Sequence record: NC_012638.1 | DNA length: 64,000 nucleotides | From: Escherichia phage RB14 | Reading direction: 5' to 3' (one strand) | Shown here: in pieces, positions 1 through 64,000 of the stretch | How the letters are laid out: every line of letters begins with the position of its first letter | How positions within the stretch are numbered: position 1 is the stretch's first letter | Made by a program: the position numbers and the translations under genes | The notes under the pieces: generated by a model | Database searches by the model: none | The model's input: the letters and a program-made list of their open reading frames with translations, nothing else | What the model was told of the DNA's origin: nothing

Positions 1-447
1 CAAACCCATGAAAGGGGTATACCCTGCTGTACCAAGGACAACAATCTGCTTGAAACTGGCATATGACATTCCGATAAGCTGTTCAAATTCTGCTTGGAAA
101 TCTTTACTGCTGGCAGATTCATTAAGACGTGTACCGTTAACGGTGATTTCGAAAACGTTTGGTTTTTGTCCTCTTTTGATATAGTACTTTTTCTCATCAT
201 ATTCCATCCACAGTTCAACTAAAAGTTCTTTCTTATTTGTGCTGTTTATTAATTGACCTTTCTTTACATCACGAAATGGCTTACCAAAAAGCCCAAATGT
301 GATGGCTTCTAGCATAGTAGACTTACCACCGCCATTTCGTCCAGTAATAAGAGTTTTTTGAACCTTATCTAATTGAATGTCAATAGGATTTCCACCTACT
401 GACATTATATTTTGATACCTAACTCGGTTTAGTTTAAAATTCTTCAC
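1..447 (-). CDS. 46: Recombination endonuclease ATPase subunit gp46 (SbcC/Rad50-like), 5' fragment; gene continues past window start
   Basis: Uninterrupted minus-strand frame to position 1; N-terminus (V)KNFKLNRV..MSVGGNPIDIQLDK; Walker A GRNGGGKST; start GTG at 447 or ATG at 405; adjacent to gene 47. Confidence 0.85.
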   Translation of the reverse strand, partial: MKNFKLNRVRYQNIMSVGGNPIDIQLDKVQKTLITGRNGGGKSTMLEAITFGLFGKPFRDVKKGQLINSTNKKELLVELWMEYDEKKYYIKRGQKPNVFEITVNGTRLNESASSKDFQAEFEQLIGMSYASFKQIVVLGTAGYTPFMGL

Positions 448-707
448 AAAAGATTCCTTTTAATGTATCTTTTAGACCATTCTATCATATCATCATAATC
501 TAAAAAGTATTCATCAAATTCAGCCATGCAAACAACGCCTTGTGCTGCTTTTGATGTGATATAAATTATTCCAACATATCTAGAATCTTCTTCGGTGTAA
601 TCAATATTTGCTATGAATTCATCATTAATGTCAAATGTCGAAAACTTCACAGTATGCATCCTTAATACAAGATACAGCCATATCTCGTAATGATTTAGGT
701 GTGTCAT
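444..707 (-). CDS. hypothetical early protein (46.x position)
   Basis: ORF track 87 aa; stop overlaps gene 46 GTG; internal ATG at 659 possible. Confidence 0.4.
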   Translation of the reverse strand: MTHLNHYEIWLYLVLRMHTVKFSTFDINDEFIANIDYTEEDSRYVGIIYITSKAAQGVVCMAEFDEYFLDYDDMIEWSKRYIKRNLL

Positions 708-894
708 TATCTAAAATGTTGAAGTTAAAAGATACAGCCCAGTCAGTGCAGACTGTAACCTTTTTAATACAATTATCTTCAACCTCTAACGGTTCAAACC
801 AATATTCAATAATTTCTTTATGCCCAATATCATCTTTTACTTCGCATTCAAAATGCTGACTCATCATAACATTTTTAAATTCATCAAAAGTCAT
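631..894 (-). CDS. hypothetical early protein
   Basis: ORF track 87 aa; start overlaps gp47 stop (ATGA coupling). Confidence 0.45.
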   Translation of the reverse strand: MTFDEFKNVMMSQHFECEVKDDIGHKEIIEYWFEPLEVEDNCIKKVTVCTDWAVSFNFNILDNDTPKSLRDMAVSCIKDAYCEVFDI

Positions 895-1910
895 TGTGTT
901 GCCTCTACATATAGCTGATTTGCATATTGAATAAGTGCTTCACGGTCAGAATCAGTGATGTCTGGAATTGCATTAATATACTCTTCCATTAATGTCTGAA
1001 GCGATTGGACTTCAACTTCTTCACTGTCATCTGACTCGACAGAGTTATCAATCTTTGACACAACTCGTAATGAATGCACAACTTTTTCTAGTTCAGATTC
1101 GAACTTCGTCAGATTTTTGTCTACCTCAGTTACTATAACACGTACTGATAGATTTGTAAAATCTTTATAGTCAATTTTTCCTTTAAATGGATAATGAATT
1201 CTACGATGCCAGGTAGTATTGTTTGGAATAAATTCCATTCGTTCTGTTTCTGTATCAAACATCCAGAACCCACGAGGGTCATTCTCGTCACCTGCAGTTA
1301 GTGTCCATGGTGTCCCAATATATCTGACGTTTGCAGCCTCAGAGATAGTATGGAAGTGACCAGACCACACTTCTTTATAAGTCTTAAGGAAATCAGGTTC
1401 AAGACCGTGAGATTTCATTCCTTTATAAAAATAAAATCCATTCAGTTCCCAGTGACCAACACAAAAAGAAGCAGATGAAGTTTTGATATGCTCAAGAATT
1501 TCACCAGTATTTTCTTCGCACATCCAAGGAATTAAATCAATCAAACATCCGTCAAAATCTACTGTAGTAGGCTTATCATATACTTTAACATTAGGATATT
1601 TAGCCAAAAGCTCAGTAGAAGCATTTGGATGCATTACATTTTTGTAGTGGAGATCGTGATTTCCTACAATAGTATGTAATGTGATTCCAGCACCATCAAG
1701 CATTTGAACTATTTCACGGGCAAACTCCATAGTTTTATGCGTGATCGCTTTTCGCACATCAAAAATATCACCGTATTGAATCCATACCGTAATTCCATTT
1801 TTCTTAGAATATTCTATCGCTTGCTTAATTCCATCAATTTGAATACCGCGAATCCACTCATCATCAGCTTTAACGCCTAAATGCCAATCACCTAAATTTA
1901 GAATTTTCAT
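891..1910 (-). CDS. 47: Recombination nuclease subunit gp47 (Mre11/SbcD-like)
   Basis: 339 aa as in T4; phosphoesterase motifs DWHLG, GNHD, GHWE; synteny with 46 and a-gt. Confidence 0.93.
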   Translation of the reverse strand: MKILNLGDWHLGVKADDEWIRGIQIDGIKQAIEYSKKNGITVWIQYGDIFDVRKAITHKTMEFAREIVQMLDGAGITLHTIVGNHDLHYKNVMHPNASTELLAKYPNVKVYDKPTTVDFDGCLIDLIPWMCEENTGEILEHIKTSSASFCVGHWELNGFYFYKGMKSHGLEPDFLKTYKEVWSGHFHTISEAANVRYIGTPWTLTAGDENDPRGFWMFDTETERMEFIPNNTTWHRRIHYPFKGKIDYKDFTNLSVRVIVTEVDKNLTKFESELEKVVHSLRVVSKIDNSVESDDSEEVEVQSLQTLMEEYINAIPDITDSDREALIQYANQLYVEATQ

Positions 1911-2047
1911 ATATCAAGAACCGTCATTGAAATGCAAAATAAAATTATTGAAATAAATCCATCTGGAGTGCTAAAGAACCCAATCCAACATGCTCTAGTG
2001 AATAGATAAAATGCAAGAAAAAGTATCACATATCCAAGAAATATCAT
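1907..2047 (-). CDS. small hydrophobic protein (46 aa)
   Basis: Manually read ORF MIFLGYVILFLAFYLF...; stop overlaps gp47 ATG. Confidence 0.35.
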   Translation of the reverse strand: MIFLGYVILFLAFYLFTRACWIGFFSTPDGFISIILFCISMTVLDI

Positions 2048-2073
2048 TATATCAAACTCCGTATAAAGCTAAA

Positions 2074-2085
2074 GGGCCGAAGCCC
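2074..2085 (-). terminator. Hairpin GGGC-UUCG-GCCC after a-gt
   Basis: Stable tetraloop stem with U-rich flanks on both strands. Confidence 0.5.
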
Positions 2086-2086
2086 T

Positions 2087-3289
2087 TTATTTTGTAATAA
2101 TATCAAACTGTTCTTTAAAGCAGAAGCTTGAATCTTGATGCTGATACAAAAATTCATATGCTTTTTCTCGCTCACGGTCATAAAGAGCTCGGTCAGATGA
2201 CAGTTCTTTAATACGTTCAAACGTTGATTCCATATCATTTTCATCAAACCAAATGATACCGCTATCATGCGAGGTCAAAGGAGTATTATCAACACGGAAT
2301 TTTAAATTTTCGCCAGTAGATTTCCAAAATACCGGAATTGTTCCACATGCACCAAGCTCGAGATGAGTATATTCTAAAGAGCGTTGTAGATATTTTTTAT
2401 CCAACTTACTCAACTGATAACCAAAACCGGATTTACTCATACGTTCAAGCATTTCGCTATTTACATAACGGTCAAGAATTTGCGTTGGCAAATTAGGAGC
2501 AATTTTAATTTGGTCTACTTGATGAAGACGATAATACTCGTATGGAATTCCTTTTTCTTTAATGGGAATGAACGCTGGAGAACGTTCCAGACCTTCCATA
2601 ATAGTACTTAGTCCTGCAGGTTTAAGATGTTTTTCATGAAAATCAAACATCTGATAAAAACCTTTCCACGTAGTCGTACGACCAATCCAACGGTTAATAT
2701 TCATGTTAATTTCAGAAACATCTTTCCAGTAGGTTGACCGAACCTTCGCAATATCCATAGGAGGCTGAAAGTTATATACGGTCGGTGCTTCTTCAATATC
2801 ATCAAACAGAGAAACTGTTTCAGGATACCATTCTTTCATCAGAACTTTATTAAAATCGCCATTATCAGAATGACTAAAAATAACATCAGCTCGACGAACA
2901 GTTTCTTCTAATCCCAAATTTCGACGCAAAGAAAGAGAAGAATGGTCATGTTGATAAACTACAACACGAACCGAAGGTTTAATGTTATCAATAATTTTTT
3001 TATAGTTATTAATAGTGTCTTCTTCAACTGAAGTAGCAGGAACTGAATTGATAATTAGAATATCACAATCATTTACCAGCTTAAGTGTTTTATCGTATTC
3101 TTTTGCCAATAAAACCGGAATTGAAAATGATTTATAATCATGTGCACAGTTACGAGTAAATGATTTATCTTTAGCATAAACCAAAGTTACTTCATGACCA
3201 TTTTTAATAAACCAATCACGTTGCTCGAGTGAGAATTTTGTCACACCACAACCTTCAAGACCTCGAGCCATAAAAATACATACTTTCAT
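2087..3289 (-). CDS. a-gt: DNA alpha-glucosyltransferase
   Basis: 400 aa; long stretches match T4 AGT as remembered (FMARGLEGCGVTKFSLEQRDWFIKNGHEVTLVYAKDKSF...). Confidence 0.92.
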   Translation of the reverse strand: MKVCIFMARGLEGCGVTKFSLEQRDWFIKNGHEVTLVYAKDKSFTRNCAHDYKSFSIPVLLAKEYDKTLKLVNDCDILIINSVPATSVEEDTINNYKKIIDNIKPSVRVVVYQHDHSSLSLRRNLGLEETVRRADVIFSHSDNGDFNKVLMKEWYPETVSLFDDIEEAPTVYNFQPPMDIAKVRSTYWKDVSEINMNINRWIGRTTTWKGFYQMFDFHEKHLKPAGLSTIMEGLERSPAFIPIKEKGIPYEYYRLHQVDQIKIAPNLPTQILDRYVNSEMLERMSKSGFGYQLSKLDKKYLQRSLEYTHLELGACGTIPVFWKSTGENLKFRVDNTPLTSHDSGIIWFDENDMESTFERIKELSSDRALYDREREKAYEFLYQHQDSSFCFKEQFDIITK

Positions 3290-3342
3290 TTAATATCCTC
3301 TTTGTTTTGGTTTATTTTACCAAAAATTTATAAAGCAATATA

Positions 3343-3356
3343 GGAGCCGAAGCTCC
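3343..3356 (-). terminator. Hairpin GGAGC-UUCG-GCUCC
   Basis: Tetraloop stem followed by UAUAUUGCUUUAU on minus strand. Confidence 0.45.
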
Positions 3357-3529
3357 TATCCGCATAATACGCCATACAGAGGCTCATTAGAACTTTTAAA
3401 TTTTATGCGCTTATATGTTATAATTCCTTCTGCTTTAGCTTTATCATGAGACTCTTTAAAGCGTCTCATCATTTCCTCTTTAGAGGAACAAATTTTATTA
3501 TAATCTATTTCAGAAGTCTGGGTGTTCAT
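3356..3529 (-). CDS. small hypothetical protein (57 aa)
   Basis: Manually read ORF MNTQTSEIDYNKI...; followed by UUCG hairpin. Confidence 0.3.
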   Translation of the reverse strand: MNTQTSEIDYNKICSSKEEMMRRFKESHDKAKAEGIITYKRIKFKSSNEPLYGVLCG

Positions 3530-3532
3530 CTT

Positions 3533-3739
3533 TCACAGTTGCCACCATTTTTTGACTTGATAAGAATCAACCCACACTTTCATATTAGGGTCTGCTCTTA
3601 CAATAGGAGGATTAACTTCTTTAATTGAACTATCATGGTATTCTTTTTCAGAAATTTTCACACAAAGATGACCATTCAAAGATTCAGTAAATCCTGCATT
3701 AATTTTAAGACGCTTGAATTTTACGTGTGTAAGCATCAA
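3533..3739 (-). CDS. hypothetical protein
   Basis: ORF track 68 aa. Confidence 0.4.
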   Translation of the reverse strand: MMLTHVKFKRLKINAGFTESLNGHLCVKISEKEYHDSSIKEVNPPIVRADPNMKVWVDSYQVKKWWQL

Positions 3740-4022
3740 TCATATCCTCAATCTGCGATCTAGTAGTCTTCCAAAGAATACTGATGAGTTCATCGTTATA
3801 TGGCTGTTTTAGAATATCCCGACTTTTCTTGATAGCATATTCGTATTGAGCAAAATTATTGTTTTCAGCTGCGATCTGAGCGTGCTTATAAAGACGATTC
3901 AGTTCGCGTTTGTTTTTAGACAATAACTTATTTGCTTTTCTTTCTGCTTCAAGACGGTTCTTTTCTTCAATAGAAGAAATAAGCTTTTCCACTTCATCAT
4001 TAATTTCGGGTTTATCAGTCAT
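3705..4022 (-). CDS. hypothetical protein, helical/charged
   Basis: ORF track 105 aa. Confidence 0.5.
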   Translation of the reverse strand: MTDKPEINDEVEKLISSIEEKNRLEAERKANKLLSKNKRELNRLYKHAQIAAENNNFAQYEYAIKKSRDILKQPYNDELISILWKTTRSQIEDMIDAYTRKIQAS

Positions 4023-4023
4023 A

Positions 4024-4242
4024 TTATTTCTCTAATATAAAATAAAAATCATCATCTGTTAAATGATACCGATAGTTTAATTCTACACCATTAGATTTAA
4101 AAGCGGTATCATACGGATTTTCTGGATCAATATCAATGTCAAGAGCTAAAACTTCCCTGAGATACATTTTAAGTAAATAGGGAATAGCTTCAACTTCAGG
4201 TATTTCTTCCAAGAATCCGGAGAGGTTAATCGTTAGCCTCAT
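4024..4242 (-). CDS. hypothetical protein
   Basis: ORF track 72 aa; abuts gene 55. Confidence 0.5.
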
Positions 4243-4783
4243 ATAAAAAATCCAAACTAGGAGAATCGTCTACAACACTTTTCTTTTCAGCCCCCGGTGT
4301 TCTATAGGTTGATTCTTCGTAATGCGTCATTTTATCATAGATGTCTTGAATAAAAGTTTCATCTACTAACGCAACCATATCGTCGTCACGGCTGTCATAG
4401 ACATTGTGAACGAAGTAACTATATTTCTTTGCAACTTCCTTACGTTCTTTTTTAATACGTTGGACAAATGCATTAAAACAAGCTTGAGTTATATATGCAT
4501 GCGGGTTTTTATATTTCGTTTCATCAAAATTGTGAAGTCCCTTAATAGAAGCTTCTATACCATCTGCAATCATTTCTTGTTTCCAAGACTGGGTGTATCC
4601 TGAAAAGTTAAAACGTTTAGATAAGCCTTCTGCAATAAGCATAATGGCTAATCCGATAGTATCATTCTGACGAACTACTTTATTTGGGTCTTTATTATTT
4701 GCTAATTCTGTTTTCCAATCAATAATAGCTTGTAAAAGCTCTTTATTGTTTACGTAATTATATTTAGGCTTAGTTTCTGACAT
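4226..4783 (-). CDS. 55: Late-transcription sigma factor gp55
   Basis: 185 aa from [23 protein letters not shown]; ORF-track start at 4789 is two codons upstream. Confidence 0.92.
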
Positions 4784-4861
4784 TTTCACCTCTTAGCTCA
4801 ATTCATAGATCTATTATATCATAATATTTGAAGATCTATCTTAAAGCACAGAGGATATCAG

Positions 4862-5131
4862 TTATCTAAGTAAGCAGTATGCTTGGAACACTTTCTCCAT
4901 CATCTTTTTAAATTCATGAATATCTATATAATGACTAGTTAAATCAGCATGATATAAAAAGTCTAAAAACTTTTCATGTGTGCTAACATATTCACTTTCA
5001 TTTAATTCAGAAACATGACTTTCCCAATATCCAACACCAGTCTTATTTGGGAAAAATGAAATTTTCATGTATTGGTCAACATAGAAAATGCCATAATTTT
5101 CAATAGTAATAGAAATATTAATAAATTTCAT
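4862..5131 (-). CDS. hypothetical protein (55.x region)
   Basis: ORF track 89 aa. Confidence 0.5.
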   Translation of the reverse strand: MKFINISITIENYGIFYVDQYMKISFFPNKTGVGYWESHVSELNESEYVSTHEKFLDFLYHADLTSHYIDIHEFKKMMEKVFQAYCLLR

Positions 5132-5343
5132 ACATTCATCAACTTAGCCGCTTCAAGAGCTGCATCTAGTGAATCAAATTGGTCAACATATTCAATCAAT
5201 TCGCCGTAATTGGCATATAACCACCATTGGCTAAATTCATACTCAAGGATGAATCCGTTTCCTTCAATTTGAGTTAAACCAATGCCATTTGTATTTACTT
5301 CATATCCAGCAAGACGCAAATCGTTAATAAGAGCTTCGTTCAT
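5128..5343 (-). CDS. hypothetical protein (55.x region)
   Basis: ORF track 71 aa; ATGA overlap with neighbour. Confidence 0.5.
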   Translation of the reverse strand: MNEALINDLRLAGYEVNTNGIGLTQIEGNGFILEYEFSQWWLYANYGELIEYVDQFDSLDAALEAAKLMNV

Positions 5344-5345
5344 AA

Positions 5346-5672
5346 TTATACCTTAGTAATTTTCAGGTCTGCAAATTTTTTCTTGCGTTGATTTTTCATA
5401 CGACGAATAGTCTTATCGGAAATTTCATGCTTTTGATAAGCTTTAGATTCTACACCAAAAGCTTTAACATCAAATTCTGACAAGATATATTGAACCAACA
5501 ATTCACGGACAGTATTGCGTCCAATCTTCTGATCATTCTGTTTCATCGTCTGATGAAGCTCTTTTTCCCATTTATCCAAAATTTGAGGAGTTACAATATC
5601 GCCTTTTTCTAGCAAAGAAACTACTTTATCATATGCGTAAGAATTGATGGCGTTTTTAATTTGAATAGTCAT
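5346..5672 (-). CDS. hypothetical protein (55.x region)
   Basis: ORF track 108 aa. Confidence 0.5.
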   Translation of the reverse strand: MTIQIKNAINSYAYDKVVSLLEKGDIVTPQILDKWEKELHQTMKQNDQKIGRNTVRELLVQYILSEFDVKAFGVESKAYQKHEISDKTIRRMKNQRKKKFADLKITKV

Positions 5673-5711
5673 ACATTATCCTCAATTGCATTAAAATTTT
5701 ATTATCCAAAA

Positions 5712-5723
5712 GGGCCGAAGCCC
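5712..5723 (-). terminator. Hairpin GGGC-UUCG-GCCC
   Basis: Same stem-loop sequence as at 2074; followed by UUUUGGAUAAUAAAAUUUU. Confidence 0.55.
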
Positions 5724-5924
5724 TTAGCTAAACTTTTTGGCACCCTTCCAGCCTTCGTACATCATTGCGACTGACAATGACAAAGCTCCTTCACATGCTG
5801 CATACTTATTATTCCAGAACCAATTTAGAAAAACTTCATCCTCAATACCATTGTGTTTCATGTTCTGGAAAAATTTGGCGCGTTCTTCAGCAATTCGCTG
5901 CGATAATTTAGATTCAGGATTCAT
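5724..5924 (-). CDS. hypothetical protein (55.x region)
   Basis: ORF track 66 aa; followed by GGGCC-UUCG-GGCCC hairpin. Confidence 0.5.
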   Translation of the reverse strand: MNPESKLSQRIAEERAKFFQNMKHNGIEDEVFLNWFWNNKYAACEGALSLSVAMMYEGWKGAKKFS

Positions 5925-6056
5925 TTAAATTTTCCAGTTACCGTTTTCATCAATAAATTTAATCCAGTCATTTACTGACCACTTAGTTGTATCGCCTTTT
6001 GGAGTAACATTTAAAGTATATAGCCCTTGCTTAAAAAGCATTCGTTTGATATTCAT
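5925..6056 (-). CDS. small hypothetical protein (43 aa)
   Basis: Manually read ORF MNIKRMLFKQGLYTLNVTPKGD... Confidence 0.3.
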   Translation of the reverse strand: MNIKRMLFKQGLYTLNVTPKGDTTKWSVNDWIKFIDENGNWKI

Positions 6057-6063
6057 ATTTTCC

Positions 6064-6402
6064 TCAGCTGTAACGATAGCACTCGTTTGATTTACGCTTA
6101 GCAACTAGTTGAGAAGTATTATAATCAAAATCATCGTCAATGTAAACAGATTTTTTCAACTTTCTTACTTCACCACGCAGTTGACGATTCAATTCATTCT
6201 TAACCTCTGAATCAACACCTCGCATACGTCGCCATTTATCTGAACGAAAAATGTTTTCAACCATATCTTTATGACTTACCCCATCAGGAGCTTTACGCTT
6301 TCCGAAATAGTCATAATCGCGCACTTTTAAATCTTTACGACGATACGTTTTACCCATGGAGTTTAATTTCCTTAGCAACTGAACTAAATACAGCACGGTC
6401 AC
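6064..6402 (-). CDS. hypothetical basic protein
   Basis: ORF track 112 aa; alternative start at 6357. Confidence 0.5.
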   Translation of the reverse strand: MTVLYLVQLLRKLNSMGKTYRRKDLKVRDYDYFGKRKAPDGVSHKDMVENIFRSDKWRRMRGVDSEVKNELNRQLRGEVRKLKKSVYIDDDFDYNTSQLVAKRKSNECYRYS

Positions 6403-6532
6403 AAATCATCTGTTTATGTAACTTGAGTATAAGATAATAAACTTCAAAACCGTTTACATAAGTAACACGAACAACATTACCATTAATAAAATAATACTGT
6501 CCCTTTTTAATTTCTTTATCAACCACAACCAT
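6350..6532 (-). CDS. hypothetical protein
   Basis: ORF track 60 aa; early promoter and GAGG SD immediately upstream. Confidence 0.45.
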   Translation of the reverse strand: MVVVDKEIKKGQYYFINGNVVRVTYVNGFEVYYLILKLHKQMICDRAVFSSVAKEIKLHG

Positions 6533-6562
6533 ATCAATTCCTCAAAGGCAATTCATATGTTA

Positions 6563-6593
6563 ATAATACCACAGTTTGAACTTCTTGTAAACA
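6563..6593 (-). promoter_or_regulatory. Early (sigma70-type) promoter
   Basis: Minus strand GTTTACA-N17-TATTAT upstream of ORF 6350..6532. Confidence 0.55.
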
Positions 6594-6663
6594 ACTTTGT
6601 GAAAATTATTTTAGGGAATGATAAGAAGGGAACGATAGCTTAGAATGGTAATATACAGAATGT

Positions 6664-6687
6664 GAAAAAGAAAGGCCCAGAGGGCCC
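6664..6687 (-). terminator. Rho-independent terminator after nrdH
   Basis: GGGCC-CUCU-GGGCC stem then UUUCUUUUUC. Confidence 0.6.
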
Positions 6688-6690
6688 GTC

Positions 6691-7014
6691 TTAGTCTTCT
6701 ATGATATCTCTATCATATCCAAGTGAAATGAGAGTTTCTTTGAAGTGTTTAATGTTCTTTTGTCTAGAATCATTAATGAAAATGACTGGATAACGAATGT
6801 TAAGAGATGTGAATCCAGCGCGTTTAGCAAGAGATACAATCAGCGGACGATCATACTCAATCTTACCGTTATTTGTAAGAACTTTATAGAAAGTAAAAGG
6901 AGCATTGAGCTCCTTTAGAAGTTTTGTAACTGATTGACATCCAGGACAACGACCTACTTCTTCGGGGATGCCATAGATTTCAATCTTATTCTTTAAGTTC
7001 GAGTTTTGTTCCAC
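6691..7014 (-). CDS. nrdH: Glutaredoxin-like NrdH
   Basis: CPGC redox motif; about 107 aa from GTG at 7014 with AAGGAA SD; ORF-track version 6691..7143 is probably over-extended. Confidence 0.7.
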   Translation of the reverse strand: MEQNSNLKNKIEIYGIPEEVGRCPGCQSVTKLLKELNAPFTFYKVLTNNGKIEYDRPLIVSLAKRAGFTSLNIRYPVIFINDSRQKNIKHFKETLISLGYDRDIIED

Positions 7015-7297
7015 GAGAAATAATTCCTTGATAAGCCCAGTATGGCGGGTTAACAGAATCCTCACCAGAGTTTTCTTCAGGAAAATAAACCTGGATAACG
7101 AAGCCGGATTCATCAAAGGTGAAATAAGTAGTAGGCAGTTCACCTAACAAATCGGCACGAGCGTTGATTTCTTCGAGGTCTTGTTCACGTCCAGCCCAGA
7201 AGCTTGGGTTCAGACTACATTCATAGAAATAATAGTCATTACCGAACATATCAAAACCATTCCAACTCTCTACTACATACCGCTCAAAACTAATCAT
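6986..7297 (-). CDS. hypothetical protein
   Basis: ORF track 103 aa. Confidence 0.5.
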   Translation of the reverse strand: MISFERYVVESWNGFDMFGNDYYFYECSLNPSFWAGREQDLEEINARADLLGELPTTYFTFDESGFVIQVYFPEENSGEDSVNPPYWAYQGIISRGTKLELKE

Positions 7298-7299
7298 AA

Positions 7300-7515
7300 T
7301 TAAGCCTTTTTATCAAGAACAGCATTCAGCTTGTTAGTAATTTTATCCAGACGCTCATTAAACTCACTAGAAGATAAGCCCTTTTCTGGAGAAATTAAAC
7401 TAATCACGAAAAATATAGCAATAAAAGGAATAAGGAAAATAGCTCCAACTGCCATAAACAGAAAGAATGTTACAGTTGTAAGAAAATCAGCTAAACCTTT
7501 ACGAAATTTATACAT
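7300..7515 (-). CDS. small membrane protein
   Basis: 71 aa; long hydrophobic segment TVTFFLFMAVGAIFLIPFIAIFFVISLI. Confidence 0.5.
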   Translation of the reverse strand: MYKFRKGLADFLTTVTFFLFMAVGAIFLIPFIAIFFVISLISPEKGLSSSEFNERLDKITNKLNAVLDKKA

Positions 7516-7630
7516 ATTTTACCCTTAATTAATTAACCAAGCATTGATAAGCACTAAACTATATTGGGAATAAAATTCTGGACCAAAATGAAAAATCATA
7601 TCATTTATAGTATCCATAATGTAATTCAGT

Positions 7631-8101
7631 TTAATCATGTTTCCACACCCCATCGGTATTTGACCAAAGTCGCTGATTATCTGATCCTCGCCACAGCTTT
7701 TTGGTCGGAAGATTTTTCTCATACTTCCCATCAATAATAACATCAACATATTTAAGCATTTCTAGTTGTTTAATATCTTCAAACTTATATCCTGTCCACA
7801 ACCAAATGCTTTTATTGGGATAAAGATTTTTAATAGTTTGAACCACAGAGTGAATCACGTCTCTGTTATCAGGATAAAGAGGGTCTCCTCCAGTTATAGT
7901 TAATCCTTCTATATAATCATTATTCAAACATTCAATTAATTGTTCTAATGTTTCACCAGTGAATGGAATACCATTTCTAGCATTCCATGTTGATTTATTA
8001 TAACACCCTTCGCATTTATGCAAACATCCAGTAACAAAAAGAACGGTCCTGCACCCAGGACCATTAACAAAATCGCAAGGATAAAATCTATCATAATTCA
8101 T
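7631..8101 (-). CDS. nrdG: Anaerobic ribonucleotide reductase activating protein
   Basis: 156 aa; Cys cluster CLHKCEGC; directly downstream of nrdD. Confidence 0.9.
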   Translation of the reverse strand: MNYDRFYPCDFVNGPGCRTVLFVTGCLHKCEGCYNKSTWNARNGIPFTGETLEQLIECLNNDYIEGLTITGGDPLYPDNRDVIHSVVQTIKNLYPNKSIWLWTGYKFEDIKQLEMLKYVDVIIDGKYEKNLPTKKLWRGSDNQRLWSNTDGVWKHD

Positions 8102-9915
8102 TGGTGTTTAACCCTATGCATGATTTCTTTATTTTTACCGAGATTAAATCCGCGTTCGTTCGGATTTCCCAAATAACCACATGTTCTTCTTATTGTATTC
8201 ATCTTTTTAGGATCAGTTTCTCCACAAATAGAACAAACAAATCCGTTTTCAGTAGGAGTCATTTCATGGGTACTTCCACATGTAAAACATTTATCTACTG
8301 GCATATTAACACCAAAATAATCTAAATGTTGTGCGGCATAATCCCATACAGCCTCAAGACCTTTTAAGTTATTTTTCATATCAGGAAGTTCAACATAAGA
8401 AATGTGACCACCTGTCGCAATGAAATGATATGGCGCTTCACGAGAAATCTTTTCAAACGGAGTAACATTTTCTTCTACTGAAACATGGAAACTGTTAGTG
8501 TACCAGCCTTTATCAGTAACATCCTTTACACTTCCATATTTTTCTGTATCAAGTTTACAGAAGCGATAGCAAAGGTTTTCAGCAGGAGTAGAATACAAAC
8601 TAAAAGCAAACCCAGTTCTTTCAGTCCACTGTTTAAGATGAGCATTCATTTTAGTTAAAATTTCTCGTCCAATATCACGACCGACAAGAATATTCAATTC
8701 GTGAATACCAATGTATCCTAAAGACACTGAACTTCTACCGTTTTTAAATAACTCAATTATGTCGTCATCAGGTTTAAGACGAACCCCGAATGCACCTTCT
8801 TGGTAAAGAATAGGAGCAACAGTCGCTTTAACTCCTTTTAAGGAACTAATTCTGCACATCAAAGCTTCAAAACATAAATCCATTCGTTCATTGAACAATT
8901 CGATAAATTTCTGTTCATTGAACTGTGTTCCAATATAAGAATCTAATGCGATACGAGGAAGATTCAGTGTTACAACACCGAGATTATTACGTCCATCAAG
9001 AATTTCATTGCCAGTCGAATCTTTCCATACGCTCAAGAAACTACGACAACCCATTGGAGAAACAGGAATAGATGAGCCGGTGATAGCTTTATTGTTCTTA
9101 GCTGAAATAATATCAGGATACATCCTTTTGCTTGCGCACTCTAGAGCAAGCTGTTTAATATCATAGTTCGGATCGTCTTTATAAAGATTAACACCTTCTT
9201 CAACGAACATAACAAGCTTAGGGAAAATAGGAGTTATCCCATCACGACCAAGACCTTTAATACGATTTTTCAGAATTGCTTTCTGAATCATTCGTTCAGT
9301 CCAGTCAGTTCCCGTACCAAATGTAATTGTTACAAAAGGCGTTTGTCCGTTTGAACTAAAGAGAGTATTTACTTCATATTCATAAGCTTGGAATGCATCG
9401 TATACATCTTTTTCTGTTTTAGATTGAGCATAATTCAACGCATCAGCGATTTGCCATTTTTCTGCATCCTCAATATGTTTTGCATAGGTGCGTTTAACAT
9501 AAGGAGAAAGTACTTTATCTACATTAGCAAAAGTCGTTCCGCCGTATTGATGGGAAGCAACCTGTGCAGTAATTTGTGCCATAATTGCAGTAGCAACACC
9601 GATTGATTTAGGAGTTTCAATCTGTGCATTACCAAGCTTAAATCCGTTCTCAAGCATTCCTTTTAAATCTACTAAACAACAATTAGTAAATGGAAGAGCA
9701 GGGGAATAATCAATATCATGGAAATGAATAATTCCGCTTTCATGCGCTTTCATAATAAAAGACGGGACCATATTTTTGGCAATGTGTTTAGACACAATAC
9801 CAGCCATAAGGTCCCGTTGAGTTGGAAAAACACGAGAATCTTTATTAGCATTCTCGTTTAAAAGGTCTTTATTAGTTTTATGAATCAATCCTTCAATTTC
9901 TTTTTCAATTGTCAT
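8098..9915 (-). CDS. nrdD: Anaerobic ribonucleoside-triphosphate reductase
   Basis: 605 aa, uninterrupted; C-terminal glycyl-radical motif RRTCGYLG; Cys cluster CFTCGS...CSIC. Confidence 0.95.
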   Translation of the reverse strand: MTIEKEIEGLIHKTNKDLLNENANKDSRVFPTQRDLMAGIVSKHIAKNMVPSFIMKAHESGIIHFHDIDYSPALPFTNCCLVDLKGMLENGFKLGNAQIETPKSIGVATAIMAQITAQVASHQYGGTTFANVDKVLSPYVKRTYAKHIEDAEKWQIADALNYAQSKTEKDVYDAFQAYEYEVNTLFSSNGQTPFVTITFGTGTDWTERMIQKAILKNRIKGLGRDGITPIFPKLVMFVEEGVNLYKDDPNYDIKQLALECASKRMYPDIISAKNNKAITGSSIPVSPMGCRSFLSVWKDSTGNEILDGRNNLGVVTLNLPRIALDSYIGTQFNEQKFIELFNERMDLCFEALMCRISSLKGVKATVAPILYQEGAFGVRLKPDDDIIELFKNGRSSVSLGYIGIHELNILVGRDIGREILTKMNAHLKQWTERTGFAFSLYSTPAENLCYRFCKLDTEKYGSVKDVTDKGWYTNSFHVSVEENVTPFEKISREAPYHFIATGGHISYVELPDMKNNLKGLEAVWDYAAQHLDYFGVNMPVDKCFTCGSTHEMTPTENGFVCSICGETDPKKMNTIRRTCGYLGNPNERGFNLGKNKEIMHRVKHQ

Positions 9916-10385
9916 TTTAAACTCTTTCTAAGCTGCTTCTTAAATGAAGCTATTAATTGTGTTTTAGTGTCAGATTCATTATATTCAAATCCTCTTCGAA
10001 GCATCTCAGCCACCATTTCCTCTTTTCCTAAACGAGAAAATTCCTTTGATTTATCTCCAACAAAGTTAGGGTGAATATTATTTTGGGTGTAATCGGATTT
10101 TAAATAAGTAAGTAAATTTTCTAACCATTCAAGATAATCAACACCTTGTCCCTTTAAGCCAGAACGATTAAATTTATGCTTCATTTGACCTTCTGCGGCA
10201 TTGCATAGATTACAAAGCAATCCACGTACCTTTCCTGCTTTTGGTCCATTTAATTCATGGTCATGATCGAGGTGATTAGCTTGAACATCAGGATTTAGTT
10301 CTCGTTGGCAAATTAAGCATTTACCGTTTTGTGCATCATAAAATTTCTGTTTTTCTTCTTTATATAATTTGCCAGTCAATAACAT
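9912..10385 (-). CDS. 49: Endonuclease VII (Holliday junction resolvase)
   Basis: 157 aa; matches T4 gp49 as remembered (MLLTGKLYKEEKQKFYDAQNGKCLICQREL...HLDHDHEL). Confidence 0.92.
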   Translation of the reverse strand: MLLTGKLYKEEKQKFYDAQNGKCLICQRELNPDVQANHLDHDHELNGPKAGKVRGLLCNLCNAAEGQMKHKFNRSGLKGQGVDYLEWLENLLTYLKSDYTQNNIHPNFVGDKSKEFSRLGKEEMVAEMLRRGFEYNESDTKTQLIASFKKQLRKSLK

Positions 10386-10426
10386 AATAAACCCTTACCT
10401 TAAATAGATAAGGGTATTTATTATTT

Positions 10427-10912
10427 TCAAGTATTGTAAAACATTTGATTCAATCGCTTATATTGCCGAATCTTTTGGTCAGAAAAAGAAATTTGGGTTT
10501 CAAGCCATTCAATATATTCTGCCGCAGCTTGCATCAAATTTCCTTCATAGCCATCGTTATTTTCTTGTGCAGCTAATTTAGCTAATGCGTATGAAATACG
10601 TTCACCTTGAAAACCAGCTTTAGGCTTCTGAACAACTTGATTAGTTCTCTCTACAACTTCCTCGATTTCACCATTTTCTACTGATTCAGTATTCCACAAG
10701 CACCAATACGCAGTTGGCTTATCGTAGATATTAATAATCTTTCCATCAGAAAGTTCAATTTCAATAATTCCAGTATCAGGTTCTATATCATCTTCACATT
10801 CTTTTGCAAGTTCACGAACTTTAAAGACAGTACCTGCACTAAGTTCCGGCCAGTAATTACATAGCTCTTTATCAACACGATTAATTCTAAACCACTTATC
10901 TACTGTAATCAT
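10427..10912 (-). CDS. pin: Pin-like protein (protease inhibitor position)
   Basis: 161 aa from ATG at 10912 (track start at 10930 is TTG); position downstream of gene 49 as in T4. Confidence 0.55.
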   Translation of the reverse strand: MITVDKWFRINRVDKELCNYWPELSAGTVFKVRELAKECEDDIEPDTGIIEIELSDGKIINIYDKPTAYWCLWNTESVENGEIEEVVERTNQVVQKPKAGFQGERISYALAKLAAQENNDGYEGNLMQAAAEYIEWLETQISFSDQKIRQYKRLNQMFYNT

Positions 10913-11051
10913 GTCCCATCTCCATATCAATTAAGTCATTTATCGTTGGTTCATTATATACTGTTTCTTCATCAGTGTAAACCGGTTCTTCCGGCTCTGG
11001 CTCTACAGTTTCCCATCTAGCCGCCCACCAAGGTTTTATAGCGTAATCCAT
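10896..11051 (-). CDS. small acidic protein (51 aa)
   Basis: Manually read ORF MDYAIKPWWAARWETVEPEPEE...; overlaps pin start. Confidence 0.3.
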   Translation of the reverse strand: MDYAIKPWWAARWETVEPEPEEPVYTDEETVYNEPTINDLIDMEMGHDYSR

Positions 11052-11356
11052 TCTCGTACTATCTGAGTTACTACACGTTCATGGGGCTCGACTAGTTCAA
11101 CAGTCGGAACTGCATAATACCAGTCAGAATGATAAGAACCTGACCGAGATTCATTTACCGCTACATGTACATTATGTTTTGGACTAAAGTAAACACACTG
11201 ACGATATTGACATTTACCATCTTGCACCCAGTCTTCTATTTCGACAGGTTTAAGATAATCGGAAAAATCGAAATCATAGTTTTCCGAAAATGCATCATGG
11301 TCTTCAATGATTTCGCTCAGAACTGCATCAACATCTAATTTATTTTCAATAGTCAT
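11036..11356 (-). CDS. hypothetical protein (49.x position)
   Basis: ORF track 106 aa. Confidence 0.5.
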   Translation of the reverse strand: MTIENKLDVDAVLSEIIEDHDAFSENYDFDFSDYLKPVEIEDWVQDGKCQYRQCVYFSPKHNVHVAVNESRSGSYHSDWYYAVPTVELVEPHERVVTQIVREWITL

Positions 11357-11363
11357 TTTTCAC

Positions 11364-11537
11364 CAATTAATTTCGCAATTTATTAAGTTCTTCATCATCA
11401 ATCCAGGATTCTAGTCCTGATGGCAGGGCACATTCAATTTCCCAAAGAAGTTCTTCAATTTTCTGAAGACGTTCTAGTTCTTCGGCTGGAATAGTAACCA
11501 TTGACGGAGCTCGTGATACATTAATATCGTAAATCAT
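11364..11537 (-). CDS. small hypothetical protein (57 aa)
   Basis: Manually read ORF MIYDINVSRAPSMVTIPAEELERLQKIEEL... Confidence 0.35.
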
Positions 11538-11539
11538 AT

Positions 11540-11755
11540 TTACCCCAATTTAACCATACAATCGCCGTATTTCCACTTAGAAATAGACTTTTCACCATTA
11601 GAATAATAAACTTCGAGTTTAGCACGATTATTTTTAATTTGAATAACCTTGGCTGTCATCAAAGTTCCACACCCATAATAAACTGCAACTTCATCACCTA
11701 CATATACCGCGCTTCCGCGGTAATCATGAATATAGTCAGTTCCTTCGAGCATCAT
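11540..11755 (-). CDS. hypothetical protein
   Basis: ORF track 71 aa. Confidence 0.5.
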   Translation of the reverse strand: MMLEGTDYIHDYRGSAVYVGDEVAVYYGCGTLMTAKVIQIKNNRAKLEVYYSNGEKSISKWKYGDCMVKLG

Positions 11756-12015
11756 TTAAAATATTCTCGCAGTTGGTCAAATCCACCAATATGACTTCCA
11801 TCAGGAGCAAATACCTGGGGCATTGTCAAGCCGATTTGAGTATCACGACCTAGTTTAGTCAGAAGCTCAGCAATTTTCTCATCATCAAAAACACCTTTTT
11901 CCGGCATAATGTTGATAAATTCAAACGGCTGTTTCTTCACGGTCAAAAGACGTTTTGCATTATCGCAATACACACATTTATGAATGTTGCTATCATAACC
12001 ATATACTTTAAACAT
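11752..12015 (-). CDS. nrdC: Glutaredoxin/thioredoxin NrdC
   Basis: 87 aa; CVYC active site; T4 synteny. Confidence 0.9.
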   Translation of the reverse strand: MFKVYGYDSNIHKCVYCDNAKRLLTVKKQPFEFINIMPEKGVFDDEKIAELLTKLGRDTQIGLTMPQVFAPDGSHIGGFDQLREYFK

Positions 12016-12016
12016 A

Positions 12017-12259
12017 TTATTCCTTAATTCCTAGTACTTGTTTAAAAGTCTCGTCGTAATCAAGACTTTGGCCCGTTTGTTCTTTATGTTTGTATATAAT
12101 ATCACTTACTTCTGATAGCATATTTTTATATGAACGAGTTAAAGCAGATTTAAGCACGCTGTATCTATCAGGAAATTTACCATGTTCATTATAATAAGCT
12201 ATTGCTAATTCACGGACTGCCTTTTCAGCAGCCTCCATATATTCTTTACGCTTGGTCAT
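12017..12259 (-). CDS. hypothetical protein
   Basis: ORF track 80 aa. Confidence 0.5.
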
Positions 12260-12261
12260 TT

Positions 12262-12651
12262 TTAATCCAAAATATTATTAGGCATTGGTTGAACACTCAC
12301 AAGTTCTTTAAAGAACTCAGTAGAGTCAGGCAATTTAACCATTTCCGGAGCATGCTTACTGAATTTATGTTTACATTGACGGCATTTATATTCAAGCTCT
12401 GGTTTACGCCAGTTAATCAATTGAACTTGTTCAGTTCCACATTCAGGGCAATTAGGAACGTTTTTAGAAGCCCTTTCACGTCGTTCAACCATAGCCATAA
12501 TAGCATCCCATGCTGGAGGTTTAAAATCTAAATCGTCGCAGCCGTGAATCTTTCCACGCATTTCCATATCATCTTCCTCACCAGCCATAATAATTTTAAT
12601 TAAACTGGAATTACTTGAAGCTGCAATGTCTTCTAATAGACGCTTTTTCAT
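12262..12651 (-). CDS. zinc-ribbon protein
   Basis: 129 aa; CPECG...CRQCKH four-Cys motif. Confidence 0.5.
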
Positions 12652-13577
12652 TTCAATACCTCAATAGCATTACGTAAACCATTTGCTTTTGCATTAAGAG
12701 CTTTTAATAATTTGGTGTGTTCTGCAATTTGGGCTTCAACTTCAATCAAACGAGCATTGAGATATTCGCGTTCTTCACTCAGATTATCAGCCTTTTCTGC
12801 TTTAGGTTCTTTTACAACTTGCTTATATGTATTAGGGTTCTTCAGTTTAATTAGAATGCGTGAACTGTACAGCATTGAACCATTATCTTCGGTTTCGTCA
12901 TACATTTCCACTACGTCCATCATCTCCACCATCGTGCAGAGTTTATAAGACAACGAACGAATAATTTTGTTGTGCTTATTAATTTCTCTAGCTGTCATGG
13001 TGCCGAGATTACGTGAGTAATAATAAGGAACCTGGATATTAATTAATACTGATGAACCACCTGGCTTGTGTGTTACTTCATCAGCAATAACCCAATCCTT
13101 AACATGAACTGTATTTGTACGGTCATCGCCCGCGGTAAATAGTTTACGAGCATGCTTAAAAAGCATATTCACTTGGTCATTGAATTGACAAGCGAATTTA
13201 TCAGCAAATTTAGTTTCGGGAATGGTAGATAACCAATCAGCCAAATGGGTCTTTTTAACATCGTTAACAATAGTAAATTGAACCAAATCGGTTATAGATG
13301 TCGCAGATTTAATGAAGCTCGGCTTCATAAAGTTTTTAATGTTATCACGAGCTACAGTAGAAGATAACATACGAGAACGTTTAAACCATTCAAGCAAATT
13401 GCCTAACGAATGAGAATAAGCGTTTTGAGTATCTTTACAGATATGATTTTCCTGACCAACATATTGAAGGAAATCACGAAGAATATTATTGATTACTGCT
13501 CTGTGCCCGATCTGATAATTACGGTGTTTAGTAATAAGACTATCAAAATAATCAATATAATGTTTACGAGTTTTCAT
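12648..13577 (-). CDS. hypothetical protein with C-terminal coiled coil
   Basis: 309 aa; C-terminal heptad-like segment [42 protein letters not shown]. Confidence 0.55.
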   Translation of the reverse strand: MKTRKHYIDYFDSLITKHRNYQIGHRAVINNILRDFLQYVGQENHICKDTQNAYSHSLGNLLEWFKRSRMLSSTVARDNIKNFMKPSFIKSATSITDLVQFTIVNDVKKTHLADWLSTIPETKFADKFACQFNDQVNMLFKHARKLFTAGDDRTNTVHVKDWVIADEVTHKPGGSSVLINIQVPYYYSRNLGTMTAREINKHNKIIRSLSYKLCTMVEMMDVVEMYDETEDNGSMLYSSRILIKLKNPNTYKQVVKEPKAEKADNLSEEREYLNARLIEVEAQIAEHTKLLKALNAKANGLRNAIEVLK

Positions 13578-13629
13578 GTTCTTCTCACTTGGTTAATGAT
13601 TTATGCTCCGAGCCATCCTTGGCTTTAAA

Positions 13630-14631
13630 TTACTTAATTAACTGTAAAGCTTGTTCCAAACGATCAAGACGATTAACAGATTCTTCCCAAATCTTTTTAG
13701 CCTGCTCATATTCTTTCTGCGCTTTATTAGAAATTTCTAGAACTTCCTTATAAGCTTTTTCTAGTGCAATAACTTCTGGACGAATTTCTACCGGTTCAGG
13801 TGAATCATCAAGATTATCCATTAGTTCCTCAAGGGTAGTTTCTTCTTTAGGAGTATTCACAATTTCATCACATTTTTGTTGATAAATTTCTTTATCAGTA
13901 GGTGAGTACGCGCACTTTACTTCACGAAGACTAATTACAATTTTATATCCTTCCCAACCACCCATATTTTTGAAAGGATATGTATGAATACTTTTTACAG
14001 TTTCCATACAATCCAAAGCCGTCTCTAATTGATGAGTTATAGTGCTAGCAATTGAGAAAAATTTATTAATATTCTTTTGGTTAGCTTCTGGTGTAAAAAA
14101 TTCGTAATTCACAAAAATAGCTACTTTATTTTTATCAAGCTCATATTCTTTTACGATAATCATATCAGAAGCCAAAGGATGAATTTGACGATAATCGCCA
14201 TAACATAATTTAGAAGCTGATTTCAGAATTTGTCCTTTAAAAAGTCTGAAATTACTAATCCAACGACGAGTAAAAATATTCTTAGGGTCTTCTTTGATAT
14301 TAAGATGATAAGAATTAACATCACCGAACCAATTGTATCCTATTACACCTTTAGTTCGTTTAATTTCTTTCCCAAAATTACCAAGAATATCCCGATTAAC
14401 CAAATATGAAAGAAGACGAGACCCTTTAAAGATTATCTTAATATCATCTTTATCTACACGGCTAGAAATTTCACGAACTTCATGAATAAATTTACTGGAA
14501 GAAACAATACTTGCATCAATACTGCTGAGCCATTGATTGATAATAGAAAGAACAGCGTTCTGACTAGACATGGGTTTAACTTTATCATCAATAACGCTAT
14601 TGAATGATTTGATATATTCGTTACGAGTCAT
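13630..14631 (-). CDS. hypothetical protein with C-terminal coiled coil
   Basis: 333 aa from ATG at 14631 (GAGGAG SD, early promoter upstream); track start at 14661 translates promoter DNA. Confidence 0.55.
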   Translation of the reverse strand: MTRNEYIKSFNSVIDDKVKPMSSQNAVLSIINQWLSSIDASIVSSSKFIHEVREISSRVDKDDIKIIFKGSRLLSYLVNRDILGNFGKEIKRTKGVIGYNWFGDVNSYHLNIKEDPKNIFTRRWISNFRLFKGQILKSASKLCYGDYRQIHPLASDMIIVKEYELDKNKVAIFVNYEFFTPEANQKNINKFFSIASTITHQLETALDCMETVKSIHTYPFKNMGGWEGYKIVISLREVKCAYSPTDKEIYQQKCDEIVNTPKEETTLEELMDNLDDSPEPVEIRPEVIALEKAYKEVLEISNKAQKEYEQAKKIWEESVNRLDRLEQALQLIK

Positions 14632-14659
14632 ATTAATCTCCTCAGTAGAAAGTAAAAAC

Positions 14660-14689
14660 ATTATACCACATCCTTGTGGTAAAGTAAAC
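14660..14689 (-). promoter_or_regulatory. Early promoter
   Basis: Minus strand GTTTAC-N18-TATAAT upstream of ORF 13630..14631. Confidence 0.6.
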
Positions 14690-15708
14690 TAGTTCAGTGC
14701 ATTTAATGCATTGTTCAGTTTAGAACGTTGCTTCGTGAGATTTTTGACTTTTTCTTGTGCTTTTTCTAGCATCTTTTCAGCTTCTAACACTTCATTGGTC
14801 GCTTTAACGAGTTCATCATCTACTGCCTTAAGAGACTTCTCAATCGCATCCGCGTGCCATTTTTCAACAGGTTTAAGACTCGGATTTTCAATAGGAAGAA
14901 AATTCACTTTATTAAATTTCCATGCATCTTTATTACCTGAGCTATACATCCAAAATTTAGGATCGTTTGATGAGCAATTAGATAAATTTAAGTTATCTTG
15001 CACTTCCTGCTTTTTCTCTTGCGGGACTTCATCCTTTCTCAAAAAATCGTATTTAAATGAAACGATCATATCAAGTTCATACGTTGTTGTATGTTCCCAA
15101 TTTCGCTCAAAATGAGGTAAAATCTTAGACTGAACAGCAGAAACAACATCCATATACTTAAATGCTTCTGTCAGCTGTGATTTAAGACATTCACAAATTG
15201 AAAGAGAATTTTTAGTACTAGGTTTAAAGCTAATTCGTGCAGTTCTATTATTTTCTTTTAATGGTCTTACTTCCATCTGAAGAGTATAACCATCAAATTT
15301 CAGATTCTTTAAGTTAATATCAGAGCCCTTTAATCGACTAGCAGTAGACAAAATTTGCTTTAATTGTTTACGAAATAGAGCAATAAATCTCCATTCAATA
15401 CGATAATGATTTGGATTAAAAAATCCTGTTGATAAATCAACCTTACTCTGACCAACGCCTTGAACAAATAGAGGATTTTTATAATCAATAGTTTTACAGA
15501 AATCGGTGAGCTGCTCACGAGCAGTCATTTGAGTAATATACCCTGCTTCATTAAAATGACGTAACCATTCACTGCTATTCATATACTTAAAGTGAATATC
15601 ACGATTAACTTTATCAGGGTCTAAATTATTTTGGCACAAAAATGTCATAACATTACGGGTATAGCTGGCATTACGAACCATATCTTCAATTTGAGAACGA
15701 GTTTTCAT
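14689..15708 (-). CDS. hypothetical protein with C-terminal coiled coil
   Basis: 339 aa; C-terminal EAEKMLEKAQEKVKNLTKQRSKLNNALNALN. Confidence 0.55.
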   Translation of the reverse strand: MKTRSQIEDMVRNASYTRNVMTFLCQNNLDPDKVNRDIHFKYMNSSEWLRHFNEAGYITQMTAREQLTDFCKTIDYKNPLFVQGVGQSKVDLSTGFFNPNHYRIEWRFIALFRKQLKQILSTASRLKGSDINLKNLKFDGYTLQMEVRPLKENNRTARISFKPSTKNSLSICECLKSQLTEAFKYMDVVSAVQSKILPHFERNWEHTTTYELDMIVSFKYDFLRKDEVPQEKKQEVQDNLNLSNCSSNDPKFWMYSSGNKDAWKFNKVNFLPIENPSLKPVEKWHADAIEKSLKAVDDELVKATNEVLEAEKMLEKAQEKVKNLTKQRSKLNNALNALN

Positions 15709-15716
15709 GGTGTTCC

Positions 15717-16619
15717 TTAAGATTTAAGTAAATCAACAATTTTAATTAATTTTTCACGCTCAGATTTAGCTTTACTACTCAATCCAGATAGTCTGAAAAT
15801 TTCATCGTCATACTGTTGAATAGAAATATTCAGCTCTTCAATTTGCTTATTAAAATAATCAATTTGCTCAGAATGTTTTTCGTTACTACGAACTGGTACA
15901 GGGTTTGTAGGCAATTTAGTTGAACTGGATTCATCCGGGCGATAAATTAAAATACAACTTGAACCAATAGGGCATTTTGCACCAGATGAATATTCTAATG
16001 TTCCGGCTTCTTTTAAAACTTCAAAAGCTAAACAGAGATGATGCCCCATATTAACATAATCAGTAGAGCGAGCTCTGATGTAATAATCATCTCCACGAGT
16101 ACTAAATTTAAAGCATTTAAGGTCTTCTGTATTATTGGTCTTAAAAATCATTTGTTTATCTAGACCTTTAGCTAATCGAGCGCCTAATGCTAATAATCGT
16201 CGTTGATTTTCCCACAAATCTGCGATCATTTGGTCAAATGATAATTTCGGCATTAGTCGACCATAAAGGTCGTATCCTTTATTATAATTGCGAAGGATTT
16301 CACTCGCATTAATACGAGACAACGCTCCAATTTTATTAAGGGCTTTCATGATGCGATTAGATAAACCCATTCCAGACCCGTTTGTTCGTTGTAAATGTTT
16401 ATCTAATCCAAACCCAATATCAACTTTAAATTTATCTAAAATTTCAGCATGAACATCTCTGTCAATAACATTCAAATCCAAAGTTGGGTTAAATCTATGA
16501 AAAAATTTATCTGGCTCTCCACGACGAAGTACAGTCCATTCATTCAATTTTTTATTAACTAAAGATTTAATTACTGCATTGACATTATTAATTACTACTG
16601 ACATATTTTCCTCACTCAA
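15717..16619 (-). CDS. hypothetical protein with C-terminal coiled coil
   Basis: 300 aa; C-terminal QIEELNISIQQYDDEIFRL...KLIKIVDLLKS. Confidence 0.55.
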   Translation of the reverse strand: MSEENMSVVINNVNAVIKSLVNKKLNEWTVLRRGEPDKFFHRFNPTLDLNVIDRDVHAEILDKFKVDIGFGLDKHLQRTNGSGMGLSNRIMKALNKIGALSRINASEILRNYNKGYDLYGRLMPKLSFDQMIADLWENQRRLLALGARLAKGLDKQMIFKTNNTEDLKCFKFSTRGDDYYIRARSTDYVNMGHHLCLAFEVLKEAGTLEYSSGAKCPIGSSCILIYRPDESSSTKLPTNPVPVRSNEKHSEQIDYFNKQIEELNISIQQYDDEIFRLSGLSSKAKSEREKLIKIVDLLKS

Positions 16620-17020
16620 TTTTCAATTTTACTAAATACGCAGAATATGATGGAAAAGACTATATAAGCACCGCATACAGATTGAACTAATACCATTCCA
16701 AAGAACCAAACAATATTATCAAACCATGTCTGTTTTACGTCGAAAGGACGTAAACTTACAGTAATATTATCGCCTTTTTCTATTGATGAATACATCTCTG
16801 GTGAAATATATTCGCTAAATCTATAACCGTCTTTAAGTTCATATACAGCAATAAACGATAAACTAGACCCCTTTCCTTGAGTTCCTGTAAAGGTATTAAC
16901 TACAGTAACATCATAATCTTTATAATGCATATAATCATTAATTGCGTAATAACCATATGCAATTACTATACATAAACAACATATCAATAAATTCAATCTT
17001 TTAATTATCAACTGTTTCAT
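16616..17020 (-). CDS. membrane protein
   Basis: 134 aa; hydrophobic segments near both termini. Confidence 0.5.
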   Translation of the reverse strand: MKQLIIKRLNLLICCLCIVIAYGYYAINDYMHYKDYDVTVVNTFTGTQGKGSSLSFIAVYELKDGYRFSEYISPEMYSSIEKGDNITVSLRPFDVKQTWFDNIVWFFGMVLVQSVCGAYIVFSIIFCVFSKIEN

Positions 17021-17049
17021 AATAATCTCAATTAAAAGGGCTTAGAACC

Positions 17050-17074
17050 ATTATACCATCCTTGGTATAAAGCG
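17050..17074 (-). promoter_or_regulatory. Middle (MotA-box-like) promoter
   Basis: Minus strand CGCTTTA-N12-TATAAT upstream of ORF 16616..17020. Confidence 0.4.
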
Positions 17075-17075
17075 G

Positions 17076-17603
17076 TTATGCGAGTACCGTCTTTAACCGT
17101 TCTTCAAACTTCCGAAGAGTATTTTGGCGTTCAGCTCTTTGCTTTTTGTAAGTTTCAATACGCTCTGAAATGAGAGTGTATCGTTCATTTACTGATTCTT
17201 TCATAAAATCAGGAATTTCACGAGAAGCTTTAATCTCGTCAAATTTATCAATAACAGCTTGCTCTTCAGCAATTAAGTTATCATACATCAAAATATCTTT
17301 CTTGATGAACTCAATATCTTCTTGAGTTACACGAGATAATTTAGATGCTTTATCCTTTTTGTACTGTTCGTTAGTATCACGAGACCAGTGTAATGTACGA
17401 TTTTTATTCGTATTCTTGTAAATTTCTACAATACCAATCTCATCGATAATAACGATCCAATTCCAACGGGATTTGTAAATTTGTCCTCCATCAACAGTGA
17501 TTTCACCTCCGATTGAGATGTCATTAAAGAACTTGCTTTGTGCTTCAGATTTAAATTTACCATCGTTGTAATTTACCAGGTTGAAAATATCTTTAGCGTT
17601 CAT
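17076..17603 (-). CDS. hypothetical protein
   Basis: 175 aa from ATG at 17603 (MNAKDIF...); track N-terminal 20 aa translate the promoter/leader. Confidence 0.55.
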   Translation of the reverse strand: MNAKDIFNLVNYNDGKFKSEAQSKFFNDISIGGEITVDGGQIYKSRWNWIVIIDEIGIVEIYKNTNKNRTLHWSRDTNEQYKKDKASKLSRVTQEDIEFIKKDILMYDNLIAEEQAVIDKFDEIKASREIPDFMKESVNERYTLISERIETYKKQRAERQNTLRKFEERLKTVLA

Positions 17604-17632
17604 TTTGTGTTCCTCCGTAGTTGATAGTTGTA

Positions 17633-17661
17633 TAGTACCACAGAGGAACGGTCTTGTAAAC
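17633..17661 (-). promoter_or_regulatory. Early promoter
   Basis: Minus strand TTTACA-N17-TACTAT; leader ACAACTATCAACTACGGAGG. Confidence 0.6.
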
Positions 17662-17663
17662 AA

Positions 17664-17978
17664 CTAAAAGAAACTTCTTTCACAATTTTTTCCACTGAAC
17701 CACGCGCTCACTGCTTTCTTAGTCTCAGGAGCAGTGTTATCCATAAACCATTCAAAGGCAGCCTTTTTATGATTCTGGAGGGCTTCTCGGGCTTTAATCT
17801 GCTCACGGTCTATTAACACTAACATATGAGCCTTTCTTGTCACCAGGGGCTTCTTATGATTTTTTGAATATTCCCAATCATTTGTCCATCGCATTGTCGT
17901 TGCGAACTGATGAACCGCGTCTTTAATTTTAGTTTCATAAATTTCACGAGCCTTTGAGTATAACATCATTACCTCCAT
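17664..17978 (-). CDS. hypothetical protein
   Basis: ORF track 104 aa. Confidence 0.5.
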   Translation of the reverse strand: MEVMMLYSKAREIYETKIKDAVHQFATTMRWTNDWEYSKNHKKPLVTRKAHMLVLIDREQIKAREALQNHKKAAFEWFMDNTAPETKKAVSAWFSGKNCERSFF

Positions 17979-18048
17979 TTACCAGTTTAATTCTAGTCAT
18001 CTTTTTAATGGCAGTCCATATAATCTATTTCTGAACTGCCTTTTTGTC

Positions 18049-18768
18049 TTACGATTCTTCTAAATGTCTTTTCTGAAAAGTTGATACCATACTACGATAC
18101 GGTTCATTTGGATACCCATGTTTTATAGCTTCCTTTGTAAATTTTCTCCATCCATATTTAGTTTCTTTCCAAAGCTCGAATAATTCATCTTCATATTGCC
18201 ATATAGTTAAATGAGAACGCTTTGCAGCTTTAATTCCATTAATATGCTTTTCTTTTACTACAGGATTGCTTAGTTTCTTTTTAATAATATTACTAACTTT
18301 TCTAACAAAAACTGGGTCCTTATATCGTTGAGAAGTTTTTATTGAAGTGTTTAATTTAGCTTCCGGCGTGGATGTAACCTCTTTCATCTTTTTCTTCATA
18401 TGCTGTATATGATTAGGATTTTTCCATAAATTTATAGAATGCTTTTTGCATTTTATCCTAGTTTCATCTGCAACCTTTCCTCCTTCACCCCCGTATGACA
18501 GGTTAACACAGTTTTTTCCATATTTCAATTTACCTGCCATGATATATAATATTTCAGCTTGTACCATTTTATCATAATTATCAAAAACTTCTAAAACCGT
18601 TTTTGATAATATGTGGTCATTTGACACTTTTACACGTTCTATATAATTTCCACTACCAACATACGAATCATTGATGTTATTAGTTATATGTCGACCATAA
18701 TAGTATTTCTTAATACCTGTCTTTAAATTTAATATTTCAGTTTTATAGATAGTAAAATATTTTTTCAT
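18049..18768 (-). CDS. GIY-YIG (Seg-like) homing endonuclease
   Basis: 239 aa; N-terminal FTIYKTEILNLKTGIKKYYYGRHITNNINDSYVGSGNY resembles the Seg-family GIY...YIG core; basic C-terminal half. Confidence 0.6.
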   Translation of the reverse strand: MKKYFTIYKTEILNLKTGIKKYYYGRHITNNINDSYVGSGNYIERVKVSNDHILSKTVLEVFDNYDKMVQAEILYIMAGKLKYGKNCVNLSYGGEGGKVADETRIKCKKHSINLWKNPNHIQHMKKKMKEVTSTPEAKLNTSIKTSQRYKDPVFVRKVSNIIKKKLSNPVVKEKHINGIKAAKRSHLTIWQYEDELFELWKETKYGWRKFTKEAIKHGYPNEPYRSMVSTFQKRHLEES

Positions 18769-19733
18769 TTTAATAATACCGTTTCAGCAATTTCTTCCCA
18801 ATGATTTTTGTCGGTCATAATAAAGTCAGCAAGATAAAGAGCAGTACGCAGTGAAACATTGCGTAAACGATTAACATTGACTTTCATCCATGATAATGCT
18901 TTATAAGTTTCTTCATCAGAAAGACCGCGCTTTTGCATCATGTCGGTTGAAAGAATAACATCTTCAACCCTGACCATAATTTCTTCATTAGTGTGAACAC
19001 CCAAATCCAAATAAACTGAGCGGGACACTAATGCTTGTAAATGTGGAGCAAGTTTAGTACCACGGTCTAATTCGCGGTCAATGTCAACGTTTGTGATAAA
19101 AACAATCGTTCCTTTAAATTCAAACTCACGCTCAATGCCTTTTTCTTCTAAGTAAGAAGATGCAGTGCTCCAGCAGACTTTACGGGTCTCTCCAGTGTCC
19201 AGAGCAGCTTTTAGAAGATTAAGAATGTCCATATCAGAGAAAACATCCACATCATCAATCAAAAGGACAGAATTCTCTTCACGATTATTCCAAAGCTGTT
19301 CATAAAGACCGATACCAGAGATTTTACCATTAATGCTTTTATATTCAATGTATCCAATATCATTTGCTTTATTTAAAGCTTTATCCAAAGAATACGTTTT
19401 ACCAATACCTGCTGCTCCCGAGATAATTAATGAACGAATGTTTCCGTTAATAATACCATTCGTCATCATTCCCATAACATTAAATCTTTTATTAATGCGG
19501 GTTTTCATATCTTCATATGATTCTTTAACTTCTTCAACTTTTACGCCATCATATGAAATGTCTGATTTGTAAACCCAAACACCGCGACGTTTACCGTCAA
19601 TTTCAACAAAAACTTTACCATCTCCTTGTGCATCTACCGGAGCATTATCCGGGAACCATTCGCCTAAGAGCTCAAAAGTTCCAGAGATTTCTTTACCGAA
19701 GTAGATACCCTTATTGATAGTTACAGTTTTCAT
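18765..19733 (-). CDS. P-loop ATPase (AAA-like)
   Basis: 322 aa from ATG at 19733; Walker A GAAGIGKT, Walker B VLLIDDVD; early promoter upstream. Confidence 0.6.
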   Translation of the reverse strand: MKTVTINKGIYFGKEISGTFELLGEWFPDNAPVDAQGDGKVFVEIDGKRRGVWVYKSDISYDGVKVEEVKESYEDMKTRINKRFNVMGMMTNGIINGNIRSLIISGAAGIGKTYSLDKALNKANDIGYIEYKSINGKISGIGLYEQLWNNREENSVLLIDDVDVFSDMDILNLLKAALDTGETRKVCWSTASSYLEEKGIEREFEFKGTIVFITNVDIDRELDRGTKLAPHLQALVSRSVYLDLGVHTNEEIMVRVEDVILSTDMMQKRGLSDEETYKALSWMKVNVNRLRNVSLRTALYLADFIMTDKNHWEEIAETVLLK

Positions 19734-19767
19734 TTTATTCTCCAAATCCGTATCAGTTGATAGTTGT

Positions 19768-19797
19768 ATAGTACCATAAAGCTTTATGCTTGTAAAC
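19768..19797 (-). promoter_or_regulatory. Early promoter
   Basis: Minus strand GTTTACA-N17-TACTAT; leader ACAACTATCAACT...GGAGAATAAA. Confidence 0.6.
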
Positions 19798-19820
19798 CGT
19801 TTTGTGAAAAATTTTTGAAA

Positions 19821-19845
19821 TAAAAAAGGGAGCCCGAAGGCTCCC
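19821..19845 (-). terminator. Rho-independent terminator
   Basis: GGGAGCC-UUCG-GGCUCCC then UUUUUUA. Confidence 0.7.
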
Positions 19846-19847
19846 TA

Positions 19848-20861
19848 TCATTTATAATAACTTCGATGGTTTTTAAGATAGACCTTCTCAAGGAAGTCAT
19901 CCCAGAAACCCATGTCTACTTTTTGCTGCATACCGTTCTTAGAAGCTTCAATAGATGCTGCTTCTACTTGATCGACCACATCTTCCAAAAACTCTTGAAC
20001 GGTTTTAAATGGATGTTTACCCAACTTCACGTCGAGAATAAATGGAGCATCTTGGAGTGGATAAACCAAGTCACCAGTTTTGTAAATTTCCAATAGTTGG
20101 AGTCCACCACGACAAGCATGACTCAAAGCTTTCCAGTCAATGCCTTCATTGGCTTCGGCCTTACGGGCACGTTCACCATATTCAGCATCTAATTTGTTCA
20201 GTGACTGCTTAAGCTCAATAAGAGAAAGCGTCGTCTGATATTTACGACCCAACACAGTGTAGAACGTTTGTGGGCCTGTTTTCTCATGATTATGGAACAC
20301 CCATTCACAGAATTCGTTTTCTGGAAGACGATGCTTAATATCTTCAACTTTAGTGCGACGCTGCTTAATAGAACCATCTTCTTGGTAATCAACCCATTGC
20401 TCAGGGATTTGATTAACTACTTTCAATACATCACGTAATGCAGCCAAACGAGAACCCTTGACACCGTATTTAGAAGCTTGCTTGCGGACATATCCTAAAT
20501 ATGATTTCATGTTAGTCGTATAAAAACGAGAACGGTTGTCTTGAATAAACTTCCACACATCAGGCAAATCAGATTTAACCACTAGTTCAGGTGGAGTGTG
20601 AAGCATATCTAATGCTACGGTTTCACCATCTGCTGCTAATTTAAAGAAATATTTAAGACTGTATAGTTCATGGTCAATATCATCTTTAGTGTTTTTAGAT
20701 GATGTGTTGTTGGTATTTTTACTCATATGCTCTTTAACATTTCCGATAAGAATATCACGAGCAGGAGGAACAAAGATTTCTTTAAAATCTACATCAGATT
20801 CTGGAGTAGAAGTTCCATAAAGATGACTACCAAAATAGCTTTTCATTACTGTTTTCATCAT
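19848..20861 (-). CDS. Pol-beta superfamily nucleotidyltransferase-fold protein
   Basis: 337 aa; N-terminal GS-x10-DVD (YFGSHLYGTSTPESDVDF) and downstream VALDML acidic site. Confidence 0.55.
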   Translation of the reverse strand: MMKTVMKSYFGSHLYGTSTPESDVDFKEIFVPPARDILIGNVKEHMSKNTNNTSSKNTKDDIDHELYSLKYFFKLAADGETVALDMLHTPPELVVKSDLPDVWKFIQDNRSRFYTTNMKSYLGYVRKQASKYGVKGSRLAALRDVLKVVNQIPEQWVDYQEDGSIKQRRTKVEDIKHRLPENEFCEWVFHNHEKTGPQTFYTVLGRKYQTTLSLIELKQSLNKLDAEYGERARKAEANEGIDWKALSHACRGGLQLLEIYKTGDLVYPLQDAPFILDVKLGKHPFKTVQEFLEDVVDQVEAASIEASKNGMQQKVDMGFWDDFLEKVYLKNHRSYYK

Positions 20862-21319
20862 TCAGCCTTATATTCAATAACAGGACATACTTTAGCTTTA
20901 CGAGCTTTTAAAAATTCAACGATAACCGATTTCTTGGGTTGAATAGGAGGTAAACCTTTATACGCCCTATCAATATTTTCTACGTGTAAAGCATAATCCT
21001 TTTTCCATTTATAATCTTTATATTTTTCACGCAAATGTGCAGGAATAACAAATGAACCGATAATAAGTAAAACAACCAAAAGCGCAAGTATAAATGCTGA
21101 TGGAAGCAAAGTCCATAAACTACCGAAAATAAGCCAACGTTGTAGGCTTTCTACACAAATAATTGTTAGCCCTACGAGTATAGCACATCCAAAAATAGAA
21201 ACGAAAAATGTAGGAATGGCAATAGACCAAAAATATGCGCATAGTGTCTTAGGTCGTTGCCATTCATCGTTAAACAATTTGAATAATTTATAATGCCAAG
21301 AGTTTTCATTAATAATCAT
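20858..21319 (-). CDS. membrane protein
   Basis: 153 aa; two or three hydrophobic helices. Confidence 0.5.
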   Translation of the reverse strand: MIINENSWHYKLFKLFNDEWQRPKTLCAYFWSIAIPTFFVSIFGCAILVGLTIICVESLQRWLIFGSLWTLLPSAFILALLVVLLIIGSFVIPAHLREKYKDYKWKKDYALHVENIDRAYKGLPPIQPKKSVIVEFLKARKAKVCPVIEYKAE

Positions 21320-21321
21320 AA

Positions 21322-21843
21322 TTATCCTTTCATTGAAGGCGTAACGGTTGTTAAATACTTAATCATAGCTTCAGCTTCTGATTTTGATAATGAAATTTCT
21401 CCATTGTTTTGACGAATAGAAATAAAATCTGGATGACGGTCACCACCAGCTTTTAAAACACACATATAAGTATCAACTTCGCCTTCAATATTTGAAATGA
21501 TTGAAGCAGTTCCACATGAATGTGGTTTTTGATAAATCAATACAGCTTTTCTTCCACCGTTTGACTGTTCATAGGCTTTTAATACATCAAGCAAATCAGT
21601 TCTTTTATCAATAGCTAAAATGTTATTTTCATCTTCAATGTTAAATCCTTCGGATACTTCATAAAGTGTTACCCATAAATCACCAATGTCAATAACAGCA
21701 TTTACGTTTCCACGGCTTTCAAGAGTATGACAAATTTTCTTGATTTCGTCATAACTCATTTTAATAATATCATCTCCTTGAATAAGAAAGATGTCATTTT
21801 TAAATTCAACACGAATTAAACCACTTCCACTTGAAATAAACAT
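21322..21843 (-). CDS. hypothetical protein
   Basis: ORF track 173 aa. Confidence 0.5.
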   Translation of the reverse strand: MFISSGSGLIRVEFKNDIFLIQGDDIIKMSYDEIKKICHTLESRGNVNAVIDIGDLWVTLYEVSEGFNIEDENNILAIDKRTDLLDVLKAYEQSNGGRKAVLIYQKPHSCGTASIISNIEGEVDTYMCVLKAGGDRHPDFISIRQNNGEISLSKSEAEAMIKYLTTVTPSMKG

Positions 21844-21998
21844 ATTTCCTCACTTTGAAATCATAGTTGGAATGACAGAATCAAGATAAGTCTTTAGTGC
21901 AATAGCTTCGTCTTTGGTAAATGTGACAATATGCGCTCGAAAATCATCAATTTGACGAATAGTTAAGACATCTCCATCTTCATAACATTTTGATACGT

Positions 21999-22403
21999 TT
22001 AAACAGTTTCATCATTCTGATCGCAAGCGTTAGTAATAATAGCATTGCAATTTTTAAGCCATTTTAAACTATGTTTTCTTTCATTAGAATAATAAAAATA
22101 TTTAATCTTAGTTATAAAATTATCCCAATTATTAATTGATAAGCATATTGACTCGCTTTCAATATTAAATCCTGGGCATAAAGAATAAAAATGAATTTTA
22201 TGCTCATCATTAATGCTTACAATTTTATCAGTATAAGGATTTTCAATTTTGGTTAAATGAATGATTTCACTAGGCGTAAAATACAGCATATCGTCTTCTT
22301 GTGTCAAACGATACATATTATTTACTTTTTCTATAGCCAATTCACCAAAAAGTGAACTAACTTCTAATACTAATCGTTTCATATTAATCCTTTTTAATGG
22401 CAT
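21999..22403 (-). CDS. hypothetical protein
   Basis: ORF track 134 aa. Confidence 0.45.
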   Translation of the reverse strand: MPLKRINMKRLVLEVSSLFGELAIEKVNNMYRLTQEDDMLYFTPSEIIHLTKIENPYTDKIVSINDEHKIHFYSLCPGFNIESESICLSINNWDNFITKIKYFYYSNERKHSLKWLKNCNAIITNACDQNDETV

Positions 22404-22662
22404 GAATTTGTTCTAAAATTTTAGAGTATTCCTTTATATCAGATTTACGTACAATCGATACACTATAAGGCATACTATCGGTGTCTTTTATAAAGCGTTC
22501 CAAATGACACTCTAACAAAATTTCTGGATTATAAATCGTGTACATCAAATTACCTGTTGCTCCACGATATTGACAGATTTCTACTGATTGAGCATCATTC
22601 CACAATTTTGTTAAGACTAAATCACCTACTTCTAATTTAGGAAAGCCCATGTTATTCACCAA
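22384..22662 (-). CDS. hypothetical protein
   Basis: ORF track 92 aa. Confidence 0.45.
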   Translation of the reverse strand: MVNNMGFPKLEVGDLVLTKLWNDAQSVEICQYRGATGNLMYTIYNPEILLECHLERFIKDTDSMPYSVSIVRKSDIKEYSKILEQIHAIKKD

Positions 22663-22837
22663 TTAAAGTTTCAATATAAGAATCAAGATTTACTTTAGCT
22701 TCTTCCATAAGAGTTTTGTATTTAATCTTGTTAGCATGTCCGGAGAAAGCTAATTCATCAATAACTGTTGCTGTATGAACAGCTTTGCTATATGTTTCAA
22801 TTAATTCTCTTAATTTAAAAGCCTGCTCACTTGTCAT
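22652..22837 (-). CDS. small helical protein, TxEQ family member
   Basis: 61 aa from ATG at 22837 (track start is GTG); MTSEQAFKL...YIETLIGE. Confidence 0.45.
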   Translation of the reverse strand: MTSEQAFKLRELIETYSKAVHTATVIDELAFSGHANKIKYKTLMEEAKVNLDSYIETLIGE

Positions 22838-22969
22838 CACATACTCCTCTGAATCATATCAATAATGTTATTCACCAGATTATAGGTAAACAAAGGATAA
22901 TTATATTGAATCATCACATACACAACAAACAAAACTTTCATTCTCTTCTCCTTGGCAGTTGACAAGATT

Positions 22970-22999
22970 ACTATACCATAACCTTGCCAACTTGTAAAC
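22970..22999 (-). promoter_or_regulatory. Early promoter
   Basis: Minus strand GTTTACA-N17-TATAGT. Confidence 0.5.
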
Positions 23000-23001
23000 C
23001 A

Positions 23002-23175
23002 TTAAATGACGTTTTCGATAAAATTCTGAAGCTTTGTATGAGCATCAACCATGATTTTCATTTCTTCTTTGGCGAAAGCTGTACCTCTTTCCCGAGAAGA
23101 ACATTCATAGTCAGAAACTGCGTTAGCATATTCTTCAATTAGTTTCATTAAAAACATCTGCTTTTCAGTTTTCAT
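23002..23175 (-). CDS. small helical protein, possible TxEQ family member
   Basis: Manually read 57-aa ORF MKTEKQMFLMKLIEEY... Confidence 0.35.
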   Translation of the reverse strand: MKTEKQMFLMKLIEEYANAVSDYECSSRERGTAFAKEEMKIMVDAHTKLQNFIENVI

Positions 23176-23359
23176 TATTCCACCTAATCATTTCAAGATA
23201 TTGAACTAGCTTAGCTTTAGATTTATCCAAATCCTTTTTAGCTGCTTCTATACCGTCGTATGAATATCCTTCACAATGCTCAACTGCTAATTGATATGAA
23301 TCTATTTCAATATCACGTGCTAATTTAATGATTTTTTCAAACTGTTCGCGTGTTAGCAT
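23165..23359 (-). CDS. small helical protein, TxEQ family member
   Basis: 64 aa MLTREQFEKIIKL...LVQYLEMI. Confidence 0.45.
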   Translation of the reverse strand: MLTREQFEKIIKLARDIEIDSYQLAVEHCEGYSYDGIEAAKKDLDKSKAKLVQYLEMIRWNNEN

Positions 23360-23361
23360 AC

Positions 23362-23565
23362 TTACACTCTCGTATTATGATCGATAATTTCATCAAGAAA
23401 CATATCTAACGCTTCTATAGCATTATCCACTTTAGTTTCAAAGTCTTTAATGCCTTTATTCGAAATACCCGATGAATACCAAGCAAAGTCAATCAGCTCT
23501 TCATCTGCTTTGCGAATTGAAGCCACTAATTCCTTGATTTTATCCGCTTGCTCTACACTAACCAT
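23362..23565 (-). CDS. small helical protein, TxEQ-like
   Basis: 67 aa from ATG at 23565 ([13 protein letters not shown]...). Confidence 0.45.
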   Translation of the reverse strand: MVSVEQADKIKELVASIRKADEELIDFAWYSSGISNKGIKDFETKVDNAIEALDMFLDEIIDHNTRV

Positions 23566-23753
23566 TATTCCACCACATATGAAAGAGAGAATATTGCACA
23601 CGCCATATGAGTTGCAACTTCATCACACATATTATAACGTTTCTTAAGAAGTTCTACAAGTTCTTCACTGGTAACTTCATCCATGTCGACGAAAAAATCA
23701 CCATTAATGATGACGTAGATATTTCCTTCTTGATTAAGTGCTTCAATTTTCAT
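23565..23753 (-). CDS. small hypothetical protein
   Basis: 62 aa from ATG at 23753; track N-terminus translates promoter/leader. Confidence 0.45.
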
Positions 23754-23781
23754 GATGTTCTCCTCTTTATCCGATGGTTGT

Positions 23782-23811
23782 ATAGTACCACGGCTCAAAC
23801 GAAAAGTAAAC
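23782..23811 (-). promoter_or_regulatory. Early promoter
   Basis: Minus strand GTTTAC-N18-TACTAT; follows hairpin terminator. Confidence 0.55.
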
Positions 23812-23820
23812 CGGTAAAAT

Positions 23821-23843
23821 GAAAAAAGTCTCCCGAAGGAGAC
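23821..23843 (-). terminator. Rho-independent terminator
   Basis: GUCUCC-UUCG-GGAGAC then UUUUUUC. Confidence 0.7.
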
Positions 23844-23848
23844 TAATG

Positions 23849-24235
23849 CTATTCGAGGGAAAGAAGATATTTACTTTGGTAAAACATTCCAGTAATATCA
23901 TCTATCGTGCTTTGGATGGCTGGAGGCATTTCTTTATAAATGCTGTTAGATTGGTCTAGTATGCGATCAATCATTTTAATTGTGTCGGTAGGAAGTTTAC
24001 TGGCATCTGGAATTGAAGGCGTGTATTTTCTACCAGAATACCCCAAATATTGCTCACCAAATTTATCAATCAAATCTGGCAACTCGGAGAAAATAAAATC
24101 GTATGCTTTGTGTCTAGCATAACTTTTAGTTTCAAAATGTGCAGAATGAAAATAAGCTTGTGCAGCCATTAATAAACCTAAGTATTCATCTGCCTTTGAA
24201 GGTTTTCCACTTTGTGAAAAGTCGCTGAATTTCAT
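23849..24235 (-). CDS. hypothetical protein (rI.1 position)
   Basis: ORF track 128 aa; downstream of rI. Confidence 0.5.
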
Positions 24236-24525
24236 TCAGTCTCCAATTTAATGTTCATAATTCTAGCGTATGATTGTGCCATCTCCGCGCCTCGTTCTAT
24301 ACATTCAAAATCAGAAGAGCACGGGTCATTTTTATAGGTCGTTCTCATAAAACTATAGAATTGTTCAGACGATTCTACGCTTTTATTTTCAAAAAGTGTA
24401 TAAACGTGCCTAATACCAGATTCCATAAATTTATCAAAATGAGGATCGACATTCGCTTCAATCGATGGAGATAAAACAAATGACAATCCTAGCATGGCAA
24501 AAAGTGCCGTTGCTTTTAAGGCCAT
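24232..24525 (-). CDS. rI: Lysis-inhibition regulator RI (antiholin)
   Basis: 97 aa; N-terminal signal-anchor MALKATALFAMLGLSFVLSPS; position next to tk. Confidence 0.8.
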   Translation of the reverse strand: MALKATALFAMLGLSFVLSPSIEANVDPHFDKFMESGIRHVYTLFENKSVESSEQFYSFMRTTYKNDPCSSDFECIERGAEMAQSYARIMNIKLETE

Positions 24526-24537
24526 AAAGGCCTCCTA

Positions 24538-24750
24538 TCATTTTTGTCCTGTATTTACTTTATGCCGATGCACGGCCTTAACTTTATCAAGGTATTTTTC
24601 AAAATTTCGCAATCTAGTATAGTCTGCCGGAGATTGGTTGAGCGATACTTCTCGACGCAAAGCTGAAATGATATTTCCAACTTCCCTACGAATTTCATCT
24701 AATTGAAGCACAGTAAGATTGCGAAGTTGCTTTTCAGTTAATTGTAGCAT
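24538..24750 (-). CDS. hypothetical protein (rI.-1 position)
   Basis: ORF track 70 aa; TATAAATA late motif upstream. Confidence 0.5.
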
Positions 24751-24775
24751 ATATACCCCTTTAGTTAGATAAACC

Positions 24776-24783
24776 TATTTATA
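24776..24783 (-). promoter_or_regulatory. Late promoter motif TATAAATA
   Basis: Exact TATAAATA on minus strand upstream of ORF 24538..24750 and rI. Confidence 0.45.
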
Positions 24784-24792
24784 ACTTTTGCA

Positions 24793-25374
24793 CTAACCGA
24801 GCTTTTTAGTTAATTCATTCCAATGTTTTCTACACAAAGAAACATAAATTTCATCACCAATACAGATTTGATTACCTTCTTTAACTGGTGTTCCATCTTC
24901 CATTAATCGAGCTGTCATAATCGCTTTTTTACCGCAATGACAAACTGCTTTTAGTTCAATAAGTTTATCTGCAATCGCTAAAAGTTCTTTAGAACCTTCA
25001 AACAATTTTCCAGCGAAATCAGTCCTTAATCCATAAGCCATAACAGGAACATTATATGTATCAACAATTCGGCTCAATTGATGCACTTGTTCAGTTTTTA
25101 AAAACTGAGCTTCATCTACAAATACGCAATGAATATCTTTTTGTGCTTCAGCCCATTTATAGAACTCGAAAATATCCATATCATCTGTAATAATATTCGC
25201 TTCCTGCTTAATTCCAATGCGAGAAACAACTTCACAGACAGAATCGCGAGTATCAATAGCAGGCTTAAGAACTAATACACTCATTCCACGTTCTTTATAA
25301 TTATGTGCAGCAGTCAAAAGAGAAGCAGATTTTCCAGCATTCATTGCTGCATAAGTAAAAATTAAACTCGCCAT
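24793..25374 (-). CDS. tk: Thymidine kinase
   Basis: 193 aa; P-loop AMNAGKS; C-terminal Cys pairs CHCG / C..C. Confidence 0.93.
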   Translation of the reverse strand: MASLIFTYAAMNAGKSASLLTAAHNYKERGMSVLVLKPAIDTRDSVCEVVSRIGIKQEANIITDDMDIFEFYKWAEAQKDIHCVFVDEAQFLKTEQVHQLSRIVDTYNVPVMAYGLRTDFAGKLFEGSKELLAIADKLIELKAVCHCGKKAIMTARLMEDGTPVKEGNQICIGDEIYVSLCRKHWNELTKKLG

Positions 25375-25375
25375 T

Positions 25376-25564
25376 TTAGTCCTTAGTTAAATTTTCTAAA
25401 TATGTTTCTAAATCATTTTCAGCTTTATCGATAGATTTTACTAATTCGTAATATGTTTCGGCATCTCCATAATCAGAAGATAATTCAAAAGACAAATCCT
25501 TTTCTAAACTAATAATTTCACCAACTAAAAATAATATTTCGTTCTTTTGTTCGCGAGTAATCAT
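25376..25564 (-). CDS. small helical protein, TxEQ family member
   Basis: 62 aa MITREQKNEILFL...TYLENLTKD. Confidence 0.45.
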   Translation of the reverse strand: MITREQKNEILFLVGEIISLEKDLSFELSSDYGDAETYYELVKSIDKAENDLETYLENLTKD

Positions 25565-25746
25565 AAAGAATTTATATAATCAATGAGTTCTTGTTCTTTA
25601 TTATCGAATTCTTTAGAAAGTTCTTCGTATTCATTTGCATTAAAAGGACCGCATTCATCACAAACTTTTTCCAATTCACTGTTTTTATCCATAACTTCGT
25701 GGATAAGAGAAAAGAGTTTGTCTTTTTGTTCTTTGCTTAAACTCAT
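25561..25746 (-). CDS. small helical protein, TxEQ family member
   Basis: 61 aa MSLSKEQKDKLFSL...LIDYINSL. Confidence 0.45.
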   Translation of the reverse strand: MSLSKEQKDKLFSLIHEVMDKNSELEKVCDECGPFNANEYEELSKEFDNKEQELIDYINSL

Positions 25747-25748
25747 AT

Positions 25749-25916
25749 ATTAATTTCCAAAAGTTTTAAAATAATTCGCTTTTGCTTAAATATTTCCACA
25801 GTTAAATGATCAGTATCTTTTTGACCAATTCCAATGGCAAAACCTTTATTAACAGCGAGTTCAATTAAATTATCAAGTTCACGTAACACTTCATATTGTA
25901 ACTCAGAACTATTCAT
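25749..25916 (-). CDS. small hypothetical protein (55 aa)
   Basis: Manually read ORF MNSSELQYEVLRELDNLIEL...; ATGA overlaps on both sides. Confidence 0.35.
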
Positions 25917-26125
25917 TTCGGTTTACCTTCTTTAACGAAATCTGGATAAGGATAAAATCCCGAATAAAATCCTTCACCTTTATGATTGATACATCCTTTA
26001 TTAGAACAATAGCACCAATAATCGAAATCACAAGCCATTTCATCGTTGCATAAAGCAAAAACAACCGGCCATTTACACTTTTCACAGTGGGCATTTTTAA
26101 GAATACTAGTTTGGCTCATAACCAT
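25913..26125 (-). CDS. Cys-rich small protein (probable zinc binding)
   Basis: 70 aa with 9 Cys (CEKCKW...CNDEMACDFDYWCYCSNKGC). Confidence 0.5.
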   Translation of the reverse strand: MVMSQTSILKNAHCEKCKWPVVFALCNDEMACDFDYWCYCSNKGCINHKGEGFYSGFYPYPDFVKEGKPK

Positions 26126-26343
26126 GTCACCTTTAAGCAGTATTCTTCTACATGCTGTTTACGACCTTTCTTATCAATAAAGGTATATTCAACGAATGTT
26201 CCAATGTAGTCTTTATCTACATCGTGTGGACTATTAATTGGACATTTAGTACGGCAAATGCGTTCCCATTGACGAATAATTACTGCCTTATTCTTTGGGT
26301 CATACGGATGTGGATAATGTATATTCATAATAATGGTTCCCAA
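26116..26343 (-). CDS. hypothetical protein
   Basis: ORF track 75 aa. Confidence 0.5.
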   Translation of the reverse strand: MGTIIMNIHYPHPYDPKNKAVIIRQWERICRTKCPINSPHDVDKDYIGTFVEYTFIDKKGRKQHVEEYCLKVTWL

Positions 26344-26792
26344 TCAACAATCACAATTTCTAATTTAGAGGAATACGTATCTAAAATATCTTCAATAATA
26401 TCCCAGTTCCCTTTACCTATGCCTGCACCAATCCTAGGCATATAGATTGTAGGTTTAATTAGTTTATTTTCACCAAACTCATTTAATTCTAACATACAAT
26501 TCATTAAAGCGGAATACTCAAAATTTGGCCCTGGTTGAAATTGAGTATAAAGGTTGAAGCAATACGCTTTATGAGTCCTAAAGTATTTTTCATAGACTGA
26601 ATAAGAACCGAGTTTAGTTACATCACCCCATTCAGTCTGTAATTTATCAGCTTCCAAAATTTTAGGGAAAGCTTTGGTTAATTGACCCGCTACGCCTGAA
26701 CCCATAGTATGAAAACAATTGCATCCATGCGCAATATTTTTACCTTCAGCGAAAAGGGCGACAATATCGCCCTTGATATATTTTACAATCAT
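26325..26792 (-). CDS. Macrodomain protein, TARG1/DarG-like
   Basis: 155 aa; IKGDI...NIAHGCNCFHTMGSGVAGQL...KAF and YMPRIGAGIGKGNW match the OARD1/TARG1-type macrodomain pattern. Confidence 0.65.
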   Translation of the reverse strand: MIVKYIKGDIVALFAEGKNIAHGCNCFHTMGSGVAGQLTKAFPKILEADKLQTEWGDVTKLGSYSVYEKYFRTHKAYCFNLYTQFQPGPNFEYSALMNCMLELNEFGENKLIKPTIYMPRIGAGIGKGNWDIIEDILDTYSSKLEIVIVDWEPLL

Positions 26793-27136
26793 CTAGTACT
26801 CAATCCTCGATTATAAGAATCTACCAAACGGTCAACCATTGAATGACAAGCGGCTTTATCTTTCTCCTCCGCAACTGAACATTCTAAAGTATTCCACTTT
26901 TTAGCATATCGTTTTAACAATGTATAGTTTTTGTATCTGCTTGATTTATCCCTTTCTCCGTCTTTATATGCATATATTAATTTCTGTGCAAATTCAGCTT
27001 GACATGCTTTATTTTTCCCACAATAATCTGCCGCAGTGCGGTTTACATATTCTCTAATTTCAGTATATGATGTATCTGCTGACGCAGAAGCAGAAAATGA
27101 AATTAATCCTATACATAAAACCAAAATTTTAGTCAT
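26789..27136 (-). CDS. secreted Cys-containing protein (vs position)
   Basis: 115 aa; signal peptide MTKILVLCIGLISFSASASA; 4 Cys. Confidence 0.5.
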   Translation of the reverse strand: MTKILVLCIGLISFSASASADTSYTEIREYVNRTAADYCGKNKACQAEFAQKLIYAYKDGERDKSSRYKNYTLLKRYAKKWNTLECSVAEEKDKAACHSMVDRLVDSYNRGLSTR

Positions 27137-27674
27137 TTACTATTTCCAAAAGTTTATTATTTTTAAGGTAATTAGCCTTTTCTAGGACTTCAGAAGCATA
27201 TTTAGAACCTGCTTTAACATTCCATCCCGAATTATAAGAGGATATTGCTTTTCTTATATCTCCCTTATGTATATTTAACCAATAAGAAAGTTCAATGTAC
27301 GCCCAGGAAGCTGAATTGGACCGTTTATTCAACATTCTTTTTATTTCAGCATCGGTCATATTATAACCAAGTTCCTTAACTCTTGCTCGCATAGTAGGCA
27401 AATAATTTTGGAACATTCCGTAGGCGTGATGCTTTGGTTTAGATTTTAAATTAACTCCGCCAGAGCTTTCTTGCCATAAAATAGCAGCCATTATATGACC
27501 TAATCCGCTCTTGTGGATATTTTTGTGTGTTTTATATTTTCCATCCTTAGAAAATTGTTCCCCGAATTGATACGCGTAACGCATGTTATCGAGTTGGACA
27601 TTACTGAAAGTATGCTCGGAGCTATGTGCCATCATTGAAATGGCCAATAGACCAGCGAGTAGTGCTTTTCTCAT
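27129..27674 (-). CDS. lytic transglycosylase-like periplasmic protein
   Basis: 181 aa; signal peptide MRKALLAGLLAISMMAHS; SLT-like motifs QESSGG and YGMFQ. Confidence 0.55.
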   Translation of the reverse strand: MRKALLAGLLAISMMAHSSEHTFSNVQLDNMRYAYQFGEQFSKDGKYKTHKNIHKSGLGHIMAAILWQESSGGVNLKSKPKHHAYGMFQNYLPTMRARVKELGYNMTDAEIKRMLNKRSNSASWAYIELSYWLNIHKGDIRKAISSYNSGWNVKAGSKYASEVLEKANYLKNNKLLEIVND

Positions 27675-27681
27675 GCTTACC

Positions 27682-28143
27682 TCATTGAGTTTTAATTACT
27701 GCTTTAGAAGCCTTTCCTGGTAAACGACGACTGTTGATAATTGCCATCCTACATTGAAGTGACGGGTCTTTGAACTTCTCATTAGGTTTACAAACCGTAA
27801 ATCCAAGCCAAAGATTTCCATCTGTGATTTCTAAACGTCCAGGACGATATTCAACCCCATCAATAAAATCCTCGTCAATGTCAGGACGCGGAGGCATACT
27901 CAGAAATTCATTAACTTCTAAAACATGGTCTTTTATTTTATGGAATAATTCAAAAACGTATGTCTCATCAATCTCCCGTTGAATTGCGCGATCAAGAAGA
28001 TGCTGAGAATATTTTAGATGAAACGATGAGACCCCTGCTGCTTTTGATGCCTCACGAATCTCATTGTTAATTTGACGAAACTCCGACTCAAAGTGACGAC
28101 GAAGCTTATTTCGACGGATAAAAACTTCTGTATTGATAGTCAT
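27682..28143 (-). CDS. regB: Endoribonuclease RegB
   Basis: 153 aa; N-terminus MTINTEVFIRRNKLRRHFESEF as remembered for T4 RegB; early promoter directly upstream. Confidence 0.85.
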   Translation of the reverse strand: MTINTEVFIRRNKLRRHFESEFRQINNEIREASKAAGVSSFHLKYSQHLLDRAIQREIDETYVFELFHKIKDHVLEVNEFLSMPPRPDIDEDFIDGVEYRPGRLEITDGNLWLGFTVCKPNEKFKDPSLQCRMAIINSRRLPGKASKAVIKTQ

Positions 28144-28170
28144 GTTATTCTCCTCTTAACTGATAGAAAA

Positions 28171-28200
28171 ATTATACCACAGTCAAGAGGAAAAGTAAAC
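28171..28200 (-). promoter_or_regulatory. Early promoter of regB
   Basis: Minus strand GTTTAC-N18-TATAAT, GAGGAG SD, regB ATG. Confidence 0.65.
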
Positions 28201-28202
28201 AG

Positions 28203-28481
28203 TTATTCTTTAAATCTAATCAATTTATTCATAGACTTTGAAACTTCTGCACGAACCTCATGTAAGTTTTTAAGCTGTTCAAGACGCTGCTCATAGTAAG
28301 CAATTTCATCTTCTTCGAGACAGTCCTGTGAATCTTCTTTAAGATAACGTGCATAGTCCTGAAAAGCTTTACGGACTACTTCCTGGAAGTCATCAAGACT
28401 TTGAATTTTCTTAGGAGCGGCAGATACACGACGAGGTGCAGTATAATACTCATAACCAAACCCTGCACTTAATTGAGCCAT
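28203..28481 (-). CDS. hypothetical protein (vs.x region)
   Basis: 92 aa from ATG at 28481; track start 28523 is upstream. Confidence 0.45.
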
Positions 28482-28783
28482 TAGTATTTTTCCTCTGGTT
28501 GGAACACTGCACGACAAGCCCACATACTGGCTTCTTTGAGTTTCGTTTTAGCAATAGTTAACTGATCGAGGCTTTCAGCATAATTCTTCGCGAGTTCATC
28601 ATCTTCACAGCTATCGAATGCTTCCCAGAATTCATCGTATAAAGCATCAAAGATAAGTCCTAAACGAACTTCAGCGTCTTTGATAGCATTCACTTTACCG
28701 ATTTTCTCTTCAGTATGCGGCTTATAACCTTTAATGTCTTCAATCATATTTGACTTCCTCACCAGTACATAAATCATATTCAA
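28481..28783 (-). CDS. hypothetical small helical protein (vs.x region; possible Acb2/Vs.4 position)
   Basis: 100 aa in track; 88 aa if started at 28747. Confidence 0.4.
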
Positions 28784-28961
28784 CTAAACGAATAGGTTCA
28801 TGAATGCCATATCCTTGAACAGAAATTTCTGTCGTAGGATAAATTCCATCAATATCACCCATATTCCAGGCTTCATTAAATTGCTGTTCGCCTGAATTAC
28901 TAAACCACTCGGCGAAAGCATTTAGCACATCTTTAGAACCTTCAATAATTATCTTTGCCAT
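28740..28961 (-). CDS. hypothetical protein (vs.x region)
   Basis: ORF track 73 aa. Confidence 0.45.
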   Translation of the reverse strand: MAKIIIEGSKDVLNAFAEWFSNSGEQQFNEAWNMGDIDGIYPTTEISVQGYGIHEPIRLVEYDLCTGEEVKYD

Positions 28962-29323
28962 TACAAACTCTCAGTAAAGGTACGAGCGATAACGTCGCGC
29001 TGCTGTTCCGGAGTCAGAGAGTTAAAGCGAACTGCATAACCGGATACACGGATGGTCAGCTGCGGATATTTTTCCGGATGCTTAACTGCATCTTCCAGAG
29101 TTTCACGACGCAGAACGTTAACGTTCAGGTGTTGACCACCTTCAATTTTAACTGTAGGTTGTTGCTCAATTTCAATTTCACGGGCATGCAAACCATAGAA
29201 AATTTCTGGGTCTACAAAAGAGTCCTCTTTAAAGGTTTTAGAGACAATAATTCGTGCTTGAATATCATCTTCAAAATAAATAGTACCTTTATGTGTGCCT
29301 TCAAGAATTTGATATGCTTTCAT
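28961..29323 (-). CDS. Autonomous glycyl-radical cofactor, GrcA/YfiD-like
   Basis: 120 aa; C-terminal [29 protein letters not shown] glycyl-radical motif; 3' half about 51 percent GC versus about 33 percent in 5' half. Confidence 0.85.
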
Positions 29324-29330
29324 ATAAACC

Positions 29331-29711
29331 TCAATTAGAAAATAAATTTATCCAAGATTGTTCTTTAATTAAAAATGGCTCAGAATCATATGCCATTAAA
29401 CTTTGGGTGATTAGTCCTTTAAAAGGTCCATCAATAAATTCCATGGTAAAATATGGAATTTTATTCATTAGCCGTGCATTAGGAGCAGTACACAAAACTC
29501 TGCATCCTTTGAATACGCCTTTTTGTAATTTGTATTGCTTGGGATAAAATTCGCTTAAAATGTTGTTATTTGCCAAAATTTCAAAATGATTTACCAATTT
29601 ATTTTTAATAGTTTTTGGCGAAAAATAGAGATATTCGAAAAGCTGCGTGTCTGTCATCATTGCATTCCGATTACGAAAAACTGCGGACGAGTAATACCAC
29701 CAATGCAACAT
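29331..29711 (-). CDS. hypothetical protein
   Basis: ORF track 126 aa. Confidence 0.45.
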
Positions 29712-30244
29712 TTACTATTACAGCAGTAGTGTACAGTGTCAATATGGACGCTATAAATCTTATCCATATCAGGAGATTTGACAGGCTCATCAATTATATA
29801 CAAAATTCGCGAAAGCGATAAACCTCTGAACTTGCTTCCTTTATTACCAATAAAACTGCGCACAGAATCAGTAAATAAACGAAAACGTATATCATCATTA
29901 GAATAACGCGAAAATTCCTTTTTAATGTTATTTGCAGAAATTTTAGCGTAAGCTGAAGTATTAGAAAGAACAATAACTGTTCCGCCATCATACAGCCAAT
30001 TAGCGGCAAAGTTAGTCACAGCAATTGATTTACCGGATTGACGTCCACCATCTATACGAAGTGTGCAGTACTGTTTAAGTAATTCTTCAAATGGCGGGAT
30101 ATATTCGTTTTTACAAATTTCTTCTACTCTAGCATCAGAATGGTGTGTAAAAGCATTCATCAGGGATAGATAAGGACCAGTTAAAAATGTTCTCATTTTA
30201 TTCTCTCTAAATTTGGGCCATTCCATGGCGCATGAATTGTCCAT
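29657..30244 (-). CDS. P-loop NTPase (terminase-ATPase-like Walker A)
   Basis: 195 aa; Walker A GGRQSGKS, Walker B ILYIIDEP; C-terminal Cys cluster CCNSKCC. Confidence 0.55.
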   Translation of the reverse strand: MDNSCAMEWPKFRENKMRTFLTGPYLSLMNAFTHHSDARVEEICKNEYIPPFEELLKQYCTLRIDGGRQSGKSIAVTNFAANWLYDGGTVIVLSNTSAYAKISANNIKKEFSRYSNDDIRFRLFTDSVRSFIGNKGSKFRGLSLSRILYIIDEPVKSPDMDKIYSVHIDTVHYCCNSKCCIGGITRPQFFVIGMQ

Positions 30245-30337
30245 TTCTGTATTTACCCATTACCGCACTCAGGCTCGACCTTATTACAGGTTGGCGGGAA
30301 TCCCTCATAGAATCATGAGGTCCAGGTTGTTCCCATA

Positions 30338-30811
30338 TTATTTGAACGATTTAACGTACTGAATAGAACCTTTACTATTCACAAAGGCAATTTTACCATT
30401 TTTGTTATACATGGTAGCAGTACGTTGATAGCCATAAGTTTGTTTACCAGATTGATAACCAACTAATGCAAAATTATCTTCACCCATTTTATTCTGTTTA
30501 GCACGAATGCGTTCATGGCCATGTGCCATAAGAACCTTAGCATCACCTGTTGCAATGGATCGACGAGTTTTTTCATCTTCAACTGTATTAACAAAGTCGT
30601 CAAATGAATCAAATTTAGCATGAGATTTATTATACAGTTTTCCATCTACTGCATAATTATATCCTTGTACATCCATCTCAACTTCTGTACCATCATCCAA
30701 TACAGCAGTGATTTTCTGTCCTTTTTTAAATTTCAAAAGATCAGTAAAAGATTCAGCAATAATTTGAGAATTAATAGCTGCTTCAGTAATAAATTCTTGA
30801 TATGTTTTCAT
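30338..30811 (-). CDS. Internal protein with capsid-targeting sequence (ipII/ipIII locus)
   Basis: 157 aa; N-terminal MKTYQEFITEAA matches the T-even CTS; adjacent to e. Confidence 0.65.
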   Translation of the reverse strand: MKTYQEFITEAAINSQIIAESFTDLLKFKKGQKITAVLDDGTEVEMDVQGYNYAVDGKLYNKSHAKFDSFDDFVNTVEDEKTRRSIATGDAKVLMAHGHERIRAKQNKMGEDNFALVGYQSGKQTYGYQRTATMYNKNGKIAFVNSKGSIQYVKSFK

Positions 30812-30871
30812 GTGTATCCTTTAAATGTAAATATTTTAATTAATAATTTATCTCTTCAAATAACTGTGAAT

Positions 30872-30901
30872 ATACTATCACAATTCTAGGAGAAAGTAAA
30901 T
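30872..30901 (-). promoter_or_regulatory. Early-type promoter
   Basis: Minus strand TTTACT-N17-TAGTAT upstream of IP gene 30338..30811. Confidence 0.45.
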
Positions 30902-30905
30902 AACT

Positions 30906-31436
<531 letters not shown>

Positions 31437-31892
31437 TTAAAAGAGGCTGTTCATTATTCGGTAAAGTGAAGGACCCATCACATATTGCCACTGAGTACGA
31501 GGAATAAGAGCAAAAGCATCCATCTCTGGAATCATAACGCCATCTTTATTTTCAAAATAAGACTCGCAGCGGCAATTTCTAAACATCTCATGCTCTACTG
31601 GAATCGTATAGTAAAATAGCTGTAAGTCTTTATTACTAGAATATTTAAATACACCTAGGTCTTCTAGAAGGTCTGGATTATAATTGCTAAAGCCAGTCTC
31701 TTCTAAACATTCTCTTCGTGCTGCATCTAGCGCGCTTAAATCAGAATTTTCTACACGGCCCTTTGGAATATCCCAGCGATGGGCCATCATTCCAGGCTTA
31801 CGAGAACCGGTAACACGACCCATAAATAAATCTTTATCTTCTGTCATAAAGATAATACCAGCTGATAATGTTTTCATTTTAATTTCCTGCAT
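31437..31892 (-). CDS. nudE: Nudix hydrolase
   Basis: 151 aa; Nudix box GRVENSD-x7-RRECLEETGF. Confidence 0.8.
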   Translation of the reverse strand: MQEIKMKTLSAGIIFMTEDKDLFMGRVTGSRKPGMMAHRWDIPKGRVENSDLSALDAARRECLEETGFSNYNPDLLEDLGVFKYSSNKDLQLFYYTIPVEHEMFRNCRCESYFENKDGVMIPEMDAFALIPRTQWQYVMGPSLYRIMNSLF

Positions 31893-32362
31893 TCAGTGAT
31901 AAAGTTATTTAAATTTTGAGTATATTTCTTTTCATCAAAAATCTTTTGTTGTCTGCGTAAACGCCATGGCATTTCAATGAACGTATACCATATCCCAGAT
32001 AATATTGCTGCTGTAAAAATATTAACAAGTATGGTTAAAAGAATCCAATCTCCTATTCTGTCCATTGGATTTTTTATAAAAAAATAAAATACAAATGATG
32101 TCACAGGAAGACTAATAATATACCACAGAATTATAATTTTATCTGTGAACCAATCAGCGTTCGTTAACTTAGCGCGACCATTATGAATACACACGAATTT
32201 ATCATCTGTTATAATAGATGGCTTAGCTGCTTGATATCCCATTCTAAACTCCCTAATCAACAAATTTTTCATATCTTCGGAACAACCATTCCAGTCAACT
32301 CTATCAACTGAAATGCCATCATCCCCATCATCTAAATCATACCAGCGAGTTTTTAAAATCAT
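31874..32362 (-). CDS. membrane protein, tandem paralog 1
   Basis: 162 aa; two TM helices; C-terminal ...NFITECRKLK. Confidence 0.5.
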   Translation of the reverse strand: MILKTRWYDLDDGDDGISVDRVDWNGCSEDMKNLLIREFRMGYQAAKPSIITDDKFVCIHNGRAKLTNADWFTDKIIILWYIISLPVTSFVFYFFIKNPMDRIGDWILLTILVNIFTAAILSGIWYTFIEMPWRLRRQQKIFDEKKYTQNLNNFITECRKLK

Positions 32363-32721
32363 TTAATTTTCCTACAATCACTCACAAACTCTTTCACTGA
32401 TTCATTTTCAATATAAGACATGTAGTTGTTATATTCTTTTAATTGTATTTTGTAATCCTTTTTTCTTTGCCAATTTATTTTAAAATTATCATAATGAAAA
32501 TATAATATAATACCAAAAAATGAAAACAATGAAATAATTTTGGTATAGTGAAGTTCACTCCAAACTTCTATTATATTTACTGTGCCGTCAATGTTTAAAA
32601 TAAGACAGTCAATTAACAATCCAAAAAGACTACCCGCAAGAGCTGCAGCCAACGCCACAGCAAAAATTAAAAATGACTCAGGAAACGAATATTTGACTTT
32701 ATTTAGTTTTGGCTTTTGCAT
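32359..32721 (-). CDS. membrane protein, tandem paralog 2
   Basis: 120 aa; two TM helices; C-terminal ...EFVSDCRKIK. Confidence 0.5.
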   Translation of the reverse strand: MQKPKLNKVKYSFPESFLIFAVALAAALAGSLFGLLIDCLILNIDGTVNIIEVWSELHYTKIISLFSFFGIILYFHYDNFKINWQRKKDYKIQLKEYNNYMSYIENESVKEFVSDCRKIK

Positions 32722-33095
32722 CGTGATTCCTTAACAAATTTCATAATTTCATCAAATTCATACGCAGCAAGTTTAAGCTGGTGTTCCTTTTTAATCTTTT
32801 TACACTGTGCTTTCCAATCACGTACGCGTTTACGATAATGTCTTCCTTGATACCAGTATCCTACCCAATTTACAGGTACTAATAAAAATGGAACTATCAT
32901 TGGAAGAATTAGTGTTGACGCAAATATTATATTAGATTCAATATTAGTCATAACATCTATAATTATTCCAACCCCCAGTAGAATTACAAATGATACAGCT
33001 ATTACAGGACCTATTAATACATCAGTAGGAATTAGCTGGCGCTTTAATTCATACTTTAAGGGTTTACTTGGAAGATACATTGATGGCTTTGACAT
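32703..33095 (-). CDS. membrane protein, tandem paralog 3
   Basis: 130 aa; two TM helices; C-terminal ...KFVKESRCKSQN. Confidence 0.5.
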   Translation of the reverse strand: MSKPSMYLPSKPLKYELKRQLIPTDVLIGPVIAVSFVILLGVGIIIDVMTNIESNIIFASTLILPMIVPFLLVPVNWVGYWYQGRHYRKRVRDWKAQCKKIKKEHQLKLAAYEFDEIMKFVKESRCKSQN

Positions 33096-33672
33096 ATTCT
33101 CTGCATTCCTTCACAAATTTTTCTAGTAATAAATCGCTTTCAAAATTGGGATTTTCTACGAATTTATCAAAAAGATCATCAACAATAGTTAAGATATTCT
33201 TTTTACTAAGAATACGTTTATTTTCATGCTTCGTTTCAGAATCAACTATAAGAGTAAAGAAATATTTCTTGCCCTGAAATTTTACCGTAGTATCAATATA
33301 AAATAAATTTGACTTTTGTAAGTTACGTTTAAACCATGCGTCACTTAAACTATAAACACCGAGATAATCAAAATCGTCGTTTAAATAACAAACTGACCAT
33401 TCAGGAGAAATGAAATCAGTAAATTCAACATCAAAATCACATGTCAATGAATGAATTGATTCAATACTGTTAATAAGTATTCCAGGACGTATTAAAGACT
33501 TTTTACCTCTGGAAAATCTTCCAGAAAGACTTTCATCAGTTTCATATGAAGAACCCCAATAATAATTACGTCCTTCTGCCATACGTTTAAGAGCATTTAG
33601 TAATTGGTCTGGAACATCAACCTGTCTTTGGAACTCTTCAAACATTGAATTGAAATCACTTTGCATTTTCAT
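33064..33672 (-). CDS. hypothetical protein
   Basis: ORF track 202 aa. Confidence 0.5.
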   Translation of the reverse strand: MKMQSDFNSMFEEFQRQVDVPDQLLNALKRMAEGRNYYWGSSYETDESLSGRFSRGKKSLIRPGILINSIESIHSLTCDFDVEFTDFISPEWSVCYLNDDFDYLGVYSLSDAWFKRNLQKSNLFYIDTTVKFQGKKYFFTLIVDSETKHENKRILSKKNILTIVDDLFDKFVENPNFESDLLLEKFVKECREYVKAINVSSK

Positions 33673-33693
33673 TCCTATTTACTCCAAGTAATA

Positions 33694-33707
33694 GGGGCCG
33701 AAGCCCC
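33694..33707 (-). terminator. Hairpin GGGGC-UUCG-GCCCC
   Basis: Tetraloop stem after ORF 33714..34307; U-tract weaker. Confidence 0.45.
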
Positions 33708-33713
33708 TTATCA

Positions 33714-34307
33714 TTATTTCAGAGAATTAATGTATTCCTGAACATCAGCAGAAGTAGTTTCAACCCCAGAAATATTACCGTTAAAGGTTTCAACTCGAGC
33801 AAGAGTATCTTCAATATCAACCTTAGTCAGCGCTGCAATTTCAACTACATCATCGGCAGTACTAATTCCAAGGGCATTTGCTGCACGAGTTTCACGGATA
33901 TATTCCAATTTAACTGCAAGTTCTTGGCGAGCATCATCTAACTCAACTACTTTCTTGGCGATTTCAATTCGCATTTCAGCATAACCATCAGCTTTAGTAG
34001 TCAGTTGTTCAGCTGTTCGACGATATAGCAAACCGAGTTTAGCATGCATTGTTACATCTTGACCTTCGGAAAGAAGCTTGCGAATTTCACGCTCTTTTGA
34101 TTCAGCCTGTTTATTCTTTTCAACAATAAGTTCACGAATACGTTTTTCTTCATTAATAGATTTAACAGAAGCAGTTTTTAGGTCTTTAATTTTATCAAGT
34201 AGTTTTGCTGCTGCGGCAGTATACTGTTCTTCAACAGATAGATTTTTAGCCATAGCAGAACCAAGTTTAGTGCGAATAAACTCAACAATTTTCTTCAGTG
34301 TGTTCAT
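33714..34307 (-). CDS. coiled-coil protein, PspA/IM30-like (tentative)
   Basis: 197 aa; amphipathic N-terminus then long heptad-rich helix; family call is pattern-based only. Confidence 0.45.
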
Positions 34308-34350
34308 AGTATTTCCTTAGGTTAATTAAGATTTAAAATCCATGAGAGTA

Positions 34351-34527
34351 TTATACTCCGGATAGTTTGTAAACTATTTCAACATCGCCTTTTGCTGCTT
34401 TATAACCTTCAGCCCAAGATACAACCGAGTTTTTATCTGAAGATTCAAATTCTGGCATTGGGCTTTCGCCAATGTTCACGCAGTATGTTTCTTCATTTTC
34501 GTCGAACCAAATAATTAAAGTAGTCAT
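34351..34527 (-). CDS. small hypothetical protein (58 aa)
   Basis: Manually read ORF MTTLIIWFDENEETYCVNIG... Confidence 0.3.
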   Translation of the reverse strand: MTTLIIWFDENEETYCVNIGESPMPEFESSDKNSVVSWAEGYKAAKGDVEIVYKLSGV

Positions 34528-34595
34528 TTATTTCTCCGTTTCTGTATTTGTTTTGATAAGTCTATAATAACACCGTCCTTGGTGTTTGTACACAA

Positions 34596-34859
34596 TTATT
34601 TCATATTATTGAAATATTCTTCTGCGATTTCGTCGTTATCATGGTAAACTTTAGAAGACAGTTTAACATAACCTTCAGCAGTGAACATATTAATCACAAC
34701 CTTTACAGTATACCACTGACCATCTTCATTACCCATTACTGCATAGGTTTCAAACATCGGATGGTCAGGACCAATAACTTTAATATCATTCACTGTACGA
34801 CCAAAATCTTCTGAAACACATTTCATAAAGAAGTTGAACAGTTCACCGTAATTATCCAT
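34596..34859 (-). CDS. hypothetical protein
   Basis: 87 aa from ATG at 34859 (MDNYGELF...); early promoter and conserved leader upstream. Confidence 0.5.
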   Translation of the reverse strand: MDNYGELFNFFMKCVSEDFGRTVNDIKVIGPDHPMFETYAVMGNEDGQWYTVKVVINMFTAEGYVKLSSKVYHDNDEIAEEYFNNMK

Positions 34860-34902
34860 TTTATTCTCCAAGTTGTTTTCTGTATCAGTAGTTGATAGTT
34901 GT

Positions 34903-34932
34903 ATAATACCATAGAAGAACAGGGATGTAAAC
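34903..34932 (-). promoter_or_regulatory. Early promoter
   Basis: Minus strand GTTTACA-N17-TATTAT; leader ACAACTATCAACTACTGATAC. Confidence 0.6.
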
Positions 34933-35063
34933 AGTTTTGTGAAAAAATTTTTAAAAAGTTTTAGGGAATTCTAGGGCGGGGAAGGGCAATTAAAAGATAG
35001 GATAATATATTATAAAGGGTATAAACTAAATGATGCCTAGAGAGGTCTGGAAAGGCCTAGATA

Positions 35064-35090
35064 CCAAAAAGCCCTATCATTTAGATAGGG
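35064..35090 (-). terminator. Rho-independent terminator
   Basis: CCCUAUC-UAAAU-GAUAGGG then CUUUUUGG after ORF 35099..35662. Confidence 0.6.
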
Positions 35091-35098
35091 ATTTAAAA

Positions 35099-35662
35099 TT
35101 ATTTACCTAGTTTAGTTATTATAGCTTCGGCAGCAGCTTTTAGCTTAGATGCAGTGTTAATACGATTTTTAATTTCAGTATAAGCATCGCCAAGAACATC
35201 AAGGCTATCAGAATAAACACTTACACTATTGCGTTCGCTATTTGAAATAGAACCTTTAGTTTTACGATCAAAATCGGTATACACGTCTTGAAGATCGCGG
35301 GCTGCCTTCTTTGCATCATCCAATGCATCAAGAGCTTTATTCAAAGCATTAACATATTTTTTAGTGTCGAACATATTCTTAGAAATTTTGACAGGTGCGC
35401 GTTCAGGAGTAGCTAAGGCAGATTTAGGAACTTGAGCGCCAGATGCTAGTTTCTTAGAAATTTTGAAAAATGCTTTATTGAAATTATTTTCTTGACTCAT
35501 CGTAAAAGAACTATTATCGATGTTATACATTTCAATAGCTTTAGCTTTCCACTTAAGAAAATCGCCACGGTCTTTTGGGTCCAAGTGGAAGAATACTTTA
35601 GTAAGATCTGCTTCAGATGGTAATTTTGCTGCTTCGGTTAAAAATTCGGCATAAGTTTTCAT
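35099..35662 (-). CDS. Internal-protein-like protein with capsid-targeting sequence
   Basis: 187 aa; N-terminal MKTYAEFLTEAA; hairpin terminator downstream. Confidence 0.6.
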   Translation of the reverse strand: MKTYAEFLTEAAKLPSEADLTKVFFHLDPKDRGDFLKWKAKAIEMYNIDNSSFTMSQENNFNKAFFKISKKLASGAQVPKSALATPERAPVKISKNMFDTKKYVNALNKALDALDDAKKAARDLQDVYTDFDRKTKGSISNSERNSVSVYSDSLDVLGDAYTEIKNRINTASKLKAAAEAIITKLGK

Positions 35663-35744
35663 TTAAAATCCTTGAAATAATTTATTGGTTATTAATTATT
35701 TATCACGTTGTTATCATCCATGTTAGCATTCTCTGAGTGATTCA

Positions 35745-35775
35745 AACTAAAAAGCCCCAACCTTTCGGTCGGGGC
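35745..35775 (-). terminator. Rho-independent terminator at end of tRNA/stable-RNA cluster
   Basis: 9-bp stem GCCCCGACC/GGUUGGGGC with GAAA loop then UUUUUAGUUUG. Confidence 0.7.
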
Positions 35776-35824
35776 TAAGCCTTGCGGCAACCTTGTCGGG
35801 GTTCCACCTGCTAAGGCAAGTGTT

Positions 35825-35919
35825 TGTACGAAACGCCGGGATTCGAACCCGGTTATTAAGCAGTTGACGCTACTCAATATTTTTAAAAGGCCATATCTCG
35901 ACCATATCCGAACGTTCCG
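35825..35919 (-). ncRNA. tRNA-like small stable RNA candidate (T4 species 1/2 RNA position)
   Basis: 7-bp acceptor-like stem CGGAACG/CGTTTCG flanking a canonical T-arm CCGGG-TTCGAAT-CCCGG, but 60 nt between them with no standard D/anticodon arms; no CCA. Confidence 0.35.
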
Positions 35920-36092
35920 TCAAAAACGCTACTCGGCTTATGGCAAAGATATTTCCTCGAATCGATAATTCGGTGCGCCGTTTCTGCTGTGATATAAGGG
36001 GGCATTAACAAAACATAAAGATTTATTAATGCCAGTCCTTAAACAGGGAACATCAGTCCGACGACTTGCCGGTAGCGACCCGGCTTCTTGTC

Positions 36093-36168
36093 TGGTCGAG
36101 GCAGTAGGGATCGAACCTACGACCCAGGACTTAGAAGGTCCTTGCTCTTCCTTCTGAGCTATGCCTCG
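36093..36168 (-). tRNA. tRNA-Arg (anticodon UCU)
   Basis: Cloverleaf read by hand: acceptor CGAGGCA/TGCCTCG, anticodon loop CTTCTAA, T-loop TTCGATC, encoded CCA. Confidence 0.85.
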
Positions 36169-36172
36169 TATT

Positions 36173-36247
36173 TGGCGGACGTGATAGGATTCGAACCTAT
36201 AACCAATCGCTTAACAGGCGATCGCTCTGCCATTGAGCTACACATCC
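36173..36247 (-). tRNA. tRNA-Asn-like (anticodon GUU), atypical, possible pseudogene
   Basis: D-arm GCTC/GAGC, anticodon arm ATCGC-CTGTTAA-GCGAT, T-arm ATAGG-TTCGAAT-CCTAT, CCA; 5' acceptor strand looks 2 nt short. Confidence 0.45.
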
Positions 36248-36249
36248 AA

Positions 36250-36336
36250 ATTGGTGGGGAGTGATGGAGTCGAACCACCCGAGTCGCAATGACAATGAAT
36301 TTACAGTCCACACCGCTACCTCTACGGGATAACTCC
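36250..36336 (-). tRNA. tRNA-Tyr-like (anticodon GUA), class II with long variable arm
   Basis: Acceptor GGGGAGT/ACTCCCC, anticodon loop CTGTAAA, 15-nt variable arm, T-loop TTCGACT, CCA; D-arm atypical. Confidence 0.55.
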
Positions 36337-36347
36337 CCTAATTAATT

Positions 36348-36422
36348 TGGTGGCCCTGGGTGGAATTGAACCACCATCTGGCGATTATGAGTCGCTTGCT
36401 TGAACCTTCCAGCTACAGGGCC
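36348..36422 (-). tRNA. tRNA-Ile (anticodon CAU, T4 type)
   Basis: Acceptor GGCCCTG/CAGGGCC, anticodon loop CTCATAA, T-loop TTCAATT, CCA. Confidence 0.85.
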
Positions 36423-36423
36423 T

Positions 36424-36499
36424 TGGTGCTGATTGACGGAATCGAACCGCCGACCTTCTCATTACAAGTGAGTTGCTCTACCTACTGAGCTAAATCAGC
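36424..36499 (-). tRNA. tRNA-Thr (anticodon UGU)
   Basis: Acceptor GCTGATT/AATCAGC, anticodon loop CTTGTAA, T-loop TTCGATT, CCA. Confidence 0.88.
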
Positions 36500-36504
36500 A
36501 AAAC

Positions 36505-36594
36505 TGGCGGAGGCGATAGGATTTGAACCTATGAGTCGCCGGAGCGACTGCCGGTTTTCAAGACCGGTGCATTAAACCACTCTGCCACGCCTCC
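36505..36594 (-). tRNA. tRNA-Ser (anticodon UGA)
   Basis: 90 nt class II; acceptor GGAGGCG/CGCCTCC, anticodon loop CTTGAAA, long variable arm, CCA. Confidence 0.9.
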
Positions 36595-36596
36595 AG

Positions 36597-36668
36597 TCTC
36601 CATACAAGGATTTGAACCTTGGACCTCCTGATCCCAAATCAGGCGCTCTACCAAACTGAGCTACACGG
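36597..36668 (-). tRNA. tRNA-Pro (anticodon UGG), CCA not encoded
   Basis: Anticodon loop TTTGGGA, T-arm CAAGG-TTCAAAT-CCTTG; 3' end 2 nt from tRNA-Ser 5' end. Confidence 0.8.
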
Positions 36669-36678
36669 AGTAAATTAA

Positions 36679-36752
<74 letters not shown>

Positions 36753-36757
36753 GCAAA

Positions 36758-36844
36758 TTTGGTGCGAGAAGTGGGACTCGAACCCACAAGGAAATCATTC
36801 CGCAGCATTTTAAGTGCTGTGCCTTTACCAATTTGACCATTCTC
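36758..36844 (-). tRNA. tRNA-Leu (anticodon UAA)
   Basis: 87 nt class II; acceptor GCGAGAA/TTCTCGC, anticodon loop CTTAAAA, long variable arm, CCA. Confidence 0.88.
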
Positions 36845-36845
36845 G

Positions 36846-36918
36846 CGCTGGGAATAAAGGACTCGAACCTTTGCATCCTGGAATCAAAATCCAGTGCCTT
36901 ACCAACTTGGCTAATTCC
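36846..36918 (-). tRNA. tRNA-Gln (anticodon UUG), CCA not fully encoded
   Basis: Acceptor TGGGAAT/ATTCCCA, anticodon loop TTTTGAT, T-loop TTCGAGT; abuts tRNA-Leu. Confidence 0.85.
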
Positions 36919-37017
36919 CAATTATTAACAAAGGCTCTCTAACAAGAACCCTTGATGATAGAGGGTATTAATCAGTGCGGTATGAGTTAATAATAACAAA
37001 TAATTCTTAAAGCATAT

Positions 37018-37305
37018 TTACCATTTATGATAATACGTATTTACGATACATTCAAGACCCAAAGGATTCTTGAAAATATCATATTCAAGAGGACCTTTTT
37101 CTGTTTCAATAAAGAAATCAAAATTTACTATATTAAATTTACGGTCTTCCTTCACTAATTTAACCTGAGAAGATGAACGGTCAATGTAAACCTTTTCAAC
37201 TTCAAAACATGTTAAAATGCCATAATCATCAATCAAGGCTTTAGCTGCTTCTTGATCATATTTATATCCATTTTCAATGGATGATACTTTAGCATAAAGA
37301 ATCAT
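37018..37305 (-). CDS. hypothetical protein
   Basis: ORF track 95 aa. Confidence 0.45.
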   Translation of the reverse strand: MILYAKVSSIENGYKYDQEAAKALIDDYGILTCFEVEKVYIDRSSSQVKLVKEDRKFNIVNFDFFIETEKGPLEYDIFKNPLGLECIVNTYYHKW

Positions 37306-37307
37306 TA

Positions 37308-37718
37308 TCAGCCTCTATCAACGATAGTATGAGTATGGGCATTTACGATTTGCCACCAATCAAAGCGATTGGAACCATAATCCGGTTTATTTTCATTTTC
37401 TTTAATGATATCACGTAGTTTATCTTCTGTTTCAGCATACGCAATTAAATCATCATATCCACCACAAGGATAATAATTATCACCTGCAAATAAAAGAAAA
37501 TTTACCTTAGATGGATTTACGTAATAATGATCTTTAGGATATTTAGTTCCTCTCCAATCAGTTACTTCAACATAACGGTAAGAAAATCCATTTTTACTTT
37601 CAATCCAACTCCACGCTTCAAAAGGAGTATTAAAAACTTTATCAGGTATTAAATTACCTTCAAAATGAGAAGGATTTGCATAATCCCCAGCATAAACATA
37701 ATATTCGTTAATACTCAT
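37308..37718 (-). CDS. hypothetical protein
   Basis: ORF track 136 aa. Confidence 0.5.
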   Translation of the reverse strand: MSINEYYVYAGDYANPSHFEGNLIPDKVFNTPFEAWSWIESKNGFSYRYVEVTDWRGTKYPKDHYYVNPSKVNFLLFAGDNYYPCGGYDDLIAYAETEDKLRDIIKENENKPDYGSNRFDWWQIVNAHTHTIVDRG

Positions 37719-37904
37719 TTATTCACCTTTAGAAATTTTATCCATAACAATAGCGATTAAACCAATTAAAAATGCTACTACAAGTGAAAACACATTTTCT
37801 GCTGTAGTCAATAATCCGCATATAAATCCAACAAACATTGAAAAACTAAAAGCAGAAGCAGAAATTGCAATAGCAACATTTCGAATTAATTCACAGCGTT
37901 TCAT
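37719..37904 (-). CDS. small membrane protein
   Basis: 61 aa from ATG at 37904 (MKRCELIRN...); track N-terminal 20 aa translate promoter/leader. Confidence 0.45.
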   Translation of the reverse strand: MKRCELIRNVAIAISASAFSFSMFVGFICGLLTTAENVFSLVVAFLIGLIAIVMDKISKGE

Positions 37905-37933
37905 TTTATTCTCCTCGGTAGTTGATAGGGTAA

Positions 37934-37962
37934 TAGTATCACTACTAAAACCCCATGTAAAC
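37934..37962 (-). promoter_or_regulatory. Early promoter
   Basis: Minus strand GTTTACA-N17-TACTAT upstream of ORF 37719..37904. Confidence 0.55.
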
Positions 37963-37980
37963 AACTTTGTGAATTATTTA

Positions 37981-38268
37981 TTACAAAAGATTTTTAGCAA
38001 TAATCTTGAGATGTGCCGCAGAAATGTGTTTAGCTTTAAACAACGCAGTTTCTTCAGCAGGAGAGATAACGATTGTAGCACCATCCTTTTTAGCAGACCA
38101 CCCATCACCTAGGTAAACAGTACCTTTGATTTCTTCACCATCAACCAGACTAATCATCGGTTTACCTTCTCGTCCTTTATTTGCTTTAATAACTTCAGAA
38201 GTAAGAGTAGCTTCAGTAATAGTAGAAACCGGGGTAGTCGTAGAAGTAAATTCTTTGAAAGTTTTCAT
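37981..38268 (-). CDS. Internal protein with capsid-targeting sequence (ipI locus, copy A)
   Basis: 95 aa; MKTFKEFTSTTT N-terminus; own early promoter. Confidence 0.6.
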   Translation of the reverse strand: MKTFKEFTSTTTPVSTITEATLTSEVIKANKGREGKPMISLVDGEEIKGTVYLGDGWSAKKDGATIVISPAEETALFKAKHISAAHLKIIAKNLL

Positions 38269-38298
38269 TTTATTTTCCTAATTAATTTTGATGAGATA

Positions 38299-38328
38299 AT
38301 AGTATCATAACTAAAACCCCATGTAAAC
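38299..38328 (-). promoter_or_regulatory. Early promoter of IP copy A
   Basis: Minus strand GTTTACA-N17-TACTAT. Confidence 0.6.
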
Positions 38329-38340
38329 AACTTTGTGAAA

Positions 38341-38598
38341 TTATTTTAAATCTTCTAATCGTTTCTTCATCTTAGAACCGTTCTTAGCGATTTCGCCTGC
38401 GTCAGAGCATAATGCTAAAAGCGCTTTAACTTTAGTTTGGTCTCCTTTAAAAGATGAAGGATCGACTGCAGCAGCAAGTTCTTTAATACGAGAGAAAAGA
38501 CGCTCAGCTTCAGCTAAAGCCATTCCAAGCTTTACTTCCATACCGTGGGAAGATTCAGTGATAGTAGTTTTTGTAGCAAACTCTTTGAAAGTTTTCAT
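38341..38598 (-). CDS. Internal protein with capsid-targeting sequence (ipI locus, copy B)
   Basis: 85 aa; MKTFKEFATKTT N-terminus; near-identical promoter/leader to copy A. Confidence 0.6.
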   Translation of the reverse strand: MKTFKEFATKTTITESSHGMEVKLGMALAEAERLFSRIKELAAAVDPSSFKGDQTKVKALLALCSDAGEIAKNGSKMKKRLEDLK

Positions 38599-38618
38599 TT
38601 TATTTTCCTAATTAATTT

Positions 38619-38648
38619 TGATGAGGTAATAGTATCACTACCTCATCA
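38619..38648 (-). promoter_or_regulatory. Early promoter of IP copy B
   Basis: Minus strand GTTTACA-N17-TACTAT; -10 sits in loop of inverted repeat GATGAGGTA/TACCTCATC. Confidence 0.55.
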
Positions 38649-38670
38649 GCATGTAAACAACTTTGTGAAA

Positions 38671-39355
<685 letters not shown>

Positions 39356-39356
<1 letters not shown>

Positions 39357-40081
39357 TATAGTACCTTTAGTGTATTTTTAATTTTAGAAAAAAGTTCTTC
39401 AAGAGAACCATCGTTTGTAATTACTAAATCGCCATCACGAATTGGCAATCCAGCTTCTGTAATATGTGTATCATTGGATTTTTGACCAGGACGAACTACA
39501 TGAATTACTGTAGCACCCATCGCCCTAGCCGCATCCATTTCATGATCTTGACGGGTATCAGGAACGATATAATAATCATAACCTGAGTTAAATTTATCAA
39601 GATAATCTAAAGCAAATAATTTTACCCAGTACATGCGGTCGAAGTTATTAACAATCAAATCCGTACCTAGGGCTTGCATCAGACGACGGACTGACCATTG
39701 ATCTTCAATATTATTTATAACGTCAATAATCTTGTTAAATGCTACAGAATTAACTGATTCTTGTCCTTCGTCATCAAAAACAAACACACCCTTAATTGGG
39801 CTTTTACCATTAAGATAGCAAAATGCTTGTTCCATAATCGTGATTACTTCTAATTTAGTCAGATTTAAATTAGTCTCACGATCATAGTCAATTCCTTCAA
39901 ACTCTTTACGAGTTAAGCAAGGATAGTCAGTGTTTGCTGCAAATACTCCCCATGCATAAGCTAATGCATCTTTAATAGGACCAGCAAGTTGATATTTAAC
40001 TGCAGAATAATTATTCATGATAAAATCTGCAGTAGTATCTTTTCCACTACGCTTTACACCGCTTAAAAAGATTAGTTTCAT
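39356..40081 (-). CDS. 1: Deoxynucleoside monophosphate kinase gp1
   Basis: 241 aa from ATG at 40081; P-loop GVKRSGKDT. Confidence 0.9.
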
Positions 40082-40130
40082 GTGTTTCTCCTCAAATTTA
40101 ATTAAGATTATAACACACAAAACTGAAGCA

Positions 40131-40661
40131 TTAAACTTCTGCTATAATTTTACCATCTTTTTCTACTTGAAAATAGGTGTAAGGAATCGTTGCAGTACAT
40201 ACTAAAGCCGGGTCTGAATCTTCTGTGTAGCTAAATTCTACTTCAGATAGGTCAGAAACCCAAGGCTTATAAAAATTTATTGACATCACGATTTCAGTTT
40301 TACTATTATCTAAAATGTAAAGCGTAATGTATTCAGGGCCTGTTTTTTGGGCAGTATTTTCACCTGTAAGATAGTTACTAGTTCCTAACATCCATTCATA
40401 CATTCCTATCCACGACTTAAGTTCTTCATCAACTATAAATCTCACAATGAGTGGATCATACTCAAATGTAACACCTGGACGTTGTGCTCGACCCAGGCCA
40501 AATGGCCCAGTCACGGTATCAGTAACAGGTATTCTAATTCCTGGAATAGGAACTGACTGAGCATTTAAAGTAAAAGCAGATGTAGTATTACTATGTGGTA
40601 TTGATACTACAAAGTTAGTTGTATTTGCTTGGTTAAAAATTTGTTGCAGAGCTTGCGACAT
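40131..40661 (-). CDS. 3: Tail completion/sheath stabilizer gp3
   Basis: 176 aa from ATG at 40661 (MSQALQQIFNQANTT...); T4 length and synteny. Confidence 0.85.
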   Translation of the reverse strand: MSQALQQIFNQANTTNFVVSIPHSNTTSAFTLNAQSVPIPGIRIPVTDTVTGPFGLGRAQRPGVTFEYDPLIVRFIVDEELKSWIGMYEWMLGTSNYLTGENTAQKTGPEYITLYILDNSKTEIVMSINFYKPWVSDLSEVEFSYTEDSDPALVCTATIPYTYFQVEKDGKIIAEV

Positions 40662-40767
40662 ATATTCCTCATAATGCTTTATAACTGTTGGTGGTATAAT
40701 GGGTCTAAGTCCCTTCCATTCAATTCCATTTAGAACAAACAACAGAAAAGAATGGAAGATAATAGAA

Positions 40768-41592
40768 TTAGATATTTGACCAGACTTTGTTTGCAGAGAA
40801 ACGTTTTCCTTTTGAAACGAACTGCTGAAGTGGCATCAACACAACGTTCGCCCAGTCTTTCGGGGCGATTTCAACAAGGCTACCCATAATATTACCAGGT
40901 ATATATGCCTTAATCATTTGGTCTGCACCCCTAAATCCTTTCACTTGACTCCAATCAATTTTTAATTTCGTTTTATTAGTAATAGTAGGTGTATTTGCAT
41001 ATTGCTTTAAAAGCTCTTCTAGAAATTGCTGACGAGCTTTAGGTGGAATATAGTGCAAGTTCAATCCGTACATTAAATTATGCTTGCCTAAACCAAGGTA
41101 AATTATCAAAGGAAATTTATCCCAGTAAGGAAGAGTTTCCTTGTGTTTAGCATCATAAGCAAAAGCATATATTCGTCCCGGCTGCGGGCGAACAACTTTA
41201 TGTCCTTTTACTTGCTTAATAGTTTCAGCAAACCATTTTCTGGTTTTATTATTAATTGCTGCGCCTTCATTACGAATTTTATCGCGCAATGTTTGTCTGA
41301 ATGAATTTATCATAAGCAGTTGTCTTTCTTGCTTATTGAGTTTATTCATTGGTTTTGATTCAAGTTTTTGAATCTTTTCAGCTGTTTTAATTCCTGAAGC
41401 ATATTTTGACATTGCCGAAGTAAACGTAGAGTATTTGATTCCTCTTTCTTCAGCAAATTGCTTTCCTGTCATTCCTTTTGCTTTGGCCTTTTTGTATTCA
41501 AGACCTATTTGAATCCATTTCTTTTCGTTTAATGATTGCTTAACCTTTGGAACTTGGGGAGTGCTTTCATTAATTATTTGAAAAATAGCCAT
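40768..41592 (-). CDS. 2: DNA end-protector protein gp2
   Basis: 274 aa as in T4; synteny. Confidence 0.85.
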
Positions 41593-42044
41593 TATGCCCC
41601 CTTAAAGCCAAGAGCTCGTAATCCATCTTCTGTTAGAATTCTAAATTTTATTCCACGCTTTTCAGCTAAAGACTGTGCTGCTTTCCATTTGTCAGTATTA
41701 ACAGAATATGTATAAATTTCATTCATAAATCTTTTCTTCGCTGCAGTTGTTAGATGTGCTGGTTTAACTGGTGGTTGTGTTTCTTTTTTAGGTTTTATTT
41801 CAATAAAAAATTCTTGTCCAGAAGAATCTTTCATCCAAATATCCATGAAGTATCTACGTTTTTTCCCTTCTGCATTACAAAAATAAGGAATTACTGCTGT
41901 TTCACTACCCCATGCAATAATTTCTGGATTTTTATCTAACCATTCAAAAAAGAATTTTTCCCAATTTGATCTATACGTAATTTTTTTAGGGTCACCTCTA
42001 TACTTTGATATATTTTTAGGAACCCATTTTCCAGAATATGCCAT
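41592..42044 (-). CDS. 4: Head completion protein gp4
   Basis: 150 aa as in T4; divergent from gene 53 across late promoters. Confidence 0.85.
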
Positions 42045-42055
42045 TGGATTCTCCT

Positions 42056-42063
42056 TATAAATA
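42056..42063 (+). promoter_or_regulatory. Late promoter TATAAATA for gene 53
   Basis: Exact motif about 29 nt upstream of gp53 ATG. Confidence 0.6.
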
Positions 42064-42070
42064 GATAATA

Positions 42071-42078
42071 TATTTATA
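42071..42078 (-). promoter_or_regulatory. Late promoter TATAAATA for gene 4
   Basis: Exact motif on minus strand about 27 nt upstream of gp4 ATG. Confidence 0.55.
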
Positions 42079-42091
42079 AACAGGAGGGCCC

Positions 42092-42682
42092 ATGCTCTTT
42101 ACATTTTTTGATCCGATTGAATATGCGGCCAAAACGGTGAATAAAAACGCGCCGACTATTCCTATGACAGATATTTTTAGAAACTATAAAGACTATTTCA
42201 AACGTGCTCTTGCGGGATACCGCTTACGTACTTATTATATTAAAGGTTCACCACGCCCGGAAGAATTAGCAAATGCTATATATGGAAATCCGCAGTTGTA
42301 TTGGGTTTTATTGATGTGTAATGATAATTACGATCCGTATTATGGATGGATTACTTCGCAGGAAGCTGCTTATCAAGCATCTATACAAAAATACAAAAAT
42401 GTAGGTGGAGACCAAATAGTATATCATGTAAATGAGAACGGTGAAAAATTTTATAATTTAATATCATACGATGATAATCCATATGTTTGGTATGATAAAG
42501 GCGATAAAGCTAGAAAATATCCTCAATATGAAGGAGCACTTGCTGCGGTCGATACGTATGAAGCTGCTGTTCTTGAAAATGAAAAACTTCGTCAAATAAA
42601 AATAATAGCAAAATCAGACATCAATTCATTTATGAACGACCTTATACGTATAATGGAGAAATCTTATGGAAATGATAAGTAA
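42092..42682 (+). CDS. 53: Baseplate wedge protein gp53
   Basis: 196 aa as in T4; late promoter upstream. Confidence 0.9.
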   Translation: MLFTFFDPIEYAAKTVNKNAPTIPMTDIFRNYKDYFKRALAGYRLRTYYIKGSPRPEELANAIYGNPQLYWVLLMCNDNYDPYYGWITSQEAAYQASIQKYKNVGGDQIVYHVNENGEKFYNLISYDDNPYVWYDKGDKARKYPQYEGALAAVDTYEAAVLENEKLRQIKIIAKSDINSFMNDLIRIMEKSYGNDK

Positions 42683-44393
42683 TAACCTCAACTGGTTTGT
42701 TGGTGTTGTTGAAGATAGAATGGACCCATTAAAATTAGGTCGTGTTCGTGTTCGTGTGGTTGGTTTGCATCCACCACAAAGAGCACAGGGCGACGTAATG
42801 GGTATTCCAACCGATAAATTACCATGGATGTCAGTTATTCAACCTATAACTTCGGCAGCAATGTCAGGAATTGGAGGTTCTGTTACAGGGCCAGTAGAAG
42901 GAACTAGAGTTTATGGTCATTTTTTGGACAAATGGAAAACTAACGGAATTGTCCTTGGCACTTATGGCGGAATAGTTCGCGAAAAACCTAATAGACTTGA
43001 AGGATTTTCTGACCCAACTGGACAGTATCCTAGACGTCTAGGAAATGATACTAACGTATTAAACCAAGGCGGAGAAGTAGGATATGATTCGTCTTCTAAT
43101 ATTATCCAAGATAGCAATCTAGACACTGCGATAAATCCCGATGATAGACCGCTATCAGAGATTCCAACTGATGATAATCCAAATATGTCAATGGCTGAAA
43201 TGCTTCGCCGTGATGAAGGATTAAGACTAAAAGTTTATTGGGATACCGAAGGATATCCGACAATTGGTATTGGTCATCTTATCATGAAGCAGCCAGTTCG
43301 TGATATGACCCAAATTAATAAAGTTTTATCAAAACAAGTTGGTCGTGAAATTACCGGAAATCCAGGTTCTATTACAATGGAAGAAGCGGTAACTTTATTT
43401 GAACGCGATTTGGCTGATATGCAACGTGACATTAAATCACATTCTAAAGTAGGACCAGTCTGGCAAGCTGTCAACCGTTCTCGTCAAATGGCATTAGAAA
43501 ATATGGCATTTCAGATGGGTGTTGGCGGTGTAGCTAAATTTAACACAATGTTAACTGCTATGTTAGCAGGAGATTGGGAAAAAGCATATAAAGCTGGTCG
43601 TGATTCGTTGTGGTATCAACAAACAAAAGGCCGTGCATCCCGTGTTACCATGATTATTCTTACCGGAAATTTGGAATCATATGGTATTGAAGTTAAAACA
43701 CCAGCTAGGTCTTTGTCAGCAATGGCTGCTATCGTAGCAAAGTCTTCTGACCCTGCTGACCCTCCTATTCCAAATGACTCGAGAATTTTATTCAAAGAAC
43801 CAGTTTCTTCATATAAAGGTGAATATCCTTATGTGCATACAATGGAAACTGAAAGTGGACATATCCAAGAATTTGATGATACCCCTGGGCAAGAACGATA
43901 CAGATTAGTTCATCCAACTGGAACTTATGAAGAAGTATCACCGTCAGGAAGAAGAACAAGAAAAACTGTTGATAATTTGTATGATATAACAAATGCTGAT
44001 GGTAATTTTTTGGTAGCTGGCGATAAAAAGACTAATGTCGGTGGTTCAGAAATTTATTACAACATGGATAATCGTCTTCACCAGATAGATGGAAGTAATA
44101 CAATATTTGTACGTGGCGATGAAACTAAGACAGTTGAAGGTAATGGAACTATCCTAGTCAAAGGTAATGTTACTATTGTAGTTGAAGGCAATGCTGACAT
44201 TACAGTTAAAGGAGATGCTACCACTTTAGTTGAAGGTAATCAGACTAATACAGTAAATGGAAATCTTTCTTGGAAAGTTGCTGGAACAGTTGATTGGGAC
44301 GTTGGTGGTGATTGGACAGAAAAAATGGCATCTATGAGTTCTATTTCATCTGGTCAATACACAATTGATGGATCGAGGATTGACATTGGCTAA
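42666..44393 (+). CDS. 5: Baseplate hub + tail lysozyme gp5
   Basis: 575 aa; N-terminus MEMISNNLNWFVGVVED; internal lysozyme domain resembles gene e; C-terminal beta-helix VEGN repeats. Confidence 0.95.
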   Translation: MEMISNNLNWFVGVVEDRMDPLKLGRVRVRVVGLHPPQRAQGDVMGIPTDKLPWMSVIQPITSAAMSGIGGSVTGPVEGTRVYGHFLDKWKTNGIVLGTYGGIVREKPNRLEGFSDPTGQYPRRLGNDTNVLNQGGEVGYDSSSNIIQDSNLDTAINPDDRPLSEIPTDDNPNMSMAEMLRRDEGLRLKVYWDTEGYPTIGIGHLIMKQPVRDMTQINKVLSKQVGREITGNPGSITMEEAVTLFERDLADMQRDIKSHSKVGPVWQAVNRSRQMALENMAFQMGVGGVAKFNTMLTAMLAGDWEKAYKAGRDSLWYQQTKGRASRVTMIILTGNLESYGIEVKTPARSLSAMAAIVAKSSDPADPPIPNDSRILFKEPVSSYKGEYPYVHTMETESGHIQEFDDTPGQERYRLVHPTGTYEEVSPSGRRTRKTVDNLYDITNADGNFLVAGDKKTNVGGSEIYYNMDNRLHQIDGSNTIFVRGDETKTVEGNGTILVKGNVTIVVEGNADITVKGDATTLVEGNQTNTVNGNLSWKVAGTVDWDVGGDWTEKMASMSSISSGQYTIDGSRIDIG

Positions 44394-44403
44394 TATACTT
44401 CCA

Positions 44404-44922
44404 ATGAGCGCTGATTTAGGAGAATCCATGGAAGGTTCTTCTATCGACGTCACCTTTACCGCTCAATTAGAAACGGGTGAAACGTTAGTATCTATAAATA
44501 TAACTAGTTACGAAGAAACTCCTGGGGTTTTAGTAGAAGAAAATCGTTTATATGGAACGTATGAATCTGTATTTGGATTTGGAAATGACGCATTGAAATA
44601 TCGTTTAGATGATGAATTTAAAACTGCTGCTTCATGGGAAGAACTTCCTACTGATTCTGATACTCAGTTGTATTTGTGGAAAGCTCCTCAAAACCTCCAG
44701 AAGACATTCACTTATGAAGTAACATTAATATATGACTACCAAGAACAAAGTGAATCTGGAGGTTCTGGCAGTAATTCTAGGTCATCTTCTGATACTACTG
44801 AACCGACAGATCCTCCTGCTCCAGTAAGAAAAACTCTAGTTAAAAATTACACAAAAACTATAGTTGGAAATTGGAGTCGTTGGGCTAATAAATTAAGAAG
44901 CTATGTATATGAGAGGTCATAA
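44404..44922 (+). CDS. 5.1: gp5.1-position protein
   Basis: 172 aa from ATG at 44404; track start 44365 overlaps gp5 end. Confidence 0.6.
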
Positions 44923-45216
44923 ATGTCAGGATTGAGTTATGATAAGTGTGTTACTGCTGGCCATGAAGCGTGGCCTCCAACAGTTGTGAATGCTACACAA
45001 AGTAAAGTATTCACTGGAGGAATTGCTGTTCTAGTAGCAGGCGATCCAATTACAGAACATACAGAAATTAAAAAGCCATATGAAACACATGGCGGAGTGA
45101 CACAACCTAGAACTTCTAAGGTATATGTCACTGGAAAGAAAGCTGTTCAAATGGCTGATCCAATATCATGCGGTGATACTGTGGCTCAGGCATCATCTAA
45201 AGTATTCATTAAATAG
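44923..45216 (+). CDS. 5.4: PAAR-repeat spike-tip protein gp5.4
   Basis: 97 aa as in T4; PAAR-like Gly-rich motifs. Confidence 0.85.
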
Positions 45217-45224
45217 GATTTAAA

Positions 45225-47207
45225 ATGGCAAATACCCCTGTAAATTATCAATTAACAAGAACAGCAAATGCTATTCCCGAGATATTCGTCGGGGGTACAT
45301 TTGCTGAAATAAAACAAAACCTCATTGAATGGCTTAATGGCCAAAATGAATTTTTGGATTATGATTTTGAAGGCTCAAGATTAAACGTTCTATGTGACCT
45401 TTTGGCTTATAATACATTATACATTCAGCAGTTTGGTAATGCTGCCGTGTATGAAAGCTTTATGCGTACTGCTAACTTACGTAGTTCAGTAGTTCAAGCT
45501 GCACAAGATAATGGATATTTACCTACTTCAAAATCAGCTGCTCAAACTGAAATTATGCTAACTTGTACAGACGCATTGAATAGAAATTACATTACTATTC
45601 CTCGCGGTACTCGCTTTTTAGCATATGCAAAAGATACTTCTGTTAATCCTTATAACTTTGTCTCTACCGAAGATGTTATTGCTATTCGTGATAAAAATAA
45701 CCAATATTTTCCACGATTAAAATTGGCCCAAGGACGTATAGTAAGAACTGAAATCATTTATGATAAATTAACACCTATTATCATTTATGATAAAAATATT
45801 GATAGAAACCAGGTTAAATTATATGTTGATGGAGCGGAATGGATTAACTGGACGAGAAAGTCAATGGTTCATGCTGGTTCAACATCAACGATTTATTATA
45901 TGCGTGAAACTATTGATGGAAACACTGAATTCTATTTTGGTGAAGGTGAAATTTCTGTTAATGCTTCTGAAGGAGCTTTGACCGCTAATTATATCGGAGG
46001 TCTTAAACCTACCCAGAACTCTACGATTGTTATTGAGTACATCAGTACTAACGGTGCAGATGCGAATGGTGCAGTCGGATTTTCATACGCAGATACATTA
46101 ACAAATATAACTGTCATCAATATTAACGAAAATCCAAACGATGACCCAGATTTTGTTGGGGCAGATGGAGGCGGTGATCCAGAAGATATTGAGCGTATTC
46201 GCGAATTGGGTACTATTAAACGCGAAACCCAGCAACGCTGCGTAACTGCGACTGACTATGATACATTCGTTTCAGAGAGATTCGGTTCTATTATTCAGGC
46301 AGTTCAAACTTTCACTGATTCTACTAAACCTGGGTATGCATTTATTGCTGCTAAACCTAAATCAGGTCTGTATTTAACTACTGTACAACGTGAAGATATT
46401 AAAAATTATCTCAAAGACTATAATTTAGCTCCTATTACGCCATCAATTATTTCTCCTAATTATCTTTTTATTAAGACTAATTTAAAAGTCACATATGCTT
46501 TAAATAAACTGCAAGAATCCGAGCAGTGGCTTGAAGGTCAAATAATTGATAAAATTGATCGCTATTATACCGAAGATGTGGAAATTTTTAACTCGTCTTT
46601 CGCTAAATCTAAGATGTTAACTTATGTAGATGATGCAGATCATTCTGTCATTGGTTCATCAGCGACTATTCAAATGGTTCGTGAAGTACAAAACTTCTAT
46701 AAAACGCCTGAAGCGGGTATTAAATACAATAATCAAATAAAAGATCGTTCTATGGAATCTAATACGTTTTCATTTAATTCTGGACGAAAGGTTGTAAATC
46801 CTGATACTGGTTTAGAAGAAGATGTATTATATGATGTTCGTATAGTATCAACAGACCGAGATTCTAAAGGAATTGGTAAAGTTATTATTGGTCCATTTGC
46901 TTCTGGCGATGTTACAGAAAATGAAAACATTCAGCCATATACAGGCAATGATTTTAATAAATTAGCAAATTCTGATGGACGTGACAAATACTATGTTATC
47001 GGTGAAATAAACTATCCAGCCGATACAATTTATTGGAATATCGCTAAAATTAATTTAACATCTGAAAAATTTGAAGTTCAGACTATTGAATTATATTCTG
47101 ACCCAACCGATGATGTTATCTTTACTCGCGATGGTTCACTGATTGTATTTGAAAATGACTTACGTCCACAATACTTAACTATCGATTTGGAGCCTATATC
47201 ACAATGA
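45225..47207 (+). CDS. 6: Baseplate wedge protein gp6
   Basis: 660 aa as in T4. Confidence 0.9.
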   Translation: MANTPVNYQLTRTANAIPEIFVGGTFAEIKQNLIEWLNGQNEFLDYDFEGSRLNVLCDLLAYNTLYIQQFGNAAVYESFMRTANLRSSVVQAAQDNGYLPTSKSAAQTEIMLTCTDALNRNYITIPRGTRFLAYAKDTSVNPYNFVSTEDVIAIRDKNNQYFPRLKLAQGRIVRTEIIYDKLTPIIIYDKNIDRNQVKLYVDGAEWINWTRKSMVHAGSTSTIYYMRETIDGNTEFYFGEGEISVNASEGALTANYIGGLKPTQNSTIVIEYISTNGADANGAVGFSYADTLTNITVININENPNDDPDFVGADGGGDPEDIERIRELGTIKRETQQRCVTATDYDTFVSERFGSIIQAVQTFTDSTKPGYAFIAAKPKSGLYLTTVQREDIKNYLKDYNLAPITPSIISPNYLFIKTNLKVTYALNKLQESEQWLEGQIIDKIDRYYTEDVEIFNSSFAKSKMLTYVDDADHSVIGSSATIQMVREVQNFYKTPEAGIKYNNQIKDRSMESNTFSFNSGRKVVNPDTGLEEDVLYDVRIVSTDRDSKGIGKVIIGPFASGDVTENENIQPYTGNDFNKLANSDGRDKYYVIGEINYPADTIYWNIAKINLTSEKFEVQTIELYSDPTDDVIFTRDGSLIVFENDLRPQYLTIDLEPISQ

Positions 47208-50200
47208 CAGTAAAAGCACCTTCAGTCACTAGTCTCAGAATTTCCAAGTTATCCGCAAATCAGGTGCAAGTACGCTGGGATGACGTTGGTGCTAATTTCT
47301 ACTATTTTGTAGAAATCGCTGAGACAAAAACAGACTCGGGGGAAAATCTCCCGAGTAATCAATACCGATGGATTAATTTAGGATATACTGCAAATAACAG
47401 CTTCTTTTTTGATGATGCTGATCCACTAACATCATACATCATTAGAGTAGCTACGGCGGCGCAAGATTTTGAGCAGTCTGATTGGGTTTATACAGAAGAG
47501 TTTGAAACTTTTGCTACGAATGCTTACACATTTCAAAACATGATTGAAATGCAATTAGCCAATAAATTCATTCAGGAAAAATTTACTCTTAACAATTCTA
47601 ATTATGTCAATTTTAATAATGACACTATAATAGCTGCATTGATGAATGAATCGTTCCAATTCAGCCCATCATATGTTGATGTTTCATCAATAAGTAATTT
47701 TATTATTGGTGAAAATGAGTATCATGAAATACAAGGTTCTATTCAGCAAGTATGTAAGGATATTAACCGTGTTTATTTGATGGAATCAGAAGGGATTCTA
47801 TATCTTTTTGAGCGTTATCAACCCGTAGTTAAAGTATCTAATGATAAAGGACAAACCTGGAAAGCTGTGAAGCTCTTCAATGACCGTGTAGGATATCCTT
47901 TATCTAAGACAGTATATTACCAATCTGCGAGCACAACATACGTTCTAGGATACGACAAGATTTTCTATGGCCGCAAATCTACTGATGTTAGATGGTCAGC
48001 TGATGATGTCAGATTTAGTTCGCAAGATATAACATTCGCTAAACTTGGTGATCAACTTCATTTGGGATTTGATGTTGAAATCTTTGGTACTTATGCTACA
48101 TTACCTGCAAATGTGTATCGTATAGCTGAAGCTATTACTTGCACCGATGATTACATTTACGTTGTCGCCAGAGACAAAGTTAGATACATAAAAACGAGTA
48201 ATGCACCTATAGATTCTGATCCATTATCTCCAACATATTCGGAAAGACTTTTTGAACCTGATACAATGACTATAACCGGAAATCCTAAAGCAGTATGCTA
48301 TAAAATGGATTCTATCGGTGATAAAGTTTTTGCTCTTATTATTGGTGAAGTTGAAACATTAAATGCTAATCCTAGAACATCAAAAATAATTGATTCTGCT
48401 GATAAAGGAATATATGTTTTAAATCATGACATGAAAACATGGAAAAGAGTTTTTGGCAACACTGAAGAAGAAAGAAGACGTATTCAACCTGGATATGCGA
48501 ATATGTCAACTGATGGTAAATTAGTTTCTCTGTCTTCGAGTAATTTTAAATTTTTAAGTGATAACGTTGTTAATGACCCTGAAACTGCAGCGAAATATCA
48601 GTTAATCGGTGCTGTTAAATATGAATTTCCTCGTGAATGGCTAGCCGATAAGCATTATCATATGATGGCATTTATAGCAGATGAAAAATCTGATTGGGAA
48701 ACTTTTACGCCTCAACCGATGAAATATTATGCAGAACCATTCTTTAACTGGTCTAAAAAATCTAACACACGTTGTTGGATAAACAACTCTGACAGAGCTG
48801 TAGTAGTTTATGCTGATTTAAAATACACTAAAGTTATAGAAAATATTCCGGAAACATCGCCAGATAGATTAGTTCATGAATACTGGGATGATGGTGATTG
48901 TACGATAGTAATGCCAAATGTTAAATTCACAGGATTTAAAAAATATGCGTCTGGGATGCTTTTTTATAAATCTTCTGGTGAAATAATTTCTTACTATGAT
49001 TTTAACTATCGAGTGAGAGACACGGTTGAAATAATTTGGAAGCCAACTGGAATATTTTTAAAAGCATTTTTACAAAACCAAGAGCGTGAAACTCCTTGGT
49101 CACCAGAAGAAGAGCATGGATTAGCTGACCCTGATTTAAGACCATTGATTGGCACAATGATGCCTGATTCTTATTTACTACAAGATTCGAATTTTGAGGC
49201 ATTTTGCGAAGCATATATTCAGTATCTTTCTGATGGATATGGAACTCAGTATAACAATTTACGAAATTTAATTCGTAATCAGTATCCACGAGAAGAGCAT
49301 GCATGGGAATATTTGTGGTCAGAGATATATAAAAGAAACATTTATTTGAACGCGGATAAGCGAGATGCTGTAGCAAGATTTTTTGAATCACGTAGTTATG
49401 ATTTTTATTCTACTAAAGGAATTGAAGCATCATACAAATTTCTTTTTAAAGTTCTTTATAATGAAGAAGTTGAAATTGAAATTGAATCTGGAGCTGGTAC
49501 TGAATATGATATAATCGTTCAATCTGATTCTTTGACTGAAGATTTAGTAGGACAAACGATTTATACGGCAACAGGAAGATGTAATGTTACTTATATAGAA
49601 AGAAGCTATTCTAATGGTAAATTGCAATGGACCGTAACTATTCATAATCTTTTGGGACGATTAATTGCTGGTCAAGAAGTTAAAGCAGAAAGACTCCCTA
49701 GTTTTGAAGGCGAAATTATTCGTGGAGTTAAAGGAAAGGATTTGCTTCAAAACAATATAGACTATATTAATAGAAGTAGATCATACTATGTAATGAAAAT
49801 TAAATCCAATTTACCTTCTTCCCGCTGGAAATCTGACGTTATTCGTTTTGTTCATCCAGTAGGATTTGGATTTATAGCAATTACCCTTTTAACGATGTTT
49901 ATTAATGTTGGTTTAACTCTTAAACATACAGAGACTATAATTAATAAATACAAAAACTATAAATGGGATTCTGGATTGCCTACTGAATATGCTGATAGAG
50001 TAGCTAAATTAACTCCAACCGGTGAAATTGAGTATGATTCGGTAACAGGCGAAGCAATTTATGAGCCTGGCCCAATGGCTGGTGTAGAATATCCTCTTCC
50101 TGATGACTATAATGCTGAAAATAACAATTCAATATTTCAAGGTCAATTGCCATCTGAACGACGTAAATTAATGAGTCCTTTATTTGATGCATCTGGAACA

Positions 50201-50302
50201 ACATTTGCGCAATTTAGAGATTTAGTTAATAAACGTCTAAAAGACAATATAGGAAATCCAAGAGACCCTGAAAATCCAACACAGGTTAAAATAGATGAAT
50301 GA
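47204..50302 (+). CDS. 7: Baseplate wedge protein gp7
   Basis: 1032 aa as in T4; ATGA overlap with gp6. Confidence 0.9.
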   Translation: MTVKAPSVTSLRISKLSANQVQVRWDDVGANFYYFVEIAETKTDSGENLPSNQYRWINLGYTANNSFFFDDADPLTSYIIRVATAAQDFEQSDWVYTEEFETFATNAYTFQNMIEMQLANKFIQEKFTLNNSNYVNFNNDTIIAALMNESFQFSPSYVDVSSISNFIIGENEYHEIQGSIQQVCKDINRVYLMESEGILYLFERYQPVVKVSNDKGQTWKAVKLFNDRVGYPLSKTVYYQSASTTYVLGYDKIFYGRKSTDVRWSADDVRFSSQDITFAKLGDQLHLGFDVEIFGTYATLPANVYRIAEAITCTDDYIYVVARDKVRYIKTSNAPIDSDPLSPTYSERLFEPDTMTITGNPKAVCYKMDSIGDKVFALIIGEVETLNANPRTSKIIDSADKGIYVLNHDMKTWKRVFGNTEEERRRIQPGYANMSTDGKLVSLSSSNFKFLSDNVVNDPETAAKYQLIGAVKYEFPREWLADKHYHMMAFIADEKSDWETFTPQPMKYYAEPFFNWSKKSNTRCWINNSDRAVVVYADLKYTKVIENIPETSPDRLVHEYWDDGDCTIVMPNVKFTGFKKYASGMLFYKSSGEIISYYDFNYRVRDTVEIIWKPTGIFLKAFLQNQERETPWSPEEEHGLADPDLRPLIGTMMPDSYLLQDSNFEAFCEAYIQYLSDGYGTQYNNLRNLIRNQYPREEHAWEYLWSEIYKRNIYLNADKRDAVARFFESRSYDFYSTKGIEASYKFLFKVLYNEEVEIEIESGAGTEYDIIVQSDSLTEDLVGQTIYTATGRCNVTYIERSYSNGKLQWTVTIHNLLGRLIAGQEVKAERLPSFEGEIIRGVKGKDLLQNNIDYINRSRSYYVMKIKSNLPSSRWKSDVIRFVHPVGFGFIAITLLTMFINVGLTLKHTETIINKYKNYKWDSGLPTEYADRVAKLTPTGEIEYDSVTGEAIYEPGPMAGVEYPLPDDYNAENNNSIFQGQLPSERRKLMSPLFDASGTTFAQFRDLVNKRLKDNIGNPRDPENPTQVKIDE

Positions 50303-51299
50303 TTCAAGTGTTATCTATCGTGCGATAGTTACTTCAAAATTTAGAACAGAAAAAATGTTGAATTTTTATAATTCAATTGGAAGTGGTCCGGATAAAAACA
50401 CTATCTTTATCACATTTGGAAGATCAGAACCGTGGTCATCAAATGAAAATGAGGTGGGCTTTGCCCCACCTTATCCTACCGATTCTGTATTAGGTGTAAC
50501 TGACATGTGGACTCATATGATGGGAACAGTAAAAGTTCTTCCATCTATGCTTGATGCAGTTATTCCTCGTCGAGATTGGGGAGATACTAGATATCCGGAT
50601 CCATACACATTTAGAATTAACGATATTGTAGTGTGCAACTCAGCTCCTTACAACGCTACTGAATCAGGCGCGGGATGGTTAGTGTATCGCTGTTTAGATG
50701 TTCCTGATACTGGAATGTGCTCAATTGAGTCTTTAACTAATAAGGATGAATGCCTTAAGTTAGGTGGAAAATGGACTCCTTCTGTTAGGTCAATGACTCC
50801 TCCTGAAGGTCGAGGAGACGCGGAAGGAACAATAGAACCCGGCGACGGATATGTTTGGGAATATCTTTTTGAGATTCCGCCTGATGTATCTATAAACAGA
50901 TGCACAAATGAATATATCGTCGTTCCTTGGCCCGAGGAATTAAAAGAAGACCCGACTAGATGGGGGTATGAAGATAACCTCACTTGGCAGCAAGATGATT
51001 TTGGATTAATTTACCGGGTTAAGGCAAATACTATTCGTTTTAAAGCATACTTAGATTCAGTTTATTTTCCTGAAGCTGCATTGCCAGGAAATAAAGGATT
51101 TAGACAAATATCGATAATCACAAATCCTCTTGAAGCTAAAGTTCATCCAAATGACCCAAACGTTAAAGCTGAAAAGGATTACTATGATCCGGAAGATTTA
51201 ATGAGGCATTCGGGCGAAATGATTTATATGGAAAATAGGCCACCTATTATTATGGCAATGGATCAAACAGAAGAAATCAATATTCTGTTTACATTTTAA
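50295..51299 (+). CDS. 8: Baseplate wedge protein gp8
   Basis: 334 aa as in T4. Confidence 0.9.
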   Translation: MNDSSVIYRAIVTSKFRTEKMLNFYNSIGSGPDKNTIFITFGRSEPWSSNENEVGFAPPYPTDSVLGVTDMWTHMMGTVKVLPSMLDAVIPRRDWGDTRYPDPYTFRINDIVVCNSAPYNATESGAGWLVYRCLDVPDTGMCSIESLTNKDECLKLGGKWTPSVRSMTPPEGRGDAEGTIEPGDGYVWEYLFEIPPDVSINRCTNEYIVVPWPEELKEDPTRWGYEDNLTWQQDDFGLIYRVKANTIRFKAYLDSVYFPEAALPGNKGFRQISIITNPLEAKVHPNDPNVKAEKDYYDPEDLMRHSGEMIYMENRPPIIMAMDQTEEINILFTF

Positions 51300-51304
51300 A
51301 TTAA

Positions 51305-51330
51305 GGGAGCCCATGGGCTCCCTTTTTCTT
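51305..51330 (+). terminator. Rho-independent terminator after gene 8
   Basis: GGGAGCCC-AUG-GGCUCCC then UUUUUCUUU. Confidence 0.7.
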
Positions 51331-51338
51331 TATAAATA
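51331..51338 (+). promoter_or_regulatory. Late promoter TATAAATA for gene 9
   Basis: Exact motif directly after the gp8 terminator. Confidence 0.6.
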
Positions 51339-51362
51339 CTATAAACTCATAAGGAAACCGCT

Positions 51363-52229
51363 ATGTTCATTCAAGAACCAAAGAAATTGATTGATACCGG
51401 CGAAATTGGTAACGCTTCTACTGGTGATATCTTATTCGACGGTGGTAATAAAATTAATAGTGATTTTAATGCAATTTATAACGCGTTTGGCGATCAGCGT
51501 AAAATGGCAGTAGCAAATGGTACTGGTGCTGACGGCCAAATTATCCATGCTACTGGATATTATCAAAAGCATTCTATCACAGAGTACGCAACTCCAGTGA
51601 AAGTTGGCACTAGACATGATATTGATACCTCTACTGTAGGTGTTAAAGTTATCATTGAAAGAGGCGAACTTGGCGACTGTGTTGAATTTATTAACTCTAA
51701 TGGATCAATATCAGTTACTAATCCTTTAACTATTCAAGCTATTGATTCAATTAAAGGCGTTTCAGGTAATTTAGTAGTAACTAGTCCATATAGTAAAGTT
51801 ACTTTACGTTGTATTTCATCTGATAATTCTACGTCGGTTTGGAATTATTCTATTGAAAGTATGTTTGGCCAAAAGGAATCACCGGCCGAAGGTACATGGA
51901 ATATTTCTACGTCTGGATCAGTTGACATTCCGCTATTTCATCGTACTGAATATAACATGGCTAAATTGTTAGTTACATGCCAATCAGTAGATGGAAGAAA
52001 AATTAAAACAGCAGAAATAAATATTCTTGTAGATACTGTTAATTCAGAGGTCATTTCTTCTGAATATGCTGTCATGCGGGTTGGGAATGAAACCGAAGAA
52101 GACGAAATCGCTAATATTGCATTTAGTATTAAAACAAATTATGTAACGGCGACTATAAGTTCTTCAACTGTCGGTATGAGAGCAGCAGTTAAAGTTATCG
52201 CTACGCAGAAAATCGGGGTGGCTCAATAA
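51363..52229 (+). CDS. 9: Baseplate/long-tail-fibre socket protein gp9
   Basis: 288 aa as in T4; TATAAATA upstream. Confidence 0.9.
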   Translation: MFIQEPKKLIDTGEIGNASTGDILFDGGNKINSDFNAIYNAFGDQRKMAVANGTGADGQIIHATGYYQKHSITEYATPVKVGTRHDIDTSTVGVKVIIERGELGDCVEFINSNGSISVTNPLTIQAIDSIKGVSGNLVVTSPYSKVTLRCISSDNSTSVWNYSIESMFGQKESPAEGTWNISTSGSVDIPLFHRTEYNMAKLLVTCQSVDGRKIKTAEINILVDTVNSEVISSEYAVMRVGNETEEDEIANIAFSIKTNYVTATISSSTVGMRAAVKVIATQKIGVAQ

Positions 52230-54034
52230 TGAAACAAAATATTAATATCGGTAATGTTGTTGATGATGGTACCGGTGACTACCTGCGTAAAGGTGGTATA
52301 AAAATAAATGAAAACTTTGATGAGCTTTATTACGAGCTTGGTGATGGAGATGTTCCATATTCAGCCGGTGCCTGGAAAACTTATAATGCTTCATCTGGTC
52401 AAACATTAAAAGCTAAGTGGGGAAAATCATACGCTATTAATACCTCTTCTGGAAGAGTAACTTTACAACTTCCTAAAGGAACTGTTAATGATTATAATAA
52501 AGTAATTAGAGCTAGGGATGTATTTGCAACATGGAACATTAATCCAGTTACTTTAGTAGCTGCTTCTGGAGATACAATTAAAGGGTCGTCATCATCGGTT
52601 GAAATTAATACTCAATTTAGTGATTTAGAGCTCGTTTATTGCGCTCCAGGACGTTGGGAGTATGTCAAAAACAAGCAAATTGATAAAATTATTAGTTCAG
52701 ATATTAGTAATGTAGCTCGCAAAGAATTTTTAGTCGAAGTTCAAGGACAAACAGACTTTTTAGATGTTTTTCATGGAACTAGTTATAATGTCAATAACAT
52801 CAGAGTAAAACATCGTGGTAACGAATTATATTACGGCGATGTATTTAGTGAAAACAGTGACTTTGGCTCTCCAGGGGAAAATGAAGGAGAACTAATTCCT
52901 CTCGATGGATTTAATATTAGGCTAAGACAGCCATGTAATATTGGTGACACTGTTCAAATTGAAACATTTATGGATGGTGTATCACAATGGAGAAGTTCAT
53001 ATACAAGACGCCAAATAAAAGTACTAGATTCAAAACTAACATCAAAGACTTCATTAGAAGGAAGTATTTACGTTACTGATTTATCGACGATGAAATCAAT
53101 TCCATTTTCCGCTTTTGGATTAATTCCTGGTGAACCTATTAATCCTAACTCTCTTGAGGTTCGTTTTAATGGAATTTTACAGCAACAAGCTGGAACAGCT
53201 GGATATCCTCTGTTTTTGTGTGAAGGCGCTAGTTCAGATACGCAAGAAGGATGTATATCTCTTGGTGGTGAATGGAAAGAATCAAACACAGATTATTCTA
53301 TAGAATATGAAGATGGAAAACCTACCAGTCTTTTATTTGATAGAAAATTTGAATCAGGCGATATAATCGTTATAACGTGGTTCAATAATGATTTAGGAAC
53401 TCTTTTAGAAAAAGATGACATTATTGAATTAACGGATGACCGTTATGTTAGCAAAGGATCATCTACCGAAGTTACTGGTGATGTAGCCTTAACGGATTTT
53501 GATAAAATCGGTTGGCCAAATGTTGAAAAAGTTGATTCTTATACTAGAACGTATAATTCAATATCATCTATTTTCGATAGCATTTATCCTGTAGGTTCAA
53601 TTTATGAAAATGCTATAAATCCAAATAATCCGGCGACTTATATGGGATTTGGTTCATGGAAATTATTTGGTAAAGGACAGGTTTTAGTAGGATGGAATGA
53701 TGATGTTACGGATCCAAACTTTGCTTTAAACAATAATGATTTAGATTCTAGCGGAAATCCTTCACATACTGCCGGTGGAACAGTTGGAACAACAACAGTG
53801 ACACTTGAGAATGCAAATCTTCCTGCGACTAAAACTGATGAAAGGGTTTTAATTGAAGATGAAAATGGATCAGTTATTATTGGAGGTTGTCAATATGACC
53901 CAGACGAAACTGGTCCTATATATACAAAATATCGTGAAGACTACGCAACAACAAACTCTTCACATACTCCTCCTGCTAATATTAGTAATATTCAACCGTC
54001 TATTACTGTATACCGTTGGATAAGGATTGCATAA
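52229..54034 (+). CDS. 10: Baseplate wedge protein gp10
   Basis: 601 aa (T4 602). Confidence 0.9.
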
Positions 54035-54693
54035 TGAGTTTACTTAATAATAAAGCGGGAGTTATTTCCCGCTTAGCAGATTTTCTTGGTTTTAGAACTA
54101 AGAAAAATGATATTTCGGTTATGAATAATCAGCCAGTAGGCGCTGTAACAATTTCACAAATAGCAAAAGGTTTTTATGACCCAAATGTAGAATCTGCTAT
54201 CAATGATGTTAGAAATATGGCAGAGCAACAGGTTGGAGCTGTATTAGTTAATATAAGCGGCGTATCTCCTACTGGCGTGCAACAAACCGACTATTGGTCA
54301 TTTGAAGGAACTGTTACTGATACTTCAGCCAAACCAGGTGACCCAGTTATTGTTAACATGTTTGGTATTCCAGTTAAAGCTACTAATGGAATGACTTCAA
54401 TTGAATTTACTAGTGCTGTTAGAACAGCTCTACAGGAAATGGTTGTAAAATTTATTGCAATTGATTCATTTGAAGACCATCCTACTATAGGAAATAAAAT
54501 ACAAGTTAAGTATTTAGATAACCAAGAACATATCTTAGAACAATACTCTGATAAAGGAATTACTTTCAAACAGGAAATAATTTCTCCTTCTAAACCTGGG
54601 TACGGAACTTGGCAATTATTAGGTGCGCAAACTGTCACGCTAGATAGTCACACACAACCTACAGTATTTTATTATTTTGAGAGAATAGCATGA
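54034..54693 (+). CDS. 11: Baseplate wedge/short-fibre connector gp11
   Basis: 219 aa from ATG at 54034 (MSLLNNK...), overlapping gp10 stop. Confidence 0.9.
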
Positions 54694-56240
54694 GTAACAA
54701 TACATATCAGCACGTATCAAATGAATCAAAATATGTTAAATTCGATCCTACTGGATCGAATTTTCCTGACACTGTTACGACAGTGCAGTCTGCATTATCA
54801 AAAATAAGTAATATCGGCGTAAATGGTATTCCTGATGCAACTATGGAAGTTAAAGGAATAGCAATGATTGCATCAGAGCAAGAGGTTTTAGATGGAACAA
54901 ATAATTCTAAAATCGTTACACCAGCTACATTAGCAACAAGATTATTGTATCCAAATGCTACTGAAACTAAATATGGTTTAACGCGCTATTCAACAAATGA
55001 AGAAACATTAGAAGGCTCAGATAATAATTCATCAATAACGCCGCAAAAACTGAAATACCACACTGACGATGTGTTCCAAAATAGATATTCGTCTGAGTCA
55101 TCAAACGGGGTTATTAAAATATCATCTACACCTGCAGCTTTAGCTGGAGTTGATGATACTACGGCAATGACTCCATTAAAAACACAAAAACTTGCAATAA
55201 AATTAATTTCACAAATAGCTCCTTCCGAAGATACTGCATCAGAATCTGTGAGAGGTGTAGTTCAATTATCTACTGTTGCGCAAACTCGTCAAGGAACTCT
55301 CCGCGAAGGATATGCAATTTCTCCGTATACCTTTATGAATTCTGTTGCAACACAAGAATATAAGGGTGTTATACGTTTAGGAACACAATCGGAAATTAAC
55401 AGTAATTTGGGAGATGTTGCAGTAACAGGTGAAACACTAAATGGTCGAGGAGCTACTGGTTCTATGCGCGGAGTAGTTAAATTAACGACGCAAGCCGGTA
55501 TTGCCCCTGAAGGTGATAGTTCTGGAGCATTAGCATGGAACGCAGATGTAATTAATACTCGTGGTGGACAAACTATTAATGGTTCTTTAAATTTAGACCA
55601 TCTTACAGCAAACGGAATTTGGTCGCGCGGCGGAATGTGGAAAAATGGCGATCAACCTGTTGCCACTGAAAGATATGCGTCCGAAAGAATTCCAGTTGGG
55701 ACTATTATGATGTTTGCAGGTGATTCAGCACCTCCAGGTTGGATTATGTGTCATGGTGGAACCGTGTCAGGTGACCAATTTCCTGATTATAGAAACGTAG
55801 TTGGAACAAGATTTGGTGGGGATTGGAATAATCCAGGGATTCCTGATATGCGAGGTCTTTTCGTCAGAGGAGCCGGCACAGGCGGTCATATTTTAAATCA
55901 ACGTGGACAAGATGGCTATGGAAAGGATAGACTGGGCGTAGGATGTGACGGAATGCATGTTGGTGGTGTTCAGGCACAACAAATGTCATACCATAAACAT
56001 GCTGGTGGTTGGGGTGAATATAACAGAAGTGAAGGCCCATTTGGCGCGTCAGTTTATCAAGGATATCTTGGAACTAGAAAATATTCCGACTGGGATAATG
56101 CTTCATACTTCACTAATGATGGATTTGAATTAGGTGGACCGAGAGATGCTCATGGTACACTTAATCGTGAAGGATTAATTGGTTATGAAACTAGACCATG
56201 GAATATATCATTAAACTATATTATTAAAGTTCATTACTAA
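54690..56240 (+). CDS. 12: Short tail fibre gp12
   Basis: 516 aa (T4 527 as remembered); N-terminus [13 protein letters not shown]. Confidence 0.9.
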
Positions 56241-56249
56241 GGATTACAA

Positions 56250-57707
56250 ATGATTGAATTAAAAGAGTTACCTTTTGTTGATAGCGTTCCTGACGAAGGT
56301 CAGGAACGTATTTCATGGATTAAAAATGGTGAAGAAATATTAGGAGCTAGTACTAAGTATGGAAATGATGGATCAATGAATAGACCAATTGTTTCCGTGT
56401 TTAAAAACGTCGAAGTTCTTGATGAAAATGTGGGAATTCTTAAAACTGCCATTGAAACATCACAGAAAGATATTAAAACAATTCAAGGAGTTTTAGATGT
56501 ATCAGGAGATATAGAAGCACTATCGCAGATCAGTGTTAATAAAAATGACATATCAAATTTAAAGACACTTACCAGTGAACACACTGATATATTAACTGGA
56601 ACTAATAATACAGTTGACAAAATTATTGCTGATATAGGTCCATTTAATGATGAAGAAAACTCTGTTTATAGAACAATTAGAAATGATTTATTGTGGATTA
56701 AACAAGAACTAGGGCAATATTCTGGCCAAGACATTAACGGTCTTCCTGTTGTTGGTAATGCTAGCACAGGAATGAAACACAGAATAATAACAAATAGTAC
56801 ATTATTATCTTCACAGGGCATTCGTTTAAGCGAATTAGAAAATAAATTTACTGAATCTGACGTAGGATCATTAACTGTTGAAGTTGGTAAATTACGTGAT
56901 GAACTTGGTAATAAACCGGTAGATTTTGGACCAAATATTTATAATAGATTAAACACTATAGATGATAAACAAACTTTAATAAATTCTGATATAGCAGAAA
57001 TTAAATCTTCTATTGGATACCCAGAAAATGTTTCTATAATAACAGAAATTAATAATAACAAAAGTAGCATTGAAGCTATTAATAATGAATTAAATCAGAG
57101 TGAAGGTGTTAAACAACGCTTAACGGCTATTGAAACTTCTATAGGTTCAGATGATATTCCTTCTAGCATTAAAGGAAAAATTAAAAATCACACAACTTCT
57201 ATTGAGTCTTTAAACGGAATTGTTGGTGAAAACACTTCGTCTGGTTTAAGAGCGAATGTTTCGTGGTTAAATCAAATTGTTGGAACTGACTCCAGCGGAG
57301 GACAACCGTCTCCTTCTGGATCTCTATTAAATAAAGTTTCAGTGCTTGAAGGAGAAGTTTCAGTTTTAAACAATAATGTTCAAAATATACAAGTTGAAAT
57401 AGGAAATAATAGAACAGGAATTAAAGGTCAAGTTATTGAACTTACTTCACTTATAAATGGAAATAATCCTGACGGATCAACTGTTGAAGAACGAGGATTA
57501 ACTAATTCTGTAAAAACGAATGAAACCAACATTGCGGCAGTCACACATGAAGTAAATACAGCTAAAGACAATATATCCTCTTTACAGAGCAGCGTTCAAG
57601 CTCTACAAGAAGCAGGTTATATTCCTGAAGCTCCAAAAGATGGCCAAGCTTACGTTCGTAAAGACGGCGAATGGGTACTACTTTCTACCTTTTTATCACC
57701 AGCATAA
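56250..57707 (+). CDS. wac: Fibritin (whisker)
   Basis: 485 aa; coiled-coil body; C-terminal foldon [27 protein letters not shown]. Confidence 0.92.
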
Positions 57708-57710
57708 CAT

Positions 57711-57726
57711 GGGGCCGCAAGGCCCC
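57711..57726 (+). terminator. Hairpin GGGGCC-GCAA-GGCCCC after wac
   Basis: GNRA-loop stem between wac and gene 13; U-tract weak. Confidence 0.4.
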
Positions 57727-57738
57727 AAAGGATTTTAA

Positions 57739-59440
<1,702 letters not shown>

Positions 59441-59481
59441 TAAATATTATAAACTAATTAAAGCCCAGATTAGGAGAAGTC

Positions 59482-62622
<3,141 letters not shown>

Positions 62623-62650
62623 TATTAAAGCATATTAAAGAGGATTAAAA

Positions 62651-64000
62651 ATGACTTTATTATCTCCGGGCATTGAGCTCAAAGAAACCACGGTTCAAAG
62701 CACCGTGGTTAATAACTCTACTGGTACAGCAGCTTTGGCCGGTAAATTCCAGTGGGGTCCTGCTTTTCAGATCAAACAGGTTACAAATGAAGTAGATTTA
62801 GTTAATACTTTTGGTCAACCTACAGCTGAAACTGCTGACTATTTTATGTCTGCAATGAATTTCTTACAATATGGAAATGATTTGCGAGTTGTGCGTGCTG
62901 TCGATAGAGATACCGCTAAAAACTCATCTCCGATTGCTGGTAATATTGAATACACTATTTCTACTCCAGGTAGTAACTATGCAGTTGGAGATAAAATCAC
63001 GGTCAAATATGTTTCGGATGATATTGAAACTGAAGGTAAAATTACTGAAGTAGACGCAGATGGAAAAATTAAGAAAATTAATATTCCTACTGCAAAAATT
63101 ATCGCTAAAGCTAAAGAAGTCGGTGAATATCCGGAATTAGGTTCTAACTGGACTGCGGAAATTTCTTCGTCTTCCTCTGGTTTAGCTGCAGTAATAACTC
63201 TTGGAAAAATTATTACTGATTCTGGTATTTTATTAGCTGAAATTGAAAATGCTGAAGCTGCTATGACAGCGGTTGACTTTCAAGCAAATCTCGAAAAATA
63301 CGGAATTCCAGGAGTAGTAGCTCTTTATCCAGGCGAATTAGGCGATAAAATTGAAATTGAAATCGTATCTAAAGCTGACTACGCAAAAGGAGCTTCTGCA
63401 TTACTGCCAATTTATCCAGGTGGTGGTACTCGTGCATCTACTGCTAAAGCAGTGTTTGGATATGGACCACAAACTGATTCACAGTACGCTATTATAGTTC
63501 GTCGTAATGATGCTATTGTTCAAAGTGTTGTTCTTTCAACTAAGCGTGGTGAAAAAGATATTTACGATAGTAACATCTATATCGATGACTTTTTCGCAAA
63601 AGGTGGCTCAGAATATATTTTTGCAACTGCACAAAACTGGCCAGAAGGATTCTCTGGAATTTTAACTCTGTCTGGTGGATTATCATCAAATGCTGAAGTA
63701 ACAGCAGGAGATTTGATGGAAGCTTGGGACTTCTTTGCTGACCGTGAATCCGTTGATGTTCAGCTTTTTATTGCTGGTTCTTGTGCCGGTGAATCTTTGG
63801 AAACAGCATCTACTGTCCAAAAACATGTTGTTTCAATTGGTGATGCTCGTCAAGATTGCTTAGTATTGTGCTCACCTCCGCGTGAAACTGTAGTTGGAAT
63901 TCCTGTAACCCGCGCAGTAGATAATTTAGTTAACTGGAGAACTGCTACAGGTTCATACACCGATAATAACTTTAATATCAGTTCAACCTATGCAGCAATT
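62651..64000 (+). CDS. 18: Tail sheath protein gp18, 5' fragment; continues past window end
   Basis: Open frame from ATG 62651 to window end (MTLLSPGIELKETTVQS...); TATAAATA upstream. Confidence 0.9.
   Translation, partial: MTLLSPGIELKETTVQSTVVNNSTGTAALAGKFQWGPAFQIKQVTNEVDLVNTFGQPTAETADYFMSAMNFLQYGNDLRVVRAVDRDTAKNSSPIAGNIEYTISTPGSNYAVGDKITVKYVSDDIETEGKITEVDADGKIKKINIPTAKIIAKAKEVGEYPELGSNWTAEISSSSSGLAAVITLGKIITDSGILLAEIENAEAAMTAVDFQANLEKYGIPGVVALYPGELGDKIEIEIVSKADYAKGASALLPIYPGGGTRASTAKAVFGYGPQTDSQYAIIVRRNDAIVQSVVLSTKRGEKDIYDSNIYIDDFFAKGGSEYIFATAQNWPEGFSGILTLSGGLSSNAEVTAGDLMEAWDFFADRESVDVQLFIAGSCAGESLETASTVQKHVVSIGDARQDCLVLCSPPRETVVGIPVTRAVDNLVNWRTATGSYTDNNFNISSTYAAI

What the first reader, a model, noticed from the sequence alone, without database searches (positions are those of the whole stretch)
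12648..16619. Four consecutive 300-340-aa proteins each ending in a 35-40-residue coiled coil
ORFs 12648..13577, 13630..14631, 14689..15708 and 15717..16619 have unrelated-looking globular bodies but each ends in a heptad-rich helix (for example NRLDRLEQALQLIK, KNLTKQRSKLNNALNALN, REKLIKIVDLLKS). Two begin MKTR. This shared architecture suggests a family that oligomerises through the tail.
Basis: seen in the sequence. Interest (0 to 1): 0.5.

Follow-up and report, generated by a model that had tools for sequence, protein, structure and literature searches.

The report
T4 nrdC.3–nrdC.6 coiled-coil-tailed paralogues
Four neighbouring early, dispensable genes of a T4-like phage are very diverged copies of one phage-specific protein that ends in a conserved coiled-coil-like helix; since one copy (NrdC.5) is already known to disarm the bacterial Dsr1 immune protein, the other three are candidate immune-evasion genes.

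Summary
The window is a Tequatrovirus (T4-like phage), and the four minus-strand ORFs are nrdC.3, nrdC.4, nrdC.5 and nrdC.6. Each ends in a 49-56-residue heptad-periodic segment, z 3.8-6.3 against shuffles. AlphaFold2, run for nrdC.4 and nrdC.6 only, models it as a helix.

The bodies are not unrelated. Profile comparisons, bridging homologues from other T4-like genera and a Foldseek match show one very diverged family. It has an N-terminal helical domain, an alpha/beta domain, a linker and a tail ending KLxxA[LI]xxLK. Copy number is 1 to 4, always next to nrdC.2, and the family looks confined to T4-like phages.

The tail is the best-conserved part at protein level, but not at synonymous sites.

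Published work shows T4 nrdC.5 counteracts the Dsr1 defence protein and that all four genes are non-essential. Neighbouring genes 49.2 and nrdC.1 are also anti-defence genes. My best reading is a tandem array of counter-defence proteins with diversified bodies and a shared oligomerisation or docking tail.

Oligomerisation, and any function for nrdC.3, nrdC.4 and nrdC.6, are inferred, not shown.

The parts
12648..13577 (-). nrdC.3-like gene (309 aa), family member; same PHROG (1435) as nrdC.4 and assigned to the same Pfam family, PF26897
   Evidence: ORF. 96% amino-acid identity to RB3 nrdC.3 but only 60% to T4 nrdC.3. phrog_1435 at E 1e-115. hhalign against the nrdC.4 family gives 98.7%.
12651..12797 (-). 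nrdC.3 C-terminal heptad tail (last 49 aa, EKADNLSEEREYL...[11 protein letters not shown])
   Evidence: One heptad register over 7 heptads, z 5.2 against shuffles. No structure model was made for this protein.
13630..14631 (-). nrdC.4-like gene (333 aa), family member
   Evidence: 90% identity to T4 nrdC.4. phrog_1435 at E 5e-166. AF2 model pLDDT 82.6: helical domain 1-84, alpha/beta domain 88-235, linker, helix 285-332.
13633..13779 (-). nrdC.4 C-terminal helix (last 49 aa, PEVIALEKAY...NRLDRLEQALQLIK)
   Evidence: AF2 helix 285-332. Heptad z 3.8. Nearly invariant across homologues that are 36-53% identical overall. Tail dN/dS about 0-0.08.
14660..14688 (-). sigma-70 / T4-early-type promoter-like site (GTTTACT...TGGTATAAT) with an embedded hairpin, just upstream of nrdC.4
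   Evidence: 10 of 12 consensus match with an extended -10; sequence read. Consensus match only; function not shown.
14689..15708 (-). nrdC.5-like gene (339 aa), Pfam DUF7235; orthologue of the T4 gene shown to counteract Dsr1
   Evidence: PF23882 at 411 bits against a cut-off of 30. 91% identity to T4 nrdC.5. The anti-Dsr1 function of T4 nrdC.5 is reported in PMC9391042.
14692..14859 (-). nrdC.5 C-terminal heptad tail (last 56 aa, WHADAIEKSL...KQRSKLNNALNALN)
   Evidence: One register over 8 heptads, z 6.3. It has the highest C-terminal heptad score of 100 ORFs in the window. No structure model was made for this protein.
15717..16604 (-). nrdC.6-like gene (295 aa from ATG 16604; the ORF is open back to TTG 16619), the most diverged family member
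   Evidence: phrog_2257 at E 7e-153. Homologues carry PF26899. The AF2 model (pLDDT 77.5) has the same order of secondary-structure elements as nrdC.4. Linked to the family through Kanagawavirus homologues at 83.6% and by Foldseek at E 5e-5.
15720..15881 (-). nrdC.6 C-terminal tail: two helices (242-271 and 277-294) split at SGLSS
   Evidence: AF2 model. The first helix is heptad-periodic, z 4.7; the second is too short to test. The tail is the best-conserved part of the family.
17076..17603 (-). nrdC.8 (175 aa): a neighbour that also ends in a heptad-rich helix; not demonstrably related
   Evidence: C-terminal heptad score 0.47, third of 100 ORFs, z 4.5. hhalign against all family profiles gives at most 1.1%.

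Best explanation
The four ORFs are the T4 genes nrdC.3, nrdC.4, nrdC.5 and nrdC.6. They are early-region, dispensable, tandem paralogues of one protein family that appears restricted to T4-like phages (Straboviridae and the related Marfavirus).

Each protein has four parts. In the two members modelled, these are an N-terminal helical domain, an alpha/beta domain, a proline- and charge-rich linker that gains and loses residues, and a C-terminal amphipathic helix. In all four the sequence shows the linker and a heptad tail of about 50 residues ending in the signature KLxxA[LI]xxLK.

The ancestral state is probably one copy immediately upstream of nrdC.2. Tandem duplication then produced three copies in Mosigvirus, Gaprivervirus and Dhakavirus, and four in Tequatrovirus.

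The most likely function is counter-defence. NrdC.5 neutralises the SIR2-domain immune protein Dsr1 (shown by others), and I infer that the paralogues do the same kind of job against other host immune proteins or alleles. In this model the fast-diverging bodies supply target specificity. The strongly conserved tail either assembles the protein into a coiled-coil oligomer, giving avidity for oligomeric immune complexes, or docks it on a common partner.

Shown here: gene identity, paralogy, the heptad tails (modelled as helices in nrdC.4 and nrdC.6), protein-level conservation of the tail, synteny and copy-number variation. Taken from the literature: the anti-Dsr1 activity of nrdC.5, non-essentiality, and anti-defence neighbours. 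Inferred: oligomerisation, direct binding, and any function for nrdC.3, nrdC.4 and nrdC.6.
For: Identity: 97% nucleotide identity to RB3 and KarlGJung, with the RB3 and T4 annotations naming nrdC.3-nrdC.6.

Paralogy:
- BLASTP nrdC.3 against nrdC.4 gives E 8e-7, and both hit phrog_1435.
- Enriched hhalign gives nrdC.3-nrdC.4 98.7% and nrdC.4-nrdC.5 89.8%, the latter also with tails removed. nrdC.4-Marfavirus gives 95%, Marfavirus-Kanagawavirus 97.3%, and Kanagawavirus-nrdC.6 83.6%. PM2-Kanagawavirus gives 98.5%.
- The Klebsiella-phage protein P0234 was found by the nrdC.3/nrdC.4 profile among 1.84 billion representatives at E 4e-5, and it carries an nrdC.5-type tail.
- Foldseek with the nrdC.4 model finds only 280-374-aa proteins of T4-like phages among full-length hits, including an nrdC.3 homologue at E 5e-8 and JS10 NrdC.6 at E 5e-5.
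- The nrdC.4 and nrdC.6 AF2 models have the same order of secondary-structure elements.

Tail:
- Heptad z-scores are 3.8-6.3, and the register relative to the C-terminus is the same in all four.
- The C-terminal signature picks out only family members in the window and in 8 loci, including PM2, which was not used to define it.
- Tail amino-acid identity exceeds body identity in every comparison, while identical residues are no more often encoded by the same codon. Tail dN/dS is about 0-0.1 for nrdC.4 and nrdC.6, against 0.1-0.3 for the bodies.

Function and context:
- T4 nrdC.5 expressed in trans restores plating on cells carrying dsr1 (PMC9391042).
- nrdC.3-nrdC.6 are all non-essential in a T4 transposon screen (bioRxiv 2025.11.20.689424 supplement).
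- gp49.2 inhibits OLD (PMC13096335) and nrdC.1 inhibits Septu, both a few genes away.
- An early-type promoter lies upstream of nrdC.4.
- Copy number varies from 1 to 4 at a fixed position. Natural deletion and fusion variants exist (P0056; 74%-coverage genomes).
Against: No experiment or multimer prediction shows oligomerisation.

The nrdC.6 tail is modelled as two helices that may fold back on each other rather than pair between chains.

Only one of the four has a demonstrated phenotype. The paper that identified nrdC.5 does not report tests of the other three.

dN/dS is below 1 throughout, so there is no gene-wide signal of an arms race.

The link from nrdC.6 to the rest rests on intermediates with 84-97% hhalign probability built from very small alignments of 2-10 sequences, plus one Foldseek hit. 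Direct nrdC.6 profile comparisons with nrdC.3, nrdC.4 and nrdC.5 are not significant.

Tail-only profile comparisons between subfamilies are weak, with P 0.003-0.06.
Confidence: 0.6

Rival explanations
1. Decoy by structural mimicry. The alpha/beta domain derives from, or mimics, a tail terminator / tail completion (gpU-like) fold. Made early and held in oligomers by the tail, the proteins would occupy immune sensors that recognise late virion proteins (as DSR2 recognises a tail tube) before the real trigger appears. This is a specific sub-mechanism of the counter-defence reading.
Confidence: 0.12
2. The proteins are not immune antagonists in general. They would be early host-takeover or nucleic-acid-binding factors that dimerise through the tail, like bZIP or SMC-type coiled-coil proteins, and the nrdC.5-Dsr1 effect would be indirect, for example by changing NAD metabolism or the timing of infection.
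For: nrdC.3 residues 30-86 give a weak match to the N-terminal core-binding region of XerD/XerC recombinases (E 0.0013, 18 bits, far below the cut-off). The gene position and an early-type promoter upstream of nrdC.4 fit many T4 host-takeover genes. Conserved surface positions in the tail suggest one conserved partner rather than diverse immune targets.
Against: No Pfam or NCBIfam family reaches its threshold for nrdC.3, nrdC.4 or nrdC.6, and no weak match points to a DNA-binding domain in more than a single member. All four genes are dispensable in laboratory hosts. The family is tiny and plastic in copy number, which is typical of accessory host-range genes. nrdC.5 alone, expressed from a plasmid, is sufficient against Dsr1.
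Confidence: 0.15
3. The shared tails are convergent, or were spread by recombination onto unrelated bodies. On this view the four genes are not one family, and the tail is a mobile module.
For: P0234 combines an nrdC.4-like body with an nrdC.5-like tail, so tails and bodies may have been exchanged at least once. The current databases treat the genes as three families: PF26897, PF23882 and PF26899, and PHROGs 1435, 2351 and 2257.
Against: Comparisons with the tails removed still link nrdC.3, nrdC.4, nrdC.5 and the Marfavirus protein at 90-99%. A motif of the form LSxxxARDxLxxF recurs at the same relative position in all four bodies (read from the sequences and the alignments). The secondary-structure order and the Foldseek hits agree. 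Synonymous divergence in the tails equals that of the bodies, so there has been no recent transfer.
Confidence: 0.08

Closest known systems
T4 NrdC.5 (Pfam DUF7235, PF23882), the anti-Dsr1 factor of Srikant, Guegler and Laub, eLife 2022 (PMC9391042)
   Same: The third ORF is its orthologue: 91% identity and 411 bits to PF23882. The other three share its architecture, its locus and, by remote homology, its ancestry.
   Different: nrdC.3, nrdC.4 and nrdC.6 do not match PF23882 directly and have no known phenotype. The paper does not describe the paralogy or the tail.
DSAD1 of phage SPbeta, the inhibitor of DSR2
   Same: A phage protein that disarms a SIR2-domain NADase defence protein by binding it. 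This is the kind of mechanism proposed here for NrdC.5 against Dsr1.
   Different: I tested no sequence or fold relation. From my own recollection, not checked here, DSAD1 is a small single-domain protein without a coiled-coil tail. Its target is DSR2, not Dsr1.
Tail terminator / tail completion proteins (lambda gpU, SPP1 gp17-like, T5 p142)
   Different: Those are late proteins of about 110-280 residues encoded in tail modules, several named in their PDB entries as parts of the virion neck. The proteins here are 300-340 residues, lie in the early region, are non-essential, and carry extra helical and coiled-coil parts. Identity is only 3-15% across those hits.
Other multi-copy accessory sets in T-even phages, such as the internal proteins IPI/IPII/IPIII and the dmd-tifA-adfA anti-toxin island
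   Same: Clusters of dispensable genes that decide which hosts can be infected and are easily lost or amplified (PMC9391042).
   Different: Here the clustered genes are paralogues of each other and share a conserved C-terminal module.

Membership tests
Pfam DUF7235 (PF23882, NrdC.5 family) | Match to the family HMM above the gathering score (30 bits) | tested here: met
   nrdC.5-like ORF: 411.5 bits, E 3e-123, full length. The other three ORFs give no hit to this HMM, so they are not members by this criterion.
PF26897 / PHROG 1435 (NrdC.3-NrdC.4 family) | Significant full-length match to the family profile | tested here: met
   phrog_1435 at E 1e-115 (nrdC.3) and 5e-166 (nrdC.4). Homologues of nrdC.4, and the nrdC.3-derived part of P0056, carry a precomputed PF26897 assignment. 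PF26897 itself is not in the local Pfam copy.
PF26899 / PHROG 2257 (NrdC.6 family) | Significant full-length match to the family profile | tested here: met
   phrog_2257 at E 7e-153. All 105 homologues carry a precomputed PF26899 assignment.
One superfamily uniting nrdC.3-nrdC.6 (proposed here) | Homology of the bodies, not only of the tails | tested here: met
   With tails removed, hhalign gives nrdC.3-nrdC.4 98.6%, nrdC.4-nrdC.5 89.8% and nrdC.4-Marfavirus 94.9%. For nrdC.6 the support is weaker. Kanagawavirus-nrdC.6 reaches 83.6% over 162 columns with the tail but only 24% without it. There is also Foldseek E 5e-5 to JS10 NrdC.6 and the matching secondary-structure order.
Canonical alpha-helical coiled coil | Heptad (a/d hydrophobic) periodicity over at least 4 heptads, beyond what composition gives | tested here: met
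   A single register runs over 49-56 residues with z 3.8-6.3 against 5000 shuffles. The 3.5-residue hydrophobicity power is exceeded in at most 2.2% of shuffles. In nrdC.6 only the first 29 residues are clearly periodic.
Canonical alpha-helical coiled coil | The segment is helical and not packed into the globular body | tested here: met
   AF2 models helix 285-332 in nrdC.4 (pLDDT 76-86) and helices 242-271 and 277-294 in nrdC.6.
Canonical alpha-helical coiled coil | Two or more helices actually associate (homo- or hetero-oligomer) | not testable with these tools
   Only single-chain prediction was available. This needs AlphaFold-Multimer or AF3, SEC-MALS or cross-linking.
Phage anti-defence protein (inhibitor of Dsr1) | Expression of the gene restores phage growth on cells carrying the defence system | not testable with these tools
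   Reported for T4 nrdC.5 (PMC9391042). The window's orthologue is 91% identical. No data exist for nrdC.3, nrdC.4 or nrdC.6.
Tail terminator / tail completion proteins (gpU-like) | gpU-like alpha/beta fold | tested here: inconclusive
Tail terminator / tail completion proteins (gpU-like) | Encoded in the late tail-gene module and needed to make virions | tested here: not met
   The genes lie between gene 49/nrdC and mobD in the early region, with an early-type promoter upstream of nrdC.4. All four are non-essential.

The most novel reading that the evidence does not exclude
The family is an early-expressed, coiled-coil-oligomerised mimic of a virion tail-terminator/tube-like fold. Each paralogue would act as a decoy that pre-occupies a different host immune sensor built to detect late structural proteins. 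The invariant KLxxA[LI]xxLK tail would let the paralogues co-assemble into one multi-specific 'decoy hub'.
Probability: 0.1. Interest if true: 0.8.

Novelty: new member of a known kind. Interest (0 to 1): 0.5.

Why it matters
One member, NrdC.5, is a published inhibitor of the Dsr1 immune protein whose mechanism is unknown. Showing that nrdC.3, nrdC.4 and nrdC.6 are its diverged paralogues does three things.

First, it nominates three more candidate immune antagonists in the best-studied phage.

Second, it identifies a conserved C-terminal module that can be deleted or swapped to dissect the mechanism.

Third, it gives an example of tandem duplication and divergence building a counter-defence repertoire, from 1 to 4 copies across T4-like genera.

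It also shows that three separate Pfam and PHROG families could be merged into one clan.

Tried and rejected
- Pairwise BLASTP among the four proteins detects only nrdC.3-nrdC.4, so profiles and intermediates were needed.
- Tail-only profile comparisons were too weak to prove that the tails are homologous (P 0.003-0.06, only slightly better than reversed-sequence controls).
- nrdC.8 has a similar heptad tail, but no relation to the family could be shown.
- The 256-261-aa proteins upstream of the single-copy members in Marfa, IME523, PEi20 and PM2 are not detectably related.
- Pfam, NCBIfam and PDB sequence searches gave nothing above threshold for nrdC.3, nrdC.4 or nrdC.6.
- A weak XerD N-terminal match of nrdC.3 (18 bits) was not pursued.
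- The promoter scan over the region gave no more sites than chance (27 found, 28 expected). Only the site upstream of nrdC.4 looks like a real T4 early promoter.
- DNA-level conservation of the tails, from recombination or an embedded signal, was rejected because synonymous sites are as diverged as in the bodies.
- Literature searches found no follow-up on the mechanism of NrdC.5.

Full report
**What the region is.** The window is a Tequatrovirus (T4-like) genome. The stretch 12648-16619 is 97% identical at the nucleotide level to phages KarlGJung and RB3, and it matches 653 phage records, 461 of them over at least 80% of its length. All four ORFs lie on the minus strand. The RB3 and T4 annotations name the genes at these positions nrdC.3, nrdC.4, nrdC.5 and nrdC.6. 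They sit between nrdC/nrdC.1/nrdC.2 and nrdC.7/nrdC.8.

Amino-acid identity to the T4 proteins is 60%, 90%, 91% and 97% respectively. nrdC.3 has two deeply diverged alleles within the genus, and the window carries the RB3 type.

The start of nrdC.4 is ATG 14631. It has a GAGGAG ribosome-binding site, and the upstream ATG at 14661 lies inside the -10 box of a T4-early-type promoter, GTTTACT...TGGTATAAT. The likely start of nrdC.6 is ATG 16604, not TTG 16619.

**Checking the observation.** No published coiled-coil predictor was available, so I wrote a COILS-like heptad score with 28-residue windows and seven registers.
- Controls scored 0.56 (GCN4 zipper), 0.47 (Lpp) and 0.19 (T4 lysozyme).
- The four tail regions scored 0.48, 0.46, 0.54 and 0.43, and the bodies at most 0.32.
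- Among 100 non-overlapping gene-like ORFs of the window, the top four C-terminal scores are nrdC.5, nrdC.3, nrdC.8 and nrdC.4. nrdC.6 reaches 0.43 in the first part of its tail. This clustering in adjacent genes is far from what chance would give.
- Against 5000 shuffles that keep composition, the single-register scores give z = 5.2, 3.8, 6.3 and 4.6. The 3.5-residue hydrophobicity periodicity is matched in at most 2.2% of shuffles.

nrdC.3, nrdC.4 and nrdC.5 keep one register for 49-56 residues. nrdC.6 has a 29-residue periodic helix, a SGLSS break and a further helix of about 18 residues. AlphaFold2 with family alignments models nrdC.4 residues 285-332 as one helix (mean pLDDT 82.6) and nrdC.6 residues 242-271 and 277-294 as two helices (mean pLDDT 77.5).

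**Are the bodies unrelated?** No. BLASTP sees only nrdC.3-nrdC.4 (24% over 225 residues, E 8e-7), and both hit PHROG 1435. Current databases split the four into three families: PF26897, PF23882 (DUF7235) and PF26899, and PHROGs 1435, 2351 and 2257.

I collected homologues with three protein searches, one exhaustive profile search and syntenic loci from other genera. Profile-profile comparison then gave the following network:

| Pair | hhalign probability | Note |
|---|---|---|
| nrdC.3 - nrdC.4 | 98.7% | 98.6% with tails removed |
| nrdC.4 - nrdC.5 | 89.8% | E 1.7e-6; unchanged with tails removed |
| nrdC.4 - Marfavirus protein (P0234) | 95% | 94.9% with tails removed |
| Marfavirus - Kanagawavirus proteins | 97.3% | 53% with tails removed |
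| Kanagawavirus - nrdC.6 | 83.6% | 24% with tails removed |
| Kanagawavirus - Pectobacterium phage PM2 | 98.5% | tail-less comparison not run |

Further support:
- P0234 was found by the nrdC.3/nrdC.4 profile at E 4e-5 in a library of 1.84 billion representatives. It has an nrdC.4-like body and an nrdC.5-like tail.
- Foldseek of the nrdC.4 model against BFVD gave 17 hits at E <= 1e-3. The named ones are proteins of T4-like phages, and the full-length ones are 280-374 aa (Yersinia, Pectobacterium, Enterobacter, Acinetobacter, Erwinia and Serratia phages). They include an nrdC.3 homologue at E 5e-8 and JS10 'nrdC.6' at E 5e-5.
- The two AF2 models have the same order of helices and strands.
- A motif of the form LSxxxARDxLxxF sits at the same relative position in all four proteins. 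The N-terminus M(K)TRxx[YI]I is shared by nrdC.3, nrdC.4, nrdC.5 and the Marfavirus protein (sequences).

I conclude that the four are one very diverged family. The link to nrdC.6 is the weakest, because direct profile comparisons with the other three are not significant.

**The tail.** In every subfamily the tail is the best-conserved segment.
- In nrdC.4, homologues that are 36-53% identical overall keep PEVIALEKAY...AKKxWEESxNRLDxLEQALELLK almost unchanged.
- Tail identity exceeds body identity in all ten inter-genus comparisons. Identical residues in the tail are no more often encoded by the same codon than in the body, so the constraint acts on the protein, not on the DNA, and is not recent recombination.
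- Within Tequatrovirus, tail dN/dS is about 0-0.08 for nrdC.4 and nrdC.6, against 0.1-0.3 for the bodies. Housekeeping neighbours (gp49, nrdC, nrdC.8, nrdC.10, nrdC.11) sit at 0-0.09.
- Surface heptad positions are almost as conserved as core positions, for example 0.81 against 0.90 in nrdC.4 with the body at 0.58.
- All four tails end in the same register, with the last Leu at position d and the following residue (Lys in three, Asn in nrdC.5) at e. They share the C-terminal signature L-x-x-[AIV]-[LIVM]-x-x-[LI]-[KRN]. This pattern finds exactly the four proteins among 131 six-frame ORFs of the window. In independent loci it finds only family members, including PM2, which was not used to define it.
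- Tail-only profile comparisons are too weak on their own to prove that the tails are homologous.

**Distribution.** The nrdC.3/nrdC.4 profile finds only 10 representatives at E <= 1e-3 among 1.84 billion clusters. The nrdC.5 family is almost confined to Tequatrovirus, with relatives at 20-28% identity in Gaprivervirus and Dhakavirus phages.

Copy number at the fixed position just upstream of nrdC.2:

| Genus | Copies |
|---|---|
| Marfavirus, Kanagawavirus, Mosugukvirus | 1 |
| Mosigvirus, Gaprivervirus, Dhakavirus | 3 |
| Tequatrovirus | 4 |

Some Tequatrovirus genomes have lost one gene (74% coverage). A database protein, P0056, is an in-frame nrdC.5::nrdC.3 fusion.

**Function.** Srikant, Guegler and Laub (eLife 2022, PMC9391042) showed two things. 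A T4 deletion mutant cannot plate on ECOR17, or on MG1655 carrying dsr1 from ECOR17. [quoted passage not shown] I found no later work on the mechanism.

A T4 transposon screen lists nrdC.3-nrdC.6 as non-essential. Two nearby genes are also counter-defence genes: 49.2 against OLD (PMC13096335) and nrdC.1 against Septu.

The most likely reading is therefore a tandem array of counter-defence paralogues. The diverged bodies would give specificity, and the tail would be a shared oligomerisation or docking module. Oligomerisation is inferred only.

**Comparison with what is known.** The genes themselves are long-known T4 ORFs, and one has a published phenotype. As far as the searchable literature shows, three points are new: the paralogy of all four, the conserved C-terminal signature, and the 1-to-4 copy expansion. 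I rate this as new members of a known kind (NrdC.5-like counter-defence proteins), of moderate interest.

Noticed in passing
window 13578-13629, 14632-14688, 17021-17075 (minus strand): Three intergenic gaps, upstream of nrdC.3, nrdC.4 and nrdC.7, carry a short hairpin with the same core: GCCAAGGATGGC, TACCACAAGGATGTGGTA and ATACCAAGGATGGTAT. In two of them it is fused to TATAAT. A 32-nt match to the nrdC.4 copy also turned up in an unrelated short phage record (H55).
   Followed up: partly
L014 (T4 NC_000866) 9067-9894, compared with window 15717-16604: In the T4 reference record, nrdC.6 is frameshifted inside the tail (…NKQIEEL then IFLFNNMMMKFSDYLD*). The intact tail continues in the +1 frame. 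The window, RB3 and the T4 stock used for HIDEN-SEQ (891-nt gene) are intact, so the reference probably carries a sequencing error or a strain mutation.
   Followed up: partly
window 17076-17603 (-): nrdC.8 (175 aa) also ends in a heptad-rich helix (…ETYKKQRAERQNTLRKFEERLKTVLA). It has the third highest C-terminal score in the window but no detectable homology to the family.
   Followed up: yes
window 12262-13577 (-), compared with L014 and L007: nrdC.2 and nrdC.3 show deep allelic dimorphism within Tequatrovirus. The window is 96% identical to RB3 nrdC.3 but only 60% to T4 nrdC.3, with dS about 1, while flanking genes differ by dS 0.02-0.2. This indicates mosaic exchange of this segment.
   Followed up: partly
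protein P0056; genomes H44 and H45: An in-frame nrdC.5::nrdC.3 fusion protein exists in public data, joined at …WKFNKVN|MLFKHARKLF…. Some Tequatrovirus genomes lack about 1 kb of the array. These look like natural deletions between paralogues.
   Followed up: no
GenBank records under the match: Many records annotate nrdC.3-nrdC.6 as 'thioredoxin'. This appears to be an error spread from the gene name nrdC.x. None of the four has any thioredoxin match.
   Followed up: yes
window 12648-13577 (-), residues 30-86: The nrdC.3 N-terminal helical region gives a weak match to the N-terminal core-binding domain of XerD/XerC tyrosine recombinases (E 0.0013, 18 bits, far below the cut-off).
   Followed up: no
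window 18049-18768 (-): A 239-aa ORF lies between nrdC.9 and nrdC.10, overlapping the start of the 18765-19745 ORF. RB3 annotates an intron-like site-specific DNA endonuclease, split into two ORFs, at the same place.
   Followed up: no

What the first reader, a model, noticed from the sequence alone, without database searches (positions are those of the whole stretch)
18049..18768. Free-standing GIY-YIG (Seg-like) homing endonuclease gene between conserved early ORFs
The N-terminal 40 aa match the Seg-family GIY-YIG core (TIY...KKYYYGRH...YVGSGNY), and the rest of the protein is basic and likely DNA-binding. Its start overlaps the stop of the upstream ATPase gene. Such genes are mobile and differ between T-even phages; T4 has a different endonuclease (mobD) in this neighbourhood.
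Basis: partly seen in the sequence, partly recalled or inferred. Interest (0 to 1): 0.45.

Follow-up and report, generated by a model that had tools for sequence, protein, structure and literature searches.

The report
Seg-like homing endonuclease gene after nrdC.10
This is an intact copy of a selfish "homing" nuclease gene that sits behind the phage gene nrdC.10 in about one in eight T4-like coliphages; databases already annotate it as such, so the finding is correct but ordinary.

Summary
The ORF is real: 18049-18768, minus strand, 239 aa. Its ATG overlaps the TGA of the upstream AAA-like gene nrdC.10 (ATGA). The window is a Tequatrovirus of the RB32/RB51/T6 type. The gene is 99-100% identical to GenBank genes annotated [quoted passage not shown] (RB32ORF093c).

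The gene occurs in 65 phage records. An intact empty site occurs in 434 (about 13% occupied). It always lies at this locus. Eight copies give pN/pS of about 0.1, and two (RB3, AR1) are frameshifted.

Orthologues 44-52% identical occupy the same site in Dhakavirus and Jiaodavirus, again sporadically. In all three genera the occupied allele carries a recoded last 4-6 codons of nrdC.10. This marks that tail as the likely homing site (inferred, not shown).

The parts
18049..18768 (-). Free-standing Seg-like GIY-YIG homing endonuclease gene, 239 aa plus TAA stop; equals RB32ORF093c
   Evidence: ORF listing. 97.5-99.4% nucleotide identity to 65 phage records annotated as putative site-specific intron-like or homing endonuclease. 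PHROG 314, E 1.8e-30.
18475..18768 (-). Codons 1-98: GIY-YIG catalytic domain, with TIY (Y8), YYG (Y23, G25), H27, D34, Y36, G38-S39-G40, E72, N89 and GGEGG (93-97)
18211..18474 (-). Codons 99-186: very basic helical linker with NUMOD3-like repeats (for example DPVFVRKVSNIIKKK and NPVVKEKHINGIK); presumed DNA-contacting region
   Evidence: pI 10.5. It aligns to the repeated 'seetkkkis..k' region of the family profile. 36 of 96 relatives match Pfam NUMOD3, but the query itself does not.
18052..18210 (-). Codons 187-239: C-terminal three-helix module W..EL..LW...F.K.A...GYPN..Y..M; presumed sequence-specific DNA-binding domain
   Evidence: Conserved in the closest relatives and absent from SegB and SegH. 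It occurs once to three times in tandem in other Seg-like proteins. No Pfam match. The single-sequence AF2 model gives pLDDT of about 80 with three helices.
18765..18768 (-). ATGA start/stop overlap with nrdC.10. No Shine-Dalgarno sequence precedes it, which implies translational coupling or re-initiation.
   Evidence: Sequence. The 25 nt upstream are AAATTGCTGAAACGGTATTATTAAA, with no GGAG-like element. The Dhakavirus orthologue has the same ATGA overlap.
18765..18783 (-). HEG-linked recoded tail of nrdC.10: (GCTGA)AACGGTATTATTAAAATGA encoding ETVLLK*. Empty alleles read (GCTGA)GGTTACTCTTCTGAAATAA encoding EVTLLK*.
   Evidence: Occupied versus empty alignments. In one search, every listed HEG-free record aligns only from query position 16-18. 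The same recoding is seen in the Dhakavirus pair, and an analogous one in the Jiaodavirus pair.
18052..18783 (-). Whole cassette that distinguishes occupied from empty genomes: 732 nt here, against 35 nt (GGTTACTCTTCTGAAATAATTCATAAGAGGCCTTC) in RB27
   Evidence: Alignments A1 and the four-genome alignment. Divergence outside this block is at background level, about 1-3 differences per 50 nt.
18765..19745 (-). nrdC.10 (326 aa, AAA-like NTPase). It is the upstream host gene, and its 3' end is the proposed homing site.
   Evidence: Present in about 500 Tequatrovirus records at 95% identity or more.
19768..19796 (-). Sigma-70-like promoter match (TTTACA-17-TACTAT, with TG) upstream of nrdC.10; the likely source of the transcript carrying the endonuclease gene
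   Evidence: Consensus scan only. No TATAAATA late-promoter or MotA-box match was found anywhere in 17900-19900.
19827..19846 (-). Intrinsic-terminator-like hairpin after nrdC.11, which separates the nrdC.10-HEG unit from upstream transcription
   Evidence: 8-bp stem, 6 GC pairs, followed by a T-run.
18012..18042 (-). Backbone hairpin just downstream of the cassette (9-bp stem, -13.9 kcal/mol). It is present in empty and occupied genomes, so it is not part of the mobile unit.
17664..17978 (-). nrdC.9 (DUF7203), the downstream flanking gene

Best explanation
The ORF encodes a free-standing homing endonuclease of the T-even Seg type. It has three parts: an N-terminal GIY-YIG nuclease domain (about aa 1-98), a highly basic NUMOD3-like linker, and a C-terminal helical DNA-binding module. 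It is a cassette with no promoter and no Shine-Dalgarno sequence. It is probably transcribed with nrdC.10 from the early-type promoter upstream of that gene, and translated at a low level by termination-reinitiation at the ATGA overlap (inferred). When a phage carrying it co-infects a cell with a relative that lacks it, the enzyme is predicted to cut the empty allele. The predicted cut lies in or near the conserved last ~20 nt of nrdC.10 (GARGTWACWNTKCTGAAATAA). Double-strand-break repair from the occupied allele would then copy in the cassette. The cassette carries its own recoded version of those codons, so the occupied allele no longer offers the site. Shown here: the gene, its fold and catalytic residues, its sporadic presence at a single locus, the exact occupied/empty boundaries in three genera, purifying selection, and occasional decay. 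Inferred: nuclease activity, the position of the cleavage site, and ongoing mobility.

For: Mobility signature: the gene occurs in 65 records, always as one copy at this locus, against 434 records with an intact empty junction. T4 and RB27 are empty. The divergent block is sharply bounded at 18052-18783.

Orthologues sit at the same junction in two other genera. In Dhakavirus they appear in two metagenome contigs, while none of the about 50 cultured records at 90-99% identity holds the gene (no record covers 80% of the query). In Jiaodavirus 7 records are occupied and about 136 are empty. In each genus the occupied allele has an altered nrdC.10 tail, whereas the empty tails are nearly identical across genera.

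Maintenance and decay: eight copies show 24 synonymous and 10 non-synonymous differences, pN/pS about 0.10. The RB3 copy has +7 G and the AR1 copy has -1 nt, both disrupting the frame.

Expression: no late or middle promoter match and no Shine-Dalgarno sequence were found, and there is a promoter-like site upstream of nrdC.10. This fits the 'promoter-less cassette with overlap' pattern described for segC/F/G and mobA/C/D/E (PMC2988022).
Confidence: 0.8

Rival explanations
1. The nuclease is domesticated. The phage keeps the gene because it benefits the phage, not because it homes efficiently. Possible benefits are excluding markers of co-infecting relatives, or triggering recombination and segmental amplification as reported for SegB in T6.
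For: Purifying selection, pN/pS about 0.10. Long persistence at one locus in three genera with 44-52% protein identity. SegB of T6 was recently shown to drive amplification of anti-defence loci (PMC13096335). Marker exclusion by Seg enzymes is established (PMC2988022).
Against: Only about 13% of Tequatrovirus records, about 5% of Jiaodavirus records and no cultured Dhakavirus record carry it. Frameshifted copies exist. A generally useful gene would be commoner. This reading is also not exclusive of homing.
Confidence: 0.1
2. The endonuclease is catalytically dead or crippled. The ORF survives as a DNA-binding protein or a recently inactivated relic and no longer moves.
For: The query has no Pfam GIY-YIG hit. 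No counterpart of I-TevI Arg27 could be aligned. It departs from several near-invariant positions of the consensus Seg cluster. Decay is visible in RB3 and AR1.
Against: Y8, Y23, G25, H27, E72 and N89 are all intact, and the same Arg27-less core is shared by T4 SegB, which is listed as active. Of the 10 non-synonymous changes, only two fall in the catalytic domain and both are conservative (I19V, V46I). The ORF is full length in at least 50 records at 99% protein identity or more.
Confidence: 0.07
3. The gene is ancestral and has been lost repeatedly. It was present in the common ancestor of these Tevenvirinae genera, and most lineages deleted it. On this reading the patchy distribution reflects loss, not invasion.
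For: The gene sits at the same junction in three genera, and the proteins are about as far apart as the genera or further. nrdC.10 is 73-76% identical between the genera.
Against: Empty alleles in all three genera share a nearly identical nrdC.10 tail (GAGGTTACTCTTCTGAAATAA, GAAGTTACACTTCTGAAATAA, GAAGTAACAATGCTGAAATAA), while occupied alleles carry different tails. Independent deletions would not regenerate that sequence. Within Tequatrovirus, carriers span several species (T6, RB3, RB32, AR1, SHFML-11) and share flanking polymorphisms with empty genomes right up to the cassette.
Confidence: 0.03

Closest known systems
T4 SegB, and SegH of U5/PP01-type phages (free-standing GIY-YIG homing endonucleases of T-even phages)
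   Same: They share the catalytic core Y..Y......YxG.H.T.N.ND.Y.GSG ... E ... N..GGxGG. tblastn gives E 1e-5 to T4 segB and 2e-6 to PP01 segH. All are free-standing genes between conserved phage genes, of similar length, with a basic region after the nuclease domain.
   Different: Identity is only 27-31%, and only over the N-terminal two thirds. The insertion locus differs: SegB lies among the tRNA genes and SegH between nrdD and nrdG. The C-terminal GYPN module of this protein is absent from SegB and SegH. SegB has been shown to be active; this gene has not been tested.
I-TevI (td-intron GIY-YIG homing endonuclease; catalytic-domain structure 1LN0)
   Different: I-TevI is intron-encoded; this gene is free-standing. 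The I-TevI alpha-1 helix with R27 and H31 is replaced here by the loop H27-T29-D34-Y36-GSG. The query has no match to the I-TevI DNA-binding domain family.
RB32ORF093c and its copies in T6, RB3, RB5-10, RB51, RB68, AR1, SHFML-11 and others
   Same: This is the same gene at the same locus, 97.5-99.4% identical in DNA. The protein is 100% identical to those of phage 132 and RB68.
   Different: Nothing essential differs. Some records misname it segE (AR1, RB68) or leave it unannotated. The RB3 and AR1 copies are frameshifted.
Orthologous endonuclease genes behind nrdC.10 in Dhakavirus-like contigs (L014/L015) and Jiaodavirus (Klebsiella phage ValerieMcCarty03)
   Same: They are collinear, full-length proteins of 238-240 aa that include the C-terminal GYP(N/D) module. 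They sit at the same junction after nrdC.10, are sporadic within their genus, and come with an altered nrdC.10 tail.
   Different: Protein identity is 44-52%. The Jiaodavirus copy starts 8 nt after the nrdC.10 stop instead of overlapping it, and it replaces a terminator-like hairpin.

Membership tests
GIY-YIG nuclease superfamily | 'GIY' motif with its conserved Tyr (I-TevI Y6) | tested here: met
   T6-I7-Y8. Y8 is invariant in 96 relatives and aligns to I-TevI Y6.
GIY-YIG nuclease superfamily | 'YIG' motif with its Tyr and Gly (I-TevI Y17, G19) | tested here: met
   Y23-Y24-G25. G25 is invariant and Y23 is conserved in 90% or more of relatives. They align to Y17 and G19.
GIY-YIG nuclease superfamily | Conserved Arg on the first helix (I-TevI R27) | tested here: inconclusive
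   In hhalign the I-TevI segment D23-H31 falls in a gap. The subfamily instead has the conserved loop H27, T29, D34, Y36, G38-S39-G40. R26 and R45 are nearby but were not shown to be equivalent. SegB and SegH share this arrangement. Model coordinates could not be inspected.
GIY-YIG nuclease superfamily | Metal-binding Glu (I-TevI E75) and the structural Asn (N90) | tested here: met
   E72 and N89 are invariant in alignments A2, A3 and A4 and align to E75 and N90.
GIY-YIG nuclease superfamily | Three-stranded sheet plus helices (the GIY-YIG fold) | tested here: met
GIY-YIG nuclease superfamily | Match to a curated family model (Pfam PF01541 or PF19835) at threshold | tested here: not met
   The full protein and the N-terminal 100 aa give no Pfam hit, and there is no NCBIfam hit. 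Of its 96 relatives, 33 match PF01541 and 43 match PF19835, so membership is transitive.
T-even Seg-type free-standing homing endonuclease genes | Free-standing gene between conserved phage genes, not inside an intron or intein | tested here: met
   It lies between nrdC.10 and nrdC.9, and both flanking ORFs are intact.
T-even Seg-type free-standing homing endonuclease genes | Presence/absence polymorphism among close relatives at one fixed locus | tested here: met
   65 records are occupied and 434 hold the intact empty junction. There is one place per record, always next to nrdC.10. The pattern repeats in Jiaodavirus (7 occupied, about 136 empty) and Dhakavirus.
T-even Seg-type free-standing homing endonuclease genes | Site-specific double-strand cleavage of the endonuclease-free allele | not testable with these tools
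   There is only indirect support. The nrdC.10 tail is conserved in empty alleles and recoded in occupied alleles in three genera.
T-even Seg-type free-standing homing endonuclease genes | Super-Mendelian inheritance with co-conversion of flanks in mixed infection | not testable with these tools
   No long co-conversion tract is visible in the sampled genomes. Testing this requires phage crosses.
T-even Seg-type free-standing homing endonuclease genes | Modular build: nuclease domain plus separate DNA-binding region (NUMOD-type motifs or HTH) | tested here: inconclusive
   The basic helical region 99-186 aligns to the NUMOD3-rich part of the family profile, and there is a C-terminal three-helix module. 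No curated DNA-binding model matches the query.
SegE of T4 (the label some GenBank records give this gene) | Orthology to T4 segE (between inh and uvsW, targeting uvsW) | tested here: not met
   T4 segE lies at inh/uvsW (PMC2988022). This gene lies at nrdC.10/nrdC.9. tblastn finds only one place in T4, which is segB at 27.5% identity. T4 SegE was not aligned directly.

The most novel reading that the evidence does not exclude
This would be a distinct, uncharacterised Seg lineage dedicated to the stop-codon region of nrdC.10 in at least three Tevenvirinae genera. Unlike SegF and SegG, it would cut essentially at its own insertion point, and it would protect the carrier by bringing a recoded copy of the last 4-6 codons of the host gene. 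It would read DNA through a ~50-aa 'W..EL..LW...GYP(N/D)..Y..M' helical module. That module has no Pfam family and occurs in one to three tandem copies in other Seg-like proteins, so it may be an undescribed nuclease-associated DNA-binding domain.
Probability: 0.4. Interest if true: 0.35.

Novelty: already known. Interest (0 to 1): 0.17.

Why it matters
Free-standing homing endonucleases shape mosaicism and marker exclusion among T-even phages. Each characterised one has supplied a new DNA-recognition specificity. This gene adds little conceptually. It has been annotated as seg-like since the RB32 genome, and it falls within the seg-like counts of the 2010 survey of T4-related genomes (PMC2993671).

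The comparison made here does have modest practical value. It gives exact cassette boundaries. It also gives three independent occupied/empty allele pairs, which point to a short, testable candidate target at the 3' end of nrdC.10. The comparison also corrects several database labels and flags an uncatalogued C-terminal DNA-binding module.

Tried and rejected
- Pfam and NCBIfam scans of the whole protein and of its two halves found nothing useful.
- phmmer of the protein against PDB sequences found nothing. The family profile reached I-TevI only at E 0.24.
- The single-sequence AlphaFold model was too poor to use for the nuclease domain (pLDDT 42).
- The first word-indexed protein search returned only two clusters. 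It made the protein look isolated until the exhaustive search found 1419 relatives.
- P0002 first looked like an N-terminally truncated relic. Reading the DNA showed a full-length ORF with a miscalled start.
- I looked for paralogues of this subfamily in the window and found none.
- I looked for late (TATAAATA) and MotA-type middle promoters and for a Shine-Dalgarno sequence around the gene and found none.
- I looked for an extended co-conversion tract in the flanks and found only background divergence. The differences at 18788 and 18802-18805 that first looked cassette-linked turned out to be lineage polymorphisms, because RB32, a carrier, has the empty-type bases there.
- Literature searches for nrdC.9, nrdC.10 and RB32ORF093c found no functional study.

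Full report
**1. Observation**

The window holds an ORF on the minus strand from 18768 to 18049 (ATG to TAA, 239 aa). Read on the minus strand, 18768-18765 is ATGA, so the ATG overlaps the TGA stop of the upstream 326-aa ORF at 18765-19745.

That upstream ORF gives sub-threshold AAA/STAND NTPase matches and has Walker-like motifs. The endonuclease candidate is basic, with pI 9.8 overall and pI 10.5 for residues 99-186. It is not a chance ORF. PHROG 314 'homing endonuclease' scores E 1.8e-30. A profile built from 96 relatives scores it at 1e-54 and hits nothing else in the window.

**2. Where the window comes from, and what is already annotated**

The 3-kb neighbourhood is 98-98.5% identical to many Tequatrovirus genomes, including RB32, RB51, RB68, T6, RB3 and AR1. 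In RB32 the flanking genes are nrdC.10 and nrdC.9. The gene itself is RB32ORF093c, annotated 'putative site-specific intron-like DNA endonuclease, similar to seg'. The T6 record says the same.

The protein is 100% identical to those of phage 132 and RB68. A 2010 survey of T4-related genomes counts two seg-like GIY-YIG genes in RB32, six in T6 and four in RB3 (PMC2993671). I found no paper that studies this particular gene. Some records call it segE. That is a misnomer, because T4 segE lies between inh and uvsW (PMC2988022), and the only T4 locus that resembles this protein is segB at 27.5% identity.

**3. Is it a GIY-YIG enzyme?**

Curated models do not see the query directly. Pfam and NCBIfam gave no hit, even for the isolated N-terminal 100 residues. 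Membership rests on four transitive or structural lines of evidence.

- An exhaustive HMMER search found 1419 relatives at E<=1e-3. Of 96 that were aligned, 43 match Pfam SegE_GIY-YIG, 33 match GIY-YIG and 36 match NUMOD3.
- In that alignment Y8, G25, Y36, G38, G40, E72 and N89 are invariant. Y23, H27, T29, D34, S39, G93 and G94 are nearly so.
- The family profile aligns in register with the I-TevI catalytic domain. Y8, Y23 and G25 fall on Y6, Y17 and G19, E72 on E75, and N89 on N90 (PDB search E 0.24; hhalign probability 81%, E 1.2e-05).

One canonical feature is unresolved. The I-TevI helix that carries R27 and H31 falls in a gap. This subfamily has a conserved loop there instead (H27...D34.Y36.GSG). 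T4 SegB and PP01 SegH have the same arrangement, and SegB is listed as an active enzyme (PMC2988022). The variant core is therefore compatible with activity.

**4. Rest of the protein**

Residues 99-186 are helical and very basic. They align with the NUMOD3-type repeats of the family profile. Residues 187-239 form a three-helix module, W..EL..LW...F.K.A...GYPN..Y..M. It is shared by the closest relatives and absent from SegB and SegH. In other Seg-like proteins it occurs in two or three tandem copies. It has no Pfam family. The overall build of nuclease, linker and DNA-binding module is that of I-TevI-type enzymes. DNA binding itself is inferred.

**5. Distribution**

The gene is found in 65 phage records. 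Each holds one copy, always next to nrdC.10, at 97.5-99.4% identity. nrdC.10 at 95% identity or more occurs in about 500 records. A 121-nt probe across the empty RB27 junction is intact in 434 records and broken in 63. About 13% of sequenced Tequatrovirus genomes therefore carry the gene. T4 and RB27 do not. Carriers include several ICTV species (T6, RB3, RB32, AR1, SHFML-11) and phages isolated on Escherichia, Shigella, Salmonella and Yersinia.

**6. Boundaries**

I aligned the window with RB32 (occupied) and with RB27 and T4 (both empty). Divergence is at background level everywhere except one block. On the coding strand the two states read as follows.

- Empty: ...GAAATCGCTGA|GGTTACTCTTCTGAAATAATTCATAAGAGGCCTTC|TAAGA...
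- Occupied: ...GAAATTGCTGA|AACGGTATTATTAAAATGAAAAAA...[endonuclease gene]...GAATCG|TAAGA...

The cassette is window 18052-18783, which is 732 nt in place of 35 nt. It includes a replacement for the last six codons of nrdC.10: ETVLLK* in place of EVTLLK*, with about half of the nucleotides changed. A 9-bp hairpin downstream (18012-18042) belongs to the backbone.

**7. The same element in two other genera**

A Jiaodavirus, Klebsiella phage ValerieMcCarty03, has a 46%-identical, collinear homologue directly behind its nrdC.10 homologue. Seven Jiaodavirus records are occupied and about 136 are empty.

A protein found in the metagenome collection (P0002) first looked N-terminally truncated. The DNA shows a full-length 240-aa ORF with a miscalled start. 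It lies between nrdC.10 and nrdC.9 homologues on Dhakavirus-like contigs. It has the same ATGA overlap and almost the same recoded tail (GAAACGGTTTTATTAAAATGA). No cultured record covers 80% of that query, and all listed Dhakavirus records match in two pieces that lack about 700 nt, so they are empty.

The three endonucleases are 44-52% identical to each other. nrdC.10 is 73-76% identical between the genera. The nrdC.10 tails compare as follows.

| Genus | Empty tail | Occupied tail |
|---|---|---|
| Tequatrovirus | GAGGTTACTCTTCTGAAATAA | GAAACGGTATTATTAAAATGA |
| Dhakavirus | GAAGTTACACTTCTGAAATAA | GAAACGGTTTTATTAAAATGA |
| Jiaodavirus | GAAGTAACAATGCTGAAATAA | GAAGTAACCCAACTCCGTGGATAA |

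So there are three independent occupied/empty pairs. In each, the empty tail is conserved and the occupied tail is altered. The simplest reading is that the nrdC.10 tail is, or overlaps, the homing site, and that carriers are protected by the recoding. This is an inference. Other Seg enzymes often cut hundreds of base pairs from their gene (PMC2988022).

**8. Selection and decay**

Across eight Tequatrovirus copies there are 24 synonymous and 10 non-synonymous differences, giving pN/pS of about 0.10. In the catalytic domain only I19V and V46I occur. The RB3 copy has seven extra G in a G-run. The AR1 copy lacks one base. Both break the frame, and the records annotate split or shortened ORFs. 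Sequencing error cannot be excluded for these two. Maintenance in most genomes with occasional decay fits the usual life cycle of homing endonuclease genes.

**9. Expression (inferred)**

A strong terminator-like hairpin follows nrdC.11 (19846-19827). A sigma-70-like site (19796-19768) precedes nrdC.10. No late-promoter or MotA-box match and no Shine-Dalgarno sequence precede the endonuclease gene. The gene therefore looks like a promoter-less cassette translated by re-initiation at the ATGA overlap. The 2010 review describes this same arrangement for several seg and mob genes and interprets it as keeping nuclease levels low.

**10. Verdict**

The feature is an ordinary Seg-like GIY-YIG homing endonuclease gene that databases already annotate but nobody has characterised.

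This analysis adds four things:
- exact cassette boundaries;
- the presence of the same element at the same site in three genera;
- a short candidate target at the 3' end of nrdC.10;
- an uncatalogued C-terminal module.

Rival readings are less likely, for the reasons given in their entries: a domesticated nuclease, a dead relic, or an ancestral gene with repeated loss. Interest is low.

Noticed in passing
L014:2872-3597 (Logan contig SRR25011262_2357); also L015: The database protein P0002 (197 aa) has a miscalled start. The DNA encodes a full-length 240-aa GIY-YIG endonuclease whose ATG overlaps the nrdC.10 stop. It is a Dhakavirus-type copy of the element, and the phage collection holds no cultured representative of it.
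   Followed up: yes
L006:601-1327 (RB3) and L007:601-1319 (AR1): The RB3 copy has seven extra G after nt 276, in the GGGGG run. The AR1 copy lacks nt 458. Both disrupt the reading frame, and the records annotate split or shortened ORFs. This could be real decay or homopolymer sequencing error.
   Followed up: partly
window 18052-18210 (codons 187-239); proteins P0008, P0011, P0020, P0040, P0121, P0130: The ~50-aa module W..EL..LW...F.K.A...GYP(N/D)..Y..M occurs in one to three tandem copies at the C-termini of other Seg-like GIY-YIG proteins and matches no Pfam family. It may be an undescribed nuclease-associated DNA-binding domain.
   Followed up: partly
L004:2344-2400 (T4 nrdC.10 3' end): T4's nrdC.10 tail is frameshifted relative to RB27 (GCTACGGGTTACTCTTCTGAAATAAATTCATAA, ending EIATGYSSEINS*). 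T4 is therefore an empty allele with a slightly altered candidate target.
   Followed up: no
window 20858-21843; L004:4430-5209: T4 has the HNH gene mobD after nrdC.11. The window has instead a 153-aa predicted membrane protein and a 173-aa ORF, as in RB32, whose record notes 'replaces mobD'. This is a second variable endonuclease site about 2 kb from the finding.
   Followed up: partly
GenBank records listed: Annotation errors have propagated. nrdC.10 (AAA-like) and its neighbours are labelled 'thioredoxin' in many records. This endonuclease is labelled 'segE' in AR1 and RB68. T6 record AP018814 shows 'tail sheath protein' and 'HNH homing endonuclease' within this 3-kb stretch.
   Followed up: no
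records OZ035760.1 (NIC06P2), MW883059.1 (SYGD1), MZ189262.1 (W143): These carriers match the 3-kb query in two or three pieces that span 0.5-1.1 kb more than the query. They must hold further insertions within nrdC.8-nrdC.11. SYGD1 lists an 'ADP-ribosylase' there.
   Followed up: no
record PP355766.1 (Klebsiella phage vB_Kpn_AM_K4, 288,685 bp): The Jiaodavirus-type endonuclease gene alone (95.7% identity) matches a place annotated next to 'nrdA_3' in an unusually long record that holds three matching places. This is either a different insertion site or a concatenated assembly.
   Followed up: no
window 18012-18042, minus strand: A conserved 9-bp hairpin (GGCAGTTCA...TGGACTGCC, -13.9 kcal/mol) lies between the cassette and nrdC.9. 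It has no T-run and is present in empty and occupied genomes. A promoter-like match (18018-17990) overlaps it.
   Followed up: partly
model m741202c767a7: The best structural neighbour of the nuclease domain is 9u75_A, a bacterial GIY-YIG restriction enzyme (PD-T4-3) described as specific for 5hmC DNA and active against T4. It scores marginally ahead of I-TevI.
   Followed up: no

What the first reader, a model, noticed from the sequence alone, without database searches (positions are those of the whole stretch)
22652..25746. Multigene family of about 60-aa helical proteins flanking rI and tk
At least five small ORFs (22652..22837, 23165..23359, 23362..23565, 25376..25564, 25561..25746, possibly 23002..23175) share a pattern: M-x-(T/S)-x-EQ near the N-terminus, an internal acidic stretch, and a C-terminal Y-(L/I)-E-x-(L/I). 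They are linked by overlapping start/stop codons, as expected for translationally coupled paralogs.
Basis: seen in the sequence. Interest (0 to 1): 0.55.

Follow-up and report, generated by a model that had tools for sequence, protein, structure and literature searches.

The report
Small helical-hairpin phage protein family
Six tiny genes around the rI and thymidine-kinase genes of this T6-like phage are true, very old copies of one another; the family is already catalogued as Pfam DUF7438 (T4 genes mobD.2a, mobD.3, mobD.4, tk.1, tk.2), and nobody yet knows what the proteins do.

Summary
The window is a T6-like Tequatrovirus (97.6% identical to T6). The five ORFs and the "possible" sixth are the T6/T4 genes RB14ncORF103c, mobD.2a, mobD.3, mobD.4, tk.1 and tk.2. 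All six match Pfam PF24219 (DUF7438) at 55-69 bits against a cutoff of 25.

A profile built from any five finds the sixth as the next-best of 672 window ORFs. No composition-matched shuffle, out of 3000 per protein, reaches the real score. A wider family profile finds exactly six members in the window. rI.1 and RB32ORF110c are not members.

AlphaFold predicts an acidic two-helix hairpin (pLDDT 91) that resembles Rop in fold only. In T4 the orthologues are transcribed early, detected as proteins, and dispensable in the laboratory. Orthologues are under purifying selection (dN/dS 0.06-0.17). Copy number runs from 0 to 6 across T4-like genera, and the copy directly upstream of tk is the most widespread.

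The function is unknown. My best inference is a set of dimerising binder modules that each act on a different host or phage protein. The paralogy was already recognised by Pfam and PHROGs, so the finding is correct but not new.

The parts
25561..25746 (-). tk.2 orthologue, 61 aa, DUF7438 member. Acidic (pI 4.3), with C-x-x-C in the loop.
   Evidence: Pfam PF24219 E 5e-19, 68.8 bits. AlphaFold2 hairpin H5-30/H34-60, pLDDT 90.8. Named Tk.2 in T6. 4-nt ATGA overlaps with the upstream RB32ORF110c and the downstream Tk.1.
25376..25564 (-). tk.1 orthologue, 62 aa, DUF7438 member. It ends 1 nt before the tk start codon.
   Evidence: Pfam E 4.6e-15, 56.2 bits. Leave-one-out E 6e-6. No Shine-Dalgarno sequence and an ATGA overlap with tk.2.
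23362..23565 (-). mobD.4 orthologue, 67 aa, DUF7438 member.
   Evidence: Pfam E 2.9e-15, 56.8 bits. Leave-one-out E 1.6e-4. phrog_653. The T4 copy is 60 aa and carries an internal deletion.
23165..23359 (-). mobD.3 orthologue, 64 aa, DUF7438 member.
   Evidence: Pfam E 1.5e-17, 64.1 bits. Leave-one-out E 9e-5. dN/dS 0.15-0.17 against T4 and Dhakavirus VR5.
Overlaps mobD.3 by 11 nt.
   Evidence: Pfam E 3.7e-15, 56.5 bits. phrog_2758. Leave-one-out E 4.6e-3, the weakest of the six. Found in 490 phage records. Frameshifted in the T4 reference.
22652..22837 (-). RB14ncORF103c orthologue, 61 aa, DUF7438 member. Absent from T4.
   Evidence: Pfam E 1e-14, 55 bits. phrog_4859, which carries the unsupported label 'helicase loader'. 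Present in only 191 phage records, against about 500-600 that carry the other members.
23782..23811 (-). Probable mobD.5 early promoter (GTTTAC, 18-nt spacer, TGgTACTAT), placed to drive mobD.5-mobD.4-mobD.3-mobD.2a.
   Evidence: Read from the sequence and conserved in T4. A mobD.5 promoter transcript at 3 min after infection is reported for T4 in PMC1702504. The consensus scanner did not call it (8 of 12 matches).
23827..23844 (-). Intrinsic-terminator-like hairpin followed by a T run, between rI.-1 and mobD.5. It separates the rI unit from the mobD cluster.
   Evidence: 7-bp stem, 4 G-C pairs, tail TTTTTTCATTT.
22970..22998 (-). Sigma-70-like promoter site (TTTACA, 17-nt spacer, TG-TATAGT) upstream of mobD.2 and ORF103c.
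   Evidence: 10 of 12 matches with an extended -10. This is a consensus match only, not tested.

Best explanation
**What it is (confidence about 0.97).** These are six anciently duplicated, protein-coding members of the phage family Pfam DUF7438. They are the T4/T6 genes tk.2, tk.1, mobD.4, mobD.3 and mobD.2a, plus RB14ncORF103c. They lie in two clusters on either side of the rI.-1/rI/rI.1/tk block of a T6-like Tequatrovirus.

Each encodes an acidic 57-67-residue antiparallel two-helix hairpin. The conserved positions are structural:
- an N-terminal helix cap (T/S-x-E-Q);
- a heptad a/d hydrophobic core, with Ala or Ser in the central layers;
- a loop glycine;
- a C-terminal L-x-x-Y/F-[LIV]-x-x-[LIV].

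The surface positions are free to vary.

**How it most likely works (inferred, confidence about 0.35-0.4).**
- The proteins are made early in infection. The mobD cluster has its own early promoter. tk.2/tk.1 are read from the vs-tk early transcript, with tk.1 probably coupled translationally to tk.2.
- The hairpins pair into Rop-like four-helix bundles, as homodimers or as heterodimers between paralogs.
- Each paralog then acts as a stoichiometric binder of a different host or phage protein. That makes them conditionally useful host-takeover or counter-defence accessories rather than enzymes or structural proteins.
- Duplication and divergence on a fixed scaffold, with lineage-specific gain and loss (0-6 copies), is the way such a binder repertoire would evolve.

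**Shown versus inferred.** Homology, the predicted fold, early expression, detection as protein, dispensability, purifying selection and copy-number variation are shown. Dimerisation, the existence of any binding partner, and the host-takeover or counter-defence role are inferred.
For: - **Homology.** Pfam DUF7438 at 55-69 bits against a cutoff of 25 for all six. Leave-one-out profile rank 6 of 672. 0 of 3000 shuffles reach the real score. Exactly six hits in the window with a 38-sequence profile.
- **Fold.** AlphaFold2 gives pLDDT 90.8 with helices 5-30 and 34-60. The best fold matches are generic hairpins and four-helix-bundle protomers: Rop TM 0.86-0.93 at 1.1-1.5 A rmsd, and CsoR/FrmR.
- **Core pattern.** Hydrophobic positions fall at 11, 14/15, 18, 25, 28 and 40, 43, 47, 54, 57/58, 61. 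Ala or Ser occupies 21 and 50. Extra hydrophobic residues appear at 12, 15, 19 and 58.
- **Charge.** pI 4.2-5.3 for all six.
- **Expression in T4.** mobD.3 and mobD.4 give early RNA and early protein. tk.1 and tk.2 give early RNA and middle protein (PMC9697503, supplementary files 4 and 6). A mobD.5 promoter transcript is reported in PMC1702504.
- **Dispensability in T4.** All five genes are scored 'Not Fit' in CRISPRi-ART (PMC11879866, supplementary file 15). The segment nrdC.11-mobD.3 can be deleted (PMC9825161).
- **Selection.** dN/dS 0.06-0.17 for Tk.2 and MobD.3 orthologues.
- **Copy number.**
  - Within about 8 kb of tk: Mosigvirus 4, Dhakavirus 3, Jiaodavirus 1, and none in six other T4-like genera.
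  - T6 has 6, scanned genome-wide.
  - T4 has 4 intact copies plus one frameshifted.
  - ORF103c occurs in only 191 records.
- **No functional signature.** No enzyme, membrane or DNA-binding family was hit in Pfam, NCBIfam or PDB sequences.
Against: - No partner, oligomeric state or phenotype is known for any member, and no paper on the family was found.
- The fold is so simple that structural matches carry no functional information. All Foldseek E-values are 0.1 or worse.
- A multimer prediction could not be run.
- The one natural two-domain relative (P0033) gave a low-confidence model (pLDDT 69).
- Knock-downs show no fitness effect on the laboratory host. That fits a conditional role, but it equally fits a marginal one.
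- The persistent position directly upstream of a kinase gene could point to a phage-internal role instead (rival 1).
Confidence: 0.4

Rival explanations
1. **Kinase-linked accessory.** The ancestral DUF7438 protein is a small partner, chaperone or regulator of the phage thymidine kinase, or more broadly of P-loop nucleotide or polynucleotide kinases in the dNTP-synthesis machinery. The mobD-cluster copies would be later duplicates that may have taken on other partners.
For: - A DUF7438 gene lies immediately upstream of tk, abutting or overlapping it, in:
  - Tequatrovirus (window and T4), Mosigvirus and Jiaodavirus JD18, where it is the only copy;
  - the Edwardsiella PEi20-like genomes AP014714/5, and a 173-kb metagenomic T4-like contig with two tandem copies.
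- In L015/L016 a divergent member overlaps the start of an AAA_33 P-loop kinase gene. That kinase aligns weakly with the kinase domain of T6 PseT (22% identity, E 8e-5).
- The weak candidate PseT.1 lies upstream of pseT.
- Tk.1 lacks its own Shine-Dalgarno sequence, and tk starts 1 nt after its stop codon.
Against: - Six T4-like genera have tk but no detectable DUF7438 gene within 8 kb, so Tk does not need one.
- Four of the six copies here lie 1.2-2.7 kb from tk, in a separate transcription unit.
- In Dhakavirus VR5 an endonuclease gene separates Tk.2 from tk.
- One member sits in a non-T4-like phage contig with no kinase nearby.
- Gene adjacency in tightly packed T4 early regions is weak evidence.
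Confidence: 0.15
2. **Rop-like RNA binder.** The hairpins dimerise like ColE1 Rop and bind structured RNA, for example to modulate the stability or translation of early phage or host transcripts.
For: Rop is among the best structural matches and covers nearly the full length (TM 0.86-0.93, rmsd 1.1-1.5 A). It is the same size, about 60 aa. The genes sit in a region rich in RNA-directed functions such as regB and vs.
Against: There is no sequence relationship to Rop: hhalign probability 0.1%, no Pfam Rop hit at E up to 1, and Rop absent from the PDB sequence hits at E up to 10. Foldseek E-values for Rop are 3.7-5.2. The variable surfaces show no conserved polar or basic face across paralogs, and all members are acidic.
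Confidence: 0.07
3. **Acidic nucleic-acid mimic or anti-defence decoy array.** This is a specific sub-case of the best explanation. Each paralog would block a different host nuclease, restriction or defence protein by mimicking DNA or RNA charge.
For: All six are acidic, with pI 4.2-5.3 and net charge -2 to -10. They are expressed early and are dispensable on a defence-poor laboratory host. They lie in a variable region that also holds an Acb2/Tad1-type gene and a macro-domain gene in related genomes. The best PDB sequence hit is an anti-CRISPR protein, though at a non-significant E of 0.044.
Against: No significant similarity to any known anti-defence protein. The charge is moderate for three of the six. 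There are no genetic data.
Confidence: 0.2
4. **Chance or non-coding.** The ORFs would merely look alike because AT-rich helical peptides share composition, or they would be non-functional remnants.
For: Pairwise similarity is mostly not significant. The T4 mobD.2a copy is frameshifted. Knock-downs have no phenotype.
Against: The leave-one-out profile and shuffle tests exclude chance. The Pfam scores are 30-44 bits above the cutoff. Orthologues show dN/dS 0.06-0.17. Four T4 orthologues are detected as proteins. MobD.2a is found in 490 phage records, 488 of them covered over at least 80% of its length.
Confidence: 0.02
5. **Helicase loader**, as written on ORF103c and MobD.2a orthologues in several RefSeq records and in phrog_4859.
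For: Only the label itself.
Against: - The proteins are 57-61 aa hairpins that match DUF7438 and nothing else.
- T6 encodes the real gene 41 helicase loader, gp59 (663 nt), elsewhere in its genome.
- The sister paralogs fall in PHROGs of unknown function.
- The T4 gene carrying this kind of label (mobD.2a) is dispensable.
Confidence: 0.01

Closest known systems
Pfam PF24219 (DUF7438); PHROGs 653, 2758 and 4859; T4 genes tk.1, tk.2, mobD.3, mobD.4, mobD.2a
   Same: The six ORFs are members. Their scores lie far above the gathering cutoff, they match the model over its full length (57 positions), and they are near-identical to the T6 and T4 genes of those names.
   Different: Nothing differs in kind. 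This genome carries six intact copies. The T4 reference has four intact copies plus a frameshifted mobD.2a and lacks ORF103c. PHROGs splits the family into three groups that cross-hit each other.
ColE1 Rop/Rom (63-aa helical hairpin, homodimeric four-helix bundle, RNA-binding)
   Same: The size, the antiparallel two-helix hairpin, the a/d core with small residues in the central layers and the acidic charge all match. TM-score 0.86-0.93.
   Different: There is no detectable sequence relationship. Dimerisation and RNA binding are untested. This is a fold analogue, not a family member.
CsoR/FrmR-type helical-bundle protomers and other generic hairpins (Mediator Med11/22, designed helical hairpins)
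   Same: Similar helical-hairpin geometry (TM 0.8-0.87).
   Different: The E-values are not significant (0.6 or worse). Those proteins have a third helix and metal- or ligand-binding residues that are not conserved here. The Cys residues in Tk.2, MobD.3 and MobD.2a are not conserved across the family.
Small early T4 accessory proteins that bind host proteins (such as AsiA, Arn, Stp and Dmd; from general knowledge of T4 biology)
   Same: They are small, expressed early, non-essential on laboratory hosts, and encoded in variable regions among other accessory genes.
   Different: There is no sequence or specific structural similarity to any of them, and no target is known. The analogy is functional only and is inferred.

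Membership tests
Pfam DUF7438 (PF24219) | Whole-protein HMM score above the curated gathering cutoff (25 bits) | tested here: met
   55.0, 56.5, 64.1, 56.8, 56.2 and 68.8 bits for the six ORFs. The neighbours RB32ORF110c, rI.1 and MobD.5 have no hit.
Pfam DUF7438 (PF24219) | Single-domain protein of about 57-67 aa that covers the whole 57-position model | tested here: met
   The matches span model positions 1-57, or 4-57, in proteins of 57-67 aa. 32 of the 36 hits among 1.84 billion representative proteins are 50-76 aa.
Pfam DUF7438 (PF24219) | Mutual detectability that does not depend on the Pfam model | tested here: met
   Leave-one-out profiles recover each omitted paralog at rank 6 of 672. 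0 of 3000 shuffles reach the real score.
Pfam DUF7438 (PF24219) | Common fold (two-helix hairpin) with the conserved N-cap and the C-terminal Y/F-[LIV]-x-x-[LIV] motif | tested here: met
   AlphaFold2 on the family alignment gives pLDDT 90.8. Only Tk.2 was modelled explicitly.
Rop (ColE1 Rom/Rop, Pfam Rop family) | Sequence or profile similarity to Rop | tested here: not met
   hhalign probability 0.1%. No Pfam Rop hit at E up to 1. Rop is absent from the PDB sequence hits at E up to 10.
Rop (ColE1 Rom/Rop, Pfam Rop family) | Hairpin protomer geometry | tested here: met
   TM 0.86-0.93 and rmsd 1.1-1.5 A to 1rop, 1nkd and 4do2, but Foldseek E 3.7-5.2.
Rop (ColE1 Rom/Rop, Pfam Rop family) | Homodimeric four-helix bundle that binds RNA kissing complexes | not testable with these tools
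   No multimer prediction or binding assay was available.
T4 gp59-type helicase loader (label of phrog_4859) | Similarity to gp59, or any evidence of helicase loading | tested here: not met
   Only DUF7438 is hit in Pfam. T6 has a separate gp59 gene of 663 nt. The label is confined to one of the three PHROGs that cover the family.
Known anti-defence, anti-CRISPR or DNA-mimic proteins | Significant sequence or structure match to a characterised member | tested here: not met
   The best PDB sequence hit is the anti-CRISPR chain 23aa_A at E 0.044, with fragmented short alignments. No BFVD or PDB fold hit has E below 0.1.

The most novel reading that the evidence does not exclude
DUF7438 proteins form an expandable array of Rop-like dimeric hairpins in which paralogs homo- and heterodimerise. 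Each surface variant would neutralise a different host defence or nucleic-acid-handling protein. The family would have started as a partner of a nucleotide kinase (the tk-adjacent copy) and been recruited repeatedly, which would explain the 0-6 copy-number range among T4-like phages. The evidence here neither supports this specifically nor excludes it.
Probability: 0.15. Interest if true: 0.6.

Novelty: already known. Interest (0 to 1): 0.27.

Why it matters
T4-type phages carry more than 100 small early genes of unknown function. Families that have multiplied inside one genome are good candidates for host-range or counter-defence factors.

This analysis gives a clean definition of one such family:
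- six members here, with exact coordinates;
- a fixed hairpin scaffold with variable surfaces;
- early expression and detection as protein;
- dispensability on laboratory hosts;
- a copy-number range of 0-6 across T4-like genera;
- an ancestral position next to tk.

That makes the family a tractable target for a multi-gene knockout and for pull-down experiments. It also flags an unsupported 'helicase loader' label that is spreading through RefSeq annotations. It does not reveal a new kind of system.

Tried and rejected
- **rI.1 (24538-24750) as a seventh member.** One leave-one-out profile gave E 0.013. The hit vanished with the broader profile and hhalign gave a probability of 1%. Rejected.
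- **RB32ORF110c (25743-25916), a 57-aa ORF in tandem with tk.2.** No HMM hit and hhalign probability 0.5%. Rejected.
- **PseT.1 of T6 (outside the window).** HMM E 1.5e-3, hhalign probability 58% over only 24 columns, and no Pfam hit. Left as inconclusive.
- **Homology to Rop.** Rejected.
- **Search of PDB sequences with the family profile.** Nothing significant.
- **Fold searches against PDB and BFVD.** Only generic hairpins and uncharacterised phage proteins.
- **The search for related loci with the family alignment.** It failed because no stretch was conserved enough.
- **tblastn of the divergent members P0041 and P0043 against cultured phages.** One weak hit and none, respectively.
- **AlphaFold of the 119-aa two-domain relative P0033, as a proxy for a dimer.** Low confidence (pLDDT 69) and uninformative.
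- **Tk.2::Tk.1 hybrid proteins (P0005, P0008) as evidence for unequal crossing-over.** No current phage record encodes P0005, and the current UFV-AREG1 record has both genes. I do not rely on them.
- **Literature searches for DUF7438 and the gene names.** No functional study found.
- **DNA-level repeats between paralogs.** Only 18-26-nt similarities at the 5' ends, so the duplications are old.

Full report
**Where we are.** The 3.9-kb region is 97.6% identical to phage T6 and matches 632 phage records, almost all of them Tequatrovirus. All genes here are on the minus strand. In transcription order the T6 annotation reads:
- vs.1, vs, tk.4, tk.3, RB32ORF111c, RB32ORF110c
- tk.2, tk.1, tk
- rI.1, rI, rI.-1
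- mobD.5, mobD.4, mobD.3, mobD.2a, mobD.2
- RB14ncORF103c, RB14ncORF102c, mobD.1

**Is the similarity real?** Yes.
- All six match one curated model, Pfam PF24219 (DUF7438). Scores are 55-69 bits against a 25-bit cutoff, over the full length of the model. The neighbouring small ORFs RB32ORF110c, rI.1 and MobD.5 do not match.
- Pfam was probably built from orthologues of these same genes, so I tested independently. A profile built from any five of the window's proteins finds the sixth directly after the five training sequences among all 672 stop-to-stop ORFs of the window (E 6e-6 to 5e-3). The best unrelated ORF scores E 0.013 or worse.
- None of 3000 composition-preserving shuffles of each left-out protein reaches its real score.
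- The family is very old. Pairwise comparisons are mostly not significant (best Tk.1-Tk.2, E 3e-4). At the DNA level only 18-26 nt around the start codons still resemble each other.

**How many members?**
- A broader profile of 38 sequences, made from the window's six plus database relatives, finds exactly six members in the 64-kb window and nothing else below E 0.2.
- Scanning the rest of the T6 genome adds only a weak candidate, PseT.1 (E 1.5e-3; hhalign probability 58% over 24 columns; no Pfam hit).
- rI.1 and RB32ORF110c are not members.
- An exhaustive HMMER scan of 1.84 billion representative proteins finds only 36 clusters at E 1e-3 or better. 32 of them are proteins of 50-76 aa. The family is small.

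**Anatomy of the protein.**
- AlphaFold2 on the family alignment gives a confident two-helix antiparallel hairpin for Tk.2: helices 5-30 and 34-60, pLDDT 90.8.
- The conserved columns are structural:
  - Met1 and a hydrophobic residue at position 2 or 3;
  - a T/S-x-E-Q helix N-cap;
  - a/d heptad positions 11, 14/15, 18, 25, 28 and 40, 43, 47, 54, 57/58, 61;
  - Ala or Ser at the central layers 21 and 50;
  - a loop Gly.
- The remaining columns have high entropy.
- All six proteins are acidic, with pI 4.2-5.3.
- Fold searches return only generic hairpins: Rop at TM 0.86-0.93, CsoR/FrmR, Mediator Med11/22 and designed hairpins. No E-value is below 0.1.
- There is no sequence link to Rop or to any solved structure.

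**Expression and importance.** These results come from the T4 literature, for orthologues that are 95-97% identical in protein for the three compared (Tk.1, Tk.2 and MobD.3).
- mobD.3 and mobD.4 give early RNA and early protein. tk.1 and tk.2 give early RNA and middle protein. mobD.2a gives early RNA but no detected protein (PMC9697503 supplement).
- The missing MobD.2a protein fits the T4 reference, where mobD.2a is broken by a frameshift into two pieces that each still hit the profile.
- Knock-down of each of the five T4 genes is scored 'Not Fit', meaning no fitness effect (PMC11879866 supplement).
- The segment nrdC.11-mobD.3 can be deleted from T4 (PMC9825161).
- Orthologue comparisons give dN/dS 0.06-0.17 wherever there are enough substitutions. 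The genes are therefore maintained by selection.

**Transcription and translation signals.**
- A terminator-like hairpin (23844-23827) follows rI.-1.
- Right after it lies GTTTAC-18-TGgTACTAT (23811-23782). It is conserved in T4, where a mobD.5 promoter transcript has been observed (PMC1702504).
- The mobD cluster is therefore probably its own early unit. tk.2 and tk.1 belong to the vs-tk unit.
- Tk.1 has no Shine-Dalgarno sequence and overlaps tk.2 by ATGA, so coupling is plausible there.
- ORF103c, MobD.2a and MobD.4 have their own good Shine-Dalgarno sequences.
- Overlaps occur with non-family neighbours as well. They are a property of the region, not of the family.

**Distribution.** I scanned about 8 kb on each side of tk in other T4-like genera.

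| Genus (phage) | Members found |
|---|---|
| Mosigvirus (AV112) | 4 |
| Dhakavirus (VR5) | 3 |
| Jiaodavirus (JD18) | 1, directly upstream of tk |
| Tegunavirus, Muldoonvirus, Karamvirus, Slopekvirus, Krischvirus, Tulanevirus | 0 |

- For Krischvirus only about 1.3 kb on the rI side of tk was available.
- More distant members again sit directly upstream of tk in the Edwardsiella PEi20-like genomes and in a 173-kb metagenomic T4-like contig, which has two tandem copies.
- One member overlaps the start of an AAA_33 P-loop kinase gene.
- One member lies in a 45-kb non-T4-like phage contig.
- Among relatives of this phage, ORF103c is present in only 191 records. MobD.2a is in 490, and about 500 records carry a near-identical tk.
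The tk-adjacent copy looks ancestral.

**What it most likely does.**
- Nothing in the sequence suggests an enzyme, a membrane protein or a classical DNA-binding domain.
- A 60-residue hairpin with a widened hydrophobic stripe usually needs a partner helix pair. The simplest solution is a Rop-like dimer. This is inference.
- The family combines a fixed scaffold, freely varying surfaces, early expression, conditional dispensability, purifying selection within orthologues and lineage-specific expansion. That combination is what one expects of small binder proteins, each titrating a different host or phage protein.
- I commit to that reading at about 0.35-0.4.
- The main rival, at about 0.15, is a role tied to thymidine kinase or nucleotide kinases, suggested by the repeated adjacency.
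- An acidic decoy or anti-defence role is a sub-case I cannot separate from the main reading.
- A Rop-like RNA-binding role is less likely.
- Chance similarity and the 'helicase loader' label in phrog_4859 and RefSeq are rejected.

**Novelty.** The genes have had names since the T4 genome annotation. Their relatedness is already encoded in Pfam DUF7438 and, partly, in phrog_653. No functional paper was found. The finding is correct and ordinary: a known family of unknown function. The added value here is the statistical confirmation, the fold, the member count, the copy-number map and the kinase-adjacency lead.

Noticed in passing
window 22384-22650 (-): The ORF just downstream of ORF103c is a Phage_tudor (PF24144) protein, E 5e-39. 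It is present in T6 (RB14ncORF102c) and, together with ORF103c, absent from T4. The same domain recurs in the mobD-equivalent region of distant T4-like genomes.
   Followed up: partly
L002 (T4 AF158101) 5997-6178 (-): The T4 reference mobD.2a (annotated as 38 aa) is a frameshifted copy. Its N- and C-terminal halves lie in two reading frames and both hit the family profile (E 1.5e-8 and 7e-6). No MobD.2a protein was detected in the T4 proteomics data.
   Followed up: yes
L005 (T6 MH550421) 1876-2106 (-), outside the window: PseT.1 (76 aa) has M-I-S-x-x-Q at its N-terminus and L-x-D-Y-I-Q-S-L at its C-terminus. It may be a very distant seventh member: HMM E 1.5e-3, hhalign probability 58%, no Pfam hit.
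   Followed up: partly
window 22652-22837 and 23002-23175; RefSeq records such as NC_054907, NC_042039 and NC_024125: Orthologues of ORF103c and MobD.2a carry the product name 'helicase loader' in several records, apparently inherited from phrog_4859. Nothing in sequence or structure supports the name.
   Followed up: yes
proteins P0005 (UniRef, phage UFV-AREG1) and P0008 (ENA contig): These are in-register hybrids of the N-terminal half of Tk.2 and the C-terminal half of Tk.1, with two different junctions. However, no current phage record encodes P0005, and the current UFV-AREG1 record has both genes. They may be rare deletion variants or assembly or annotation artefacts.
   Followed up: partly
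L015 2277-3622; L016; L021-L024; L008 7834-8600: A DUF7438 gene repeatedly abuts or overlaps the start of a kinase gene. The kinase is tk in many T4-like genomes and an AAA_33 P-loop kinase in two metagenomic contigs.
   Followed up: partly
L006 (Mosigvirus AV112) 7011-7381 versus 6428-7009: The Tk.1 and Tk.2 proteins of this Mosigvirus are 97% identical to the window's, but the adjacent Tk is only 82% identical. The tk.1/tk.2 pair appears to have been exchanged recently between genera.
   Followed up: no
window 20858-21843 (-): The mobD homing-endonuclease gene of T4 is missing here. As in T6, two other ORFs occupy its place (annotated 'replaces mobD' and 'similar to mobD.1').
   Followed up: no
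L018 (45-kb metagenomic contig) 6001-6180: A clear DUF7438 member (P0041) lies in a phage contig that is not T4-like, with an Sf6-type terminase, NinH and an AAA_25 protein. The family is therefore not strictly confined to T4-like phages.
   Followed up: no
window 23159-23184 and 23549-23574: The ribosome-binding regions and start codons of mobD.2a and mobD.4 share GGTGGAATAATG within a 26-nt repeat (77% identity). mobD.3 and tk.1 share 18 nt across their first six codons. These are the only DNA-level traces of the duplications.
   Followed up: partly

What the first reader, a model, noticed from the sequence alone, without database searches (positions are those of the whole stretch)
26325..26792. 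TARG1/DarG-type macrodomain gene in the early region: candidate reversal of ADP-ribosylation (anti-DarT?)
The 155-aa product carries both signature blocks of the OARD1/TARG1-type macrodomain (KGDI...AHGCNCFHTMGSGVAGQL...KAF and MPRIGAGIGKGNW). This is the same macrodomain type as the DarG antitoxin, which removes ADP-ribose from DNA. A phage-encoded stand-alone copy, in an operon of small early genes downstream of tk, could counter DarT-like ADP-ribosylating defences. The function is not established.
Basis: partly seen in the sequence, partly recalled or inferred. Interest (0 to 1): 0.7.

Follow-up and report, generated by a model that had tools for sequence, protein, structure and literature searches.

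The report
T4 tk.4/adfM anti-DarT2 macrodomain gene

Summary

The anti-DarT idea is already confirmed genetically for T4. In the HIDEN-SEQ preprint (Nov 2025), tk.4 was the only transposon hit against DarTG2, and a clean knockout sensitised T4. The gene was renamed adfM. Enzymatic removal of ADP-ribose from DNA is still only inferred.

My refinement is that this is not a DarG- or TARG1-type active site.
- The catalytic lysine (DarG K80, TARG1 K84) is replaced by a glutamine, invariant in about 250 relatives.
- TARG1 D125 is a glycine here.
- The DarT-binding domain is absent.
- The family groups with SCO6735/BT1257, where the equivalent Gln85 is essential and thymidine-ADP-ribose on DNA is cleaved without a lysine.
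- PhiKZ gp104, independently also named AdfM, keeps the lysine and clusters with DarG, so the two "AdfM" proteins are different lineages.

Verdict: already known, with modest remaining mechanistic interest.

The parts
26325..26792 (-). tk.4 / adfM coding sequence (155 aa, ATG...TGA), a stand-alone macrodomain protein
   Evidence: ORF. 154/155 identical to T4 Tk.4 NP_049723. Pfam Macro. High-confidence macro fold.
26804..26808 (-). Shine-Dalgarno-like GAGGA, 11 nt upstream of the tk.4 ATG and inside the 3' end of vs
   Evidence: Read directly from the minus-strand sequence. Inferred from sequence only.
26789..26792 (-). ATGA overlap: tk.4 start codon (26792-26790) overlaps the vs stop codon (26791-26789), suggesting translational coupling
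   Evidence: Sequence. ORF coordinates.
26325..26328 (-). ATGA overlap: tk.4 stop codon (26327-26325) overlaps the tk.3 start codon (26328-26326)
   Evidence: Sequence. tk.3 boundaries taken from the T2 annotation.
26718..26729 (-). Codons for H22-G23-C24-N25 (HGCN motif). N25 is equivalent to SCO6735 Asn27, DarG Asn22 and PhiKZ AdfM Asn23. H22 is equivalent to Poa1p His23 and TARG1 His32.
   Evidence: Alignment. N25 is present in 105/106 and 142/142 relatives. The Asn is functionally important in SCO6735 (PMC9411070) and in PhiKZ AdfM, where N23A reduces activity (PMC13309987).
26688..26705 (-). Codons for M30-A35 (MGSGVA), the first glycine-rich ADP-ribose/phosphate-binding loop
   Evidence: G33 and A35 are invariant. 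The stretch aligns with VMGKGIA of DarG.
26541..26552 (-). Codons for L81-Y82-T83-Q84. Q84 (CAA, 26543-26541) occupies the position of the catalytic Lys of DarG (K80) and TARG1 (K84), and of Gln85 of SCO6735.
   Evidence: hhalign against Mtb DarG. HMM alignment to TARG1 and BT1257. MAFFT alignment. Q84 is invariant in 106/106 and 142/142 relatives.
26403..26438 (-). Codons for P119-W130 (PRIGAGIGKGNW), the second glycine-rich diphosphate-binding loop. G126 sits at the position of TARG1 Asp125.
   Evidence: P119, I121, G122 and G124 are invariant. Alignment to TARG1 MPRIGCGLDRLQW.
24793..28143 (-). Tightly packed co-oriented gene block regB, vs.1, vs, tk.4, tk.3, two small ORFs, tk.2, tk.1, tk. 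Junctions range from a 7-nt gap to a 10-nt overlap. This is the likely transcription unit that contains tk.4.
   Evidence: ORF coordinates. Annotations. PHROG assignments. No minus-strand terminator-like site. A promoter-like site TTTACT-17-TATAAT with an extended TG lies at 28199-28171 just upstream of regB, but promoter-like sites are not above chance overall.

Best explanation
The ORF is the ortholog of T4 tk.4, now called adfM (anti-DarT factor, macrodomain). It is made from a tightly packed block of genes that runs from regB to tk.

Proposed mechanism: when the phage infects a cell carrying DarTG2, the DarT2 toxin ADP-ribosylates thymidines in single-stranded phage DNA and blocks replication. 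Tk.4 binds the ADP-ribose moiety in its macrodomain cleft and hydrolyses the thymidine-ribose bond, restoring replicable DNA. In effect it is an orphan antitoxin without the DarT-binding domain.

I propose that the chemistry is not that of DarG or TARG1. The catalytic lysine is replaced by an invariant glutamine (Q84), held next to an invariant asparagine (N25). This is the arrangement in SCO6735, where catalysis is lysine-independent, probably water-mediated, and the Gln positions the distal ribose.

Shown elsewhere: the genetic requirement of T4 tk.4 for growth on a DarTG2 host.
Shown here: orthology, fold, class, active-site composition and family-wide conservation.
Inferred: the hydrolytic activity itself, its substrate (T-ADPr on ssDNA) and the SCO6735-like mechanism.
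For: - Orthology: 154/155 identity to T4 Tk.4, with the same neighbours vs and tk.3. The single difference, D135 versus G, lies at a highly variable helix position.
- Genetics: tk.4 was the only HIDEN-SEQ hit on a DarTG2 host, and a clean knockout was sensitised (bioRxiv 10.1101/2025.11.20.689424).
- Active site: Q84 aligns with DarG K80, TARG1 K84 and SCO6735 Q85. N25 aligns with SCO6735 N27.
- Conservation: Q84 is invariant in both sets examined (106/106; 142/142). N25 is found in 105/106 and 142/142, and Y82 in all.
- Precedent: SCO6735 cleaves DarT-made T-ADPr on DNA faster than DarG or TARG1. Q85A is inactive and N27S nearly inactive (PMC9411070).
- Phylogeny: the Tk.4 family groups with BT1257/SCO6735 against DarG, TARG1 and PhiKZ gp104 in 90% of bootstraps, or 81% without the diagnostic columns.
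- Fusions: some family members are fused to NADAR, the guanine-ADPr DNA hydrolase family of DarG1/AdfN. This fits a role in erasing ADP-ribose from DNA bases.
Against: - No biochemical assay exists for the T4-type protein. The preprint only infers hydrolysis, and the passages I read show no complementation and no catalytic mutant.
- The lysine essential in DarG and TARG1 is missing.
- The longer 'mobile loop' that marks the SCO6735/BT1257 subclass is also missing. Tk.4 has 8 residues between Q84 and Y93, BT1257 has 14. Transfer of the SCO6735 mechanism is therefore by analogy.
- Sequence and structure distances to BT1257, Poa1p, DarG and TARG1 are nearly equal.
- A comparative-genomics survey argued that phage macrodomains mostly act on small ADP-ribose derivatives (PMC9503650).
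- The tree is a simple NJ tree of 17 sequences.
Confidence: 0.75

Rival explanations
1. Tk.4 mainly processes small soluble ADP-ribose derivatives, such as ADP-ribose-1''-phosphate (a Poa1p-like phosphatase), O-acetyl-ADP-ribose, or ADPr-derived immune signals. Under this view DarTG2 protection is secondary or indirect.
For: - The historical annotation is 'phosphatase, A1pp motif', and PHROG 335 is named 'phosphatase'.
- H22 aligns with the Poa1p histidine whose H23A mutant was crystallised.
- Family members are fused to DUF4326, a predicted phosphatase of ribose-linked phosphates, and to NADAR (PMC9503650).
- That survey explicitly favours small-molecule substrates for phage macrodomains.
Against: - The only phenotype known for tk.4 is sensitivity to DarTG2, a DNA-modifying system.
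- Poa1p has Ser, not Gln, at position 84. The residue aligned with Poa1p Ser30 (whose S30A mutant was crystallised) is T29, which is variable in the family: T in 68/106.
- The invariant Gln/Asn pair matches the DNA T-ADPr hydrolase SCO6735.
Confidence: 0.1
2. Tk.4 neutralises DarT2 without catalysis. It would act as a reader or shield of ADP-ribosylated DNA, or bind the toxin, because it lacks the catalytic lysine.
For: - DarG K80 and TARG1 K84 are replaced by Gln, and TARG1 D125 by Gly.
- Non-catalytic ADP-ribose-reading macrodomains are known to exist (e.g. macroH2A; PMC9503650).
- Other anti-DarT factors, AdfA and AdfB, act by binding the toxin (PMC11825919).
Against: - Q84 and N25 are conserved in essentially all of about 250 diverse relatives, as expected for catalytic residues.
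- The same Gln/Asn pair supports very fast catalysis in SCO6735.
- There is no extra domain for toxin binding. The protein is 155 aa and matches only the macro part of the DarG profiles.
Confidence: 0.07
3. Tk.4 regulates the phage's own ADP-ribosylation programme by reversing modifications of host proteins or RNA made by the T4 transferases Alt, ModA and ModB.
For: - T-even phages carry three ADP-ribosyltransferases (PMC9503650).
- TARG1 and SCO6735 also de-modify proteins.
Against: - tk.4 is dispensable on plain E. coli K-12 and was selected only on the DarTG2 host.
- Alt and Mod enzymes modify arginine, a linkage macrodomains are not known to cleave (my own knowledge, not tested here).
- CmdTAC, an mRNA ADP-ribosyltransferase, still defends strongly against wild-type T4, so Tk.4 does not broadly erase RNA ADP-ribosylation (PMC11618068).
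Confidence: 0.04

Closest known systems
T4 Tk.4 = AdfM (anti-DarT factor Macrodomain), HIDEN-SEQ preprint 2025
   Same: Orthologous: 154/155 identical, with the same flanking genes vs and tk.3. By inference it has the same role, protection against DarTG2.
   Different: One substitution (D135 here, G135 in T4) at a variable helix position. This phage also has two extra small ORFs between tk.2 and tk.3, as in T2.
SCO6735 (Streptomyces coelicolor) and BT1257 (Bacteroides), Gln-type ALC1-like macrodomains
   Different: Only 20-29% identity. Tk.4 lacks their mobile loop, which is 5-6 residues longer. These are cellular proteins and SCO6735 is DNA-damage-inducible, so they are not phage anti-defence genes.
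DarG antitoxin of DarTG2 (Mtb 5m3i, T. aquaticus 5m31/5m3e)
   Different: Catalytic K80 is Gln in Tk.4. There is no C-terminal DarT-binding domain and no adjacent darT. Tk.4 scores 31 bits against a cut-off of 250. On the PADLOC DarG model it scores 37 bits, against 263 for the Mtb DarG macrodomain.
PhiKZ gp104, also named AdfM (Cell Rep 2026, PMC13309987)
   Same: A stand-alone phage macrodomain that counters DarTG2. In vitro removal of T-ADPr has been shown for gp104.
   Different: gp104 keeps the DarG motif FPTK, scores 133 bits on the DarG model and clusters with DarG in 100% of bootstraps. It is about 18% identical to Tk.4. The two proteins are different lineages that share a name.
Human TARG1/OARD1
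   Same: Top Foldseek hit. It shares the MPRIGxG...W loop and has the same loop length after position 84. TARG1 also reverses T-ADPr on DNA (PMC8501950 abstract).
   Different: The Lys84/Asp125 catalytic dyad is Gln84/Gly126 in Tk.4.
T4 AdfN (gene 30.3), NADAR-type anti-DarTG1 factor
   Same: Same strategy, an orphan antitoxin-like eraser of DNA ADP-ribosylation in T-even phages (PMC11825919). Tk.4-type macro and NADAR domains are fused in some relatives.
   Different: Unrelated fold. It acts on guanine-ADPr made by DarT1 and not on DarTG2 modifications.

Membership tests
Macro domain superfamily (Pfam PF01661) | Profile match above the curated gathering score | tested here: met
   28.4 bits against a cut-off of 22, E=1.7e-6, covering profile 2-117 of 118.
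Macro domain superfamily (Pfam PF01661) | Three-layer alpha/beta/alpha macro fold with two glycine-rich ADP-ribose-binding loops | tested here: met
ALC1-like macrodomain class (TARG1, DarG, Poa1p, SCO6735) | Closest relatives by sequence and structure are members of this class rather than MacroD, PARG or macroH2A types | tested here: met
DarG antitoxin (NCBIfam NF048014 equivalog; PADLOC DarG) | Full-length match above the curated cut-off, including the C-terminal DarT-binding domain | tested here: not met
   31.4 bits against a cut-off of 250. Only profile positions 2-147 of 338 are matched, and 2-145 of 329 in PADLOC. The protein is 155 aa.
DarG antitoxin (NCBIfam NF048014 equivalog; PADLOC DarG) | Catalytic lysine (K80) in the FPTK motif | tested here: not met
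   LYTQ, with Q84 at that position. Gln is invariant in the family.
DarG antitoxin (NCBIfam NF048014 equivalog; PADLOC DarG) | Encoded next to a darT toxin gene | tested here: not met
   The neighbours are vs and tk.3. No DarT-like protein lies in the block.
TARG1/OARD1 | Lys84/Asp125 catalytic dyad | tested here: not met
   Q84 and G126 occupy the aligned positions.
SCO6735/BT1257 Gln-type subclass | Gln at the catalytic-Lys position, supported by the conserved Asn (SCO6735 Gln85/Asn27) | tested here: met
   Q84 and N25 align with these residues and are conserved in essentially all relatives. Definition taken from PMC9411070.
SCO6735/BT1257 Gln-type subclass | Extended 'mobile loop', about 5 residues longer than in DarG and TARG1 | tested here: not met
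   Tk.4 has 8 residues between Q84 and Y93, as in TARG1. BT1257 has 14. Within the Tk.4 family the loop varies from 8 to 21 residues, mostly 8 or 11.
SCO6735/BT1257 Gln-type subclass | Hydrolysis of thymidine-linked ADP-ribose on ssDNA | not testable with these tools
   Requires an enzyme assay. Not reported for T4 Tk.4 in the literature searched.
AdfM of T4 (anti-DarTG2 factor, tk.4) | Orthology to T4 tk.4 by sequence and synteny | tested here: met
   154/155 identity. Same vs-tk.4-tk.3 arrangement.
AdfM of T4 (anti-DarTG2 factor, tk.4) | Required for plaque formation on DarTG2-expressing hosts | not testable with these tools
   Reported for T4 in bioRxiv 10.1101/2025.11.20.689424. Not tested for this phage.
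AdfM of PhiKZ (gp104, DarG2-like) | DarG-like sequence with the FPTK lysine; clusters with DarG macrodomains | tested here: not met
   gp104 scores 133 bits on the PADLOC DarG model, Tk.4 scores 37. gp104 groups with DarG in 100% of bootstraps and Tk.4 lies on the other side of the split.
Poa1p-type ADP-ribose-1''-phosphate phosphatase | Residues His23 and Ser30 of Poa1p (mutants crystallised as 6lfs and 6lft) | tested here: inconclusive
   H22 aligns with His23 and is conserved in 101/106. The Ser30 position is T29 and variable, T in 68/106. Position 84 is Ser in Poa1p and Gln here. Activity not testable.

The most novel reading that the evidence does not exclude
Tk.4/AdfM(T4) is not a captured DarG antitoxin. 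It would be the phage representative of a separate, very large Gln-type macrodomain lineage: 1,366 clusters at 50% identity with E<=1e-30, and relatives in about 5.6% of phage genome records. This lineage would erase thymidine-ADP-ribose from DNA by a lysine-independent, SCO6735-like mechanism.

If so, phages recruited two different macrodomain lineages against DarT2: the DarG-like one in PhiKZ and the Gln-type one in T4. The Gln-type family, sometimes fused to NADAR and DUF4326, may have a broader range of nucleic-acid or small-molecule ADP-ribose substrates than DarG.
Probability: 0.55. Interest if true: 0.45.

Novelty: already known. Interest (0 to 1): 0.3.

Why it matters
DarTG is a widespread toxin-antitoxin defence that stops phages by ADP-ribosylating their DNA. 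Knowing which phage genes erase that mark helps explain host range and matters for choosing therapeutic phages.

For this gene the biological role is already published as a preprint, so the scan finding adds no new function. What is left is mechanistic. The T4-type protein lacks the lysine that DarG and TARG1 need and instead resembles SCO6735. This predicts a different chemistry and an independent evolutionary origin from the PhiKZ protein that shares the name AdfM. It also flags a naming collision that could mislead annotation pipelines, and most records still label this gene 'phosphatase' or 'hypothetical protein'.

Tried and rejected
- **Cellular origin.** I looked for a cellular source of the Tk.4 family through the two hits labelled as bacterial MAGs (P0072 Bacilli, P0119 Culicoidibacterales). 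Both contigs are T4-like phage DNA carrying Rnl1, Pnk, a Dda-like helicase, dCMP deaminase and a T4 spanin. They give no evidence for a bacterial, DarT-linked ancestor.
- **Promoters.** The promoter scan found 31 promoter-like sites against 27.7 +/- 5.4 in shuffles. The 'early' timing therefore cannot be supported from the sequence. Only the plausible site upstream of regB and the absence of minus-strand terminators are noted.
- **Biochemistry in the literature.** I searched for work on the T4 protein under other names (NP_049723, 'T4 macrodomain', 'T4 Tk.4') and found nothing relevant. The JACS 2026 hydrolase-specificity paper did not test it.
- **Broad RNA ADP-ribose erasure.** I considered that Tk.4 might erase RNA ADP-ribosylation broadly. 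This is rejected because CmdTAC still defends strongly against wild-type T4.
- **DarG-type assignment.** I considered filing the protein as DarG-type on the strength of the PADLOC and NCBIfam hits. This is rejected after control scans: human TARG1 scores higher on the DarG model than Tk.4 does, and BT1257 scores about the same.
- **Pairwise BT1257 alignment.** The phmmer pairwise alignment to BT1257 misplaces the Gln by a loop gap. The profile alignment and MAFFT were used instead.

Full report
**Observation.** The ORF exists exactly at 26325-26792 but is encoded on the minus strand. It runs from ATG at 26792-26790 to TGA at 26327-26325 and encodes 155 aa. The 5.5 kb around it is 98-99% identical to T2, RB18, SHBML-50-1 and other Tequatrovirus genomes. 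In the T2 and T4 records the gene is tk.4. The product is 154/155 identical to T4 Tk.4 (NP_049723). The one difference, D135 here and G135 in T4, lies in a helix at a position that varies freely in the family.

**Gene context.**
- The gene order on the minus strand is regB, vs.1, vs, tk.4, tk.3, two small ORFs, tk.2, tk.1, tk.
- The block is tightly packed. tk.4 overlaps vs and tk.3 by ATGA at both ends, and a GAGGA lies 11 nt before its start codon.
- No terminator-like hairpin lies on the minus strand between 24500 and 31000. A good promoter-like site sits just upstream of regB, but promoter-like sites are not enriched over shuffles, so timing cannot be read from the sequence.

**What it is.**
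- Pfam Macro is matched above the gathering threshold.
- An AlphaFold2 model built on 106 homologs has mean pLDDT 96.3 and the expected strand/helix order.
- Foldseek ranks TARG1 first.
- A profile of the family finds the same set by sequence at E 2e-19 to 4e-12, against about 1e-3 for coronavirus and alphavirus macrodomains.
- In the two defence-oriented HMM libraries, DarG is the only hit.

**What is already known.**
In the HIDEN-SEQ preprint (bioRxiv 10.1101/2025.11.20.689424, Nov 2025), a transposon library of T4 grown on E. coli expressing DarTG2 gave a single significant hit, tk.4. A clean deletion made T4 sensitive to DarTG2, and the gene was named adfM.
- The authors infer enzymatic removal of ADP-ribose from DNA from structural similarity to Mtb DarG. 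The passages I read contain no enzyme assay, no catalytic mutant and no discussion of active-site residues.
- T4 30.3/AdfN, a NADAR protein, plays the equivalent role against DarTG1 (PMC11825919).
- No other paper on Tk.4 turned up.

**Refinement: the active site is not DarG-like.**
- I obtained verified sequences of the solved relatives from the PDB alignments and of PhiKZ gp104 from its paper.
- hhalign of the family against Mtb DarG, the HMM alignments to TARG1 and BT1257 and a MAFFT alignment all agree. DarG N76-F-P-T-K80 and TARG1 L-I-T-K84 align with Tk.4 N80-L-Y-T-Q84. TARG1 D125 aligns with G126.
- Q84 is invariant in 106/106 homologs and in 142/142 representatives from an exhaustive search. 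N25 is present in 105/106 and 142/142, and Y82 in all.
- The Gln/Asn pair is what defines SCO6735 and BT1257. In SCO6735, Gln85 replaces the lysine, Q85A is inactive and N27S nearly so. The enzyme removes DarT-made thymidine-ADP-ribose from DNA faster than DarG or TARG1, and a water-mediated mechanism was proposed (PMC9411070).
- On the PADLOC DarG model the scores are: Mtb DarG macrodomain 263 bits, PhiKZ gp104 133, human TARG1 66, Tk.4 37, BT1257 32.
- In a 17-sequence NJ analysis the Tk.4 family is monophyletic (100%). It groups with BT1257/SCO6735 against TARG1, the DarGs and gp104 in 90% of bootstraps, or 81% with the diagnostic columns removed. gp104 groups with the DarGs in 100%.
- One caveat: Tk.4 lacks the 5-6-residue longer 'mobile loop' of SCO6735/BT1257. 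Its loop length equals that of TARG1. It is best described as a distinct short-loop branch of the Gln-type enzymes.

**Name collision.** PhiKZ gp104 was independently named AdfM (Cell Rep 2026, PMC13309987) and shown in vitro to remove T-ADPr. It retains FPTK and is a bona fide DarG-like macrodomain. The T4 and PhiKZ 'AdfM' proteins are about 18% identical and belong to different lineages.

**Distribution.**
- Relatives occur in 2,841 of 50,697 phage records. They are found in T4-like, rV5-like, FelixO1-like, Pakpuna-like, Vi1-like, Campylobacter, Vibrio and Acinetobacter phages.
- The exhaustive profile search finds 18,980 cluster representatives at E<=1e-3 and 1,366 at E<=1e-30.
- The two hits labelled as bacterial MAGs are T4-like phage contigs.
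- A few members are fused. P0218 is Tk.4-type Macro + NADAR + DUF4326, and P0236 is DUF4326 + Macro. Such fusions were noted earlier in a comparative survey that favoured small-molecule substrates for phage macrodomains (PMC9503650). The NADAR fusion fits the DNA-base de-ADP-ribosylation theme. The DUF4326 fusion keeps the small-molecule rival alive.

**Mechanism proposed.**
- DarT2 ADP-ribosylates thymidines in single-stranded phage DNA. Tk.4 binds the ADP-ribose between its two glycine-rich loops and hydrolyses the base-ribose bond.
- Q84, positioned by N25, would orient the distal ribose, and a backbone-held water would act as nucleophile, as proposed for SCO6735.
- Tk.4 has no DarT-binding domain, so it should act only by erasing the mark.
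- The genetic requirement is shown for T4. The hydrolysis, its substrate and the chemistry are inferred.

**Rivals.** Three alternatives are less likely but not excluded: small-molecule ADP-ribose processing or Appr1p phosphatase activity; non-catalytic binding; and reversal of the phage's own Alt/Mod modifications. CmdTAC still defends against wild-type T4, so Tk.4 is not a general eraser of RNA ADP-ribosylation.

**Verdict.** The residual interest is the lysine-less active site and the independent origin relative to PhiKZ AdfM and DarG. Both are directly testable with a handful of point mutants.

Noticed in passing
window 28481-28741 (-): The vs.4 ORF, about 1.7 kb upstream of tk.4 on the same strand and just beyond the regB end of its gene block, matches PDB 7uq2 'Vs.4' at E=3.6e-52. 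PHROGs lists it as unknown function. From my own knowledge, Vs.4 is the anti-CBASS cyclic-nucleotide sponge Acb2, so this stretch carries at least two counter-defence genes.
   Followed up: partly
window 25743-25916 (-) and 25913-26125 (-): Two small ORFs (57 and 70 aa; PHROG 3452 and 2306, unknown function) lie between tk.2 and tk.3. They are present in T2 but absent at this place in T4, where tk.2 abuts tk.3.
   Followed up: no
window 25376-25564 (-) and 25561-25746 (-): tk.1 and tk.2 both match the same PHROG (653, unknown function; E 1e-22 and 1e-24). They appear to be tandem paralogs.
   Followed up: no
proteins P0218 (472 aa) and P0236 (302 aa) from the representative search; locus L003 41-343: Tk.4-type macrodomains occur fused to NADAR and DUF4326 (P0218) or to DUF4326 alone (P0236). 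In a T4-like phage contig a separate DUF4326 gene lies three genes upstream of the macro gene, next to RNA ligase 1. DUF4326 is predicted elsewhere to be a phosphatase acting on ribose-linked phosphates (PMC9503650).
   Followed up: partly
literature: T4 tk.4 versus PhiKZ gp104: The name AdfM has been given independently to two non-orthologous phage macrodomains. T4 Tk.4 is Gln-type and PhiKZ gp104 is Lys-type and DarG-like. They are about 18% identical and fall on opposite sides of a 90%-supported split.
   Followed up: yes
window 26754-26774: An 8-bp GC-rich inverted repeat (AAGGGCGA...TCGCCCTT) lies within codons 7-13 of tk.4. On the plus (antisense) strand it is followed by a T-run and was flagged as terminator-like. 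On the sense strand it would form a hairpin 19-39 nt after the start codon. It may be chance.
   Followed up: no
window 27129-27674 (-), vs.1: Vs.1 (181 aa) starts with a hydrophobic, signal-like N-terminus and has a weak match to a 'lytic tail protein' PHROG. In another T4-like contig an SLT-domain gene lies two genes from the macro gene (L004 7387-7893). Its function is unexplained.
   Followed up: no
annotation of tk.4 orthologs in public phage records: The same gene is variously labelled 'phosphatase', 'hypothetical protein', 'macro domain protein', 'Poa1p-like family protein' and 'O-acetyl-ADP-ribose deacetylase'. None of the records seen reflects the anti-DarTG2 role.
   Followed up: no
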